Source: Coriobacteriia bacterium (GTDB taxonomy: Bacteria > Actinomycetota > Coriobacteriia > Anaerosomatales > PHET01). From it: a stretch of 48,336 nucleotides of DNA. Positions within the stretch are counted from its first letter, which is position 1; every line of letters starts with the position of its first letter. The position numbers and the translations under genes are program-made. The stretch covers positions 1 through 48,336 of the forward strand of contig JBBREQ010000003.1 of NCBI GenBank assembly GCA_038202795.1, given 5' to 3'. This document shows, piece by piece, positions 1 through 48,336 of this stretch. The notes beneath the pieces were generated by a model. That model was not told the origin of the DNA and did no database searches. It worked only from the letters and a program-made list of their open reading frames with translations.

Positions 1-753
1 TCCGTTTCCGACGATGGTCGGGGAAGATATTCCCGATCCGAGACACCCAAAGGCGAGGTGTCGATGGGGGATGTGGCGTTGGATGCGACCATCAGGGCCG
101 CAGCCACCCGTGCCAGTGCGCACGCGGGCGCCCCGGGCGACATGGTGGTTGCCGTTCAACCGGAGGACCTGCGTACCAAGGTGCGCACCCGGAAGGTCGG
201 GGCATCGATCGTATTCTGTGTCGACGCGAGCGGATCGATGGGCTCGGACAAACGAATGGAAGCCGCAAAGGCATCGGTTCTCGATCTGTTGGTGGACGCG
301 TATCAGAAGAGGGACCGGGTCGCGCTTGTGTCGTTTCGAGGGAACAAGGCAGAAGTCGTGTTGGCCCCCACGGCGAGCGTGGAACTGGCGAACCTGAGGC
401 TCCGCACTCTGCCCACCGGAGGTGCTACTCCGCTTGCGGCTGGTATCACGACCTCGCTCGAGTTGCTGCGAAATGAGGTGAGACGTCAGGCTGACACGGT
501 TCCGTGGCTTGTGCTTGTGACAGACGGAAGGGGCAATGTGGGCCTGGATGGGGGTTCGGGAGGCGACGACGCCAGAGCCGCCGCAGAGCGCGTGCGACAG
601 GAGAAGGTGCATGCGATCGTGATCGACACAGCCTCGGGACCGAGCGGCGGCACGGCGGCGCGCGAGATCGCGCGACTTGCCGGGGGCGAGTACCTGAGAC
701 TCTCCGCTTCTGATGGTGCTGAGCTAGGTCGGATAGTTCGCAAGCGCATCTAG
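1..753 (+). CDS. Mg/Co-chelatase subunit D (ChlD/BchD-like), C-terminal vWA domain; 5'-truncated by window edge
   Basis: Frame is open from base 1 (SVSDDGRGRYSRSETP...DVALDATIRAAA). Has MIDAS motif DASGSM plus DAYQKRDRVALVSF, GGATPLA and VTDGRGN, typical of ChlD-type vWA domains. Confidence 0.8.
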   Translation, partial: SVSDDGRGRYSRSETPKGEVSMGDVALDATIRAAATRASAHAGAPGDMVVAVQPEDLRTKVRTRKVGASIVFCVDASGSMGSDKRMEAAKASVLDLLVDAYQKRDRVALVSFRGNKAEVVLAPTASVELANLRLRTLPTGGATPLAAGITTSLELLRNEVRRQADTVPWLVLVTDGRGNVGLDGGSGGDDARAAAERVRQEKVHAIVIDTASGPSGGTAAREIARLAGGEYLRLSASDGAELGRIVRKRI

Positions 754-754
754 T

Positions 755-781
755 TCAGTGACGCGTGTATCTTGCCGATAT
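755..781 (+). promoter_or_regulatory. Candidate sigma-28 (FliA/WhiG)-type promoter
   Basis: TCAG(755-758)-N15-GCCGATAT(774-781), close to the TAAA-N15-GCCGATAA consensus, upstream of the large surface protein. Confidence 0.4.
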
Positions 782-858
782 GATGAGGTGCACTCATTCA
801 TGAGCGCGGTGACTTGTATGCCGAGCAGCCTGTTCGGTGTGAGAGGAGTGGAGTTCGA

Positions 859-3800
859 ATGGTCCGTCACCTCAGACAGCTTCTTTCAGGAGTTCTAGCG
901 TTCATGCTGGTCTTCGCGGGCGCTCCTGCGTCCGCACTCGCGACGATCTACGAGCTAACTCCCGACGCGATCTCTTCGAGCACAAATCCCAGCGCCATCA
1001 ACAAGTACGAGTCTGTCTGGCGCGAGGGCTGGGGCAATGATCTCCTACCTTCGTTCAGTATCCAGATTCCTCAGCCGGCTGATGACCCGGCGGAGCCCGC
1101 CATCATCGGTGGCTATTACTACATCAACAGGCCCGGATCGCTACCGGCTACGATCAACGCCGGGTACTGGCCACAGTCCTATTGGGCTCCTGTCACCAAC
1201 CCGTCCACATGGAAGTTGTACACCGACATCCCCAGTGAGATTGCCAATCCGGGCCCGCTCTTCGACACGGCATGGGTGCCTCCCATCGCGCCCACTCGCG
1301 CCGTTGAGGGCCCCTACACGACGCAGTTCCAGTTCGTTGCCAAGGACACCACTACTGCGGCGGCGGCGTGGTTCCCGTACGGTATTGACGTGACTCCGCC
1401 GCAGAAAGTGACGGGGCTCCAAGCGATTCCCGGCGTTGGCGTTCTCTCTGTCACCGGCTGGCTCAAGCAGTCACGGGTGCTTCTCAAGTGGGATGACGTC
1501 AAGTACGACAGCCTGTCCGGCACGGGGTACTTCGAGGCGTTTCTCGATGGCGCGCCGTATCCCGTGGCGGTCGACGATCCTAGCGGTAGGCGCGTGTACG
1601 ACCTCAAGGAGCACTACCCCGGCTACGGCATGACGATCAACACCAAGCGCGAGATGGTCATCGAAGACCTGCCCGCCGGCACCCACACGCTACAGGTGCG
1701 TGCAGTCGACAGGGGTACCAATGCTGGTCCGTTGTCGGATCTCGTCGTAATCCAAGTCGATCCTGATGTTCCGGCTATCGCGATCGCGGCTCCTGAGGTC
1801 GACGGTGAACGGCTGGGTGCAAAACCGACCTTCCGTGCCACGGTGACGGACCGCGGCGGTGTTGCCAGCGTCGCCTTCAGCGTCGACGGCGTTGTGAAGG
1901 GCACTGACCTAGCGGCACCTTACGAGTTCGCAGACGACCTGAGCGCCTTGGCCGATGGGTCGGGTCACACGCTCAGAGTGACCGCGACTGACGTGGCCGG
2001 TCGGACCAACTTCGCTGAGAAGACATTCGTGATCGACAAGAAGCCCACTGTGAGCGTGGTTTCGCCCGCGTTTCCTGGTCAAGTTGTCTCGCCGCTTGTT
2101 CCCCTGAGGGTCTCCTACTCGGACAAGACGGGAGTGACGGGTGTCGTGTTCCGGGTCGATGGTGGCATCGTCGGCTCTGTCGTCCCGGCCTCAGGTCAGA
2201 CGACACAAGGAGTCTCAAGCATTCTCCAGCGCGCTGCGGCTGGCGCACACACACTGAGTGTCACTGTCACCAACGATGTCGGGGGGGTCGCCACGGTCAA
2301 TAGTAGCTTCAACGTTGACGCGACCAAACTGCCCGTTCTCGCTGACTACGTGTCCACGCCCTTGCCTGAGGGCCAGCTACCTGTCTGGTACAACACCGAA
2401 TACCCGACGTTCACAGCGATCACAGATGCTTCGGTGACCGACCCCACAGAGGTGCTCTACACCGTTGATCGTGCCCCGGGTACCGCTCTGAACCCGTTGA
2501 ATCCGAACGCGTATAGCGCGTCGTTTCGCACAGAGGCCGGCACGACGTATTTAACGGGTGTGGTGGATCAGAATGGCGTCTACCTGAGTAATCCCGGCCT
2601 GTTCGACGGAGCACTTCAGCTGCCTGGTGTCGCGCGACCCACCGAAGGCGTGTGGTACACCCACGCGGCTGTCAGGAACGCGCTCGGACAGTCCGGTGCC
2701 ACGGTCTCGACCGTCTACGGTATCGACCTGACGTCTCCGAACAAGGTGACAGGGCTCGCTGCCTACGCCAATGCCTCGACAGCGACTCCCGCAACGGGCT
2801 GGCTCCAGCAGACGCGTGCGGTGGTCAAGTGGAACGGTACGGAGCGCGACGCGCTGTCAGGCACCAAAGCCTACAACGTCTATCTCGACGGCGAGCGTAT
2901 CGGCGACGCAGGAGACAAGATCGCCTTCCAGCCCGGTCGTGCCACGATGTCACTCACCCTTGAGAACCTCGAGCCCGGTGGCCACAAGGTGACGATCACG
3001 GCGGTGGACCAGGCAGGCAACGAGAGTGCTGCGTCTGACCCGCTGTCGGTCAACATTTTCTCCACACCCAGCGTGAGGATCACCAATCCGGCGTCTGACG
3101 ACACGAACCTGCCCACGCCGGCCCCGCTGGTAGCGACGGTTCGTGACGCTGCCGGGATCTCGTCAGTGACGTTCACGGTGGACGGCAACCTCGTTAAGAC
3201 GTTCGCTCCCTCGGCGGCCGACCCGACGGTGCTGGTATGCCGTTCGAACGTGCCACTGGCGGACGGAGCACACACGCTCACTGTGCGGGCCACAAGCGTC
3301 TCAGGCCCTGTCACCACCGAGACCAGGACGTTCAAGGTCGATGCCGCACTTCCGCCGGAAGTCGATCCGCCCAGCGGCGGAGGCGACGACGACGGCGGAG
3401 GCCCCGTGGTTACGACGGCTTTCACCTGGTTCAACACGGCGTTTCCCACCTTCTCAGCGGTGCCGAGCAAGGTGCCTACCGAGCCAATCGAGCTGCTGTA
3501 TCTCGTGGATCGGTCGTCAGTGACCCCGATCGACTCGACGACTCCGAACCTCTACGACGCGTTCTTTGACGCGAAGGGCACCACCTACTTCAACGGCGTG
3601 ATCGATCAGTATGGTGTGTATCTGAGTGATCCTGGTGCCTTCGACGGCGCCATCCAGATGCCCGGGAGAGTCACCAGCCCCCTCGAAGGTGTGTGGTACA
3701 TCCATGCGCTCGCCCGTAACGCGGAAGGCGCCGGCGGTCCAATCACTCATGTGGGCTACGGCGTGGACCTGACCAGCCCCGCTGTGGTTGGCGGTGTGGC

Positions 3801-4764
3801 CGTGTACTCGAGCAGCTACGCGACTGCTCCCTTGAGCGAGGGCGTGCTTACGCAGAACCGTGCAGTGATCCGCTGGAGCGGAACTCAGCGTGACGCGCTG
3901 TCCGGCACGAAGTACTTCCTCGTCTACGTTGACGGTACGCCGCTTGGGGCCGACGGATCGATCCCGTATGAGGCCGGTCGCTCCGTCATGTCTCTGACGG
4001 TGGAGAACTTGGCGCCTGGTAAACACACCATCGAGGTGTCTGCCGTCGACAACGCTCTCAATGAGGGTCCCAAGTCCAGCGAGCTAGCTGTGTACGTGGA
4101 CACCGACGTGCCGCGCCTGTTCATCAACGCGCCTGCCACCGACGGCCTTCACTTGAGCGCACACCCGGTGGTATCAGCGCTGGCGACGGACAATGCGGGT
4201 ATCACAGATGTGGGCTTCGAGGTTGACGGCTCGCGGCTCGGGAACGTCACATCCGCCGCACCGCAGACTCAGTTCACGGCCACTAAGACCCTTGACTTGA
4301 GCGGGTTTGCCTCAGGAACACATACCCTCAGAATCACAGCGAGAGACGTTGCAGGGCACACAATCACCGCGACGCGAACCTTCGTGCTGGACAAGACAGC
4401 GCCCGTCATCTCGTCGGTGTCAGGTGCACCCAGTCCGTTCTTCCCGCGTAAACGTGATGGCTACAAGGACAACTTCAAGGTCAAGTTCAAGACCTCCGAG
4501 GCCGGGACGGCGAAGGTCGTCATCAAGAACTCCAGTGGTAAAGTCGTACGCACGCTGACCAAGAGCGTGGGCTCAGGCGGCCAGTACGTCTTGTGGAATG
4601 GGAAGCAGACCGCCGGGGCTGTGAAGTCGGGTACGTTCAAGTGGACTCTCACGATGACCGATGCTTCGGGAAATGCCCGGTCAGTATCGGCTCGTCGCGT
4701 GACTATCAAGTTCTACCAAATAGTGCGGACGGGATCCGCATCGGTGCGCATCGTATCCCGCTGA
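859..4764 (+). CDS. Large secreted surface protein with three repeated modules (FN3-like plus bacterial Ig-like domains) and a C-terminal FlgD-Ig-like domain
   Basis: ATG at 859 after GAGGAG. Signal peptide MVRHLRQLLSGVLAFMLVFAGAPASALA. Recurrent G.HTL.V.A.D..G.. Ig motifs. C-terminal IKNSSGKVVRTL...WNGK...G.VKSG motif. Confidence 0.75.
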   Translation: MVRHLRQLLSGVLAFMLVFAGAPASALATIYELTPDAISSSTNPSAINKYESVWREGWGNDLLPSFSIQIPQPADDPAEPAIIGGYYYINRPGSLPATINAGYWPQSYWAPVTNPSTWKLYTDIPSEIANPGPLFDTAWVPPIAPTRAVEGPYTTQFQFVAKDTTTAAAAWFPYGIDVTPPQKVTGLQAIPGVGVLSVTGWLKQSRVLLKWDDVKYDSLSGTGYFEAFLDGAPYPVAVDDPSGRRVYDLKEHYPGYGMTINTKREMVIEDLPAGTHTLQVRAVDRGTNAGPLSDLVVIQVDPDVPAIAIAAPEVDGERLGAKPTFRATVTDRGGVASVAFSVDGVVKGTDLAAPYEFADDLSALADGSGHTLRVTATDVAGRTNFAEKTFVIDKKPTVSVVSPAFPGQVVSPLVPLRVSYSDKTGVTGVVFRVDGGIVGSVVPASGQTTQGVSSILQRAAAGAHTLSVTVTNDVGGVATVNSSFNVDATKLPVLADYVSTPLPEGQLPVWYNTEYPTFTAITDASVTDPTEVLYTVDRAPGTALNPLNPNAYSASFRTEAGTTYLTGVVDQNGVYLSNPGLFDGALQLPGVARPTEGVWYTHAAVRNALGQSGATVSTVYGIDLTSPNKVTGLAAYANASTATPATGWLQQTRAVVKWNGTERDALSGTKAYNVYLDGERIGDAGDKIAFQPGRATMSLTLENLEPGGHKVTITAVDQAGNESAASDPLSVNIFSTPSVRITNPASDDTNLPTPAPLVATVRDAAGISSVTFTVDGNLVKTFAPSAADPTVLVCRSNVPLADGAHTLTVRATSVSGPVTTETRTFKVDAALPPEVDPPSGGGDDDGGGPVVTTAFTWFNTAFPTFSAVPSKVPTEPIELLYLVDRSSVTPIDSTTPNLYDAFFDAKGTTYFNGVIDQYGVYLSDPGAFDGAIQMPGRVTSPLEGVWYIHALARNAEGAGGPITHVGYGVDLTSPAVVGGVAVYSSSYATAPLSEGVLTQNRAVIRWSGTQRDALSGTKYFLVYVDGTPLGADGSIPYEAGRSVMSLTVENLAPGKHTIEVSAVDNALNEGPKSSELAVYVDTDVPRLFINAPATDGLHLSAHPVVSALATDNAGITDVGFEVDGSRLGNVTSAAPQTQFTATKTLDLSGFASGTHTLRITARDVAGHTITATRTFVLDKTAPVISSVSGAPSPFFPRKRDGYKDNFKVKFKTSEAGTAKVVIKNSSGKVVRTLTKSVGSGGQYVLWNGKQTAGAVKSGTFKWTLTMTDASGNARSVSARRVTIKFYQIVRTGSASVRIVSR

Positions 4765-4784
4765 TCGATACTCACACGCGTAGA

Positions 4785-4819
4785 CGACGGCCGGTCCCTG
4801 AACTCGGGGCCGGCCGTCG
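4785..4819. terminator. GC-rich hairpin between convergent genes (probable terminator)
   Basis: CGACGGCCGGTCCC-TGAACTC-GGGGCCGGCCGTCG inverted repeat; no U-tract. Confidence 0.55.
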
Positions 4820-4831
4820 GGTCGCTCAGAG

Positions 4832-5184
4832 GTGGAGTGGGCCTGTAAGCGGGGTTCTGTCGTGAACGACCATCTATCTGGGACCAGCGTCGCCGCTGGC
4901 CTCAAGCGGGCGTACCCGAGCGAAGGCCGGGCCGGCCATAACCGCTCCTATTCGCCCTTGCTCCGGGTGGGGTTTGCCAAGCCGCCATGTCTCCATGGCG
5001 CTGGTGCGCTCTTACCGCACCGTTTCAGCTCTCCTCCGCCGAGTCGCCCCAGCGGGGGGTTTTCTTTTCTGTGGCACTTTCCGTCGCGTCACCACGCCCT
5101 GCCGTTAGCAGGCACCCTGCCCTGCGGAGCCCCGACTTTCCTCACGGTCCACAAGGGGCCGCGCGGCCGTCCAGCCCACTCCGC
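4832..5184 (-). ncRNA. rnpB: RNase P RNA (type A)
   Basis: Minus strand has GAGGAAAGUCGGGGCUCC near the 5' end, GGAAAGUGCCACAGAAAA, GAAACGGUGCGGUAAGAGCGCACC, UAGAUGG and ACAGAACCCCGCUUAC near the 3' end. P1 is GGAGUGGGC/GCCCACUCC. Confidence 0.97.
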
Positions 5185-5189
5185 TGGCT

Positions 5190-5198
5190 ATTGTAACA
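5190..5198 (-). promoter_or_regulatory. Extended -10 promoter of rnpB
   Basis: TG-T-TACAAT on the minus strand, about 5 nt upstream of the P1 5' end. Confidence 0.6.
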
Positions 5199-5287
5199 GC
5201 CGAGGGTATTGGCGCCCGCAACTCGCAATGGGTGCGGAATCGCGCACGGGTGGCCGAAAGAGTCACGGACGCCGAAGACTCCTGCGG

Positions 5288-6988
5288 TCAGGCCGTGCCC
5301 TGCCGCCCTTGCGCTTGCAGCTTCGCCCAGGTGTCTTTGAGCGTGAGAGTCCGGTTGAACACCAGCGCGTCGTTCGCTGAGTCGCGGTCGAGACAGAAGT
5401 AGCCGAGCCGTTCGAACTGAACGGTCTGGCCGACCGGCAGTTCGGCAAGGGATGGCTCGACGAAGCAGTGAGCGAGTACGGTCTCGGACTCAGGGTTCAA
5501 GTCCTCGAAGAGGTCGCGACCGCCCGAGCCCGGATAAGGCGCTGAGAAGAGGTGATCGAACAGGCGCACCTGGGCGGGGAGTGCGTGTGCTGCTGATACC
5601 CAGTGGAGTGTCGCCTTGGGGCGACGGCCGTCGGGGGCACTGCCGCCGCGCGTTGTGGGGTCGTACGTACAGCGCAGCTCAGTGATGGTGCCTTCGCTGT
5701 CCTTGACGACATCGTGACAGGTCACAAAGTAGGCGGAGCGCAGCCTGACCTCGCGGTTCGGCCCGAGTCTGAAGAACTTCTTGGGCGGGTCCTCCATGAA
5801 GTCATCTCGTTCGATCCAGAGTTCCCGGGTGAAGGGGACCTTCCGAGTCCCAGCTTCGGGGTCCTCGGGATTGTTGGGCGTATCCATCACTTCGACCTGT
5901 CCCTCGGGGTAGTTCTCGATGACCACTTTGAGTGGGTTAAGAACCCCGAAGCGGCGGAGGCACTGGCGATTGAGGACACTGCGTACGGCATGCTCGAGCA
6001 TCTCGATTTCGACCACGCTGTCGGCTCTTGCAACGCCGATCATCGCGGCGAAGTCGCGTAGCCCCTCGGCAGGAAACCCGCGCCGGCGCAGGCCCGAAAG
6101 GGTTGGCATACGGGGGTCGTCCCATCCACTGACGTGCCCCTCGTTGACGAGGCGCAAGAGGACGCGCTTCGAAAGGACGGTATGGGTGAGATTGAGCCGA
6201 GCGAACTCATACTGGCGCGGGCGGGAAGGAACCGGAAGGTTCTCGATGAACCAGTCGTAGAGCGGTCGATGGTCCTGGAACTCCAGAGTGCAGATGGAGT
6301 GTGTGATGCCCTCAATGGCGTCGGACTGCCCGTGGGCGAAGTCGTAGTTGGGATATACGCACCATTCAGCGCCTGTGCGCGGGTGATCCGTGTGGACGAT
6401 CCGGTAGATCACCGGGTCGCGCAGGTTGATGTTGGGCGAAGCCATATCTATCTTCGCACGCAGCACGCGCGCCCCGTTGGGGAACTCGCCTGTGCGCATG
6501 CGCGAGAAGAGGTCAAGGTTCTCCTCGGTGGATCGACCCCGCCACGGACTTTCCACGCCCGGTTCGGTCAGGGTACCGCGATGCTCACGAATCTCCTGGG
6601 CAGACAGATCGTCGACGTAGGCCTTGTCAGTCTCGATGAGGTGAACGGCCCATTCGTAGAGTTGCTCGAAGTAGTCTGACGCGTGGTACAGGTGCTCGCC
6701 CCAGTCGAATCCGAGCCAGCGGACATCGGTCATGATGGAGTCGATGTACTCCTGCTCCTCTTTGACCGGGTTGGTGTCGTCGAAACGCAGGTGACACCGG
6801 CCGCCGAACTCCTGGGCGATTCCGAAGTTGAGGCAGATGGACTTCGCGTGGCCGATATGGAGATAGCCGTTGGGCTCAGGGGGAAAGCGTGTGACGACCG
6901 ACTCATGGCGGCACTCACGAAGATCAGTCGCGACAATCTCGCGCAGAAAGTCGCTGCGTTCTGGTGAGGATGGCGTAGGCGTGTTCAT
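5288..6988 (-). CDS. glnS: Glutamine--tRNA ligase
   Basis: [54 protein letters not shown] and FNRTLTLKD. Start placed at ATG 6988, 8 nt below TG-C-TAACCT; alternative start 7006. Confidence 0.97.
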
Positions 6989-7086
6989 AAGGGACGAGGT
7001 TAGCATAGGACCGGCTGTTGCGGCGGATCTTGCGGGTTACATCCGTCGGGCAGAGGGGCGGTTGAGCCCAGCGATGCGCCTAACAC

Positions 7087-7131
7087 GAAACCCCCCTCGA
7101 ACAGGCAAGTGCGTGCCTGTTCGAGGGGGGT
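7087..7131 (-). terminator. Intrinsic terminator downstream of the tRNA pair
   Basis: Perfect 18-bp stem ACCCCCCTCGAACAGGCA / TGCCTGTTCGAGGGGGGT with a 6-nt loop and a short U-run on the minus strand. Confidence 0.8.
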
Positions 7132-7143
7132 CTCATCATATTC

Positions 7144-7220
7144 TGGTAGCCCGTACGGGATTCGAACCCGTGATCTCCGCCTTGAGAGGGCGGTGTCCTA
7201 AACCGCTAGACGAACGGGCC
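7144..7220 (-). tRNA. tRNA-Glu (anticodon CTC)
   Basis: Minus strand reads GGCCCGTTCGTCTAGCGG...CCGCC-CT-CTC-AA-GGCGG...GGTTCGAATCCC...ACGGGCT-A-CCA. Confidence 0.97.
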
Positions 7221-7225
7221 AAGCT

Positions 7226-7301
7226 TGGCAGGGGTACTAGGGCTCGAACCTAGACTCTTCGGAACCAGAATCCGACGTGTTGCCAGTTACACCATACCCC
7301 T
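7226..7301 (-). tRNA. tRNA-Gln (anticodon CTG)
   Basis: Minus strand reads AGGGGTA-TGGTGTAACTGGCAACACG-TCGGA-TT-CTG-GT-TCCGA...GGTTCGAGCCCTAG-TACCCCT-G-CCA. Confidence 0.97.
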
Positions 7302-7336
7302 GTACCTCGACTGCAGTGCGCCAGGCGCGAGACGGT

Positions 7337-7365
7337 ATCCTACCTACGCTCCTGGCAGGTGTCAA
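7337..7365 (-). promoter_or_regulatory. Housekeeping sigma promoter for tRNA-Gln/tRNA-Glu
   Basis: TTGACA-N17-TAGGAT on the minus strand. Confidence 0.8.
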
Positions 7366-7377
7366 CCCGACTGACGT

Positions 7378-8835
7378 TCACTCCACCGCCATTTGCAAGG
7401 CAGCCGCGATACGCGCCAGGGTGCGTTCCTTGCCGAGCAGCTCGAGCGATTCGAACAGCGGCAGCGAGACGGTCGTGCCGGTCACTGCCACGCGCACCGC
7501 CTGAAAAGCCACCTTCGCCTTGACCCCCGTGGTCTCGGGCACGGTCCTGAGCGCGGCTTCGATGTCTTCAGTGCGAAACTCCACGGCTGCGAGCGCTTCA
7601 AGGGCCGCAGAGAGCGCTGCTGCGGCACCGTCTTTCTCAAGTACCTTCTCTCGCACAGAGGGCTCGATCGTCGGCTCGGTGAACAGGAACGCGACCTTGG
7701 GGGCGATTTCGTCGAAGTGCTTGATGCGCTCGGCGACCAGTGGGACGAGCTTGAGGAACCACTCGCGGCTGGCGGCGAAGTCGGCCGCGGTGACAAATCC
7801 GGCATGCTCGAGCCAGGGCGCCATCGTGTCCACGAAGGTCTCAGCATCCATCTCACGGATGTAGGAGCCGTTCATCCAATCGAGCTTCTCAGGATCCCAC
7901 ACCGCCGGACTCGTGGAGACACGGGACAGGTCGAACTCACGAACCAGGGTCTCCCGGTCGAACAGTGTGGTCTCGCCGTCGAGCGACCAGCCGAGAAGCG
8001 ACAGGTAGTTCAAAAGGGCCTCGGGAAGGTAGCCCTCCTCGGCATAGGACTCGAGGGAAGTCGCCCCGTGGCGTTTGGACAACCGCTTTCCGTCTGCGCC
8101 GAAGATCATGCTCATGTGGGCGAACGCGGGTACAGGGGCGTCCAAGGCTTCATAGACGACGACTTGGCGCGGGGTGTTGGACAGGTGATCATCGCCGCGG
8201 ATGATGTGAGTCATGCCCATCGTCCAGTCGTCAACGACGGTGGCGAAGTTGTAGGTGGCGGTTCCGTCAGTGCGCATGAGAATGAAATCGTCCATGGCGT
8301 CACCCGGGAATCGGGTTTCTCCCCGAATGAGGTCGTTGACGATGATGTCGCCGCGGTCGCTCGGAACAGCAAGACGCCATACGTGAGGCTCACCGGCATC
8401 GATGCGCGCCATCGCGACGTCGGAAGGGATCGCGCGGCATGTCCGGTCGTACCCCGAGAAGCCGCCCTTGGCACGGGCGGTGTCCCTTCTCGCTTCGAGG
8501 GTTTCCGAGCTACAGAAGCAGGGGTACGCTCGGCCATTCGCCTTCATATGCTCGAGCGCCGGCTCGTATGTGTCGGCTCGCTGCGTCTGGTAGTACGGAC
8601 CGAAGTCCCCGCCGGTGTCAGGGCCCTCGTCCCAGTCAAGACCCAGCCAGCGCAACGACCTGAGGATTGCAGCGGTGTTCTCCTCGGTGGATCGCTCGAG
8701 GTCGGTGTCGTCGATACGTAGGACGAAGACTCCGCCATGGTGGCGCGCGAACGCCCAGTTGTAGATTGCGGTACGGGCGCCGCCGATATGGAGGTGGCCG
8801 GTGGGAGAGGGCGCGAATCGAACGCGGACGGTCAC
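7378..8835 (-). CDS. gltX: Glutamate--tRNA ligase
   Basis: RVRFAPSPTGHLHIGGARTA, LRIDDTD, HIIRGDDHLSNT and KRLSKR; anticodon domain RVAVTGTTVSLPLFESLELLG. Confidence 0.97.
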   Translation of the reverse strand: MTVRVRFAPSPTGHLHIGGARTAIYNWAFARHHGGVFVLRIDDTDLERSTEENTAAILRSLRWLGLDWDEGPDTGGDFGPYYQTQRADTYEPALEHMKANGRAYPCFCSSETLEARRDTARAKGGFSGYDRTCRAIPSDVAMARIDAGEPHVWRLAVPSDRGDIIVNDLIRGETRFPGDAMDDFILMRTDGTATYNFATVVDDWTMGMTHIIRGDDHLSNTPRQVVVYEALDAPVPAFAHMSMIFGADGKRLSKRHGATSLESYAEEGYLPEALLNYLSLLGWSLDGETTLFDRETLVREFDLSRVSTSPAVWDPEKLDWMNGSYIREMDAETFVDTMAPWLEHAGFVTAADFAASREWFLKLVPLVAERIKHFDEIAPKVAFLFTEPTIEPSVREKVLEKDGAAAALSAALEALAAVEFRTEDIEAALRTVPETTGVKAKVAFQAVRVAVTGTTVSLPLFESLELLGKERTLARIAAALQMAVE

Positions 8836-8937
8836 GGTCAGGACTCCTTAGAGCGCGTGTCAGATGTGGGTGACATGGTACCGCGTGCGCTGAGCGGGCG
8901 CAGCTCGTAGGCTTTCGCCTCCCCAACGGCAGGCACT

Positions 8938-8965
8938 TTGCTACCTTGGGTTCACGGGGTACACT
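8938..8965 (+). promoter_or_regulatory. Promoter for the SAM leader and metK
   Basis: TTGCTA-N16-TACACT, about 7 nt upstream of the riboswitch. Confidence 0.5.
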
Positions 8966-8971
8966 AGCCCC

Positions 8972-9101
8972 GCTCATCAAGAGGCAGCCTTCGTGGCTGC
9001 AGAGGGTCGAGGGACCGAGCCCGACGACACCCCGGCAACCGACGCAGATAGCAGGCGCACGGTGCCACTTCTCGGCAGGCGAACGTGTCTGGAAGATGAG
9101 G
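8972..9101 (+). promoter_or_regulatory. SAM-I (S-box) riboswitch with an extra inserted hairpin
   Basis: P1 CUCAUC/GAUGAG; AUCAAGAG; GAGGGA...CCC-GACGA kink-turn; GGCAACC...GGUGCC P3; pseudoknot CCGAG/CUCGG; P4 CAGGC/GUCUG. Lies upstream of metK. Confidence 0.92.
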
Positions 9102-9140
9102 GAACAGCTTTCGCGTGCTTCCGATAGCCTCGCGAGGTGA

Positions 9141-9170
9141 AGCCCCTGTCTGGTCAGGCGGGGGCCTTTT
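9141..9170 (+). terminator. Terminator of the SAM riboswitch expression platform
   Basis: GCCCCTGTCTG-GT-CAGGCGGGGGC followed by CTTTT, between the aptamer and the metK RBS. Confidence 0.65.
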
Positions 9171-9226
9171 GCTGCCCCGCTTACGGATGTGCGGCCCCAG
9201 CGCGGGACCGCCAAGAAGGAGGATAC

Positions 9227-10465
<1,239 letters not shown>

Positions 10466-10566
10466 CCAGGGCTCGAGCCGCGTTGAGGGCCACCGGTGTC
10501 GTCCGCGATGTCGGTGGCCTTCGCTATGCTGTGGGCACTACAGGGGACCGTGCAGAGAGGATCGCC

Positions 10567-12801
10567 GTGGCGCATGTCGCGCACGTCATTGTTGACGTGC
10601 CCGCCAAAGAGATCGACACGCACTTCGATTACTCCGTACCCGAGGGTATGGTCGGTGTCGAAGTGGGCGCGTGCGTGCTTGTCGACTTCTCGAATCGCCC
10701 GGTCGTCGGCTACGTCGTCGGTCGTGCTGAAGGTAGCGCCTACGAGCAGCTCAAGCCGCTACGGGCCGTGCTCAGCGCACCGTACTTCGATGAGTCGGCC
10801 GTCGAGGTTGCTCGATGGATCGCGCGCACGTATCTGAGCCCCCTGTCTGAGGCCATCAGGCTGTTCACGCCTCCCGGCGGGACCCCTCGCGCGGTTCGGG
10901 GCACCGGTGACGATGCGTGGGTGTTGCGCCGTGCAGGGGCCGGTCCGGTCGACGATCGCTGGGTCTTTCTCGGGCCTGCGGCGGGGAAGTTCGCGCCCCG
11001 GGCCAACGCCACCTTGCAGCGCGCTCTTCTAGACGCTCTTGCTGCGGGGCCGGTGCGTGTTGCCGAGCTTGCGGCCGATCTTGGTGGCGTCGACGGTGCG
11101 CTCAAGACCCTCGAGTCCGCAGGAGCGGTGGTCATCGAGCGCAGGCGCCGGCATCGCGACGCTGTCGTAGGCGAGCGACCCGCTCCCCGGCATGCCAGAC
11201 TCAGTGGGGGGCAGTCTGATGCGCTGGCCGCGATTCGCACTGCGGTGAGAGGCGGCGGCATCGTGCTGCTCGACGGCGTCACCGGCTCGGGGAAGACCGA
11301 GGTGTACCTGAGGGCGATAGAAGATGCCCTCGAGCTCGGCGGTACGGCATGTGTACTCGTACCCGAGATCTCGCTGACCCCGCAGACGGTCGGACGATTC
11401 CGCTCACGCTTCGGTGATGACGTGGCCGTGCTCCACTCGCGCCTATCGGTCGGCGAGCGCTACGACCAGTGGGATGCGGTCAGGAGCGGCGCCGCTCGCA
11501 TCGTTGTCGGTGCGCGTTCAGCGCTTTTCGCTCCGCTGCGCGATCTGAAGCTCATCGTGATCGACGAGGAACATGAGTTCTCCTACAAACAGGGGTCAGC
11601 TCCCCGGTATCACGCGCGCGACGTGGCGGCTCGTATGGTCGAGATCCACGGTGCCGCCCTCGTGCTGGGCAGCGCTACTCCCAGCATGGAGAGCCTGTAC
11701 AACTGTGAGACGGGTGATTGGACACGCGTGCCCATGCCCCAGCGGGTGACTGCCCGCTCACTACCACCGGTCCAAGTGGTGGACATGGGCGCCGAGTTCG
11801 CGGCGGGCCATCGTCTTATGTTCTCGCGTGCTCTCACCGAGGCGCTGCTGCGCACGCGCGATCAGAGTAGCAAGGCGGTACTCCTCCTCAACCGCCGAGG
11901 ATTCGCATCGTTTCTGCTGTGCCGTGAGTGCGGGTTCGTGCCTTCCTGTGACTCGTGTTCCACGTCACTGACCTACCACGAGGTGGGTACGCGTCTGATG
12001 TGCCACCACTGCGGAGCCACTCGCCCCATACCTGCCACGTGCCCCCGCTGCGACAGTCCCTACCTGCGGCAGTTCGGTGCGGGCACTCAGCGCGTGGAAA
12101 ATGAGCTGAAGTCGGTCGTCGGCGACTGGCCCGTCGTGCGGATGGATGCCGACACGACGCAAGGCAAAGGCGCCCACGAGCGGCTCCTCGCGTCGTTTGA
12201 AGCCCTAGGCAGCGGCGTGCTGCTGGGAACTCAGATGATCGCCAAAGGCCTGGACTACCCGGAGGTGACGCTCGTGGGGGTCATCTCGGCAGACGTTACC
12301 CTCAACATCCCTGACTTCCGGGCGGGCGAGCGGACCTACCAGCTGCTCGAACAGGTTGCCGGCCGGGCGGGACGAGGCGAGATCGAGGGCGAGGTGATCA
12401 TCCAGACCTACTGGCCCGATCACCCAGCGCTGTTAGCGGTAGCCAGCCATGACCCCCGGAGCTTCTACGAACAGGAGGCCTTGGAGCGCAAGAATCTTGG
12501 CTATCCACCGTATGGTCGGCTGGTCAACGTGCTGATCCGGGGACGCGACGGCACAGCAACCGCGCAAGTTTCCGAGAGGGTCGCGGGTGCCCTCAGCGAG
12601 GTGCTTCCCCCGGGGTGGGCGATCCTGGGCCCCAGTCCTTGTCCGCTTGCACGGGTCAAGGGTGTCTTTCGCTGGCACCTGTTGCTCAAGGCACCGCCGG
12701 GAGCCGATGCGTGGGAGCCGGTCGGGCAAGCCATCAGGGTGGTGGGTAAGGTGGCCGATGTTGTGGTGACGGCAGATGTCGACCCGGTGGACCTGCTCTG
12801 A
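10567..12801 (+). CDS. priA: Primosomal protein N' (replication restart helicase)
   Basis: GVTGSGKTEVY, DEEH, LGSATPS, Cys-rich Zn region and GTQMIAKGLD; GTG start after AGAGAGGA. Confidence 0.96.
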   Translation: MAHVAHVIVDVPAKEIDTHFDYSVPEGMVGVEVGACVLVDFSNRPVVGYVVGRAEGSAYEQLKPLRAVLSAPYFDESAVEVARWIARTYLSPLSEAIRLFTPPGGTPRAVRGTGDDAWVLRRAGAGPVDDRWVFLGPAAGKFAPRANATLQRALLDALAAGPVRVAELAADLGGVDGALKTLESAGAVVIERRRRHRDAVVGERPAPRHARLSGGQSDALAAIRTAVRGGGIVLLDGVTGSGKTEVYLRAIEDALELGGTACVLVPEISLTPQTVGRFRSRFGDDVAVLHSRLSVGERYDQWDAVRSGAARIVVGARSALFAPLRDLKLIVIDEEHEFSYKQGSAPRYHARDVAARMVEIHGAALVLGSATPSMESLYNCETGDWTRVPMPQRVTARSLPPVQVVDMGAEFAAGHRLMFSRALTEALLRTRDQSSKAVLLLNRRGFASFLLCRECGFVPSCDSCSTSLTYHEVGTRLMCHHCGATRPIPATCPRCDSPYLRQFGAGTQRVENELKSVVGDWPVVRMDADTTQGKGAHERLLASFEALGSGVLLGTQMIAKGLDYPEVTLVGVISADVTLNIPDFRAGERTYQLLEQVAGRAGRGEIEGEVIIQTYWPDHPALLAVASHDPRSFYEQEALERKNLGYPPYGRLVNVLIRGRDGTATAQVSERVAGALSEVLPPGWAILGPSPCPLARVKGVFRWHLLLKAPPGADAWEPVGQAIRVVGKVADVVVTADVDPVDLL

Positions 12802-12897
12802 GGTCAGCTGCTGCAGGCTGGTATGATGTGCAGTCGGGGCTAGTGGCTCGCGAGGTGCCTGATTCCGAGCTCCGTTGACGGTGAAAGTGAGTGGCAG

Positions 12898-13419
12898 ATG
12901 GACGTTCTAGCTCATCCCAATCCGGCGCTCGCTCAGGCGGCTGCCGAGGTTGACCCCCTGAACGACGCGACACTGCGCGACCTCGGCAAGCGCATGGCGC
13001 GCATAATGTACCGTTTCTCAGGCGTAGGGCTCGCGGCTACCCAGATCGGCGTGCTCAAACGCATCATCGTCTTCGACCTCAGTGACGATGGCTCGGGTCT
13101 GACGGCTCTTTGCAACCCGGTAATCGTGGAGCGGAGCGGGCAGTGCGGTGTAGATGACGAAGGCTGCCTTTCGGTTCCGGGCATCAGCGTTGCCGTGGAG
13201 CGGGCGTGCGAGGTCACAGTTGAGGCCCTGAGTCTGGATGGCACCCCCATTCGCATTGAGGCTGACGGGTTGATGGCCCGCATGCTCCAGCACGAGACCG
13301 ACCACCTCGACGGCAAGCTCATCATCGATTGTGTCGAGGGTCAGGATCGCAAGGACGCACTGCGCAAGTACCGTTTGGCTGTCGAGGCCGGTGCGCAGCC
13401 CGGCGAGACGAGCATCTGA
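12898..13419 (+). CDS. def: Peptide deformylase
   Basis: GVGLAATQIG, EGCLS and QHETDHLDG. Confidence 0.96.
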   Translation: MDVLAHPNPALAQAAAEVDPLNDATLRDLGKRMARIMYRFSGVGLAATQIGVLKRIIVFDLSDDGSGLTALCNPVIVERSGQCGVDDEGCLSVPGISVAVERACEVTVEALSLDGTPIRIEADGLMARMLQHETDHLDGKLIIDCVEGQDRKDALRKYRLAVEAGAQPGETSI

Positions 13420-13445
13420 TCCGCCGACACAGCAGGGGGAGGACC

Positions 13446-14369
13446 ATGCGCGTCGTCTTCATGGGGACTCCGGATTTCTCGGTGCCTGCGCTTCATGCAG
13501 TGCAGCAGTCTCACGATGTCGTGGGCGTGTTCACGCGGCCTGACGCGGTCTCGGGAAGGGGCTCGAAGCGACGTCCGAGCGCAGTGAAGCAGGCCGCGCT
13601 CGATCTGGGCCTGTCCGTCGACGAGCCCCTCACGCTCAGAGACCCCGCGGCAGTCGACCGGCTTCGCGATCTGGCCCCCGATGTCATCGTCGTGGCCGCC
13701 TACGGGGCGCTTCTGCCGCCGGATGTTCTGCGCATCCCGCAGCACGGATGCATCAACATCCATGCGTCACTGCTTCCTCGCTGGCGGGGTGCTGCTCCTA
13801 TCCAGTGGGCGATCCTTGAGGGAGACGCGCGGGCCGGCGTGTGTATCATGCGCATGGAAGAAGGGCTGGATACCGGTCCGTACTGCCGATGCGCGTCGGT
13901 CGAGGTGGGCGACAAGAACACAGCCGAGTTGTCCGTCGAGCTCGCAGAGTTGGGTGCGCGTGAGCTGGCTGAGGGCTTGTGCGCTCTCGAAGACGGGACG
14001 TGCAGTTGGGTTGAGCAAGAAGACGAGTGCGCAACGTATGCGCGCAAGCTCGTGAAGGCTGACGTTGCCCTGGCACCCGCGCTGAGCGTCGGCGAGGCGC
14101 TGCGGAGGGTTCGTGCATCGAGTGCGCAGGCACCCGCGCGCGCGATGGTGGCTGGCAAAGGAGTGGCACTCACCCGGGCGCAAGCCTCGGTGCGTGACGC
14201 GCTCCCGGGCTCGGTGTCCTCGGATCGCACGGGACTGTTTCTGGGGTTCTCGGATGGCGCGCTGAGTGCACTGAGGGTTCGACCGGATGGGAAATCAGAG
14301 ATGGCAGGAGCCGACTGGGCTCGTGGCCTGCGCCTTGAGGGCGAGATATGTTGGGAAGGCGCATCATGA
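13446..14369 (+). CDS. fmt: Methionyl-tRNA formyltransferase
   Basis: MRVVFMGTPDFS and NIHASLLPRWRGAAPIQ; RBS GGGGGAGG. Confidence 0.96.
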   Translation: MRVVFMGTPDFSVPALHAVQQSHDVVGVFTRPDAVSGRGSKRRPSAVKQAALDLGLSVDEPLTLRDPAAVDRLRDLAPDVIVVAAYGALLPPDVLRIPQHGCINIHASLLPRWRGAAPIQWAILEGDARAGVCIMRMEEGLDTGPYCRCASVEVGDKNTAELSVELAELGARELAEGLCALEDGTCSWVEQEDECATYARKLVKADVALAPALSVGEALRRVRASSAQAPARAMVAGKGVALTRAQASVRDALPGSVSSDRTGLFLGFSDGALSALRVRPDGKSEMAGADWARGLRLEGEICWEGAS

Positions 14370-15736
14370 AAGTGAACCCCGCTCGTGGATTGGCGTTGGG
14401 AGTTGTCAGTCGCGTACGTGAACGGGAGGCATACGCTCATGAGACACTCGATGCGGCACTGTCGCGGGCTAAACTCAGCCCGCGCGATGCGGCATATGCC
14501 ACCCGTTTGGCCTACGGTACTGTCGCGTGCCGGGGGACTCTCGATGAAGTGGTCGCTCGGTACGTGACCGGCTCGTCGTTGGAACCACAGCTCTCGGATG
14601 CGCTGGCGTTGTCGACGTATGAGATCCTGTTCACGCGCACGCCGTCGCGCGCTGCGGTGAGTGAGGGCGTGGAGCTGGTGCGCTCCCTGCAGCCTCGCGC
14701 CGCAGGACTCGCCAACGCAGTGCTACGGAGGGTCGCAGAGGCGGCGGTTGACTTCCCGTGGGGCGATTCCAGCACCGATGTGGCCGCACTCGCTCGACTG
14801 CACGGTCACCCGTTGTGGATCGCTCAGCTGTGGGTCGAGGAGCTGGGTTTCGAGACCGCAGCTCAAGTGATGGCCGCGGACAACGAGCCAGCTCCGCTCT
14901 TTCTGGCGCACCTGCCGTTCGAAGCCGCGTTCGAGGCGGTACTCGACACGCTCGGCCTTGACGGCGCGCAACCCTCCGAGTGCCCGATCCCCGGTTGCAT
15001 CCGGGCGGATGTGGCAGCGGCCGCAGTCAAGTCGCTCACGCTGCAGAACCATCAGGTGCTGGTGGCCGATGCCGGTGCGCAGTTCGCGGCACAGGTGGTC
15101 CATGCCGCCCCGTCGCAGAGAATCGTGGAGTTGGGGGCCGGGCGCGGAACGAAGTCGCTGCTCTTGGCCGGTGCGGCCTATCTCGCAGGAGGCGTCGCCG
15201 AGATCATCGCGGTCGACACGCATGCGTTCAAGCTCGAGTCGCTGCTCGCGATCGCCGAGAAGACCGGCGCGAAAGGCATCTCGGTTGTCGTTGCGGATGC
15301 GACCGAAAGCACTGCTTCGGGCCTGCCGGCTCACGCCAGTGCTGACACTGTTCTGGTGGACGCCCCTTGCTCCGGTCTGGGCACACTGCGCCGTCACCCG
15401 GACCGGCGTTGGCGTGCACGCCCGGACGATATCGGTACGCTTGCGTCTCTTGGAACCAAGCTGCTTGACACCGCTGCCGTGCTTGTTAAGCCCGGAGGTT
15501 TCGTGGTGTACTCGACGTGTACCATCGCCCAGCATGAGAACGCCCACGTGATTGATGCGTTTCTCAAGTCTGAGCAGGGTGAAGGGTTCACGGTTGACCC
15601 GCTTGATGCCGATGTTCCCGAGCAGTGGCGCCGGTCCTCGACTCCGCAGGGGTACTTCCAGTCACTGCCCGAAAAGGGTGGAGCCGACGGGCACTTCGTC
15701 GCCCGTCTGAAGCGTGGGAGTCAGCACGGGCAGTAG
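14366..15736 (+). CDS. rsmB: 16S rRNA m5C967 methyltransferase (Sun/RsmB) with NusB-like N-terminal domain
   Basis: N-terminal NusB-like domain, [11 protein letters not shown] and VYSTCT; ATGA overlap with fmt. Confidence 0.9.
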
Positions 15737-15764
15737 CGCTCGTGCGACAGAGGAAGGGGTGAGC

Positions 15765-16730
15765 GTGCGTAGTACACGTATCGTTGAGATGCTCGAGGTC
15801 ACAGAGGCTGCAGCGCTTGCCGCTGGACGCTGGATGGGCAAGGGCGACAAGAATGCGGCCGACGATGCTGCGGTCGAAGGAATGCGCAGCGCGTTTAACG
15901 ATGTCGAGATCGACGGCACCATCGTCATCGGCGAGGGCGAACGTGATGAAGCGCCCATGCTGTTCATCGGCGAGAAGGTTGGGCGGGGCGGCGAGCCGAT
16001 CGACATCGCGGTCGATCCGCTTGAGGGGACGAATCTCACCGCATATGGTCAGTCGAACTCCCTTGCGGTGCTCGCATTCGGCCCCAAAGGTACCTTGCTG
16101 CATGCGCCTGACACGTACATGAAGAAGGTCGCGGTTGGACCCAGCGCCGCCGATGCGGTGCACATCGACGCGTCGCCCACCGAGAATGTCCGCAACGTCG
16201 CCAAAGCCCTCAAGCGCGATGTGGAGGACCTGGTGGTCTGCATTCTTGAGCGGGACCGCCACGTCGATCTCATCAGAGAGGTCCGTGAGGCGGGTGCGCG
16301 CATCCGCCTCATAAGCGACGGAGATGTGTTCGGTGCGGTGGCCACTGCTATCGAGGGAACGGGCATCCACCTTTATCTCGGCACCGGCGCGGCCCCCGAG
16401 GGGGTTCTCGCGTGTACTGCGATGAAATGCCTGGGTGGTTGCTTCATGGGTCGTTTCGAGTGGCGCAGCCCTGAGGAGAGGGCCCGAGCGGTAGAGATGG
16501 GAACCTGTGAGATCGACGGGATTCTCACAATGGACTGTCTGGTGAACACGGATGAAGCGGCCTTCATAGCGACCGGGGTCACGGACGGCGAGATGCTGCG
16601 CGGCGTGAAGTACTTCGGCAGCGGTGCTCGTACCAACTCCGTTGCGATGGATGCGAAATCCAAGACGGTGCGTTTCATCGACACGATCTATCGTACGGGC
16701 GATGAGCAGTTCTGGATTCGAAAGGACTAG
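15765..16730 (+). CDS. glpX: Fructose-1,6-bisphosphatase class II
   Basis: [37 protein letters not shown] and ATGVTDG. Confidence 0.96.
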
Positions 16731-16789
16731 CACGTCGCGTCACAGGTGTATCGCGCGCGTCCTGCCCCGCCTAGGCACAGCGCGTACTA

Positions 16790-16818
16790 CGAAGGCCCCG
16801 GATTCCCCGGGGCCTTCG
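16790..16818. terminator. Hairpin between convergent glpX and the FmdB-family gene
   Basis: Perfect 12-bp stem CGAAGGCCCCGG-ATTCC-CCGGGGCCTTCG. Confidence 0.7.
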
Positions 16819-16868
16819 ATGTCTTCTCGGAAATGCTGGGTCCGCTATCAAGCGGACGGGCAGCTGGC

Positions 16869-17099
16869 TCAAGAGGGAGAGGCGGTTGTCGCACAAGGAG
16901 CCGCAGACGGCTCGGAAGGCTGCGTGCGGTAGTCCGTATTGTGGAAGCCGGAACCCTTGAAGGCCACGCCAACAGGGGTGAAGACGCGTTTCGCGTTCGC
17001 GCCACAATCGGGGCAGGACTCCTCGGTGATCGAACCCATGGGCCGGGTTATCACGAATCGTGCGTCGCACGCGGTGCAACGGTAGTTGTAAGACGGCAT
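16869..17099 (-). CDS. FmdB-family zinc-ribbon protein (CxxC...CxxC)
   Basis: MPSYNYRCTAC...CPDCG...VGVAFKGSGFHNTDY matches the MP.Y.Y.C..C / FKGSGFY.TD family signature. Confidence 0.88.
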   Translation of the reverse strand: MPSYNYRCTACDARFVITRPMGSITEESCPDCGANAKRVFTPVGVAFKGSGFHNTDYRTQPSEPSAAPCATTASPS

Positions 17100-17229
17100 G
17101 AAGTGGACGGCCCTTCTCGCTATCGAATTGAATCCCGTGACGGCGGACAAGCAGGATACCTGCCATCGCGCTTCGTCGCAACGACACGGCAGCATCGGGC
17201 GCCGGTGGGATAGGTATACTGGTGTCCTT

Positions 17230-18462
17230 ATGACTGATGAAACCACACCAAAGCCGCCCGAAGCCGACGCCGATTGGTTCGCTGAGCTCTCTGACTCGGC
17301 ACTGGGACCTGCGGGGCCGACACCTGAGAAGGCGGAGCCGCTTCAAGACGACGCATTCGAGGGTGCTGCCTACCTGCCGCCGCTCGACCGCGATCGTCCG
17401 CCCCGCACGCCCCTCGTGCCCCGGTGGGCGCTGATCGCTCTGATCTCCGCTGTTGCCGCAGTCGTCGTGATCGTCGCCATCTCGCTGGTCGTTGGTTCGG
17501 TCAGACGAGTGATTGTGCCCGACGTAGTCGGGGCCACCATGACCCAGGCGAGCTCTACTCTGGCGGGCGCTGGGTTGGTCGGTCAGGTCAGCGAACGCCG
17601 CTTCTCCCCCGAACCCGACGGCACGGTGCTGGAGCAAGACCCTGCGGCTGGCGCAGAACTGAGCAAGGGCGATGAGGTGTCTCTCGTCGTCTCGGCGGGC
17701 ACGGAGGACTTCTCCATGCCCGATGTCATCGGGGAGCCGGTTTCGTCTGCAAGCGCCACACTGGCCGAGAAGGGACTCGTTGTCAGCGTGGAGACACTCG
17801 TCTCTGATGCACCGAGCGACACGGTTCTGGCCTCGACGCCCGGACCGGGCTCGCTCGTTCGCACGGGTGATCGCGTTATCTTGCAGGCTGCAGCCTCCAC
17901 GGTGCGGGGTGTTGTCCTGCAGCCTTACAGCCTGACCGGCGTCGCGGTCACTGTCGATGCTGCTCCGCCCACTGCTGGCAGTCCGGACGTCGCTCTTGAG
18001 GTCGCACGGCGGGTCGGTGCGCTTCTCGAAGCATCGGGGGCGTCGGTGACGATGCTCAGATCCACGGCCGACAGCTCCACCACGGAGGCGGAACGTGCGA
18101 AGGAGGCGGCGGAGGCCACGTCGACTCTGGCGATCGGATTCGGGTTGAGCGCTGTCTCGACCGCCGGTCGGGTTGTGCAATCGCCGTCTCAGGGCACGGC
18201 TCAAGCGATCGCGTCGGCGTCATTGCTCTCTTCGGCGGTGACTTCGGAGCTCGTGGGCGTCGCACCGCCCACATCTGCGGTATCCTCCCCGTCAGACCCC
18301 GTGCTCAGTGCATCCCGCTCGGGATGGGTTCGTGTGCTCTTGGGTTCACCTATCGCCCGAGAAGACCAGGCGCTCTTCGCCGATCCCAACTGGGCGGACA
18401 AGGTCGCTCGCGCCGTCTACACGGCTGTCGGCCGCACCTATGGTGTCGTGGAACAGCCGTGA
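17230..18462 (+). CDS. Membrane protein: TM helix, two PASTA domains and a degenerate N-acetylmuramoyl-L-alanine amidase (Amidase_3-like) domain
   Basis: Hydrophobic helix WALIALISAVAAVVVIVAISLVV. PASTA motifs VPDVVG...GTVLEQDP and MPDVIG...TVLASTPGPG. C-terminal LEASGASVTMLRS...ERAKEA...A.AVY amidase-fold pattern without metal ligands. Confidence 0.75.
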   Translation: MTDETTPKPPEADADWFAELSDSALGPAGPTPEKAEPLQDDAFEGAAYLPPLDRDRPPRTPLVPRWALIALISAVAAVVVIVAISLVVGSVRRVIVPDVVGATMTQASSTLAGAGLVGQVSERRFSPEPDGTVLEQDPAAGAELSKGDEVSLVVSAGTEDFSMPDVIGEPVSSASATLAEKGLVVSVETLVSDAPSDTVLASTPGPGSLVRTGDRVILQAAASTVRGVVLQPYSLTGVAVTVDAAPPTAGSPDVALEVARRVGALLEASGASVTMLRSTADSSTTEAERAKEAAEATSTLAIGFGLSAVSTAGRVVQSPSQGTAQAIASASLLSSAVTSELVGVAPPTSAVSSPSDPVLSASRSGWVRVLLGSPIAREDQALFADPNWADKVARAVYTAVGRTYGVVEQP

Positions 18463-19466
18463 GGTGGCGCTCCTTTACGGTAGCGGCCTGTGCTCTGGCG
18501 CTGGCGCTGAGCGTTCCTACTGGTGCGTCCGCCGCTTCCCAGGCGCAGCTCAAAGCGCGACTCGACGCGCTGAACCAGCAGGCGGCTGCCGCGGGTAAGC
18601 GATACTCCAACGCCTACTGGCAGCTAGATGAGGCGGACGTCAAGCTATCGCGCACGAATCGTAAGATCAAGAAGACCCGCAAACAGCTGACTGCGGCGCG
18701 CAAACGGCTGAACAACCACGCCAACGCCATCTATCGCCGAGAGAATCTCGACGCGCTGACGTTTCTCGTGGGTGCGCGGACCTTCCAGGATCTAGTCACG
18801 CGAATGGACTATTTCAGCCGCATCGGCGTTACCGATGCCGAGGCGGTCACTCAAGTCGAGCAGCTCAACAAGCGACTTCTTGTTCAGCGCACACAGCTCA
18901 AGGATGAGCGGGCGGTGCGGACCAAGGACGTCAGGAGGCTGCGTGGTGAGCGTGACAGGCTTCAGGCCAGACTCAGATCAACATCAGATGAGTATCGTCG
19001 GGTGCGCGCTCAGTTGGACGCGCAGCGCTCGGGAGGCCGCCTTCCTGCGGGCGTGAGAGCCGCACCGGGGCCAAATGGCATGGTGTTCCCGGTTGCGGGG
19101 GCAAACTACTACTCCAACACGTGGGGCGCTTCGCGCTCGGGAGGGCGCAGGCGGCACCAGGGCACGGACATAATGGCCCGACGGGGAACTCCCGTTGTGG
19201 CCGTGCTGTCAGGGCGCGTTCGCGCGTCGAACAACGGGCTCGGTGGTCGAACGCTCTGGGTTACTGCTGACAACGGATGGGGCTTTTATTACGCGCACCT
19301 CGATCGACAGATCGTGCGTTCGGGGCGCGTGAAGGCAGGACAGGTCATCGGGACGGTGGGGTCGACGGGTAACGCTCAGGGCGGCTCGCCCCATCTGCAT
19401 TTCCAGATACACCCTCGCGGCGGGGGACCGGTCAACCCCTACACGTATCTGAGGTCGATGGAATGA
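18459..19466 (+). CDS. Secreted coiled-coil (CwlO/EnvC-like) M23 (LytM) peptidoglycan endopeptidase
   Basis: Signal peptide, long basic coiled coil, RRHQGTDI, YYAHLD, GQVIGTVGSTGNA and PHLHF; GTGA overlap with the upstream gene. Confidence 0.9.
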   Translation: MRWRSFTVAACALALALSVPTGASAASQAQLKARLDALNQQAAAAGKRYSNAYWQLDEADVKLSRTNRKIKKTRKQLTAARKRLNNHANAIYRRENLDALTFLVGARTFQDLVTRMDYFSRIGVTDAEAVTQVEQLNKRLLVQRTQLKDERAVRTKDVRRLRGERDRLQARLRSTSDEYRRVRAQLDAQRSGGRLPAGVRAAPGPNGMVFPVAGANYYSNTWGASRSGGRRRHQGTDIMARRGTPVVAVLSGRVRASNNGLGGRTLWVTADNGWGFYYAHLDRQIVRSGRVKAGQVIGTVGSTGNAQGGSPHLHFQIHPRGGGPVNPYTYLRSME

Positions 19467-19485
19467 CGTGTGCCGCGCATCGCTG

Positions 19486-19494
19486 TGGTAGAGT
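19486..19494 (+). promoter_or_regulatory. Extended -10 promoter for the riboswitch-thiT-thiN leader
   Basis: TG-G-TAGAGT about 19 nt upstream of the aptamer. Confidence 0.45.
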
Positions 19495-19512
19495 CGTCCA
19501 CGTTCTGATTCC

Positions 19513-19597
19513 CGTGTCGGGAGCTGCTGCAGGCGGCTGAGAGGCGGTTTGACCGCGACCGAGAAGACGGCCCTGGTAATGCAGGGTTCGCACCACG
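19513..19597 (+). promoter_or_regulatory. TPP-class (thi-box) riboswitch variant
   Basis: P1 CGUG/CACG; P2 UCGG/CCGA; GGGAGC; P3 GCUGC/GCGGC; CUGAGAG; P3a GCGG/CCGC; P5 CCCUG-GUAAUG-CAGGG. Upstream of thiT-thiN. CCUGAU and GCGnAGGGA are absent. Confidence 0.8.
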
Positions 19598-19634
19598 ACC
19601 CGCGCTCACGCTCGGGGCGCCTGCCTTGCATCTC

Positions 19635-19671
19635 CCTCGTTTGTCGGGTCGAGCGATCCGAGAAAGCGAGG
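19635..19671 (+). promoter_or_regulatory. SD-sequestering hairpin (translational expression platform) for thiT
   Basis: CCUCGUUU/AAGCGAGG and UCGGGUC/GAUCCGA stems bury GAGG 7 nt before GTG 19679. CGACCCG (19596-19602, overlapping P1) could pair instead with CGGGUCG (19645-19651). Confidence 0.6.
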
Positions 19672-19678
19672 TACAACT

Positions 19679-20266
19679 GTGCGCAATGAACGTGTACGTG
19701 TGATCGTGGAGATCGCCCTCAGCGTTGGTCTGGCGGCTGTCTTGTCGGTGTGGAAAGTGACGTTACCGTGGAATATTGCCGGTGGCAGCATCTCGCTGGC
19801 GATGTTGCCGCTGTTCGTGCTGGCCCTGCGTCGCGGTGTTGCCGCAGGCATGGTGGCAGGTCTGCTCTACGGTGTCGCCGACTACGTGATGGAGCCGTTC
19901 TTCGTGCACCCGGCCCAGGTATTTCTCGACTATGCGGTCGCGTTTGCCGTGATCGGTTTCGCGGGGATAGGCTCACGCTCGATCAATGCCGTCGCCGTGG
20001 ATGCGCCGACCTGGCGTACGTCACTGCTGGTCGTGGCTTGGACATGCGTCGGCGCAGCCGCACGATTCGCGGCCTCGGTCGCCTCAGGCGTGGTGTTCTT
20101 CGGCGCGAACGCACCCGCCGGGCAGCCCGTGCTGGTTTACTCGCTGCTCTACAACGCGAGCTACCTGGTGCCCACGTTCGTCGTCACGGCCGCGCTTGCG
20201 GCAGGAATCGTCCCGGCTCTTGTCAGGGGTGTGCCGGTGAGCGCCCCGCCTGTCATCAATGGATAG
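19679..20266 (+). CDS. thiT: ECF transporter S-component for thiamine
   Basis: GGSISLAMLP...RRG, HPAQVFLDY and SGVVFF...AP.GQ...YSLLYNASYLVP match the ThiT signature. Confidence 0.9.
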   Translation: MRNERVRVIVEIALSVGLAAVLSVWKVTLPWNIAGGSISLAMLPLFVLALRRGVAAGMVAGLLYGVADYVMEPFFVHPAQVFLDYAVAFAVIGFAGIGSRSINAVAVDAPTWRTSLLVVAWTCVGAAARFAASVASGVVFFGANAPAGQPVLVYSLLYNASYLVPTFVVTAALAAGIVPALVRGVPVSAPPVING

Positions 20267-20274
20267 GGGTGCCG

Positions 20275-20940
20275 ATGCGAGTTCTTCTGGTGTGTGCCGC
20301 GCCTGACCATGACGATGCAGGGCTGGTAGCGCAACTTGCCCAGGGGCACGACATGGTTGTGGCCGTTGACGGTGGCGGTGCCCTCTGCCTGCGCGCAGGA
20401 GTGGTTCCCGACCTTGTCCTTGGCGACTTTGATTCGCTCAGTGGTGAAGATCTGCGCACTCTTAAACAGCGCGGTGTTGAGATTGTGAGCTACGATCCGC
20501 TCAAAGATGAGACTGACCTGGGCCTTGCGCTCGAGACAGTCCGGGCCCGGGGTGCGACCTCAGTGACGGTGACGGCCGCGTTCAGTGGGAGACTGGACCA
20601 CTCGCTTGCTGCAGCCGGACTCCTTCTGCAGGCAATCGATCTGAGCCCTGTGATCCAAGAGCCGAGACTCCGCGGGTGGCTCATGGCGCCCGATGCGCGC
20701 TGTTCGCTTGAGCTGCACGGTCGGGGGGCGACCTTCTCGGTGATCGCACTGGCGCAAGGATCACGTGTCGATCTGGTGGGCGCGCGATGGTCGGGGCCGT
20801 CGATTGAGCTGCGTCTGCTCGACTCGCGGGGCGTGAGCAACCTCATCGATGCCGACTCGATGCAGGTGACCACCACGCTCGGCGCCGTACTCGTCCTCAG
20901 CCCGGCTGACGAGATGGGGCGGATGGCAGAAGCGCGTTAA
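20275..20940 (+). CDS. thiN: Thiamine diphosphokinase
   Basis: AVDGG, PDLVLGDFDS, KDETD, GRLDH and RGVSN. Confidence 0.92.
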   Translation: MRVLLVCAAPDHDDAGLVAQLAQGHDMVVAVDGGGALCLRAGVVPDLVLGDFDSLSGEDLRTLKQRGVEIVSYDPLKDETDLGLALETVRARGATSVTVTAAFSGRLDHSLAAAGLLLQAIDLSPVIQEPRLRGWLMAPDARCSLELHGRGATFSVIALAQGSRVDLVGARWSGPSIELRLLDSRGVSNLIDADSMQVTTTLGAVLVLSPADEMGRMAEAR

Positions 20941-20986
20941 TCGAGCCGTAACGAAATACGCAACAGAGCGGTATACTTGCTTCGCG

Positions 20987-22708
20987 ATGGAAACAGGCAC
21001 TCGAACTATCGTATTGGTCGTGGGTATCTCCGGTGCGCTCTTGGGTGCCGGAGGGCTTCTGCTTGACTCCGTGGGTCTCGCTTGGTTTGGATTGGTCGCG
21101 TGCGGTTTCGCGATCGTTGCCTCGGTGAACCTGCAACCCGAGCCGCATGGTCTCACATGGGATCCCCCGACAGTCGCTCATACGACCGTGTCGCCACCCG
21201 TACCGGACAGGCGGCCGGTCGCTGCCCCTGCAGGGGTGGAGCCGGTCGACGTGGTGTCCGCTCTCGGATCCGCCGCCGGTGCATCCGGTGAAGTGCTCTC
21301 AGCCCATCTTTGGTTGGTCGACGCCGCATCGAAGACACTCCGGTTGGTGGCTGCTGCTGGACCCCAGCGTCCGTCAACCGATCCCGTATCGATACAGGGC
21401 ACTGTGCTAGGAAAGTCACTGAGCAGCGGTCAGGCCGTTCTCGAGCGAGAGGCACTTCTGTTCGTGTCGGGTGATGAGAGCACGATGTGGCGCTACGCCG
21501 TTCCCGTCAGTGCGGGTGAGGTCAGTGGCGTTGCGGCGATTGATGTTGCGTCGGATGATCCGGACCGGGGAGTGTTGACAGAGGCGGTCTCGATGCTGAG
21601 AGCCTCGCTCGCGGGATCATTGGCGCTGCATGTCGCGCGGATGGAGTCGGCTGCCGCTCGCACCCTTCTGGAGACCGCGGGGGACCTCGCGCGCCTCGTG
21701 GACGCGCGCTCAGTGGTGGAGTTGCTGCTCGCTCGTGCGTTGGTCCTCGCTGGCGCGCAGACAGGGTCGGTCATGTTGCTTGATGACGACGGCGCCCTGT
21801 CGATCTCGGCATCTCACGGGTTGCCGTCAGGAGTGGTAGAGAGCACCAAGGTGTCGGAAGGCGAGGGTATTGCAGGCTGGGTGCTGGCCACGAACAAGTC
21901 ACTGGTTGTCGAGGACCTTCATGACAAGGGCGCCCGTGCACGTCGGCACGGCATCCGTTCAGCGATGGCTGTGCCCATCGCTGATGACGACGGTGTCCTT
22001 GGCGTGCTCAACGTGGGCAGCCGGTTGTTCCAGGCGCGCTTCTCGGCTTCTCACCAGATGGCGCTCGAGGCACTGGGGCGCATTGGGGCTGTGGCGCTAC
22101 GTAACGCACGCGCGATCGAGGCTTCCAGGACGTTGTATTTCGACACTCTTCGGGCCCTGTCTCTGGCGCTCGAGACCAAAGACCCCTACTCGCGTGGCGC
22201 AACCGACCGGGTGCTCGAGCTTGCGACCGCCCTAGGGGTCCAGATGGGCCTGGAAGAACGGGAGCAGTCCGCCCTCAGGGTCGCAGCGCTGCTGCATGAC
22301 GTGGGGATGGCAGCTCTGGGAGACGCTGCGATCGTTGAGAATCGTCCACTGACGACAGTGGAATGGGGCATGATTCAGATGCATCCGGTGATCGCCTCTG
22401 ACGTGCTGACTCAGGCGCCGGCGTTGGCCGATGCGGTGCCGATCGTCTACCACCACCACGAGCACTATGATGGGCGAGGGTATGTCTTGGGCATCTCGGG
22501 AGAGCGAATCCCGCTGGGCGCGCGCGTGCTCGCGGTCGCCGATGCATTCGTGGCGCTGACCTCCGAGCGGCCGTATCGCCCGGCTATGGCACAGCCCTAT
22601 GCTCTGCAGGAGATCGTGAGTAAGTCAGGGACACAGTTCGACCCGGAGGTCGTGCAGGCGCTTGAGCGGCATCTCGGAGAGTTGAAGCAGTCCGAGGCGC
22701 GAGCCTGA
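20987..22708 (+). CDS. Membrane-anchored GAF plus HD-GYP domain protein (possibly degenerate)
   Basis: Two N-terminal TM helices. GAF region GEGIAGWV...SAMAVPI...GVLNV. HD-GYP region ALETKDPY, LLHDVG, HHHEHYDGRGY, IPLGARVLAVADAF and GTQFDP. Confidence 0.85.
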   Translation: METGTRTIVLVVGISGALLGAGGLLLDSVGLAWFGLVACGFAIVASVNLQPEPHGLTWDPPTVAHTTVSPPVPDRRPVAAPAGVEPVDVVSALGSAAGASGEVLSAHLWLVDAASKTLRLVAAAGPQRPSTDPVSIQGTVLGKSLSSGQAVLEREALLFVSGDESTMWRYAVPVSAGEVSGVAAIDVASDDPDRGVLTEAVSMLRASLAGSLALHVARMESAAARTLLETAGDLARLVDARSVVELLLARALVLAGAQTGSVMLLDDDGALSISASHGLPSGVVESTKVSEGEGIAGWVLATNKSLVVEDLHDKGARARRHGIRSAMAVPIADDDGVLGVLNVGSRLFQARFSASHQMALEALGRIGAVALRNARAIEASRTLYFDTLRALSLALETKDPYSRGATDRVLELATALGVQMGLEEREQSALRVAALLHDVGMAALGDAAIVENRPLTTVEWGMIQMHPVIASDVLTQAPALADAVPIVYHHHEHYDGRGYVLGISGERIPLGARVLAVADAFVALTSERPYRPAMAQPYALQEIVSKSGTQFDPEVVQALERHLGELKQSEARA

Positions 22709-22785
22709 GCGTGTCCCCACTGCAGCGGGCAACAAACGACCGCCCCGGAGGACGGCCGATGTGGCGATAGCTGGGGCGTCGCGAC

Positions 22786-22974
22786 CTACGCGCGGGTGAC
22801 TTTGCCTGCCTTCATGCACTTCGTGCAGACATTGACCTTCTTGACGTGCCCCTTGATGACAGCGGTAACCTTCTGGATGTTCGGGCGGAACATGCGGTTC
22901 GTGACGCGGTGCGAGTGGCTCACGTTGCGGCCCGCCGAAGGGCTCTTGCCGCAGACAGCACAGATCTTGGACAT
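22786..22974 (-). CDS. rpmB: 50S ribosomal protein L28 (zinc-binding type)
   Basis: MSKICAVCGK...GRNVSHSH...PNIQ...VCTKCMKAGKV; RBS GAGGAG. Confidence 0.95.
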   Translation of the reverse strand: MSKICAVCGKSPSAGRNVSHSHRVTNRMFRPNIQKVTAVIKGHVKKVNVCTKCMKAGKVTRA

Positions 22975-23228
22975 GACGTACTCCTCGTGACTTGAGCCGC
23001 ACTTTCGGCGGACAGGTTTCATGCACAAAGCGCGTGGAATGGTACCACGCCGGTAGGAGCGCAAGCAAGGGCGCCCGCCAGCGGCGCTCCCCGCGTATTG
23101 GTCTATACTCGAGGCGCCCCGAGCGGGGGTGTGCGACTCCTCCCTGAGGGTAGCACGGCCGTGTGGCCTGATGCGCGGTTTGGCACTTCGATTCGATGGG
23201 TCGGATTCATCCGAAGGGAGCACCACGT

Positions 23229-23582
23229 ATGCCTGCCAAGACACAGGGGGCTGTTCACATCGCCAACGACGTCCTTGCTGACATCGCAGGGTTTGCCGCG
23301 TTGGAGAGCTACGGGATCGTGGGCATGGCGAGCCCGACCAAAGCTGACGGCGTCGCGCAGCTGCTCCCGCGGCAGAAGCTGCGCAAGGGGGTCAAGATAT
23401 CCAGCGCGGATCACGGGGTCGAGGTCGACCTGTACGTTGTGATCGAGCACGGCACCAACATCGCAGAGGTCTCACACAACCTTGCGAACCTGGTCATGCA
23501 TACACTCAAAGAGATGGCGGATGTGGCTGTCGCGCGGACGGACGTCCACGTGATGGGCGTCAAAGTACGCAGCGCGAAGTGA
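23229..23582 (+). CDS. Asp23/Gls24 family protein (YloU-like)
   Basis: G.V.IANDVLADIAG.AALESYGIVGMA and VDLYVVIEHGTNI; conserved position before the DAK2-domain gene. Confidence 0.88.
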   Translation: MPAKTQGAVHIANDVLADIAGFAALESYGIVGMASPTKADGVAQLLPRQKLRKGVKISSADHGVEVDLYVVIEHGTNIAEVSHNLANLVMHTLKEMADVAVARTDVHVMGVKVRSAK

Positions 23583-23593
23583 CCGGAGAGACC

Positions 23594-25201
23594 ATGCCGA
23601 CACACCGAGATCTGATCGCTTCAGCCGCGTCTGCACTTCACGACCGCATCGAGGAGGTCAACAGGCTCAATGTCTTCCCGGTTCCCGACGGGGACACCGG
23701 AACGAACATGTCACTCACCATGGGTTCAGTGGTCGAAGCAGTAGGTCAGCTTCCCGCAGACGCCTCGGTAGCGCAGGTCTGCCGCGCGGTGACTCGCGGC
23801 TCGCTGATGGGGGCTCGAGGGAATTCAGGTGTAATTCTGTCGCAGATCCTCCGAGGTCTGTGTGAGGGGGTTGGCGAAGAAGAGGAGGCGAGTACGCACC
23901 TGCTCGTCGATGCGCTCGAGCGTGCCGCTGTGGTCGCCTACCAGGCCGTTCGCAAGCCAGTCGAGGGCACGATGCTGACCGTCATCAAGGACACAGCCGC
24001 AGCGGCTAGAACGGCAGCGGATGGAAACGTAGTGCTCGCAGATGCATTGGAGCGCGTAGCTGCCGGGGCATTCGACTCCGTTCGCCGCACGCCTGAGTTG
24101 CTCCCCGTACTCAAGGAGAACGGGGTTGTTGATGCCGGAGGATTTGGCCTCGCTCTGCTGATCGAGGGATTTGTCGCTGCTGCGCTCGGTCACAAGGTCG
24201 TGGTCGCTGACGTGTCGTCGGCCGCAGCGCCCTTGGAGATGGTGGTTCCGGTGGACGATTGGGACGACGACGAGTATCTCTACTGCACCGAGTTCCTGCT
24301 CTTCGGAGAGGCCATCGACCGAGAGGCCGTGCACGATTTCGTCGCCAGCGTCGGCGGCAGCGAACTTGTGGTTGGCGAGGGTGGCTCGTTCAAGGTTCAC
24401 GTACACACCAACGATCCGGGTGTGGTGCTGTCGCACGTCGCAGCGCTGGGAGAGGTCGCTGAGGTTCACGTCAACAACATGCGCCGCCAACAGGTCGTCC
24501 GCGATTCCGGCTTGCGAGCGGAGCGTGAAACCGCCGCCACCAAGCCGGTTGGGTTCGTCGCGGTAGCCGCGGGTGAAGGGCTGGCACGAATCCTCGAGTC
24601 TCTGGGAGTTGACGTCGTTGTCAGCGGCGGTCAGACCATGAACCCCTCAACGCAGGATCTGGTCGATGCCATTGGCCGTGTCAATGCTGAACGGATCGTG
24701 GTCTTACCCAACAACAAGAACATCCTGATGGCCGCCGGCGCCGCGGCGAGCGTCGTGGGCGAGCACGTCGCGGTGGTGCCAACGCGCTCGGTACCCCAAG
24801 CGTTCTCCGCGCTTCTGGCCTACAACGACCAAGACGAGCTGTCCCAGATAGTCACGAGCATGACCGCGGCGGCAGGCATGGTGCGCACGGGAGAAGTCAC
24901 GACAGCGGTGAAGGACGCAAAGGGCAAGACGGGGGACATTCTAGCCGGGCAGGTCATCGGCATCATCGACGACGAAGAGATCGAAGTCGTGGGAGCGGAT
25001 GTCGCGCAGGTGGCGATGGACCTGGCCCACATCTTCGCCCAAGAAGGCGCGGAGACGATCACGTTGCTCGCGGGCGCGGATATGAGTGATGACGCGCTGG
25101 CCGCTGTCTCGGCGCGAATGCAGCAGGATATGCCCGACGTTGCCATCGAGACGCATCGTGGCGAACAGCCGTTGTACCCGATCATCCTGTCTGCCGAGTA
25201 G
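23594..25201 (+). CDS. fakA: DAK2-domain fatty acid kinase catalytic subunit
   Basis: NRLNVFPVPDGDTGTNM, GARGNSGVILSQ, KVHVHT, GGQTMNPS and LPNNKNI. Confidence 0.92.
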   Translation: MPTHRDLIASAASALHDRIEEVNRLNVFPVPDGDTGTNMSLTMGSVVEAVGQLPADASVAQVCRAVTRGSLMGARGNSGVILSQILRGLCEGVGEEEEASTHLLVDALERAAVVAYQAVRKPVEGTMLTVIKDTAAAARTAADGNVVLADALERVAAGAFDSVRRTPELLPVLKENGVVDAGGFGLALLIEGFVAAALGHKVVVADVSSAAAPLEMVVPVDDWDDDEYLYCTEFLLFGEAIDREAVHDFVASVGGSELVVGEGGSFKVHVHTNDPGVVLSHVAALGEVAEVHVNNMRRQQVVRDSGLRAERETAATKPVGFVAVAAGEGLARILESLGVDVVVSGGQTMNPSTQDLVDAIGRVNAERIVVLPNNKNILMAAGAAASVVGEHVAVVPTRSVPQAFSALLAYNDQDELSQIVTSMTAAAGMVRTGEVTTAVKDAKGKTGDILAGQVIGIIDDEEIEVVGADVAQVAMDLAHIFAQEGAETITLLAGADMSDDALAAVSARMQQDMPDVAIETHRGEQPLYPIILSAE

Positions 25202-25218
25202 AGCCGAGGAAACACGCC

Positions 25219-26073
25219 ATGTCCCGAGTTGGAATCGTCACCGACAGCACCTGCGATCTCACGCCCGAAGTGCTGTCTGCTCTCGACGTGCGCATGGTGC
25301 CGCTCAAGGTGCTGATAGGCGCCGAATCGTGGCTCGACTGGATCGAGCTGGCACCGGAGGCGTTCTACGAGCGACTCCGCACCTCGCCGATTCTCCCGAA
25401 GACATCGCAGCCATCGCCTGCGGACTTCAGTGCGGTGTATTCCGAGCTTGCTGAGAGCGGGTGCGAATCCATAGTGTCGATTCACCTGACTTCCGCGCTG
25501 TCGGGCACGGTCAGCTCCGCGACGATCGCCGCTCAGGGTGCGGCCGTGCCCGTGCACGTCATCGATACAAAGAAGGTCACTCAGGCGCTGGGTCTCGTGG
25601 TCAAAGCCGCCGCGGGCGCTCGCGGTGAAGGAGGAGACGGTGACGCTGTCGCGGCGGTCGCCACTCAGGTCTCTGCGTCCATGAGGCTGTACTTCGCACT
25701 CGATACACTCGACTACCTCGTCAAGGGCGGGCGAGCGGGCAAGGCTCAGGGCCTGGCGTCGTCACTGCTGAACATCAAGCCCGTGCTTGAGATGAACGCT
25801 GAGGGCATTATCGAGCCGTTCAAGAAGGTGAAGGGCCGCAAGAAGGCTCTCGCTGAGCTGGTCGCCCACATCACTCAGGAGTCTTCAACGAAGGGCCATC
25901 TGCGCGGAGCCCTGCTCCACGGGTGTGCACCCGAAGATGCGGCAGAGCTCAAGGAGCTGATCGAGGCAAGCGGTGCCGACATCGAGATCGAGTCAGTGGG
26001 ATTGGTGGGCTCGGTAGTGGGCACGTACGCCGGTCCCAACTCGTTGGGCATCGCCTACTACCCTGTGGGTTAG
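25219..26073 (+). CDS. fakB: DegV family fatty-acid-binding protein (FakB)
   Basis: IVTDSTCDL, PKTSQPS, LSGT, YLVKGGR and LNIKPVL. Confidence 0.9.
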   Translation: MSRVGIVTDSTCDLTPEVLSALDVRMVPLKVLIGAESWLDWIELAPEAFYERLRTSPILPKTSQPSPADFSAVYSELAESGCESIVSIHLTSALSGTVSSATIAAQGAAVPVHVIDTKKVTQALGLVVKAAAGARGEGGDGDAVAAVATQVSASMRLYFALDTLDYLVKGGRAGKAQGLASSLLNIKPVLEMNAEGIIEPFKKVKGRKKALAELVAHITQESSTKGHLRGALLHGCAPEDAAELKELIEASGADIEIESVGLVGSVVGTYAGPNSLGIAYYPVG

Positions 26074-26079
26074 TGACCG

Positions 26080-28185
26080 GTGGTTTCACCGCCTACATTC
26101 GCCGACAAACCTCAGCGGCTCATCGCGCACGAGCTTCCTGTGACCAGCGCCCGATTCGTCGACTCGGCGCGTGCTGACGCGCTTGCGCGACTGGGCATTC
26201 GAACCCTTGGCGGCTTGATCAGGCACTATCCCTTCAGGTATCTGGACCTCTCTGAAGTCCACACCCTTCGTGACGTGAGGGCGGGCTTCGAGGCAACGGT
26301 CGTGGGCCACGTGCACGAGATCAAGGTGAAGAAGCCCAAGCCGCGGCTCACCATCACCGAGGTGGCTCTGGTCGATGGCACCGGCGTACTCATAGGCGTT
26401 TGGTTCAACCAGCCATGGGTGCAACAGCGGTTCGTACAGGGTGAACGTGTTGCATTCGCCGGCAAGGTCGAGATGGACTTCGGCCTCAAGCGGATCAGGA
26501 CGCCGTTTGTCGAGAAGCTACCGCAGGAAGAGGACCCTCAGGCGGCTGGCAGAATCCTGCCGGTGCACCGAGCCACAGACGGGCTTTCGACAGGATGGTT
26601 GCGACGGCTCGTCGCGGCCGCGGTTGATGATGCGGCAGACATACCCGACCACCTGCCCGCTCAGCTCCGCGTGGATCGCGGGCTTGTCAGCCTAGCCACC
26701 GCGCTGCACGACATCCATTTCCCTTCGACCCCCAGCCATGCCGCTGCCGCGCGCGCTAGGCTCGCCTACGACGAACTGCTGATGATGCAGCTCTACATGG
26801 CGATGCGAAGGTACGCGCTCACGCGTGAGCAGGCCGGTGTCGCCCACATCGCCAACGGCCCGGCGCGCGCCGCATTGCAGCGGGCGATACCCTTTCAACT
26901 CACCCGCGATCAGGAGCGGGCGTGCTCTGAGATCCTCGCCGACATGGCAGAGCCTCGGCCCATGAACCGGCTGCTGTTGGGCGATGTCGGGACGGGCAAG
27001 ACCCTGGTTGCCGCGCACGCTCTTGCCGCGGCTGCCGACAGTGGCACACAAGCTGCCATGATGGCACCTACCGAGGTGCTCGCAGCGCAGTATGCCGAGA
27101 AGGTCGGGCCGCTGCTGGAGCAGGCCGGCATCGCTTGGAAGCTGCTGACCGGCTCAACCTCGGCTGCCGAACGCAGGGCAGTGCTCGCGGCGGTCTCGGC
27201 GGGAGAGGCGCAGGTGCTGTTCGGGACGCACGCACTGCTGGAAGACGCCGTGACGTTTCAGCGTCTTACGCTCGCGATTGTCGATGAGCAGCACCGGTTT
27301 GGCGTGAATCAGCGCCTTGGGCTCAGAACCAAGGGCGTCTCGGCCGATCTGCTGGTCATGACCGCCACTCCGATACCGCGCTCGCTCGCGCTGACGTTGT
27401 ACGGGGACTTGGCGACCTCGTATCTGCGCGAGCGGCCGCACGCCACACCGGGAGTGGTCACTCACCTTGTCAAGCCGCACACGGCCACTCCGGCGTACAA
27501 GGCGGTGCGCGCCGCCGTCAAGGCCGGCCATCAGGCCTATGTCGTGTGCGCGCTGGTCGACGAGTCGGACAACGCTCAGGCCAAGGCCGCGACGCGCGAG
27601 GCGGAGCGGCTCCGCAACGAGGTCTTCCCGAACTTGAAGGTGGGGTTGTTGACCGGCAGGATGCGGTCCGCCGACAAGGCTGCCGTGATGCGCGAGTTCC
27701 GCCAGGGCTCCATCGACGTGCTTGTCTCGACGACCGTGATCGAAGTGGGCGTTGATGTGCCCAACGTGACAGTGATGATCATCGAGGATGCGGATCGCTT
27801 CGGGCTCGCACAGCTGCACCAGCTGCGGGGGCGTGTCGGACGAGGCAAACACCCGGGTGAGGTCTGGCTCGTGTCTGACGCCCGTTCGGCCGAGTCACGG
27901 GACCGACTGAACGCCCTGCTGAACAGCACGGACGGCTTCGCGCTGGCCGAGCAGGATCTCAAGCTGAGAGGCGAGGGGCAGGTGCTAGGTGATCGACAGC
28001 ACGGGATGCCGGATCTGGTGATAGCGAGCCTCATCAACGATCTCGATCTGGTTGAGGCGGCCCGCGTCGACGCGTTTGCGATCATCAACAGCGATCCGCA
28101 CCTGGGATCGGTGACGCATGGTCCCCTCCTGCACCAGGTCAAGCATACGTTCAACGAAGCATGGGAGTGGGTGAGCAGCGGGTGA
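26080..28185 (+). CDS. recG: ATP-dependent DNA helicase RecG
   Basis: GDVGTGKT, DEQHRFG, MTATPIPR and QLHQLRGRVGR. Confidence 0.97.
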   Translation: MVSPPTFADKPQRLIAHELPVTSARFVDSARADALARLGIRTLGGLIRHYPFRYLDLSEVHTLRDVRAGFEATVVGHVHEIKVKKPKPRLTITEVALVDGTGVLIGVWFNQPWVQQRFVQGERVAFAGKVEMDFGLKRIRTPFVEKLPQEEDPQAAGRILPVHRATDGLSTGWLRRLVAAAVDDAADIPDHLPAQLRVDRGLVSLATALHDIHFPSTPSHAAAARARLAYDELLMMQLYMAMRRYALTREQAGVAHIANGPARAALQRAIPFQLTRDQERACSEILADMAEPRPMNRLLLGDVGTGKTLVAAHALAAAADSGTQAAMMAPTEVLAAQYAEKVGPLLEQAGIAWKLLTGSTSAAERRAVLAAVSAGEAQVLFGTHALLEDAVTFQRLTLAIVDEQHRFGVNQRLGLRTKGVSADLLVMTATPIPRSLALTLYGDLATSYLRERPHATPGVVTHLVKPHTATPAYKAVRAAVKAGHQAYVVCALVDESDNAQAKAATREAERLRNEVFPNLKVGLLTGRMRSADKAAVMREFRQGSIDVLVSTTVIEVGVDVPNVTVMIIEDADRFGLAQLHQLRGRVGRGKHPGEVWLVSDARSAESRDRLNALLNSTDGFALAEQDLKLRGEGQVLGDRQHGMPDLVIASLINDLDLVEAARVDAFAIINSDPHLGSVTHGPLLHQVKHTFNEAWEWVSSG

Positions 28186-28763
28186 GAATCGTCTCGGGGC
28201 GTTTTCGAGGACGACGGCTCAAGACGCCGAAGGGCGATACCACGCGCCCCACGACAGATCGCGTGAAGGAGTCTGTCTTCTCGGCGCTGAGTTCACTGCT
28301 GGGACCGGATCTTGGTGCAGGGGCGGTGCTCGATCCGTTTGCCGGTAGCGGGGCGCTGGGCCTGGAGGCCCTTTCTCGCGGGTGCGAACGGGTGACTCTG
28401 ATCGAGTCCGACCGTCGTGCGCAGGCGGTACTGAAAGACAATGTCGCGCTGTTGGGCGTCGAGCACTGCGCCCGAATCGTGACCGGTGACGCCTTTACGC
28501 TGGCGGGGCGTGGTGTTTCCGGTGGACCGTTCTCGTTGATTCTCCTGGACCCGCCATATACACTCGACCAGACTGCAGTGGCCTGCATGCTTGAGATGCT
28601 TGCGGTGGCAGGGGCTGTCTCCCAAGGTGCGGTCGTCACATGGGAGCATGCCAAAGGGGTTGATTCGCCGTGGCCGCCCGGGTTCGTTGTGCTGCAGCGT
28701 CGTGCGTACGGGTCGACCGAGGTCGACATCGCGGTCTTTGAGGGGAGTGATGGGTCGCAGTGA
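28182..28763 (+). CDS. rsmD: 16S rRNA m2G966 methyltransferase
   Basis: RIVSGRFRGR, TRPTTDRVKES, FAGSGALGLEALSRG and DPPY. Confidence 0.95.
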   Translation: MRIVSGRFRGRRLKTPKGDTTRPTTDRVKESVFSALSSLLGPDLGAGAVLDPFAGSGALGLEALSRGCERVTLIESDRRAQAVLKDNVALLGVEHCARIVTGDAFTLAGRGVSGGPFSLILLDPPYTLDQTAVACMLEMLAVAGAVSQGAVVTWEHAKGVDSPWPPGFVVLQRRAYGSTEVDIAVFEGSDGSQ

Positions 28764-29251
28764 AGCGCGGAGTCGTTCCGGGCACCTTCGATCCCGTCAC
28801 GTCGGGGCACCTCGACATCATCGAGCGGGCAGCTGCTATCTTCGACGAGATCGTCGTCGGCGTCGCGCTCTCTCCCGAGAAGGGCGGCGGACCGCTGTTC
28901 TCGATCGAGGAGCGCGTCAGGCTGGTCGAGCGCGTTACCGAGCACTGCGGTAACGTATCGGTGCGTCCTTTTGATACGCTATTGGTGAATCTCGCCGAGG
29001 ACACCGGCGCGTCGGTCATAGTGAAGGGGCTGCGCGCGGTCACGGATTTCGAACGCGAGTTCCAGATGGCGGCACTGAACTGGCGCCTGGATTCGGACAT
29101 CGAGACGATGTTCATCATGGCGGTGCCGGAATACATGTACCTGAGTTCGTCGGCGGTCAAGGAGATCGCACGGCACGGTGGATCGGTTCGCGGTCTCGTG
29201 CCCGAGCACGTCGCGGAAGCGCTTGAGCATAAGTTGAACACAGCCCGTTAG
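28760..29251 (+). CDS. coaD: Pantetheine-phosphate adenylyltransferase
   Basis: PGTFDPVTSGHLDII, KGLRAVTDF and SSSAVKE. Confidence 0.96.
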   Translation: MKRGVVPGTFDPVTSGHLDIIERAAAIFDEIVVGVALSPEKGGGPLFSIEERVRLVERVTEHCGNVSVRPFDTLLVNLAEDTGASVIVKGLRAVTDFEREFQMAALNWRLDSDIETMFIMAVPEYMYLSSSAVKEIARHGGSVRGLVPEHVAEALEHKLNTAR

Positions 29252-29262
29252 GGAGGACCTCC

Positions 29263-29721
29263 ATGGACATCATGGCCCTGATCGACCGCATCGAAGAGAT
29301 CGTGGACAGCAGCAAGAATGTCCCATTCACGAGCAACAAGATGGTCGACCCGGATGGCGTCTACGAGATAGTCGATGAGATTCGGGCGCAGTTCCCCGAC
29401 GAGCTCAAGCAGGCCCGTTGGATCGTCAAGGAGCGCCAGGAGATGCTCGAGGAGGCCGAGAAGGAGGCCAACCGGGTACTCGAAGAGGCGCGCGAGCGGG
29501 CTCACGCAATCGCCAGCGAGCAAGAGGTCGTGCGTCTCGCAGAGCAGCAGGCAGCCGATCTGATCGACAGCGCGCGTCAGGCCGAGCGCGAGATACGGTT
29601 GGGTGCTGAGGACTATGCAGACGAGATGCTTGCGAACCTGGAGGTCAACCTCGGTAAGCTGCTGACTGCTGTGCAACGCGGACGTGACCGTCTGCAGGGC
29701 AAAGTCTCGCAGCGTCAGTAG
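29263..29721 (+). CDS. Conserved coiled-coil protein (SepIVA/Rv2927c-like; often annotated ATPase or F0 subunit B-like)
   Basis: VPF...VD...EIRAQFPDELKQARWIVKERQ followed by a coiled coil; conserved coaD-x-yceD-rpmF position. Confidence 0.7.
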   Translation: MDIMALIDRIEEIVDSSKNVPFTSNKMVDPDGVYEIVDEIRAQFPDELKQARWIVKERQEMLEEAEKEANRVLEEARERAHAIASEQEVVRLAEQQAADLIDSARQAEREIRLGAEDYADEMLANLEVNLGKLLTAVQRGRDRLQGKVSQRQ

Positions 29722-29730
29722 CGAGGAATC

Positions 29731-30294
29731 ATGACTTCATACCGAGTGGACGTGCGTCCGATCCTCGAGGAGGTCGGGGGCTCAATGACCGTTGAGGGCC
29801 TTCTGGAGCTGGCTGCACTCGTCGTTGGCGATGAGACGTTCACGCTTACGGAACCTGCATCCTTTTCTGCCGTCATCACCAATGCGGGCGGCGGCATCGT
29901 GGCCATTGGCACAGTGAGCGCCCCTGTGCGTGCCGGCTGCGCGCGTTGTCTGTGTGAGTTCGGCACGGTGATCGACGGTGAGCTCGAGGGGTTCTACGTT
30001 CAGCCAGATCAGGAACGCGGCGAAGAGGACGATACCGAAGAGGTCGACGCGCAAGGCGCCATCGATCTGGCGCCTGCGCTCATCGCCGCTCTGGTGGTCG
30101 AGGCTCCTTTCGCCCCCTTGCACGACGAAGAGTGCGTGGGGCTCTGCCCGGACTGTGGTATCGACCTGAACACCGAGTCCTGCGGGTGTTCTGACGCGCT
30201 GACATCGGACCATCCGTTTGCAGCGCTCAGGGGCGTTGTCGTGGCCGACGAGCCGGATGCGCGAGAGCCGTCCGACTCATCGGAAGATGCCTAG
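29731..30294 (+). CDS. yceD: YceD/DUF177 family metal-binding protein
   Basis: CARCL...C.GLCPDCGIDLN..CGC...HPFAAL; lies upstream of rpmF. Confidence 0.88.
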   Translation: MTSYRVDVRPILEEVGGSMTVEGLLELAALVVGDETFTLTEPASFSAVITNAGGGIVAIGTVSAPVRAGCARCLCEFGTVIDGELEGFYVQPDQERGEEDDTEEVDAQGAIDLAPALIAALVVEAPFAPLHDEECVGLCPDCGIDLNTESCGCSDALTSDHPFAALRGVVVADEPDAREPSDSSEDA

Positions 30295-30322
30295 ACGGGT
30301 TCTACCCACAGGCAATACGGCG

Positions 30323-30331
30323 TGCTATCAT
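30323..30331 (+). promoter_or_regulatory. Extended -10 promoter for rpmF-plsX
   Basis: TG-C-TATCAT in the yceD-rpmF gap. Confidence 0.5.
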
Positions 30332-30420
30332 TACCGCTCGTGTGAACACGCAGAGGCACTCGACGCGTCCTGATAGACGTTGACCAGGGTGCACGTGAAC
30401 GGAAGAGAGAAAGAACTCAC

Positions 30421-30597
30421 ATGGCTGTCCCGAAGCGCAAGAAAGGCCGCATGAAGACAAACTCACGCCGTTCGAGCCACAAGCTCACGGCGGCAGGGGT
30501 GTCGGTGTGTCCTCAGTGCCACAAGACCAAGTTGCCTCACCGCGTATGTGGCGAATGTGGCTACTACAATGGCAAGGAGATCATCGAGACCGCGTAG
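30421..30597 (+). CDS. rpmF: 50S ribosomal protein L32 (zinc-binding type; 58 aa, absent from the ORF track)
   Basis: Manual translation: MAVPKRKKGRMKTNSRRSSHKLTAAGVSVCPQCHKTKLPHRVCGECGYYNGKEIIETA*. Confidence 0.96.
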   Translation: MAVPKRKKGRMKTNSRRSSHKLTAAGVSVCPQCHKTKLPHRVCGECGYYNGKEIIETA

Positions 30598-30645
30598 GTC
30601 TCGGTTGATTGTGCTGAACCTCAGACGTAAGGGAGCCCACGGACC

Positions 30646-31644
30646 ATGTCCGCAAGCCACCCGGTGACCATCGCCGTCGACTCAGTCGGCGGCGATTTCG
30701 CGCCACAAGCTATTCTCGAGGGCGTAGAGATGGCCCTTGCTCGCGATGAGGGAATCTTTGTGTCGCTGACAGGACCCGCCCAGGTAGTGCAGCCCTTCGC
30801 CGCCGCCCATCCCGGGCGTGTGACGGCTGTGCCGACTACCGAGGTCATCGAGATGGATGAACATCCTGCGACCGCAGTCCGATCGAAGAAAGACTCGTCG
30901 ATCGTCGTCGGGTGTCGGCTCGTGCGCGACGGTGGAGCAGACGCGTTCTTCTCGGCAGGTTCCACGGGCGCTGCGATGGCAGCTGCGACTCTGGTGATGG
31001 GGCGGATCAATGGTGTCGGTCGACCTGCCATCGCCGCAGTGCTTCCCACCGCAGGCGAACCCACTGTGATGCTTGACGTGGGCGCCAATGCCGACTGCAA
31101 GCCCGAGAATCTGCTGCAGTTCGCGCATATGGGTGCTGCCTATGCTGCAACGGTGCTCCATAAGACCGAGCCGCGTGTTGCGCTTCTCAACATCGGCGAG
31201 GAACCTTCGAAGGGATCCGTGCTCGCGCAAGAGTCCCATGCCTTGCTCACGGCACATGTCCCTGGGTTCATTGGCAATACCGAGGGTCGAGACGTGCTCT
31301 CAGGCGAGGCAGACGTCATCGTCACCGATGGGTTCACGGGCAACGTGGCGTTGAAGCTGTTGGAGGGGACGAGTCGCGTTCTCATGGGTCAGGTCAAAGG
31401 CGCTTTGACGTCTTCTGTTCCCAACAAGCTGGCAGCAGTCGTGGTCGCCCCCTCGCTGAGGCGGCTGGCTGCACGGCTCGATCCCGACCAGTACGGCGGT
31501 GCACCGCTGTTGGGTGTGAGCGGGGTGTGCATCATAGGACACGGTTCTTCGAGCGCGCTTGCGGTGTGTAACGCCTTGGGCGTTGCCGCATCTGCGGTTC
31601 GAGGCGGTTTGACCGAGCGAATCGCTCTCGCGGTTGCCGGCTGA
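30646..31644 (+). CDS. plsX: Phosphate acyltransferase
   Basis: IAVDSVGGDFAP, SAGSTGA, LDVGANAD, NIGEEPSKG and TDGFTGN. Confidence 0.96.
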   Translation: MSASHPVTIAVDSVGGDFAPQAILEGVEMALARDEGIFVSLTGPAQVVQPFAAAHPGRVTAVPTTEVIEMDEHPATAVRSKKDSSIVVGCRLVRDGGADAFFSAGSTGAAMAAATLVMGRINGVGRPAIAAVLPTAGEPTVMLDVGANADCKPENLLQFAHMGAAYAATVLHKTEPRVALLNIGEEPSKGSVLAQESHALLTAHVPGFIGNTEGRDVLSGEADVIVTDGFTGNVALKLLEGTSRVLMGQVKGALTSSVPNKLAAVVVAPSLRRLAARLDPDQYGGAPLLGVSGVCIIGHGSSSALAVCNALGVAASAVRGGLTERIALAVAG

Positions 31645-31740
31645 GGCACGTTGCTGCGTGGACTGTACTAGGACCTTGGCGTACACTTCCCCGACCACGC
31701 GCCGAGAGGGCGCACAGGCTGACAGGAGCGTTACTCACGC

Positions 31741-32745
31741 ATGACACGCCACGCTCAGATCATCGGAATAGGTTCGTATCTACCCGAGCAGGTCGTCACC
31801 AACGCTGACTTGGAGCGCATGGTGGACACCTCGGACGAGTGGATCTTCAGCCGCACCGGTATTCGTGAACGCCGCGTTGTTGCAGATGGTGAGAGCACGT
31901 CGGATCTTGCCCGGCGCGCGGCGGCCCTGGCCATCGAGCGTGCAGGGGTCTCTGCCGAAGAGATCGATCTTCTCGTGCTGGGCACGACGAGTCCCGATCA
32001 CGTGTTCCCCTCGACGGCGTGTCTGACCCAGGCGAAGCTTGGTCTCACCTGCCCCGCAGTCGATGTGATGGCGGCGTGCACCAGTTTCATCTACGCGCTG
32101 CACTACGGTGCCGCCGCCATCGAATCGGGACGCGCCGAGACAGTTCTCATCGTGGGAGCAGAGGCGCTTACGCGCTTTGTCGACTTCACCGACCGGGGTA
32201 CGTGCGTCCTGTTCGGCGATGGTGCAGGTGCGGCGGTGCTGCGGGCTTCAACTGAGCCAGGCGTCAAGTCCGTGTTGCTGGGGGCCGACGGGACCGGTGC
32301 GGATCTGTTGTTGGCACCTGGCGGAGGGGCGGCCCAGCCACTCACGGCAGAATCCCTCGCGGCCGGTGATCAATACCTCAAGATGAGCGGCAACGAGGTC
32401 TTCAAGTTCGCGGTCCGCGTGATCCCGCGCGCGACGACGCAGGTATTGGAGTCCTCGGGTCACACCATCGACGATTTGACGTGGCTCATCCCGCATCAGG
32501 CGAACAAGCGGATCATCTCGACGGTTGAGGAGCGCCTCGGAATAGATGACTCACGAGTGTTCTGCAACCTCGATAGGGTTGGCAACACATCCTCGGCTTC
32601 GATTCCGATGGCTCTGGACGAGCTGTATACTGGCGGTCGTCTTGCGCCGGGCGATCTGATCGCGCTTGTCGGCTTTGGCGCTGGCCTCACGTGGGGTGCC
32701 GCCGTCGTCCGATGGTCGATGGCCGTACCGACCCAGAAGGAGTAG
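31741..32745 (+). CDS. fabH: Beta-ketoacyl-ACP synthase III
   Basis: DTSDEWI..RTGI, AACTSF, HQANKRI, GNTSSAS and GFGAGLTWG. Confidence 0.96.
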   Translation: MTRHAQIIGIGSYLPEQVVTNADLERMVDTSDEWIFSRTGIRERRVVADGESTSDLARRAAALAIERAGVSAEEIDLLVLGTTSPDHVFPSTACLTQAKLGLTCPAVDVMAACTSFIYALHYGAAAIESGRAETVLIVGAEALTRFVDFTDRGTCVLFGDGAGAAVLRASTEPGVKSVLLGADGTGADLLLAPGGGAAQPLTAESLAAGDQYLKMSGNEVFKFAVRVIPRATTQVLESSGHTIDDLTWLIPHQANKRIISTVEERLGIDDSRVFCNLDRVGNTSSASIPMALDELYTGGRLAPGDLIALVGFGAGLTWGAAVVRWSMAVPTQKE

Positions 32746-32751
32746 ACATCC

Positions 32752-33702
32752 ATGGCTTTGCACACCCGGCTTACCGAGGTGCTCGGCATACAACGACCCA
32801 TCATCCAAGGCGGCATGGCTTGGACCGCGACAGCTGAACTTGCTGCCGCCGTCAGCAACGCGGGCGGACTCGGCATCATCGGTGCGGGACACATGCCCAC
32901 TGACATCCTGCGCGACGAGATCCATCGAGCCAAGGAACTCACCGACAAGCCGTTTGGCGTGAACCTCATGCTGCTCACGCCTCACATCGACGAAATCGTC
33001 GCGATGGTGATCGACGAGAGGGTTGCCGTGGTGACCACCGGTGCGGGCAATCCCGGCAGGTACATGCCGGAGCTCAAGGCCGCCGGTATCAAGGTGCTTC
33101 CCATCGCCCCGAGCGTTGCACTGGCCAAACGGATGGAGTCGATCGGTGCGGACGCGATTATCGGCGAAGGAATGGAAGCCGGAGGTCATATCGGTGAGCT
33201 CACGACCATGGTGCTCATACCGCAGCTCGTCGACGCCGTGAGTATCCCGGTCGTTGCCGCTGGGGGAATCGCGGATGGCCGCGGCGTCGTCGCCGCGTTC
33301 GCGCTGGGTGCCGAGGGCGTGCAAGTGGGTACGCGGTTCATGTGCGCCGAGGAGTGCACCATCCACCCTGACGTCAAAGCCGAAGTAGTGAATGCCAAGG
33401 ACCGTGACACGGTGGTCACCGGTCGTTCGACCGGGCATCCGGTGCGTGTGCTCAAGAACAAGCTGGCGCGGCAGATCATGGCGCTCGATCGAGACAACAA
33501 GCCTGAAGAGATCGAGTCGCTCGGCGCAGGGAAGCTTGCACTTGCCATGCGCGAAGGTGACGTGGCGATGGGTTCGGTCATGGTCGGCCAAGCATGCGCA
33601 CTGGTCAGCAAGATACAGCCAGCCGCCGAGATCGTGTCGGAGATGATGGACGAAGCTGAGGCGGCGATGCGCACGATGGGCTCCCGCCCGAGCGAGGGCT
33701 GA
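32752..33702 (+). CDS. fabK: Enoyl-ACP reductase II (FMN)
   Basis: PIIQGGMAW, EGMEAGGHIG, GGIADGRG and TGHPVR.LKN. Confidence 0.93.
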   Translation: MALHTRLTEVLGIQRPIIQGGMAWTATAELAAAVSNAGGLGIIGAGHMPTDILRDEIHRAKELTDKPFGVNLMLLTPHIDEIVAMVIDERVAVVTTGAGNPGRYMPELKAAGIKVLPIAPSVALAKRMESIGADAIIGEGMEAGGHIGELTTMVLIPQLVDAVSIPVVAAGGIADGRGVVAAFALGAEGVQVGTRFMCAEECTIHPDVKAEVVNAKDRDTVVTGRSTGHPVRVLKNKLARQIMALDRDNKPEEIESLGAGKLALAMREGDVAMGSVMVGQACALVSKIQPAAEIVSEMMDEAEAAMRTMGSRPSEG

Positions 33703-33706
33703 GCAC

Positions 33707-34624
33707 ATGAGTACGCGCTGCGCACTCGTGTTTCCCGGGCAGGGCTCGCAGAGACTGGGCATGCTTAACGACGTGCCTCACAACGATGCGCTCCCGCGCC
33801 TCCTCGACGCCGCTGAGGCGCTCTCGGACCTTGAGTTGCGTGCGATCGTCACCCTGGGCCCTGAGTCCGAGTTGGCCGATACGCGTGTGGCTCAGCCGCT
33901 TCTGTTCCTCGCCGACTGGTCCTGGGCAGCCGCACTGATGAAGCGGGGTCTGGCTCCCTCTGCCGTCGCAGGTCACTCACTTGGGGAGTTGGCGGCACTT
34001 GCTGTGGCCGATGTCTTCTCGGTGGAGGCCGGGCTTGAACTCGTTGTGGAGCGCAGTAAGTTCATGGCGCTTGCGGCGATCTCGACTCCCGGGGCCATGG
34101 CCGCCGTGCTGGGGATGACCGCTGATCAAATCGGCGCCGTCATGGGGTCGCTTGAGGGTGTCTGGATCGCCAACGACAACGCGCCCGGGCAGATCGTGGT
34201 GTCGGGCACCGTAGAAGCTGTGGCATCGGCCTCCAGTGCTTTGCTCGAGGCGGGTGCGCGCAAGGTTGTGCCGCTCAAGGTTGCGGGAGCGTTTCACTCA
34301 CCGATGATGGAGCCCGCTCGCGCGGCGTTCGAGCACCTGCTTCGCGGGGCCGAGTTCTCGGACGCGACGCTGCCGATATACCAGAACGCCGATCCTACGG
34401 CCGAGCGCGATGGCGCGGCAATCCGAGAGCGGCTCGTCGATCAGATCACGTCGCCGGTGCGGTGGACCGAGACCATGCAGGCTCTTGCCGCGGATGGGCC
34501 CATCACACTTATCGAGACAGGTCCGGGTGCGGTACTTACGGGGTTGGCGCGTAGGGTCGAGGGCGTCACCGCATTGGCCGCTGAGTCGGTCGGAGTGGAT
34601 TCGGTTCTCCAGGAGGTGTCGTGA
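33707..34624 (+). CDS. fabD: Malonyl-CoA:ACP transacylase
   Basis: FPGQGSQ, GHSLGE, GAFHS and SPVRW. Confidence 0.96.
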   Translation: MSTRCALVFPGQGSQRLGMLNDVPHNDALPRLLDAAEALSDLELRAIVTLGPESELADTRVAQPLLFLADWSWAAALMKRGLAPSAVAGHSLGELAALAVADVFSVEAGLELVVERSKFMALAAISTPGAMAAVLGMTADQIGAVMGSLEGVWIANDNAPGQIVVSGTVEAVASASSALLEAGARKVVPLKVAGAFHSPMMEPARAAFEHLLRGAEFSDATLPIYQNADPTAERDGAAIRERLVDQITSPVRWTETMQALAADGPITLIETGPGAVLTGLARRVEGVTALAAESVGVDSVLQEVS

Positions 34625-35376
34625 TCGTGGTGGATTTGAGCAACAAGGTCGCCCTGGTGACGGGTGCTTCGCGTGGAATCGGCGCGGCGATCGCGCTGCG
34701 TCTGGCATCGTGCGGTGCCGCCGTGGCGGTCAACTACTCCGGATCGGAATCGGCGGCCGACGAAGTCGTCGCGAGAATCGTGGCTGCCGGTGGTCGCGCG
34801 GTCGCTCTGCAGGCCGATGTCTCAGATGCTGCGGCGTGCACGGCACTTGTGGAGGCCACCCTCGCCCATCTGGGCGGACTCGACATCCTCGTGAACAACG
34901 CGGGCATCACCCGGGATGGCCTGCTGGTCAGGATGAGTGATGAGGACTGGGGCGCTGTGATCGACACCAACCTCACGGGCGCGTTCTCGCTCACGCGCGC
35001 GGCTGGCAAGATCATGATGAAGCAGCGCTCCGGCGCCATGATCAACGTCACATCCGTTGTCGGGCTCGTCGGAAACGCCGGCCAGGTCAACTACGCTGCA
35101 GCCAAGGCCGGTGTCATCGGGCTCACCAAGTCCGTCGCTCGCGAGCTTGCCAGCCGAGGTGTGCGAGCCAACGCGGTTGCGCCCGGATTCATCGAGACCG
35201 ATATGACTGCTGCGCTTTCGGAGGCGGTCAGGGATACTACCCGTAAGCAGATTGCGCTCGGTCGCTTCGGCAGCCCTGATGACGTTGCGGCGACCGTCGC
35301 GTTTCTGGCCAGTGATGATGCCGCCTACATCACAGGACAGGTGTTGGCTGTCGACGGCGGCATGACATTCGTGTAG
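34621..35376 (+). CDS. fabG: 3-oxoacyl-ACP reductase
   Basis: TGASRGIG, NNAGITRD and YAAAKAG; exact GTG start uncertain (34621, 34627 or 34630). Confidence 0.96.
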   Translation: MIVVDLSNKVALVTGASRGIGAAIALRLASCGAAVAVNYSGSESAADEVVARIVAAGGRAVALQADVSDAAACTALVEATLAHLGGLDILVNNAGITRDGLLVRMSDEDWGAVIDTNLTGAFSLTRAAGKIMMKQRSGAMINVTSVVGLVGNAGQVNYAAAKAGVIGLTKSVARELASRGVRANAVAPGFIETDMTAALSEAVRDTTRKQIALGRFGSPDDVAATVAFLASDDAAYITGQVLAVDGGMTFV

Positions 35377-35430
35377 CTTGCCGGACGAAGGACCGCGGAA
35401 GTAGAGACCTTTTCGGAGGGAGGTGTGTTC

Positions 35431-35667
35431 ATGGAGCACGAAGAGATCATCGAGAAAGTCAAAGCAGTGATCGTCGAACAGCTCAACGTCGACGAGGCGG
35501 ATGTGACCGAAGAGGCCTCGTTCGTTGATGACCTCGGTGCCGACTCGCTCGACATCGTCGAGCTCGTCATGGCCCTCGAGGAGGAGTTTGGTATCTCGAT
35601 CCCCGACGAGCAGGCGGAAAGCATCAAGACGGTTGGGGATGCGATCGCGTTCATCGAGGCCAGCTAA
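35431..35667 (+). CDS. acpP: Acyl carrier protein
   Basis: [20 protein letters not shown]; RBS GGAGGT. Confidence 0.97.
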
Positions 35668-35747
35668 TCATCTTGTACCGTGATCGGACCCGGCCGCACA
35701 GTGCGTGCCGGGTCCGGGTGCACCCTCAAGAGGAGAGAAACGCTCAC

Positions 35748-36704
35748 GTGAAGATGCCTACGCTCACCATCGGCCCGCACACCGCGCGGCTCCCCATCAT
35801 TCAAGGCGGCATGGCAGTCAAGATCTCGCTTTCTCCGCTTGCGGCTGCGGTCGCTCAAGCGGGAGGTGTCGGCATCATCGCGGGCAGCGGGCTCAGCGTC
35901 GATGAGCTGCGTGCCGAGATTCGGGCGGCCAAGGCCGCGACCGACGGGATCGTGGGTGTCAACATCATGGTCGCCGTCCGGATGTTCAGCGATCTGGTAC
36001 ACGCGGCGCTCGAAGAGGGGATCGACCTGGTTATCGCCGGCGCAGGCTTCTCGCGCGATGTGTTCACGTGGTGCAGGGATGCGGGCGTCCCCATGGTTCC
36101 GATCGTGGGCAGCGCGCGTGTCGCCAAGCTCGCCGAGAAGTTCGGTGCTTCAGCTGTCGTGGTTGAGGGCTTTGAAGCGGGCGGCCATCTGGGGACCGAT
36201 CGTCTCATGCGCGACCTTCTGCCGGAGATTCTTGAAGCTGTGGACATCCCGGTCATCGGCGCCGGTGGAGTGCTCAACGGCGCGGACATCGATGCGGTAC
36301 TGCGCATGGGAGCCGCAGGCGTGCAGATGGGTACACGGTTCGCCGCCACAATCGAGTCATCGGCTCCGCTGGCGTTCAAGCAGATGTACGTCGACGCGAC
36401 CGAAGATGACGTCGTGATCATCAAGAGCCCCGTGGGGCTTCCTGGGCGCGCACTGCGTAACCCGTTCTGGGACCGCACGCAGCGCGCAGACTACCCTCCG
36501 ATCCCGAAGTGCATCGCGTGCCTGAAGGAGTGCCACAAGGAGTACTGCATCATGCACGAGCTCAACATGTCACAGGGCGGCGATGTCGAGCAGGGCCTCG
36601 TATTCGCGGGTTCTGCAGCTGCGCGGGTACAGGATGTGCCGACCGTCGCCGAACTCATGGAGCGTTTGGAACGCGAATGGTGTGAGGCGCAGGAGGTTGC
36701 CTAG
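35748..36704 (+). CDS. Nitronate-monooxygenase-family flavoprotein with C-terminal Cys cluster (FabX/UfaA-like)
   Basis: PIIQGGMAVKIS, EGFEAGGHLG, SPVGLPGRA and C-terminal CIACLKEC...YCI; paralog of fabK located between acpP and fabF. Confidence 0.75.
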   Translation: MKMPTLTIGPHTARLPIIQGGMAVKISLSPLAAAVAQAGGVGIIAGSGLSVDELRAEIRAAKAATDGIVGVNIMVAVRMFSDLVHAALEEGIDLVIAGAGFSRDVFTWCRDAGVPMVPIVGSARVAKLAEKFGASAVVVEGFEAGGHLGTDRLMRDLLPEILEAVDIPVIGAGGVLNGADIDAVLRMGAAGVQMGTRFAATIESSAPLAFKQMYVDATEDDVVIIKSPVGLPGRALRNPFWDRTQRADYPPIPKCIACLKECHKEYCIMHELNMSQGGDVEQGLVFAGSAAARVQDVPTVAELMERLEREWCEAQEVA

Positions 36705-37934
36705 ATGAGACGAGTCGCCGTAACCGGAATGGGCGTCGTGACCTGCACTGGCGTAGGAGTTGACGCCATGTGGGACTCGCTTGCGTCCGGACGCAGCGGT
36801 ATCGGACCGATTGAGCACTTCGATGTGTCAGATTACACCGTGCGCTTCGCGGGCTACGTTCGCGACTTCGATCCGAGTGCCGTTCTGAACTCAAAAGAGG
36901 CACGCCGCATGTCGCGCTTCCAGCAGTTCGCCGTTGTTGCTGCCGATGAGGCGCTTGCCGATGCAGGGCTTTCTGAGATCGACGAGGAACTTGCGCCGCG
37001 TGCGGGTGTCATCGTTGGTTCCGGTATCGGTGGCCTTGGCGCGATGGAGGAGCAGACAGCGATTCTGCTCGAGCGAGGTCCCGGCAGGGTCAGCCCGTTT
37101 GCAGTGCCCATGATGATCGTCGATCTCGCGGCGGGCCATATTTCGATCAGGCACAATCTCAAGGGGATCAACTACGCGCCGGTTTCTGCCTGTGCGACCG
37201 GGAACCACTCGATCGGCGAGGCCTTCGAGGCGATTCGGCGCGGCGACGCCGATGTTGTGGTGGCCGGTGGCTTTGACGCCGGGGTGACGCCCCTCGGTGT
37301 TGCGGGCTTCGCTGCTGCGAGGGCCTTGTCCACACGCAATGACGACCCGCAGGGTGCATCACGTCCGTGGAGTGCTTCCCGTGACGGGTTCGTGATCGCA
37401 GAGGGAGGCGCGGCGCTCGTGCTCGAGGAATGGGATCACGCTGTGGCACGCGGCGCGCGCATTCACGGTGAGGTTCTCGGCTACGGGGCGTCGGCGGATG
37501 CCTACCATGTTACAGCACCCGCGCCCGATGGCAGCGGTGCTGTGCGCGCGATGCACCGATCGCTCGAAAAAGCCGGCCTGGTGCCCGCAGACGTAGACTA
37601 CGTCAACGCACACGGAACCTCGACGCCGGTGGGTGACCTGGCCGAGACCAACGCCATCAAGCAGGTGTTCGGTTCGGACACGCCGCTTGTATCAAGCACC
37701 AAGTCGATGATGGGCCACATGCTGGGTGGTGCGGGGGCCGCTGAGGCGGTTGCCTGCATTCTCGCTATGCAACACGGGCTCATCCCGCCCACCATCAACC
37801 TCACCGATCCCGATCCCGAGTGCGACTTGGACTACGTGCCCAACGTGGCACGCATGACCGACGTGAAGGTCTGCATGAGCAACTCCTTCGGTTTCGGCGG
37901 CCATAACGCCACCTTGGTATTCGGACGGGCCTAG
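36705..37934 (+). CDS. fabF: Beta-ketoacyl-ACP synthase II
   Basis: RRVAVTGMG, SACATG, NAHGTST, KSMMGH and SNSFGFGGHN. Confidence 0.97.
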   Translation: MRRVAVTGMGVVTCTGVGVDAMWDSLASGRSGIGPIEHFDVSDYTVRFAGYVRDFDPSAVLNSKEARRMSRFQQFAVVAADEALADAGLSEIDEELAPRAGVIVGSGIGGLGAMEEQTAILLERGPGRVSPFAVPMMIVDLAAGHISIRHNLKGINYAPVSACATGNHSIGEAFEAIRRGDADVVVAGGFDAGVTPLGVAGFAAARALSTRNDDPQGASRPWSASRDGFVIAEGGAALVLEEWDHAVARGARIHGEVLGYGASADAYHVTAPAPDGSGAVRAMHRSLEKAGLVPADVDYVNAHGTSTPVGDLAETNAIKQVFGSDTPLVSSTKSMMGHMLGGAGAAEAVACILAMQHGLIPPTINLTDPDPECDLDYVPNVARMTDVKVCMSNSFGFGGHNATLVFGRA

Positions 37935-37942
37935 ACCGCATC

Positions 37943-38659
37943 GTGGTATCCCAAGACGACACAGAGGGGTCTGCCGCGCTCGATCTGCCCGAGCGGCTCG
38001 CGCGTGCCGAGAAGATCGTCGGGCATGACTTCGGAGACCGGCAGCTGCTGCGCGCCGCTCTGACCCACCCCTCAGCGGTCGAAGCCAAGGATCCCTCTCT
38101 GTTCTACGAGCGGCTCGAATTCCTGGGGGACTCCGTTGTGGGACTCTTCATTGCCGAGGAGGCTTATCGGCGCTACCCGGATCTGCCCGAAGGCGGGCTC
38201 ACACGAATCAAGGTCTCGGTCGTTGCCGGTACGGTGCTGGCCGCTGTGGCGCGTGAACTGGGCCTGGCTGACGTGCTCATCGTAGGTCGCAGCGAGACGG
38301 GTACTGGGCGCAGAGGGCTCACGTCGGCGCTGGAGAACACGTACGAGGCGCTCACAGCGGCGCTCTATCTCGATGCAGGCGCCGAGGCGGCACGTGCGTG
38401 GGTTCTGCGCACGCTTGGCCCGCTTATCAGTGAAGATGCGGCGGGCACGCCGGAGAATCCCAAGTCGCTGCTGCAGGAAACGCTTCAGGCGCGCGGTGAG
38501 TCCCCGACCTATCGCATCGAGGTGGAACAGGGGCCTCCTCACGACCGTGAGTTCACGGCTGTCGTCGAGGTCAACGGGAAGGTGCTGGGCCAGGGCGTGG
38601 GCCGCACCAAGAAGGAGGCCGAGGCTCAGGCCGCAGAGGCCGCTCTGGGGGCTCCGTAG
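37943..38659 (+). CDS. rnc: Ribonuclease III
   Basis: ERLEFLGDSV; dsRBD NPKSLLQE...GPPHDREF...KKEAEAQAA. Confidence 0.96.
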   Translation: MVSQDDTEGSAALDLPERLARAEKIVGHDFGDRQLLRAALTHPSAVEAKDPSLFYERLEFLGDSVVGLFIAEEAYRRYPDLPEGGLTRIKVSVVAGTVLAAVARELGLADVLIVGRSETGTGRRGLTSALENTYEALTAALYLDAGAEAARAWVLRTLGPLISEDAAGTPENPKSLLQETLQARGESPTYRIEVEQGPPHDREFTAVVEVNGKVLGQGVGRTKKEAEAQAAEAALGAP

Positions 38660-38763
38660 CCGCCTGACGGGACTCCATTTGGCGCGAATCCCTGTGCTAA
38701 ACTGTGCGGCGCTGCTCGGCTGCAGTCATTCCACGTTCGACCTGCGTCTTCCCTAGGGGGACC

Positions 38764-41700
38764 GTGCACCTCACCTCGCTGATACTCAAGGGTTTCAAGT
38801 CGTTCGCGGACCGCAGCGTACTCTCGCTCGAGCCGGGCGTGACCGTTGTGGTCGGACCCAACGGTTCGGGCAAGTCCAACATCTCAGACGCAGTGCTGTG
38901 GGTGCTGGGCGAGCAGAGCGCCAAGTCGCTTCGCGGGCAGGCGATGGAGGATGTCATATTCGCGGGCTCCTCGGCACGCCAGCCGGTGGGTGTTGCCGAA
39001 GTGGATCTGGTCTTGGATAACTCCGACGGAACGCTTCCGCTCGAGTTCAGCGAAGTGACCATCACGCGACGCATGTATCGCTCGGGCGACAGCGAGTACC
39101 TCATCAACCAGGCGCCCGCCCGGCTCATGGACGTCCAGGACCTCTTGAGCGATTCTGGCCTGGGGCGCGACACACACTCCATCATCAGCCAAGGGCGACT
39201 CGACGAGGTGCTCAACTCGCGCGCTGAGGAGCGCAGGTCTCTGATCGAGGAGGCCGCCGGAGTCCTCAAACACAAGAAGCGCAAGGAGCGCGCGCTGCGA
39301 AAGCTGGCGGGCATGGAGACACACCTCGCTCGCGCACGCGACATATCGACTGAGATCGAGCGTCAGCTGCGACCCCTTGAGCGCCAAGCGACCAAGGCCG
39401 CCACACACACCGAGCTGGTCACAGGTCTTCGCGACGTTGAGGCGTCTCTAGCCGTTGACGACCTGCGTGCCCTTCAGGCGCAGTGGGACAAACTGTCCAA
39501 GGTCGAGAAGGAGTCTGATGCGGGGGTGGAGCTTGCGCGACTTCGGCTTGCCGAGAAGGAGGCCGAACTCGAGAAGTTTCAAACGTTGCTCGAGGAGAAG
39601 GGGCTGTTCGTTGGCGACCTCTCTGAGCAGCGCCGACGCATGCAGTCGATTCTCGAGCGTCTTGACGCGGGGCTGCTGCTTCTCGAGGAGAAGGGCAAGA
39701 ACCTTGTCGCGCGGCTCTCGGATCTGCGTGCGAAGGTGCACCAGGCCGACACGCGTTCCTCGTCTCGCGGCGGAGAGCTCGAAGTCCTGCGCGCTGAGCG
39801 CACCGAGACGGATGGCAGGCTCAAAGCGCTCTACGGCCAACTAGGCGAGCTGCGCAAAGAGGCCGAAGCCGGGCGGAAGGCCCGTATGGCGGCCGATGAC
39901 GAACTTGCCCGGTTGGGCGTTGAGCTCAGGCGATCGCGCAAATTGCTCGAAGACGACCGCATCGAGGCTTCAAAGGCCCAGCAGGTCCTGGCTGCCTCAT
40001 CGCTCGAACAGGAACTGCTCGCCGAACGTGGGCAGGTTGTTCGCGAACAGGGCCAGGCCGCTCAGGCGACGCTGTCTGCCCGACGCTCGCGCCTTGAGAC
40101 ACTGGGAGGACAGCTTTCCAAGGTCAAGCGCGAACTAGCCTTGGCGGACTCGGACGTCGACAAGCGAGTACGAGTGCTTGACTCGCGCAGACGCGAACTG
40201 GAGACCAAGCGAGAGTCCCTCGCCGGTGCTCGCGCGGAGGCCCGCGGACTTGAAGAGGTCGACCGGGCGTTCGCGACGGCCTCTCCCGCGCTTGCGTGGG
40301 CACTGAGCAAACAGAAGGAGATTCCGGGGATCATCGGGCCTCTGGCCGAGTCGGTCCGCGCGCCCGAGCGGTTCGAGGCGCTTGTTGAGCGTCTCTTGGG
40401 AGCGGACCTGTTCGGACTGCTCGTCGCCGACACGAGCACTGCACTTCGAGTCGCCAACCAACTCAACATGGAATCCCAGGGCGAGATAGCACTCATCCCG
40501 GTCGAAGGCATGCGAAGCGCAGATCAGAAGCAGCCTGCCGTCGGAGCGCGCCTGTTCGATGAGCTCGAATGCACGGGCGCGGTCCGCTCAGCTGTTGAAG
40601 CGCTGTTGGGAGATGTCTTCGTTGTGGCGACCATAGAAGAGGCCCTCTCAGCGTCGGCTTCTGACAAGACGGCCGCACGGTTCGTCACGCCCGATGGCGC
40701 TGTCGTGTGGCCCAACGGCAAGCTCACGTTGGGCACGCAAGTGGCCGACACCGAGGGGGTCCTCACACGCAAGCGCCGAATCAATGAACTCGCCGATGAG
40801 ATCGCTGCGCTGACCGCCCAGGTCGGGGAGGCCGAATCCGCGACCTCCGCTGCGGACGAGGCGCTGGCGCTCGCTCAGCAAGATGCGCTGGAACTCTCGC
40901 AGAGGATTGCCGCGCTCACGGGTGAGCATGACTCGCTACTCGCGGAAGTCGGTCGGCTGGAGGAGCAGCTCACTGCTTTCGAGAACGAGGCCGCCGGCGT
41001 TGAACGCCGAATCAACGACATAACCGACAAGACGGCGAAGCACCAACCGGCGATCGTCCAGATCACTGAGCGCATCACTGCCACCGCGCAGGAAATCGAG
41101 CGAATCGAAGAGGCCTCGGCGGTTTCGCGTGAGCAGCGTGATGCGCGCTTCCGCGAGGAGAGCGCGATCTCTGAGCGATTGAGCGGCTGTCAGGTCGACA
41201 TCGCGACCGTCTCGGAGCGCGAGGTTCACCTGAAGCGTCAGGTCAACACCATCGCCGCAGAGCTCAAGGAGCTTGAGGACACACTGAGGCTCTCCCGAGA
41301 TACCGAACAGTCCCTCGAGCTGTTGCGCGAACGGATCCAACCGCTTCACGCGAACTACGCGGTGTTGCAGGAGCGCGCGGATCAGCTGGCGGTCAAGTTG
41401 AGGGATCGGGCGCGCTTCGAACAGGCGGATTCTGAGTCGCTCAGGACCACGATCCATGACGCACAGGACGCGGTACGTGGGGCGCAGGCCGAGATCGACG
41501 AGAAGAATGAGTCGATGAGTGGGCTGCGTGTCGAGAAAGGACAGCTCGAGCTTCAGGTCAACCTCGCTGTGCGGCGGATCATCGAGGAGATCGGCATGTC
41601 ACTGGAGTCTGCACTTGCCAGTGAGCCTCTGGGCGACCGCGCCCAGGCCGAGGACCGGATGCATGCCTTGCGCAAACGGATCGCTAACCTAGGGCCGGTG

Positions 41701-42312
41701 AACCCCGTCGCGGTCGAGGAGTTTGACACGCTGCGCGCACGTCGCGACTTCATGCTTGCGCAGATCACGGACCTGGATTCTTCTCGGAAGGCCCTTCACA
41801 AGGTCGTCGCGGCAATCGATCGCAAGATGCGCGACCGCTTTCTTGAGACGTTCGAGCAGGTCGACAAGCACTTCCAGGAGATCTTCTCGGTGCTCTTTCC
41901 CGGAGGGACCGCCCAGTTGCAGCTCACCGCTCCGGATGACCCTGAGCTGACGGGTGTCGAGGTGATCGCCCAGCCCCGCGGCAAGAAGCTGGCCAAGATG
42001 TCGCTGATGTCGGGGGGCGAGAAGTCGCTGACGGCTTTGGCGCTCCTGTTCGCGGTCTACCGGACACGTCCGTGTCCCTTCTACATTCTCGACGAGGTTG
42101 AAGCAGCGCTCGACGACACAAACCTCCGCAGATTCGTGGCATTCACGGATTCGATGCGCACTCACACGCAGTTCATCGTGGTGACGCACCAGAGGCGCAC
42201 GATGGAGATGGCCGATGTCCTCTACGGCGTATCGATGCAGGCAGACGGTGTGAGCAAGGTGGTCAGTCAGAAGCTGGACAGAGCGCTTGATCATGCGGAA
42301 GCGACCACGTGA
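38764..42312 (+). CDS. smc: Chromosome segregation protein SMC
   Basis: LKGFKSF, GPNGSGKSN, coiled coils, hinge, MSGGEKS and LDEVEAALD. Confidence 0.97.
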   Translation: MHLTSLILKGFKSFADRSVLSLEPGVTVVVGPNGSGKSNISDAVLWVLGEQSAKSLRGQAMEDVIFAGSSARQPVGVAEVDLVLDNSDGTLPLEFSEVTITRRMYRSGDSEYLINQAPARLMDVQDLLSDSGLGRDTHSIISQGRLDEVLNSRAEERRSLIEEAAGVLKHKKRKERALRKLAGMETHLARARDISTEIERQLRPLERQATKAATHTELVTGLRDVEASLAVDDLRALQAQWDKLSKVEKESDAGVELARLRLAEKEAELEKFQTLLEEKGLFVGDLSEQRRRMQSILERLDAGLLLLEEKGKNLVARLSDLRAKVHQADTRSSSRGGELEVLRAERTETDGRLKALYGQLGELRKEAEAGRKARMAADDELARLGVELRRSRKLLEDDRIEASKAQQVLAASSLEQELLAERGQVVREQGQAAQATLSARRSRLETLGGQLSKVKRELALADSDVDKRVRVLDSRRRELETKRESLAGARAEARGLEEVDRAFATASPALAWALSKQKEIPGIIGPLAESVRAPERFEALVERLLGADLFGLLVADTSTALRVANQLNMESQGEIALIPVEGMRSADQKQPAVGARLFDELECTGAVRSAVEALLGDVFVVATIEEALSASASDKTAARFVTPDGAVVWPNGKLTLGTQVADTEGVLTRKRRINELADEIAALTAQVGEAESATSAADEALALAQQDALELSQRIAALTGEHDSLLAEVGRLEEQLTAFENEAAGVERRINDITDKTAKHQPAIVQITERITATAQEIERIEEASAVSREQRDARFREESAISERLSGCQVDIATVSEREVHLKRQVNTIAAELKELEDTLRLSRDTEQSLELLRERIQPLHANYAVLQERADQLAVKLRDRARFEQADSESLRTTIHDAQDAVRGAQAEIDEKNESMSGLRVEKGQLELQVNLAVRRIIEEIGMSLESALASEPLGDRAQAEDRMHALRKRIANLGPVNPVAVEEFDTLRARRDFMLAQITDLDSSRKALHKVVAAIDRKMRDRFLETFEQVDKHFQEIFSVLFPGGTAQLQLTAPDDPELTGVEVIAQPRGKKLAKMSLMSGGEKSLTALALLFAVYRTRPCPFYILDEVEAALDDTNLRRFVAFTDSMRTHTQFIVVTHQRRTMEMADVLYGVSMQADGVSKVVSQKLDRALDHAEATT

Positions 42313-43220
42313 GCACCCCGTGGTTCAGGCGGCTCGCAGACGGCCTTACCAAGAGCCGTGAGCGTCTGGGTGAACAGCTCAACGTGCTGCTCAACCGTGG
42401 TCCGGATCTGGACGAGGAGTTCTGGTCCGATCTGGAGGACGCACTGATCGGTGCAGATCTCGGCTTCACAGCCACGACCGAGATTGTCGGTCACTTGCGC
42501 GAGCAGGCCGCCCGCAAGGCCCTGCCGGATGCTGCAGCCGTTCTGGATCTGCTCGAAGAGCGGATTGCCGAGGAGTTCGTGTCCGGCGCAGACATCCTCG
42601 AAGAGTCCCCGGTAACGGTGCTCGTGGTCGGTATAAACGGCGCGGGCAAGACGACGTCGGTTGGAAAGATCGCCAAGCAGGCTGCGGACACTGGTCGCAA
42701 CGTGCTTCTCGGCAGTGCGGATACGTTTCGTGCCGCCGCTGCCGAACAACTCGATGTGTGGGCGCAACGTGCGGGCGTGGACGTCATTCGCAAGGACCGG
42801 GGCGCTGATCCGGCGTCGGTTGCGTTTGACTCTGTCGTCGCTGCGGAATCGCGTGGTGCCGATCTCACGCTCATCGACACGGCGGGACGGTTGCACACGT
42901 CGGCGGATCTTATGCGTGAGCTCCAGAAGGTGCAGAGGGTGACGGCGAGTCGCAGCCCGGGTCCGGTTCGAACACTTCTCGTGATGGACGCCACGACCGG
43001 CCAGAACGGTCTGGCCCAGGCGCGTGAGTTCAACTCGGCGATGGGTGTCGACGGCATCGTGCTCACGAAGCTCGACGGGACCGCAAAGGGTGGGATCGCG
43101 GTCGCCATCTCCCGTGAGCTGGGTATCCCGATCCTGCGCATCGGCGTGGGGGAGAGTATCGAGGACTTGCGCCCGTTTGACGCGCCGACATTCGCCCGCG
43201 CTCTGGTTCGCGGTGAGTGA
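42309..43220 (+). CDS. ftsY: SRP receptor FtsY
   Basis: GINGAGKTT, DTFRAAA, DTAGRL and TKLDGTAKGG. Confidence 0.97.
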   Translation: MSTPWFRRLADGLTKSRERLGEQLNVLLNRGPDLDEEFWSDLEDALIGADLGFTATTEIVGHLREQAARKALPDAAAVLDLLEERIAEEFVSGADILEESPVTVLVVGINGAGKTTSVGKIAKQAADTGRNVLLGSADTFRAAAAEQLDVWAQRAGVDVIRKDRGADPASVAFDSVVAAESRGADLTLIDTAGRLHTSADLMRELQKVQRVTASRSPGPVRTLLVMDATTGQNGLAQAREFNSAMGVDGIVLTKLDGTAKGGIAVAISRELGIPILRIGVGESIEDLRPFDAPTFARALVRGE

Positions 43221-43779
43221 CGATCTCTACATCGGGCCTACGCTTCTTGAGCCTGGCGCGCCCGCGACGGGCGACCGTCTGGCGCGCAAGCTGCTGATTC
43301 CGCTGATTGTGCTGCTTGCGGCGGTTATCCTGTTCTTCCAGATTCTCTTCGATGTCAGCGTCGTGCGAGGCGATTCGATGGAACCGACGCTCCGTGACGG
43401 CGATCGGCTGCTTCTGACCAAGTCGTACAGGGAACCCGCCGGGCGAGATATCGTGGTCCTAGAGGTCATCGGCGAGAGCGGAGAGCCCGAGGACCTGGTC
43501 AAGCGCGTGGTGGCTCTGGCGGGTGAAACCGTTGAGGTCCGTAAGGGAATCGCCCTGATCAACGGAGTGGTCGAACCGGCCGATTCGGTGCAGACGAGCG
43601 ATGACGACGGCACCTACAGCGACCCTGCGGTCGTCCCGGAGGGTCATGTCTACGTGCTCGGCGACAACCGGCCGGTGTCCCTGGACAGCCGCTATCTGGG
43701 TCCAATCCGCTTGCAGGCGGTGCGCGGTCGGGTTGTCTACATCTTCTCACCGCTCACGCGCGCCCGCACCTTTCGCTGA
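43213..43779 (+). CDS. lepB: Signal peptidase I (copy 1)
   Basis: TM helix, GDSMEPTL, LVKRVVA and GDNRPVSLDSR. Confidence 0.93.
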   Translation: MSDDLYIGPTLLEPGAPATGDRLARKLLIPLIVLLAAVILFFQILFDVSVVRGDSMEPTLRDGDRLLLTKSYREPAGRDIVVLEVIGESGEPEDLVKRVVALAGETVEVRKGIALINGVVEPADSVQTSDDDGTYSDPAVVPEGHVYVLGDNRPVSLDSRYLGPIRLQAVRGRVVYIFSPLTRARTFR

Positions 43780-43846
43780 TACACTGGCCGGTGCCGCGGC
43801 GCGTGCTTGCGCTCGGCATGTCGCCCACCGATGAAGGAACACCCGT

Positions 43847-45190
43847 ATGTTTGAGAACCTCTCAGATCGTCTCCAGAAGGTCTTTGCCGGACTGACCGGC
43901 AAGGGCCGACTCACGGAAGCGGATGTCGACGCCGCCATGCGAGAGATTCGTATGGCGCTGCTCGAAGCCGATGTCAACTTCAAGGTGGTCAAGGAGTTCG
44001 TCGCACGCGTGAAGGAACGTGCCGTCGGCGCTGACGTCATGAACTCGCTGACGCCCGGTCAGCAGGTCGTCAAGATCGTGCTCGACGAGATGGTGATTCT
44101 TCTGGGAGGCACCAGCAGCAAGTTGGTGCTGTCCGGACGCATCCCTAACGTCCTGATGCTGGTCGGCCTGCAAGGCTCAGGCAAGACCACTGCCACCGCC
44201 AAGCTCGCGTATCTGATGCGTAAGCAGGGGAAACGCCCGCTGATGGTCGCGTGCGACGTGTACCGTCCCGCCGCGATCGATCAGCTCGAGGCCCTGGGCC
44301 GCGAGATGGATATTCCGGTCTACCGAGGAGAGGGCACCGACCCTGTCGCAATCGCCAAGGCGGGGGTTCGCGCGGCCATCGATAGCCTGCGCGACATCGT
44401 CATCGTGGATACGGCCGGTCGCCTGCATGTCGACGAAGAGATGATGAACGAGGCTGCCGCCATCCGCGATGTCGTCAAACCGGACCAGATTCTCATGGTC
44501 GTCGACGCGATGACCGGCCAAGACGCAGTCAACGTGGCCGCCGCCTTCGCCGAGAAGGTCAATTTCGACGGTGTGATCATGAGCAAGCTGGACGGCGACG
44601 CGCGCGGCGGCGCCGCTCTGTCGATCCGCCAAGTCACGGGCAAGCCCATCAAGTTCACGTCGGCCGGAGAGAAACCCGAAACGTTCGAGGCGTTCCACCC
44701 GGACCGCATGGCGAAGCGGATTCTCGGCATGGGTGACGTGGTATCGCTGATCGAGAAGGCTCAGGAGGCGGCAGCTGACACCGAGATCGATGAGAAGACG
44801 GCGCAGCGCCTGAGCAAAGGCGACTTCACGCTGGACGACTTCCTGTCCCAGATATCGCAGGTTCGCAAGATGGGCGGGTTGGGCGGTGTTCTCAAGTCAT
44901 TGCCCGGTGCAGGGAAGCTCAAGGATCTCGAGGCCCAGGTTGATGAGCGTGAGCTGGACCGCACCGAAGCGATCATCCGCTCGATGACCCTGAAGGAGCG
45001 GGCCAATCCCAAGATCGTCAACGGCGCACGCAGGGAGCGGATTGCCCGAGGTGCAGGCGTGCACGTGAGCGATATCAACAGGCTGCTCAAGCAGTTTGCT
45101 GAAGCGCGCAAGATGATGAAGCAGATGCAGGCGATGCAGGGCAAAGGCCGTAAGCGCATGCGTTTTCCGGGGGGTTTCCCGGGAGCCTAG
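43847..45190 (+). CDS. ffh: Signal recognition particle protein
   Basis: GLQGSGKTT, DTAGRL, KLDGDARGG, RILGMGD and a Met-rich M domain. Confidence 0.98.
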   Translation: MFENLSDRLQKVFAGLTGKGRLTEADVDAAMREIRMALLEADVNFKVVKEFVARVKERAVGADVMNSLTPGQQVVKIVLDEMVILLGGTSSKLVLSGRIPNVLMLVGLQGSGKTTATAKLAYLMRKQGKRPLMVACDVYRPAAIDQLEALGREMDIPVYRGEGTDPVAIAKAGVRAAIDSLRDIVIVDTAGRLHVDEEMMNEAAAIRDVVKPDQILMVVDAMTGQDAVNVAAAFAEKVNFDGVIMSKLDGDARGGAALSIRQVTGKPIKFTSAGEKPETFEAFHPDRMAKRILGMGDVVSLIEKAQEAAADTEIDEKTAQRLSKGDFTLDDFLSQISQVRKMGGLGGVLKSLPGAGKLKDLEAQVDERELDRTEAIIRSMTLKERANPKIVNGARRERIARGAGVHVSDINRLLKQFAEARKMMKQMQAMQGKGRKRMRFPGGFPGA

Positions 45191-45232
45191 GGCCCGATCC
45201 CTCGGGCGCTACAAACGCCCGGTGCCGTGTCT

Positions 45233-45261
45233 TTGACCACAGAGGGCACCTGCCGTATCAT
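45233..45261 (+). promoter_or_regulatory. Housekeeping sigma promoter for the rpsP operon
   Basis: TTGACC-N17-TATCAT. Confidence 0.7.
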
Positions 45262-45327
45262 GGACAACCGCTTTGCTCGAAAGGAGCGGCCGCATGGTGC
45301 GGCCGCCTTGTCCGGAGGTGAAATTCG

Positions 45328-45801
45328 TTGGCAGTCAAGATCCGCTTGGCGCGTCACGGTGCCAAGAAGGCGCCGTTCTACCGCATCGTCGTTGCCGACG
45401 GTCGTGCGCGTCGCGATGGCCGATTCATCGAGATGCTCGGCCGCTACAATCCCCGCACCACGCCGTCGACCGTCGAGGTCGATGTTGAGAAGGTCGATGC
45501 TTGGGTCGCCAAGGGCGCCCAGATGACCGAGACGGTCGAGAAGTTGGTCGCGATCGCTCGCGGCGAGAAGACCGCGCCTGTTGAGGCGGCCAAGCCCTCG
45601 AAGAAGTCCGTCGCGAAGGTCGCCGCTGACGCGAAGGCTGCCGAGAAGGCCGCTGCTGACGCGAAGGAGGCTGCCGAGAAGGCCGCCGCTGACGCGAAGG
45701 AGGCTGCCGCGGCTGCCAAGGCTGCCGCTGAGGCTCCTGCCGAAGAGGTCGCCGAGGAGGCTCCCGCAAAGGAGTCGCCCGAAGCTGCCGAAGCTGAGTA
45801 G
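45328..45801 (+). CDS. rpsP: 30S ribosomal protein S16 with Ala/Lys/Glu-rich C-terminal tail
   Basis: [23 protein letters not shown]...RDGRFIE..G.YNP; TTG start after GGAGGTG. Confidence 0.97.
45622..45708 (+). repeat. In-frame tandem repeat (30/33 bp, about 2.7 copies) in the rpsP tail
   Basis: GCCGCTGACGCGAAG(GAG)GCTGCCGAGAAGGCC units encoding AADAK(E)AAEKA. Confidence 0.85.
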
Positions 45802-45813
45802 CGGACTGATCAC

Positions 45814-46065
45814 GTGACCCGAACCGGCGCAGATACCGAGGCACTCGTCCGCTATCTCGTGGAGTCACTTGTAGACGTCCCGGAAAGCGTCGTCATCGAC
45901 GTGACCGAGACCGATGCCTCCGTGATGTACAGCATTGCGCTCGATCCCACCGATGTGGGCAAGGTCATCGGTCGCGGTGGCCGGATCATCAAAGCGATCC
46001 GCACGTTGGTGCGTGCAGCCGGCAGTACCGGAGATCGTTCGGTCGAGGTCGACGTCGTCGGCTGA
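45814..46065 (+). CDS. khpA: KH-domain RNA-binding protein KhpA
   Basis: DVGKVIGRGGRIIKAIRT; conserved rpsP-khpA-rimM order. Confidence 0.92.
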   Translation: MTRTGADTEALVRYLVESLVDVPESVVIDVTETDASVMYSIALDPTDVGKVIGRGGRIIKAIRTLVRAAGSTGDRSVEVDVVG

Positions 46066-46072
46066 CGTCCAG

Positions 46073-46600
46073 ATGGATAGCGAGCGGTTTGCGCGTATCG
46101 GTCGCGTCACCAGAACACATGGACTTAAAGGGGAGGTCTTGGTGGTATCTGCCACCGAGACCCCTCTGTCTGTTCTGGCGGGATGTGAGGTCTGGCTCGT
46201 TCCCCCGCCAACGGGCGTCAGAACCGCCATTCTCACGTCCGCGCGAATGGTCCCCAAGGGGACACTTCTCACATTGAGCGGGGTTACCGACATCGACACC
46301 GCCCGCGCACTTGTCGGCCGCGACCTGCTCGTGGACTCCTCGGCGCTCCCATCGGACTTCTTCGTCGCCGAGCCTGCGGCGGAGGGCTTCGACGGCTTCT
46401 CCGTCTACGATGACACTCACGGCGACTTGGGCACGATCGTTGAGACTATCGAGACCGGAGCCAACGACGTGTGGGTTCTTGCGGGCCCACTGGGCGAGAT
46501 CCTCGTACCGGTCATAGAGCAGGTCGTGCTTGAAATCGATCTAGAGAGGTCCACCATCAAAGTCGAACTACTCGCAGGGCTGTTGGACGAAGCGGAGTGA
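46073..46600 (+). CDS. rimM: Ribosome maturation factor RimM
   Basis: IGRVTRTHGLKGEV, ETGANDVWV and EILVPVI. Confidence 0.93.
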   Translation: MDSERFARIGRVTRTHGLKGEVLVVSATETPLSVLAGCEVWLVPPPTGVRTAILTSARMVPKGTLLTLSGVTDIDTARALVGRDLLVDSSALPSDFFVAEPAAEGFDGFSVYDDTHGDLGTIVETIETGANDVWVLAGPLGEILVPVIEQVVLEIDLERSTIKVELLAGLLDEAE

Positions 46601-47358
46601 TCGTGCGAATCGACGTTGTCACCATCTTCCCCGGCATGTTCGACGCGGTGCTTGACGCCTCGATAATCGGCATCGCACAGCAACGAGGACTGCTCTCAGT
46701 GGCCTGCCATGACTTGCGCGATTGGACGCACGATCGTCACCGCACCACCGACGACGAGCCCTACGGTGGTGGCCCGGGCATGATCATGAAGCCCGAGCCT
46801 CTCTTCGAGGCGGTCGAGTCCCTGCAACACGCTGCCCAGAAGCCCGCGCGAGTGGTGTTCTTCACACCCGCGGGAGTGCCCCTGACGCAGGCGCTCGTGG
46901 AGGAACTTGCCACAGACGAGCGGCTCATCTTGGTATGCGGTCGGTATGAAGGATTCGATGAGCGCGCGCTTTCGCTTGCGGATCTGGAACTCTCCATGGG
47001 GGATTACGTTCTCACGGGCGGCGAGCTACCCGCCATGGTCACCATCGACGCGGTCGCTCGACTCCTTCCGGGCGTGTTGGGCGATGAGGCGAGTTCGCAA
47101 GACGAGTCCTTCTCGGAGGGGCTGCTCGAGTATCCGCAGTACACGCGCCCCGCCGTCTACCGAGACCTCGAAGTTCCGCAGGTGCTGCGCAGCGGCGATC
47201 ATGGGCGGATAGCGCGCTGGCGTCGTGAGCAGTCCCTGATCCGCACCGCCCGGGTTCGCCCGGAGCTTCTGATGCATGCGAACCTCTCGGAGGCGGAGCT
47301 CGAGATGCTCGATAAAGAAGACAGGCCCTCATCGACTGAGGTCACAGGTGCACGGTGA
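46597..47358 (+). CDS. trmD: tRNA (guanine37-N1)-methyltransferase
   Basis: DDEPYGGGPGM, CGRYEGFDER, GDYVLTGGE and LEYPQYTRP; start 46597 or 46603. Confidence 0.97.
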   Translation: MIVRIDVVTIFPGMFDAVLDASIIGIAQQRGLLSVACHDLRDWTHDRHRTTDDEPYGGGPGMIMKPEPLFEAVESLQHAAQKPARVVFFTPAGVPLTQALVEELATDERLILVCGRYEGFDERALSLADLELSMGDYVLTGGELPAMVTIDAVARLLPGVLGDEASSQDESFSEGLLEYPQYTRPAVYRDLEVPQVLRSGDHGRIARWRREQSLIRTARVRPELLMHANLSEAELEMLDKEDRPSSTEVTGAR

Positions 47359-47900
47359 GCGCTGAGAACGGACGCCCATCAACCACACGGTGGCTGATCG
47401 AAACGGTGGTTCTCATCGTGGCCGCGGTTCTGGTCGCCCAAGGCATCAAGACCCTGGTAGTACAGCCGTTCGTGATCCCAACGGGCTCGATGATACCCAC
47501 GATCGAGATCGGCAACCGCGTACTGGCCGAGAAGCTCACCTTCCGGTTCGGCCGCAACCCGCAGCCCGGTGACATCGTGGTGTTCGATGACCCCAACGGT
47601 CAGCATCCTCAACTGATCAAGCGCGTTATCGCAGTTGAAGGTCAGACCGTTGATCTGCGCGACGATGGGGTGGCGGTGGACGGGCGCCTGCTCGTCGAGC
47701 CCTACACCTATGCCAAGCCGACTACCACCGGGTCCGTGCCGCTGCCTGTCGTCGTCCCTGCGGGTCAAGTGTGGCTCATGGGGGACAATCGTCCGGAGAG
47801 CGGCGACTCCCGCTACTTCGGTCCGGTGCGCTTGAACACTGTTCGCGGCCGCGCCTTTTGGACATACTGGCCTCTTGGGGCCTTTGGCCGTCTCGACTGA
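47355..47900 (+). CDS. lepB: Signal peptidase I (copy 2)
   Basis: IPTGSMIPT, LIKRVIA and GDNRPESGDSR. Confidence 0.94.
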   Translation: MSAENGRPSTTRWLIETVVLIVAAVLVAQGIKTLVVQPFVIPTGSMIPTIEIGNRVLAEKLTFRFGRNPQPGDIVVFDDPNGQHPQLIKRVIAVEGQTVDLRDDGVAVDGRLLVEPYTYAKPTTTGSVPLPVVVPAGQVWLMGDNRPESGDSRYFGPVRLNTVRGRAFWTYWPLGAFGRLD

Positions 47901-47925
47901 CTTGCTCGGAGAATACGGAGGCACC

Positions 47926-48336
47926 ATGTCTTTGGGTTTGAGTAGCGGATCGGACACTGCTTCGGAGGTTTCGACACTTCGGTGGCTGGTCGAGACCGCC
48001 CTGCTGGTTCTTCTGGCCTTCGCACTGGCCCAAGGAATCAAGACGTATTTGGTCCAGGCGTTCGTGATTCCTTCGGGCTCGATGATTCCAACGATCCAAG
48101 AGGGTGATCGGGTATTTGCCGAGAAGATCAGCTACCGATTCCTGCGGGGCCCGGCGGCACTCGACGTCGTCGTCTTCGACAACCCGGAGTACGACCCTGC
48201 AGACCCCAGCATGTCTCCGCCCATTCTCATCAAGCGCGTGATCGCCGTTGAGGGCCAGAGCGTCGACCTGAGAGACGGGCAGGTGTTCGTAGACGGTGAG
48301 CTGCTGGACGAACCGTACACCCATGGCAAGCCTACC
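47926..48336 (+). CDS. lepB: Signal peptidase I (copy 3), 3'-truncated by window edge; absent from the ORF track
   Basis: Manual translation MSLGLSSGS...RWLVETALLVLLAFALAQGIKTYLVQAFVIPSGSMIPTIQEGDRVFAEK...ILIKRVIAVEGQSVDL; RBS GGAGG. Confidence 0.92.
   Translation, partial: MSLGLSSGSDTASEVSTLRWLVETALLVLLAFALAQGIKTYLVQAFVIPSGSMIPTIQEGDRVFAEKISYRFLRGPAALDVVVFDNPEYDPADPSMSPPILIKRVIAVEGQSVDLRDGQVFVDGELLDEPYTHGKPT

Follow-up and report, generated by a model that had tools for sequence, protein, structure and literature searches.

A TPP-riboswitch relative with a fused P4-P5 helix and no pyrophosphate pocket precedes thiT-thiN in a Coriobacteriia-related order

Introduction

TPP riboswitches are the commonest riboswitch class and a drug target. 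The canonical form (THI element, RF00059) combines a P1/P2-P3/P4-P5 junction with the motifs GGGAGC and CUGAGA and an L5 loop UAAU(G), is associated with thiamine genes and exerts OFF-type control. The contacts of its pyrimidine pocket have been described (PMC3764141, PMC7824784), the thiazole is contacted by G72 while A69 is stacked on P3 (PMC2018614, PMC7824784), and the pyrophosphate with its metal ions is held by G60, C77 and G78, U59 and A80 being highly conserved as well (PMC3764141, PMC7824784).

Departures from this pattern were remarked upon by McCown et al. (2017, RNA 23:995), according to whom TPP variants with mutations in the core for pyrophosphate (P4-P5) have an affinity for thiamin that is close to that for TMP and TPP. 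In the same remarks such mutants are placed in many bacteria, sometimes sharing one genome, and a manuscript in preparation by Roth, McCown, Zhang, Lee and Breaker is cited for them. In full-text searches of the literature, a full description of TPP variants without the pocket was not found beyond the remarks of McCown et al. (2017). A thiamine-pathway riboswitch for a non-TPP ligand is given by the HMP-PP riboswitch (thiS motif; Atilho et al., 2019, eLife 8:e45210), reported as a small, terminator-embedded aptamer that is mostly found before thiS. In thiamine auxotrophs of the acI lineage (Nanopelagicales), leaders preceding the thiamine importer PnuT have been annotated as THI elements (Kang et al., 2017, Sci Rep 7:42252).

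Here, the leader of thiT-thiN in a contig of a Coriobacteriia bacterium (48,336 nucleotides, the whole of which is referred to as the window) was compared with these systems. A previous sequence-only reading had described it as a TPP-riboswitch variant lacking the pyrophosphate-sensing pocket and had left it conceivable that such a variant was undescribed, which does not hold, as variants of this kind are mentioned by McCown et al. (2017). The fused-helix group to which the leader belongs shares with the canonical riboswitch the junction, the motifs GGGAGC and CUGAGA, the L5 loop, the association with thiamine genes and, probably, the OFF-type control, but is devoid of the J4-5/J5-4 loop and of U59, G60, C77, G78 and A80 and instead contains one 8-bp P4-P5 helix with no or one bulge. 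With the variants of McCown et al. (2017) it has in common the mutations in P4-P5, the occurrence in many bacteria and, at times, a second TPP-type aptamer in the genome; that these variants have the fused-helix architecture is our assumption, whereas the range of taxa, the consensus and the location before thiT-thiN and pnuT come from the present analysis. Unlike the HMP-PP riboswitch, the element in the window has a full-size TPP-like fold, is located before thiT-thiN and is not accompanied by a detectable terminator. The likeness to the acI PnuT leaders lies in the arrangement GAC-(7-8 bp)-GUAAUG loop-(0-1 bulge)-G-AA, although these leaders precede PnuT and not an ECF ThiT, are AT-richer, have GAA instead of GCA at the 3' junction and score 38.5-65.2 bits with the covariance model R1 built in this work. 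The fused-helix variant is therefore not new in principle; new here, as judged from sequence comparison, is a consensus with covariation, the near-universal single copy before thiT-thiN in one Coriobacteriia-related order and the kinship with the acI pnuT leaders.

Results

The thiT-thiN locus and its genomic background

The leader occupies a 212-nt gap between a gene for an M23 peptidase (18324-19466) and thiT (19679-20266, + strand), which starts with GTG and encodes the ECF S-component for thiamine (PF09515, 4.7e-40; TIGR02357 equivalog, 137 bits with a cut-off of 108). It is followed by thiN (20275-20940, +), encoding a thiamine pyrophosphokinase (TPK; PF04263, 6.4e-24; TIGR01378 equivalog, 108.8 bits with a cut-off of 76.4). 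The gene directly after thiN (20987-22708, +) encodes 573 aa, which comprise a hydrophobic stretch at the N terminus followed by a GAF and an HD_5/HD (HD-GYP-like) domain. In the genome of the window (2.49 Mb, 95.8% complete), ThiC, ThiE and ThiM gave no match, ThiG-like and ThiD-like proteins gave weak partial matches only, and EcfT was present. Since matches to ThiC, ThiE and ThiM were absent, thiT-thiN looks like the sole route of this genome to TPP, and from its gene content the source organism looks like a thiamine auxotroph.

The window harbors a TPP-like aptamer below the Rfam threshold

When the whole window was searched with cmscan at Rfam gathering thresholds, no TPP match was obtained, and the only hits were a bacterial RNase P class A RNA (4830-5182, - strand, 278 bits) and two tRNA genes (7147-7220 and 7229-7301, both on the - strand). 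A relaxed cmscan of positions 19400-19750 aligned RF00059 to 19507-19608 (+) over all 105 model positions with 25.4 bits (E 0.005), which does not reach the curated gathering score of 54.3 bits; the same match had an E-value of 0.0085 when searched against the whole 2.49-Mb genome. Besides TPP, an E-value of up to 10 yielded just one chance match to ffh in the leader. A second TPP-like match in the genome (contig C17, 19.2 bits, E 0.29) was treated as chance, and apart from it RF00059 detected no credible TPP-like aptamer elsewhere in the 2.49 Mb.

Based on the RF00059 alignment, the model R1 and covariation, the variant aptamer extends from P1 through P1' at 19512-19598 (+), and its three-way junction of P1, the P2-P3(-P3a) arm and the P4-P5 arm is present, as the model aligns in full length and all five helices are supported in relatives. 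P1 is formed by 4 bp (C19513-G19516 with C19594-G19597); the pair just outside of it is a C-A mismatch in the window and C-G in most relatives. The pyrimidine-sensor arm (19517-19562, +) matched the RF00059 consensus column for column, with P2 at 19517-19520/19559-19562, GGGAGC at 19519-19524, P3 at 19523-19527/19533-19537, J3-2 CUGAGA at 19537-19542 and P3a at 19544-19547/19553-19556. The L5 loop GUAAUG was located at 19576-19581, within GGUAAUGC at 19575-19582, and contains the equivalents of A69 and G72. Thus, the pocket for the aminopyrimidine (J3-2 U39-A43 UGAGA and the G19 region GGGAGC) is present, with counterparts for the pyrimidine contacts G40, G42, A43 and G19 and for the thiazole contact G72 in L5. 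These data bear out the sequence-only reading, by which P1 was intact, the pyrimidine half canonical and L5 kept.

P4 and P5 are fused into one helix

The opposite arm (19568-19590, +) deviated strongly from the consensus. There, GAAGA-CGGCCCUG-GUAAUG-CAGGGUUCG-CA stands where the consensus has GAACCUGAU...CGuAGGGA; in other words, CGGCCCUG...CAGGGU(U/C)CG with the flanks GA (5') and CA (3') takes the place of CCUG-AU-CCGG...CCGG-CG-UAGG. The two strands form a helix of 8 bp (19568-19575/19582-19590), in which C19568 pairs with G19590 and G19569..G19575 with C19582..U19588, leaving C19589 as the single bulged nucleotide, and the J4-5/J5-4 internal loop is absent. In the cmscan alignment two J4-5 positions and one J5-4 position were deleted and a non-pair was flagged in P4. 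The nucleotides of the pyrophosphate pocket (P4 U59/A80, J4-5 G60, J5-4 C77 and G78; E. coli thiM numbering) have no counterparts in the window, and ordinary base pairs (C19568-G19575/C19582-G19590) are found in their place. The claim that the pyrophosphate side had been replaced and P4 and P5 fused was thus confirmed, with covariation and compensatory changes in relatives supporting the helix. The possibility that the canonical J4-5/J5-4 nucleotides could be regained by aligning the sequence differently was rejected, as no such alignment was obtained from cmscan and the fused helix covaries.

In the alignment of relatives, a new conserved pocket in the fused helix was not found, as conserved unpaired nucleotides were lacking. 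The three middle pairs of the helix covary and the bulged base varies freely among relatives; it is because of this free variation of the helix middle and the bulged base that no new pocket is visible. G-U wobbles or mismatches occurred frequently in the helix middle, with one G-U pair or more in 22 of the 40 distinct sequences.

The fused-helix aptamer is conserved as a single copy throughout the order

In none of 61 genomes of the order to which the window belongs was the RF00059 cut-off reached. A first sub-threshold search of these genomes with RF00059 revealed two aptamer types, of which the window-like one (class B) was represented by 7 loci. The covariance model R1 was built from 10 class-B sequences including that of the window, which scores 101.2 bits as one of the training sequences. 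With R1, a single match at 61.0-106.8 bits was detected in 126 of 146 genomes of the order, spread over 23 of the 25 families sampled, while the next best matches did not exceed 39.6 bits. Seven of the remaining genomes had class-A-like matches only (≤39.6 bits) and 13 had no match at all.

In a MAFFT alignment of the 10 class-B sequences 93.1% of the cells were paired and 9 pairs had changed on both sides; none of 500 shuffles reached the observed pairing, and slid registers paired to 31-42%. For the fused P4/5 helix, 5 of the 8 pairs had changed on both sides and 93.8% of cells were paired among the 40 distinct sequences, in an alignment that was fitted to the model and hence leans towards the modelled structure. 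GGGAGC, CUGAGA, GGCUGAGAGG and CGACCGA were each conserved to at least 97% in 45 relatives, and L5 read GGUAAUGC in 39 of the 40 distinct sequences, the single exception being GAUAAUGC. The resulting class-B consensus is aCCGUnUCGGGAGCuGC...GcGGCUGAGAGG-P3a-CGACCGA-n(3-7)-GAC-helix-GGUAAUGC-helix-G-CA-n-aCGG.

The gene context was fixed as well. Among 45 loci (including repeats; 40 distinct aptamers), thiT started 43-95 nt past the model end in 44, the 45th being cut by the contig end, and thiN came after thiT in 43 of these 44. A ligand pocket that hardly varies, combined with stems that have changed in a compensatory manner, indicates that the aptamer fold is under selection. Decay or chance was ruled out by the single-copy conservation across the order and the covariation, and the earlier argument against simple decay is upheld by these data and by the constant thiT-thiN context. 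On this comparative evidence, the element in the window is a maintained TPP-riboswitch relative under selection.

A second aptamer type with a canonical pocket occurs in the same order

The other type (class A; L003, e.g. L003:1501-1629, L004, L005, L006, L007, L009, L010, L011, L173, L174 and L175) keeps the canonical pocket nucleotides GAACCUG...GCGCAGGGA and has an additional hairpin inserted between P4 and P5. This GC-rich insert of about 14-20 nt is located on the 5' side and thereby turns the J4-5 loop into a junction. Class-A scores were 33-43 bits, under the RF00059 cut-off. In all 8 of 8 loci the gene downstream was one for thiamine metabolism (thiS-thiF in 2, thiM in 5 and thiE in 1), and class-A aptamers are followed by sequences consisting of a hairpin and a U-run, which are terminator-like. 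Both types were found together in six genomes (G052, G035, G032, G140, G084 and G085).

The leader is predicted to control translation

Downstream of the aptamer, RNAfold of the leader predicted a hairpin that sequesters the SD sequence (19635-19671, +); folding of 19628-19682 alone gave the same hairpin with -22.2 kcal/mol. In this structure an anti-SD (19635-19642) pairs with 19664-19671, enclosing an inner stem (19644-19650/19655-19661), and the SD sequence GCGAGG (19666-19671) lies 7 nt upstream of the GTG start. The sequestor proposed by the sequence-only reading was therefore recovered. Its proposed anti-sequestor (19596-19602, CGACCCG) fared less well: it is a perfect 7-nt complement of 19645-19651 in the window, but the pairing is degraded in the same-genus relative L021, and it was rejected as a conserved element. 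A terminator-like site was not found in 19350-19760, and transcription termination was rejected as the platform.

A candidate switching segment, CGCCUGCCUUGCAUCUCCC (19617-19636, +), is complementary to the 5' part of the aptamer (GGGAGCUGCUGCAGGCG, 19519-19535) and abuts or overlaps the anti-SD. In the minimum free energy fold it was paired with the 5' half of the aptamer. The duplex had -33.1 kcal/mol versus -28.5 ± 3.4 for shuffles, a value equalled by 10% of 500 shuffles and not significant alone, and for short segments the anti-aptamer complementarity in the window was matched by 51.5% of 200 shuffles. Among 39 relatives, 14 contained a C-rich, anti-SD-bearing element 14-30 nt upstream of the start codon that complements the 5' strand of aptamer P1/P2 beyond shuffles, a typical pair being UUCCCGUACGGU against ACCGUAUCGGGAG. 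Equilibrium folding of 39 loci gave a mean probability of an unpaired SD of 0.34 unconstrained versus 0.28 with the aptamer enforced; enforcing the aptamer reduced exposure of the SD by more than 0.1 in 10 loci, raised it in 1 and left it unchanged in 28. SD exposure thus barely changed, and a clear switch was not seen at equilibrium. The complementarities in the leader suggest a possible three-part switch, in which the anti-SD would pair either with the GGGAG strand of the aptamer (ON) or with the SD (OFF), and the control may be kinetic.

Upstream of the aptamer, a hexamer TAGAGT is located at 19489-19494 (+), preceded by TGTGG and about 18 nt upstream of P1, which we take to be a possible -10 element of the actinobacterial TANNNT type. 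A sigma-70 consensus scan of the thiT leader region detected no promoter.

Fused-helix aptamers precede other thiamine genes in Actinomycetota

In a sample of 151 genomes of the class, R1 matched in families f26 (2/2), f28 (9/10), f30 (3/3) and f32 (1/1), and matches were absent from f27 (0/24) and f31 (0/30). A motif scan with one genome per species yielded at least 80 loci; as its pattern preselects GAC-N6-GGTAATGC, the sample shows breadth and not frequency. All 80 motif loci listed matched R1 (32.7-97.7 bits). Most of those listed belong to Nanopelagicales (acI, Planktophila) and Coriobacteriia, accompanied by a few Mycobacteriales, Frankiaceae, Pseudonocardia and Modestobacter and one Acidoferrum. 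The contigs of two fused-helix aptamers (L075 and L066) bear the labels Alistipes onderdonkii and Eubacteriales, but as both aptamers are similar in sequence to those of Coriobacteriia, the bins may be mislabelled or contaminated.

Among the 80 loci listed, the downstream gene encoded a PnuT-type transporter in 51, ThiT/TPK in 10, ThiD in 5, a CytX-like permease in 4, ThiM and ThiC in 2 each and a ThiO-like protein in 1, and was of unclear kind in 5. A fused helix of 7-8 bp was common to the leaders of pnuT, thiT, thiD and thiM of gut Coriobacteriaceae and three cytX-like genes among the loci listed. The design is thus not tied to thiT, since the fused P4/5 helix also precedes pnuT, cytX-like genes, thiD and thiM in other Actinomycetota.

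The loci were divided into continuous and near-canonical ones by a crude regular expression, a split that is descriptive and mislabels a few (e.g. L071, L090 and L052). Those classed as continuous include L113 (Mycobacteriales, CytX-like), L109 (Pseudonocardia, ThiD) and L111 (a thiC leader of Acidoferrum). The near-canonical leaders L094 (Frankiaceae, CytX-like), L125 (Modestobacter, ThiO-like), L127 (a thiC leader) and L128 (actinomycete MAG) are without the J4-5 AU only: CG of J5-4 is kept in L094, L125 and L128, and CCUG in L094, L125 and L127. Of 18 fused-helix or near-canonical leaders from other Actinomycetota, preceding pnuT, thiD, thiM, cytX-like, thiC and thiO-like genes, none reached the RF00059 cut-off (54.3 bits, Rfam 15). 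As the Rfam gathering score misses both types (0 of 61 genomes and 0 of 18 leaders), B1 regulons are under-annotated in these organisms.

Discussion

The reading to which we give slightly better than an even chance is that the leader contains a functional, cis-acting descendant of the TPP aptamer, which acts as a translational OFF switch on thiT-thiN and responds to thiamine vitamers largely irrespective of their phosphorylation. The element would then control translation of the proteins for thiamine import and pyrophosphorylation. It has retained the aminopyrimidine pocket, the three-way junction and the L5 loop for docking on P3 and contacting the thiazole, and ordinary base pairs have replaced the loop for Mg2+-pyrophosphate. 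As the pocket is gone and nothing conserved has taken its place, binding is expected via the pyrimidine pocket and L5 only, with little discrimination between thiamine, TMP and TPP. The thiamine moiety would be recognised with little or no reward for phosphates, each of the three vitamers would contribute, and what is sensed would be the vitamin-B1 pool as a whole. Once ligand is bound, the 5' strand of the aptamer including GGGAG would be held in P1/P2, leaving the C-rich anti-SD to pair with the SD and turn translation OFF; without ligand, the C-rich stretch would pair with the 5' strand of the aptamer and the SD would be freed. Whereas the anatomy, conservation, covariation and gene context are shown by the data, we infer this switching path, and likewise the ligand range, the latter from the loss of the pocket and one published remark (McCown et al., 2017).

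This bears on the suggestion of the sequence-only reading that the variant senses an unphosphorylated ligand. The idea of free thiamine as a ligand agrees with the remark of McCown et al. (2017), but what is remarked there is a lost discrimination between thiamin, TMP and TPP and not a switch to a new ligand, and nothing points to HMP or HMP-PP.

It is rather unlikely, though the strongest of the alternatives, that the aptamer is still selective for TPP. Its phosphate side would then have been rebuilt, for example by means of metal ions that the groove of the fused helix would hold at its G-U wobbles or at the junction-side bulge, and its physiology would be that of any thiT-linked TPP riboswitch. 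For an operon that combines import with TPK, the logical signal for feedback is TPP. The logic of repressing thiN at high free thiamine is not obvious. A putative TPP riboswitch is stated to precede thiT of Lactococcus lactis (PMC8862789), and in the genome paper on acI the pnuT leader is taken as an ordinary THI element (Kang et al., 2017). Many members of the group have G-U pairs or mismatches in the middle of the helix, and metal ions bound there could still give phosphates an advantage. Since the same design is found before thiD and thiM of gut Coriobacteriaceae, genes that are normally regulated by TPP, the fused helix may simply be the way in which this lineage builds a TPP sensor. However, G60, C77 and G78, the residues that contact pyrophosphate and metal, are all without a counterpart, and neither the position nor the identity of the wobbles and bulges is conserved. 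Moreover, the type with the canonical pocket is kept alongside in six genomes, and P4-P5 mutants lose discrimination according to the remark of McCown et al. (2017).

An unphosphorylated pyrimidine compound other than the thiamine vitamers, such as HMP, a thiamine breakdown product or an antivitamin, is an improbable ligand. That the aminopyrimidine pocket alone is clearly intact would fit such a compound, as would the position of fused-helix relatives before cytX-like (HMP-type) permeases and thiD. In the order of the window, though, the RNA is tied to thiT and TPK, which handle intact thiamine, and ThiE or ThiM for the use of HMP or thiazole was not found in the window's genome. The near-invariance of L5 with its equivalent of the thiazole-contacting G72 (39 of 40 distinct sequences) also argues against it, and the two-arm fold would probably need a ligand of sufficient length to span the arms. 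Hardly any weight can be given to a relic without ligand response, whose leader would serve as a constitutive structure or as the binding site of another factor, for while the score is far under the Rfam cut-off and folding predicts a paired SD whether the aptamer is enforced or not, the nucleotides of the ligand pocket are near-invariant over at least 24 families and the stems have changed in a compensatory manner.

A wider proposal appears possible but doubtful: the fused-helix aptamers might constitute a distinct riboswitch class and the main regulator of B1 importers (ThiT, PnuT, CytX-like) and salvage kinases across Actinomycetota, answering to free thiamine or the summed vitamer pool and not to TPP. 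If this were true, genomes with both types would run a two-signal control of B1, with TPP governing synthesis through the canonical-pocket aptamers (thiS-thiF, thiM, thiE) and thiamine governing import through the fused-helix aptamers (thiT-thiN). A large natural group without the phosphate pocket shows specificity drift inside one riboswitch class. Should free thiamine or the whole vitamer pool indeed be read, models of uptake regulation would need to be revised for B1-auxotrophic Actinomycetota, among them many Coriobacteriia and the acI lineage, which is abundant in freshwater.
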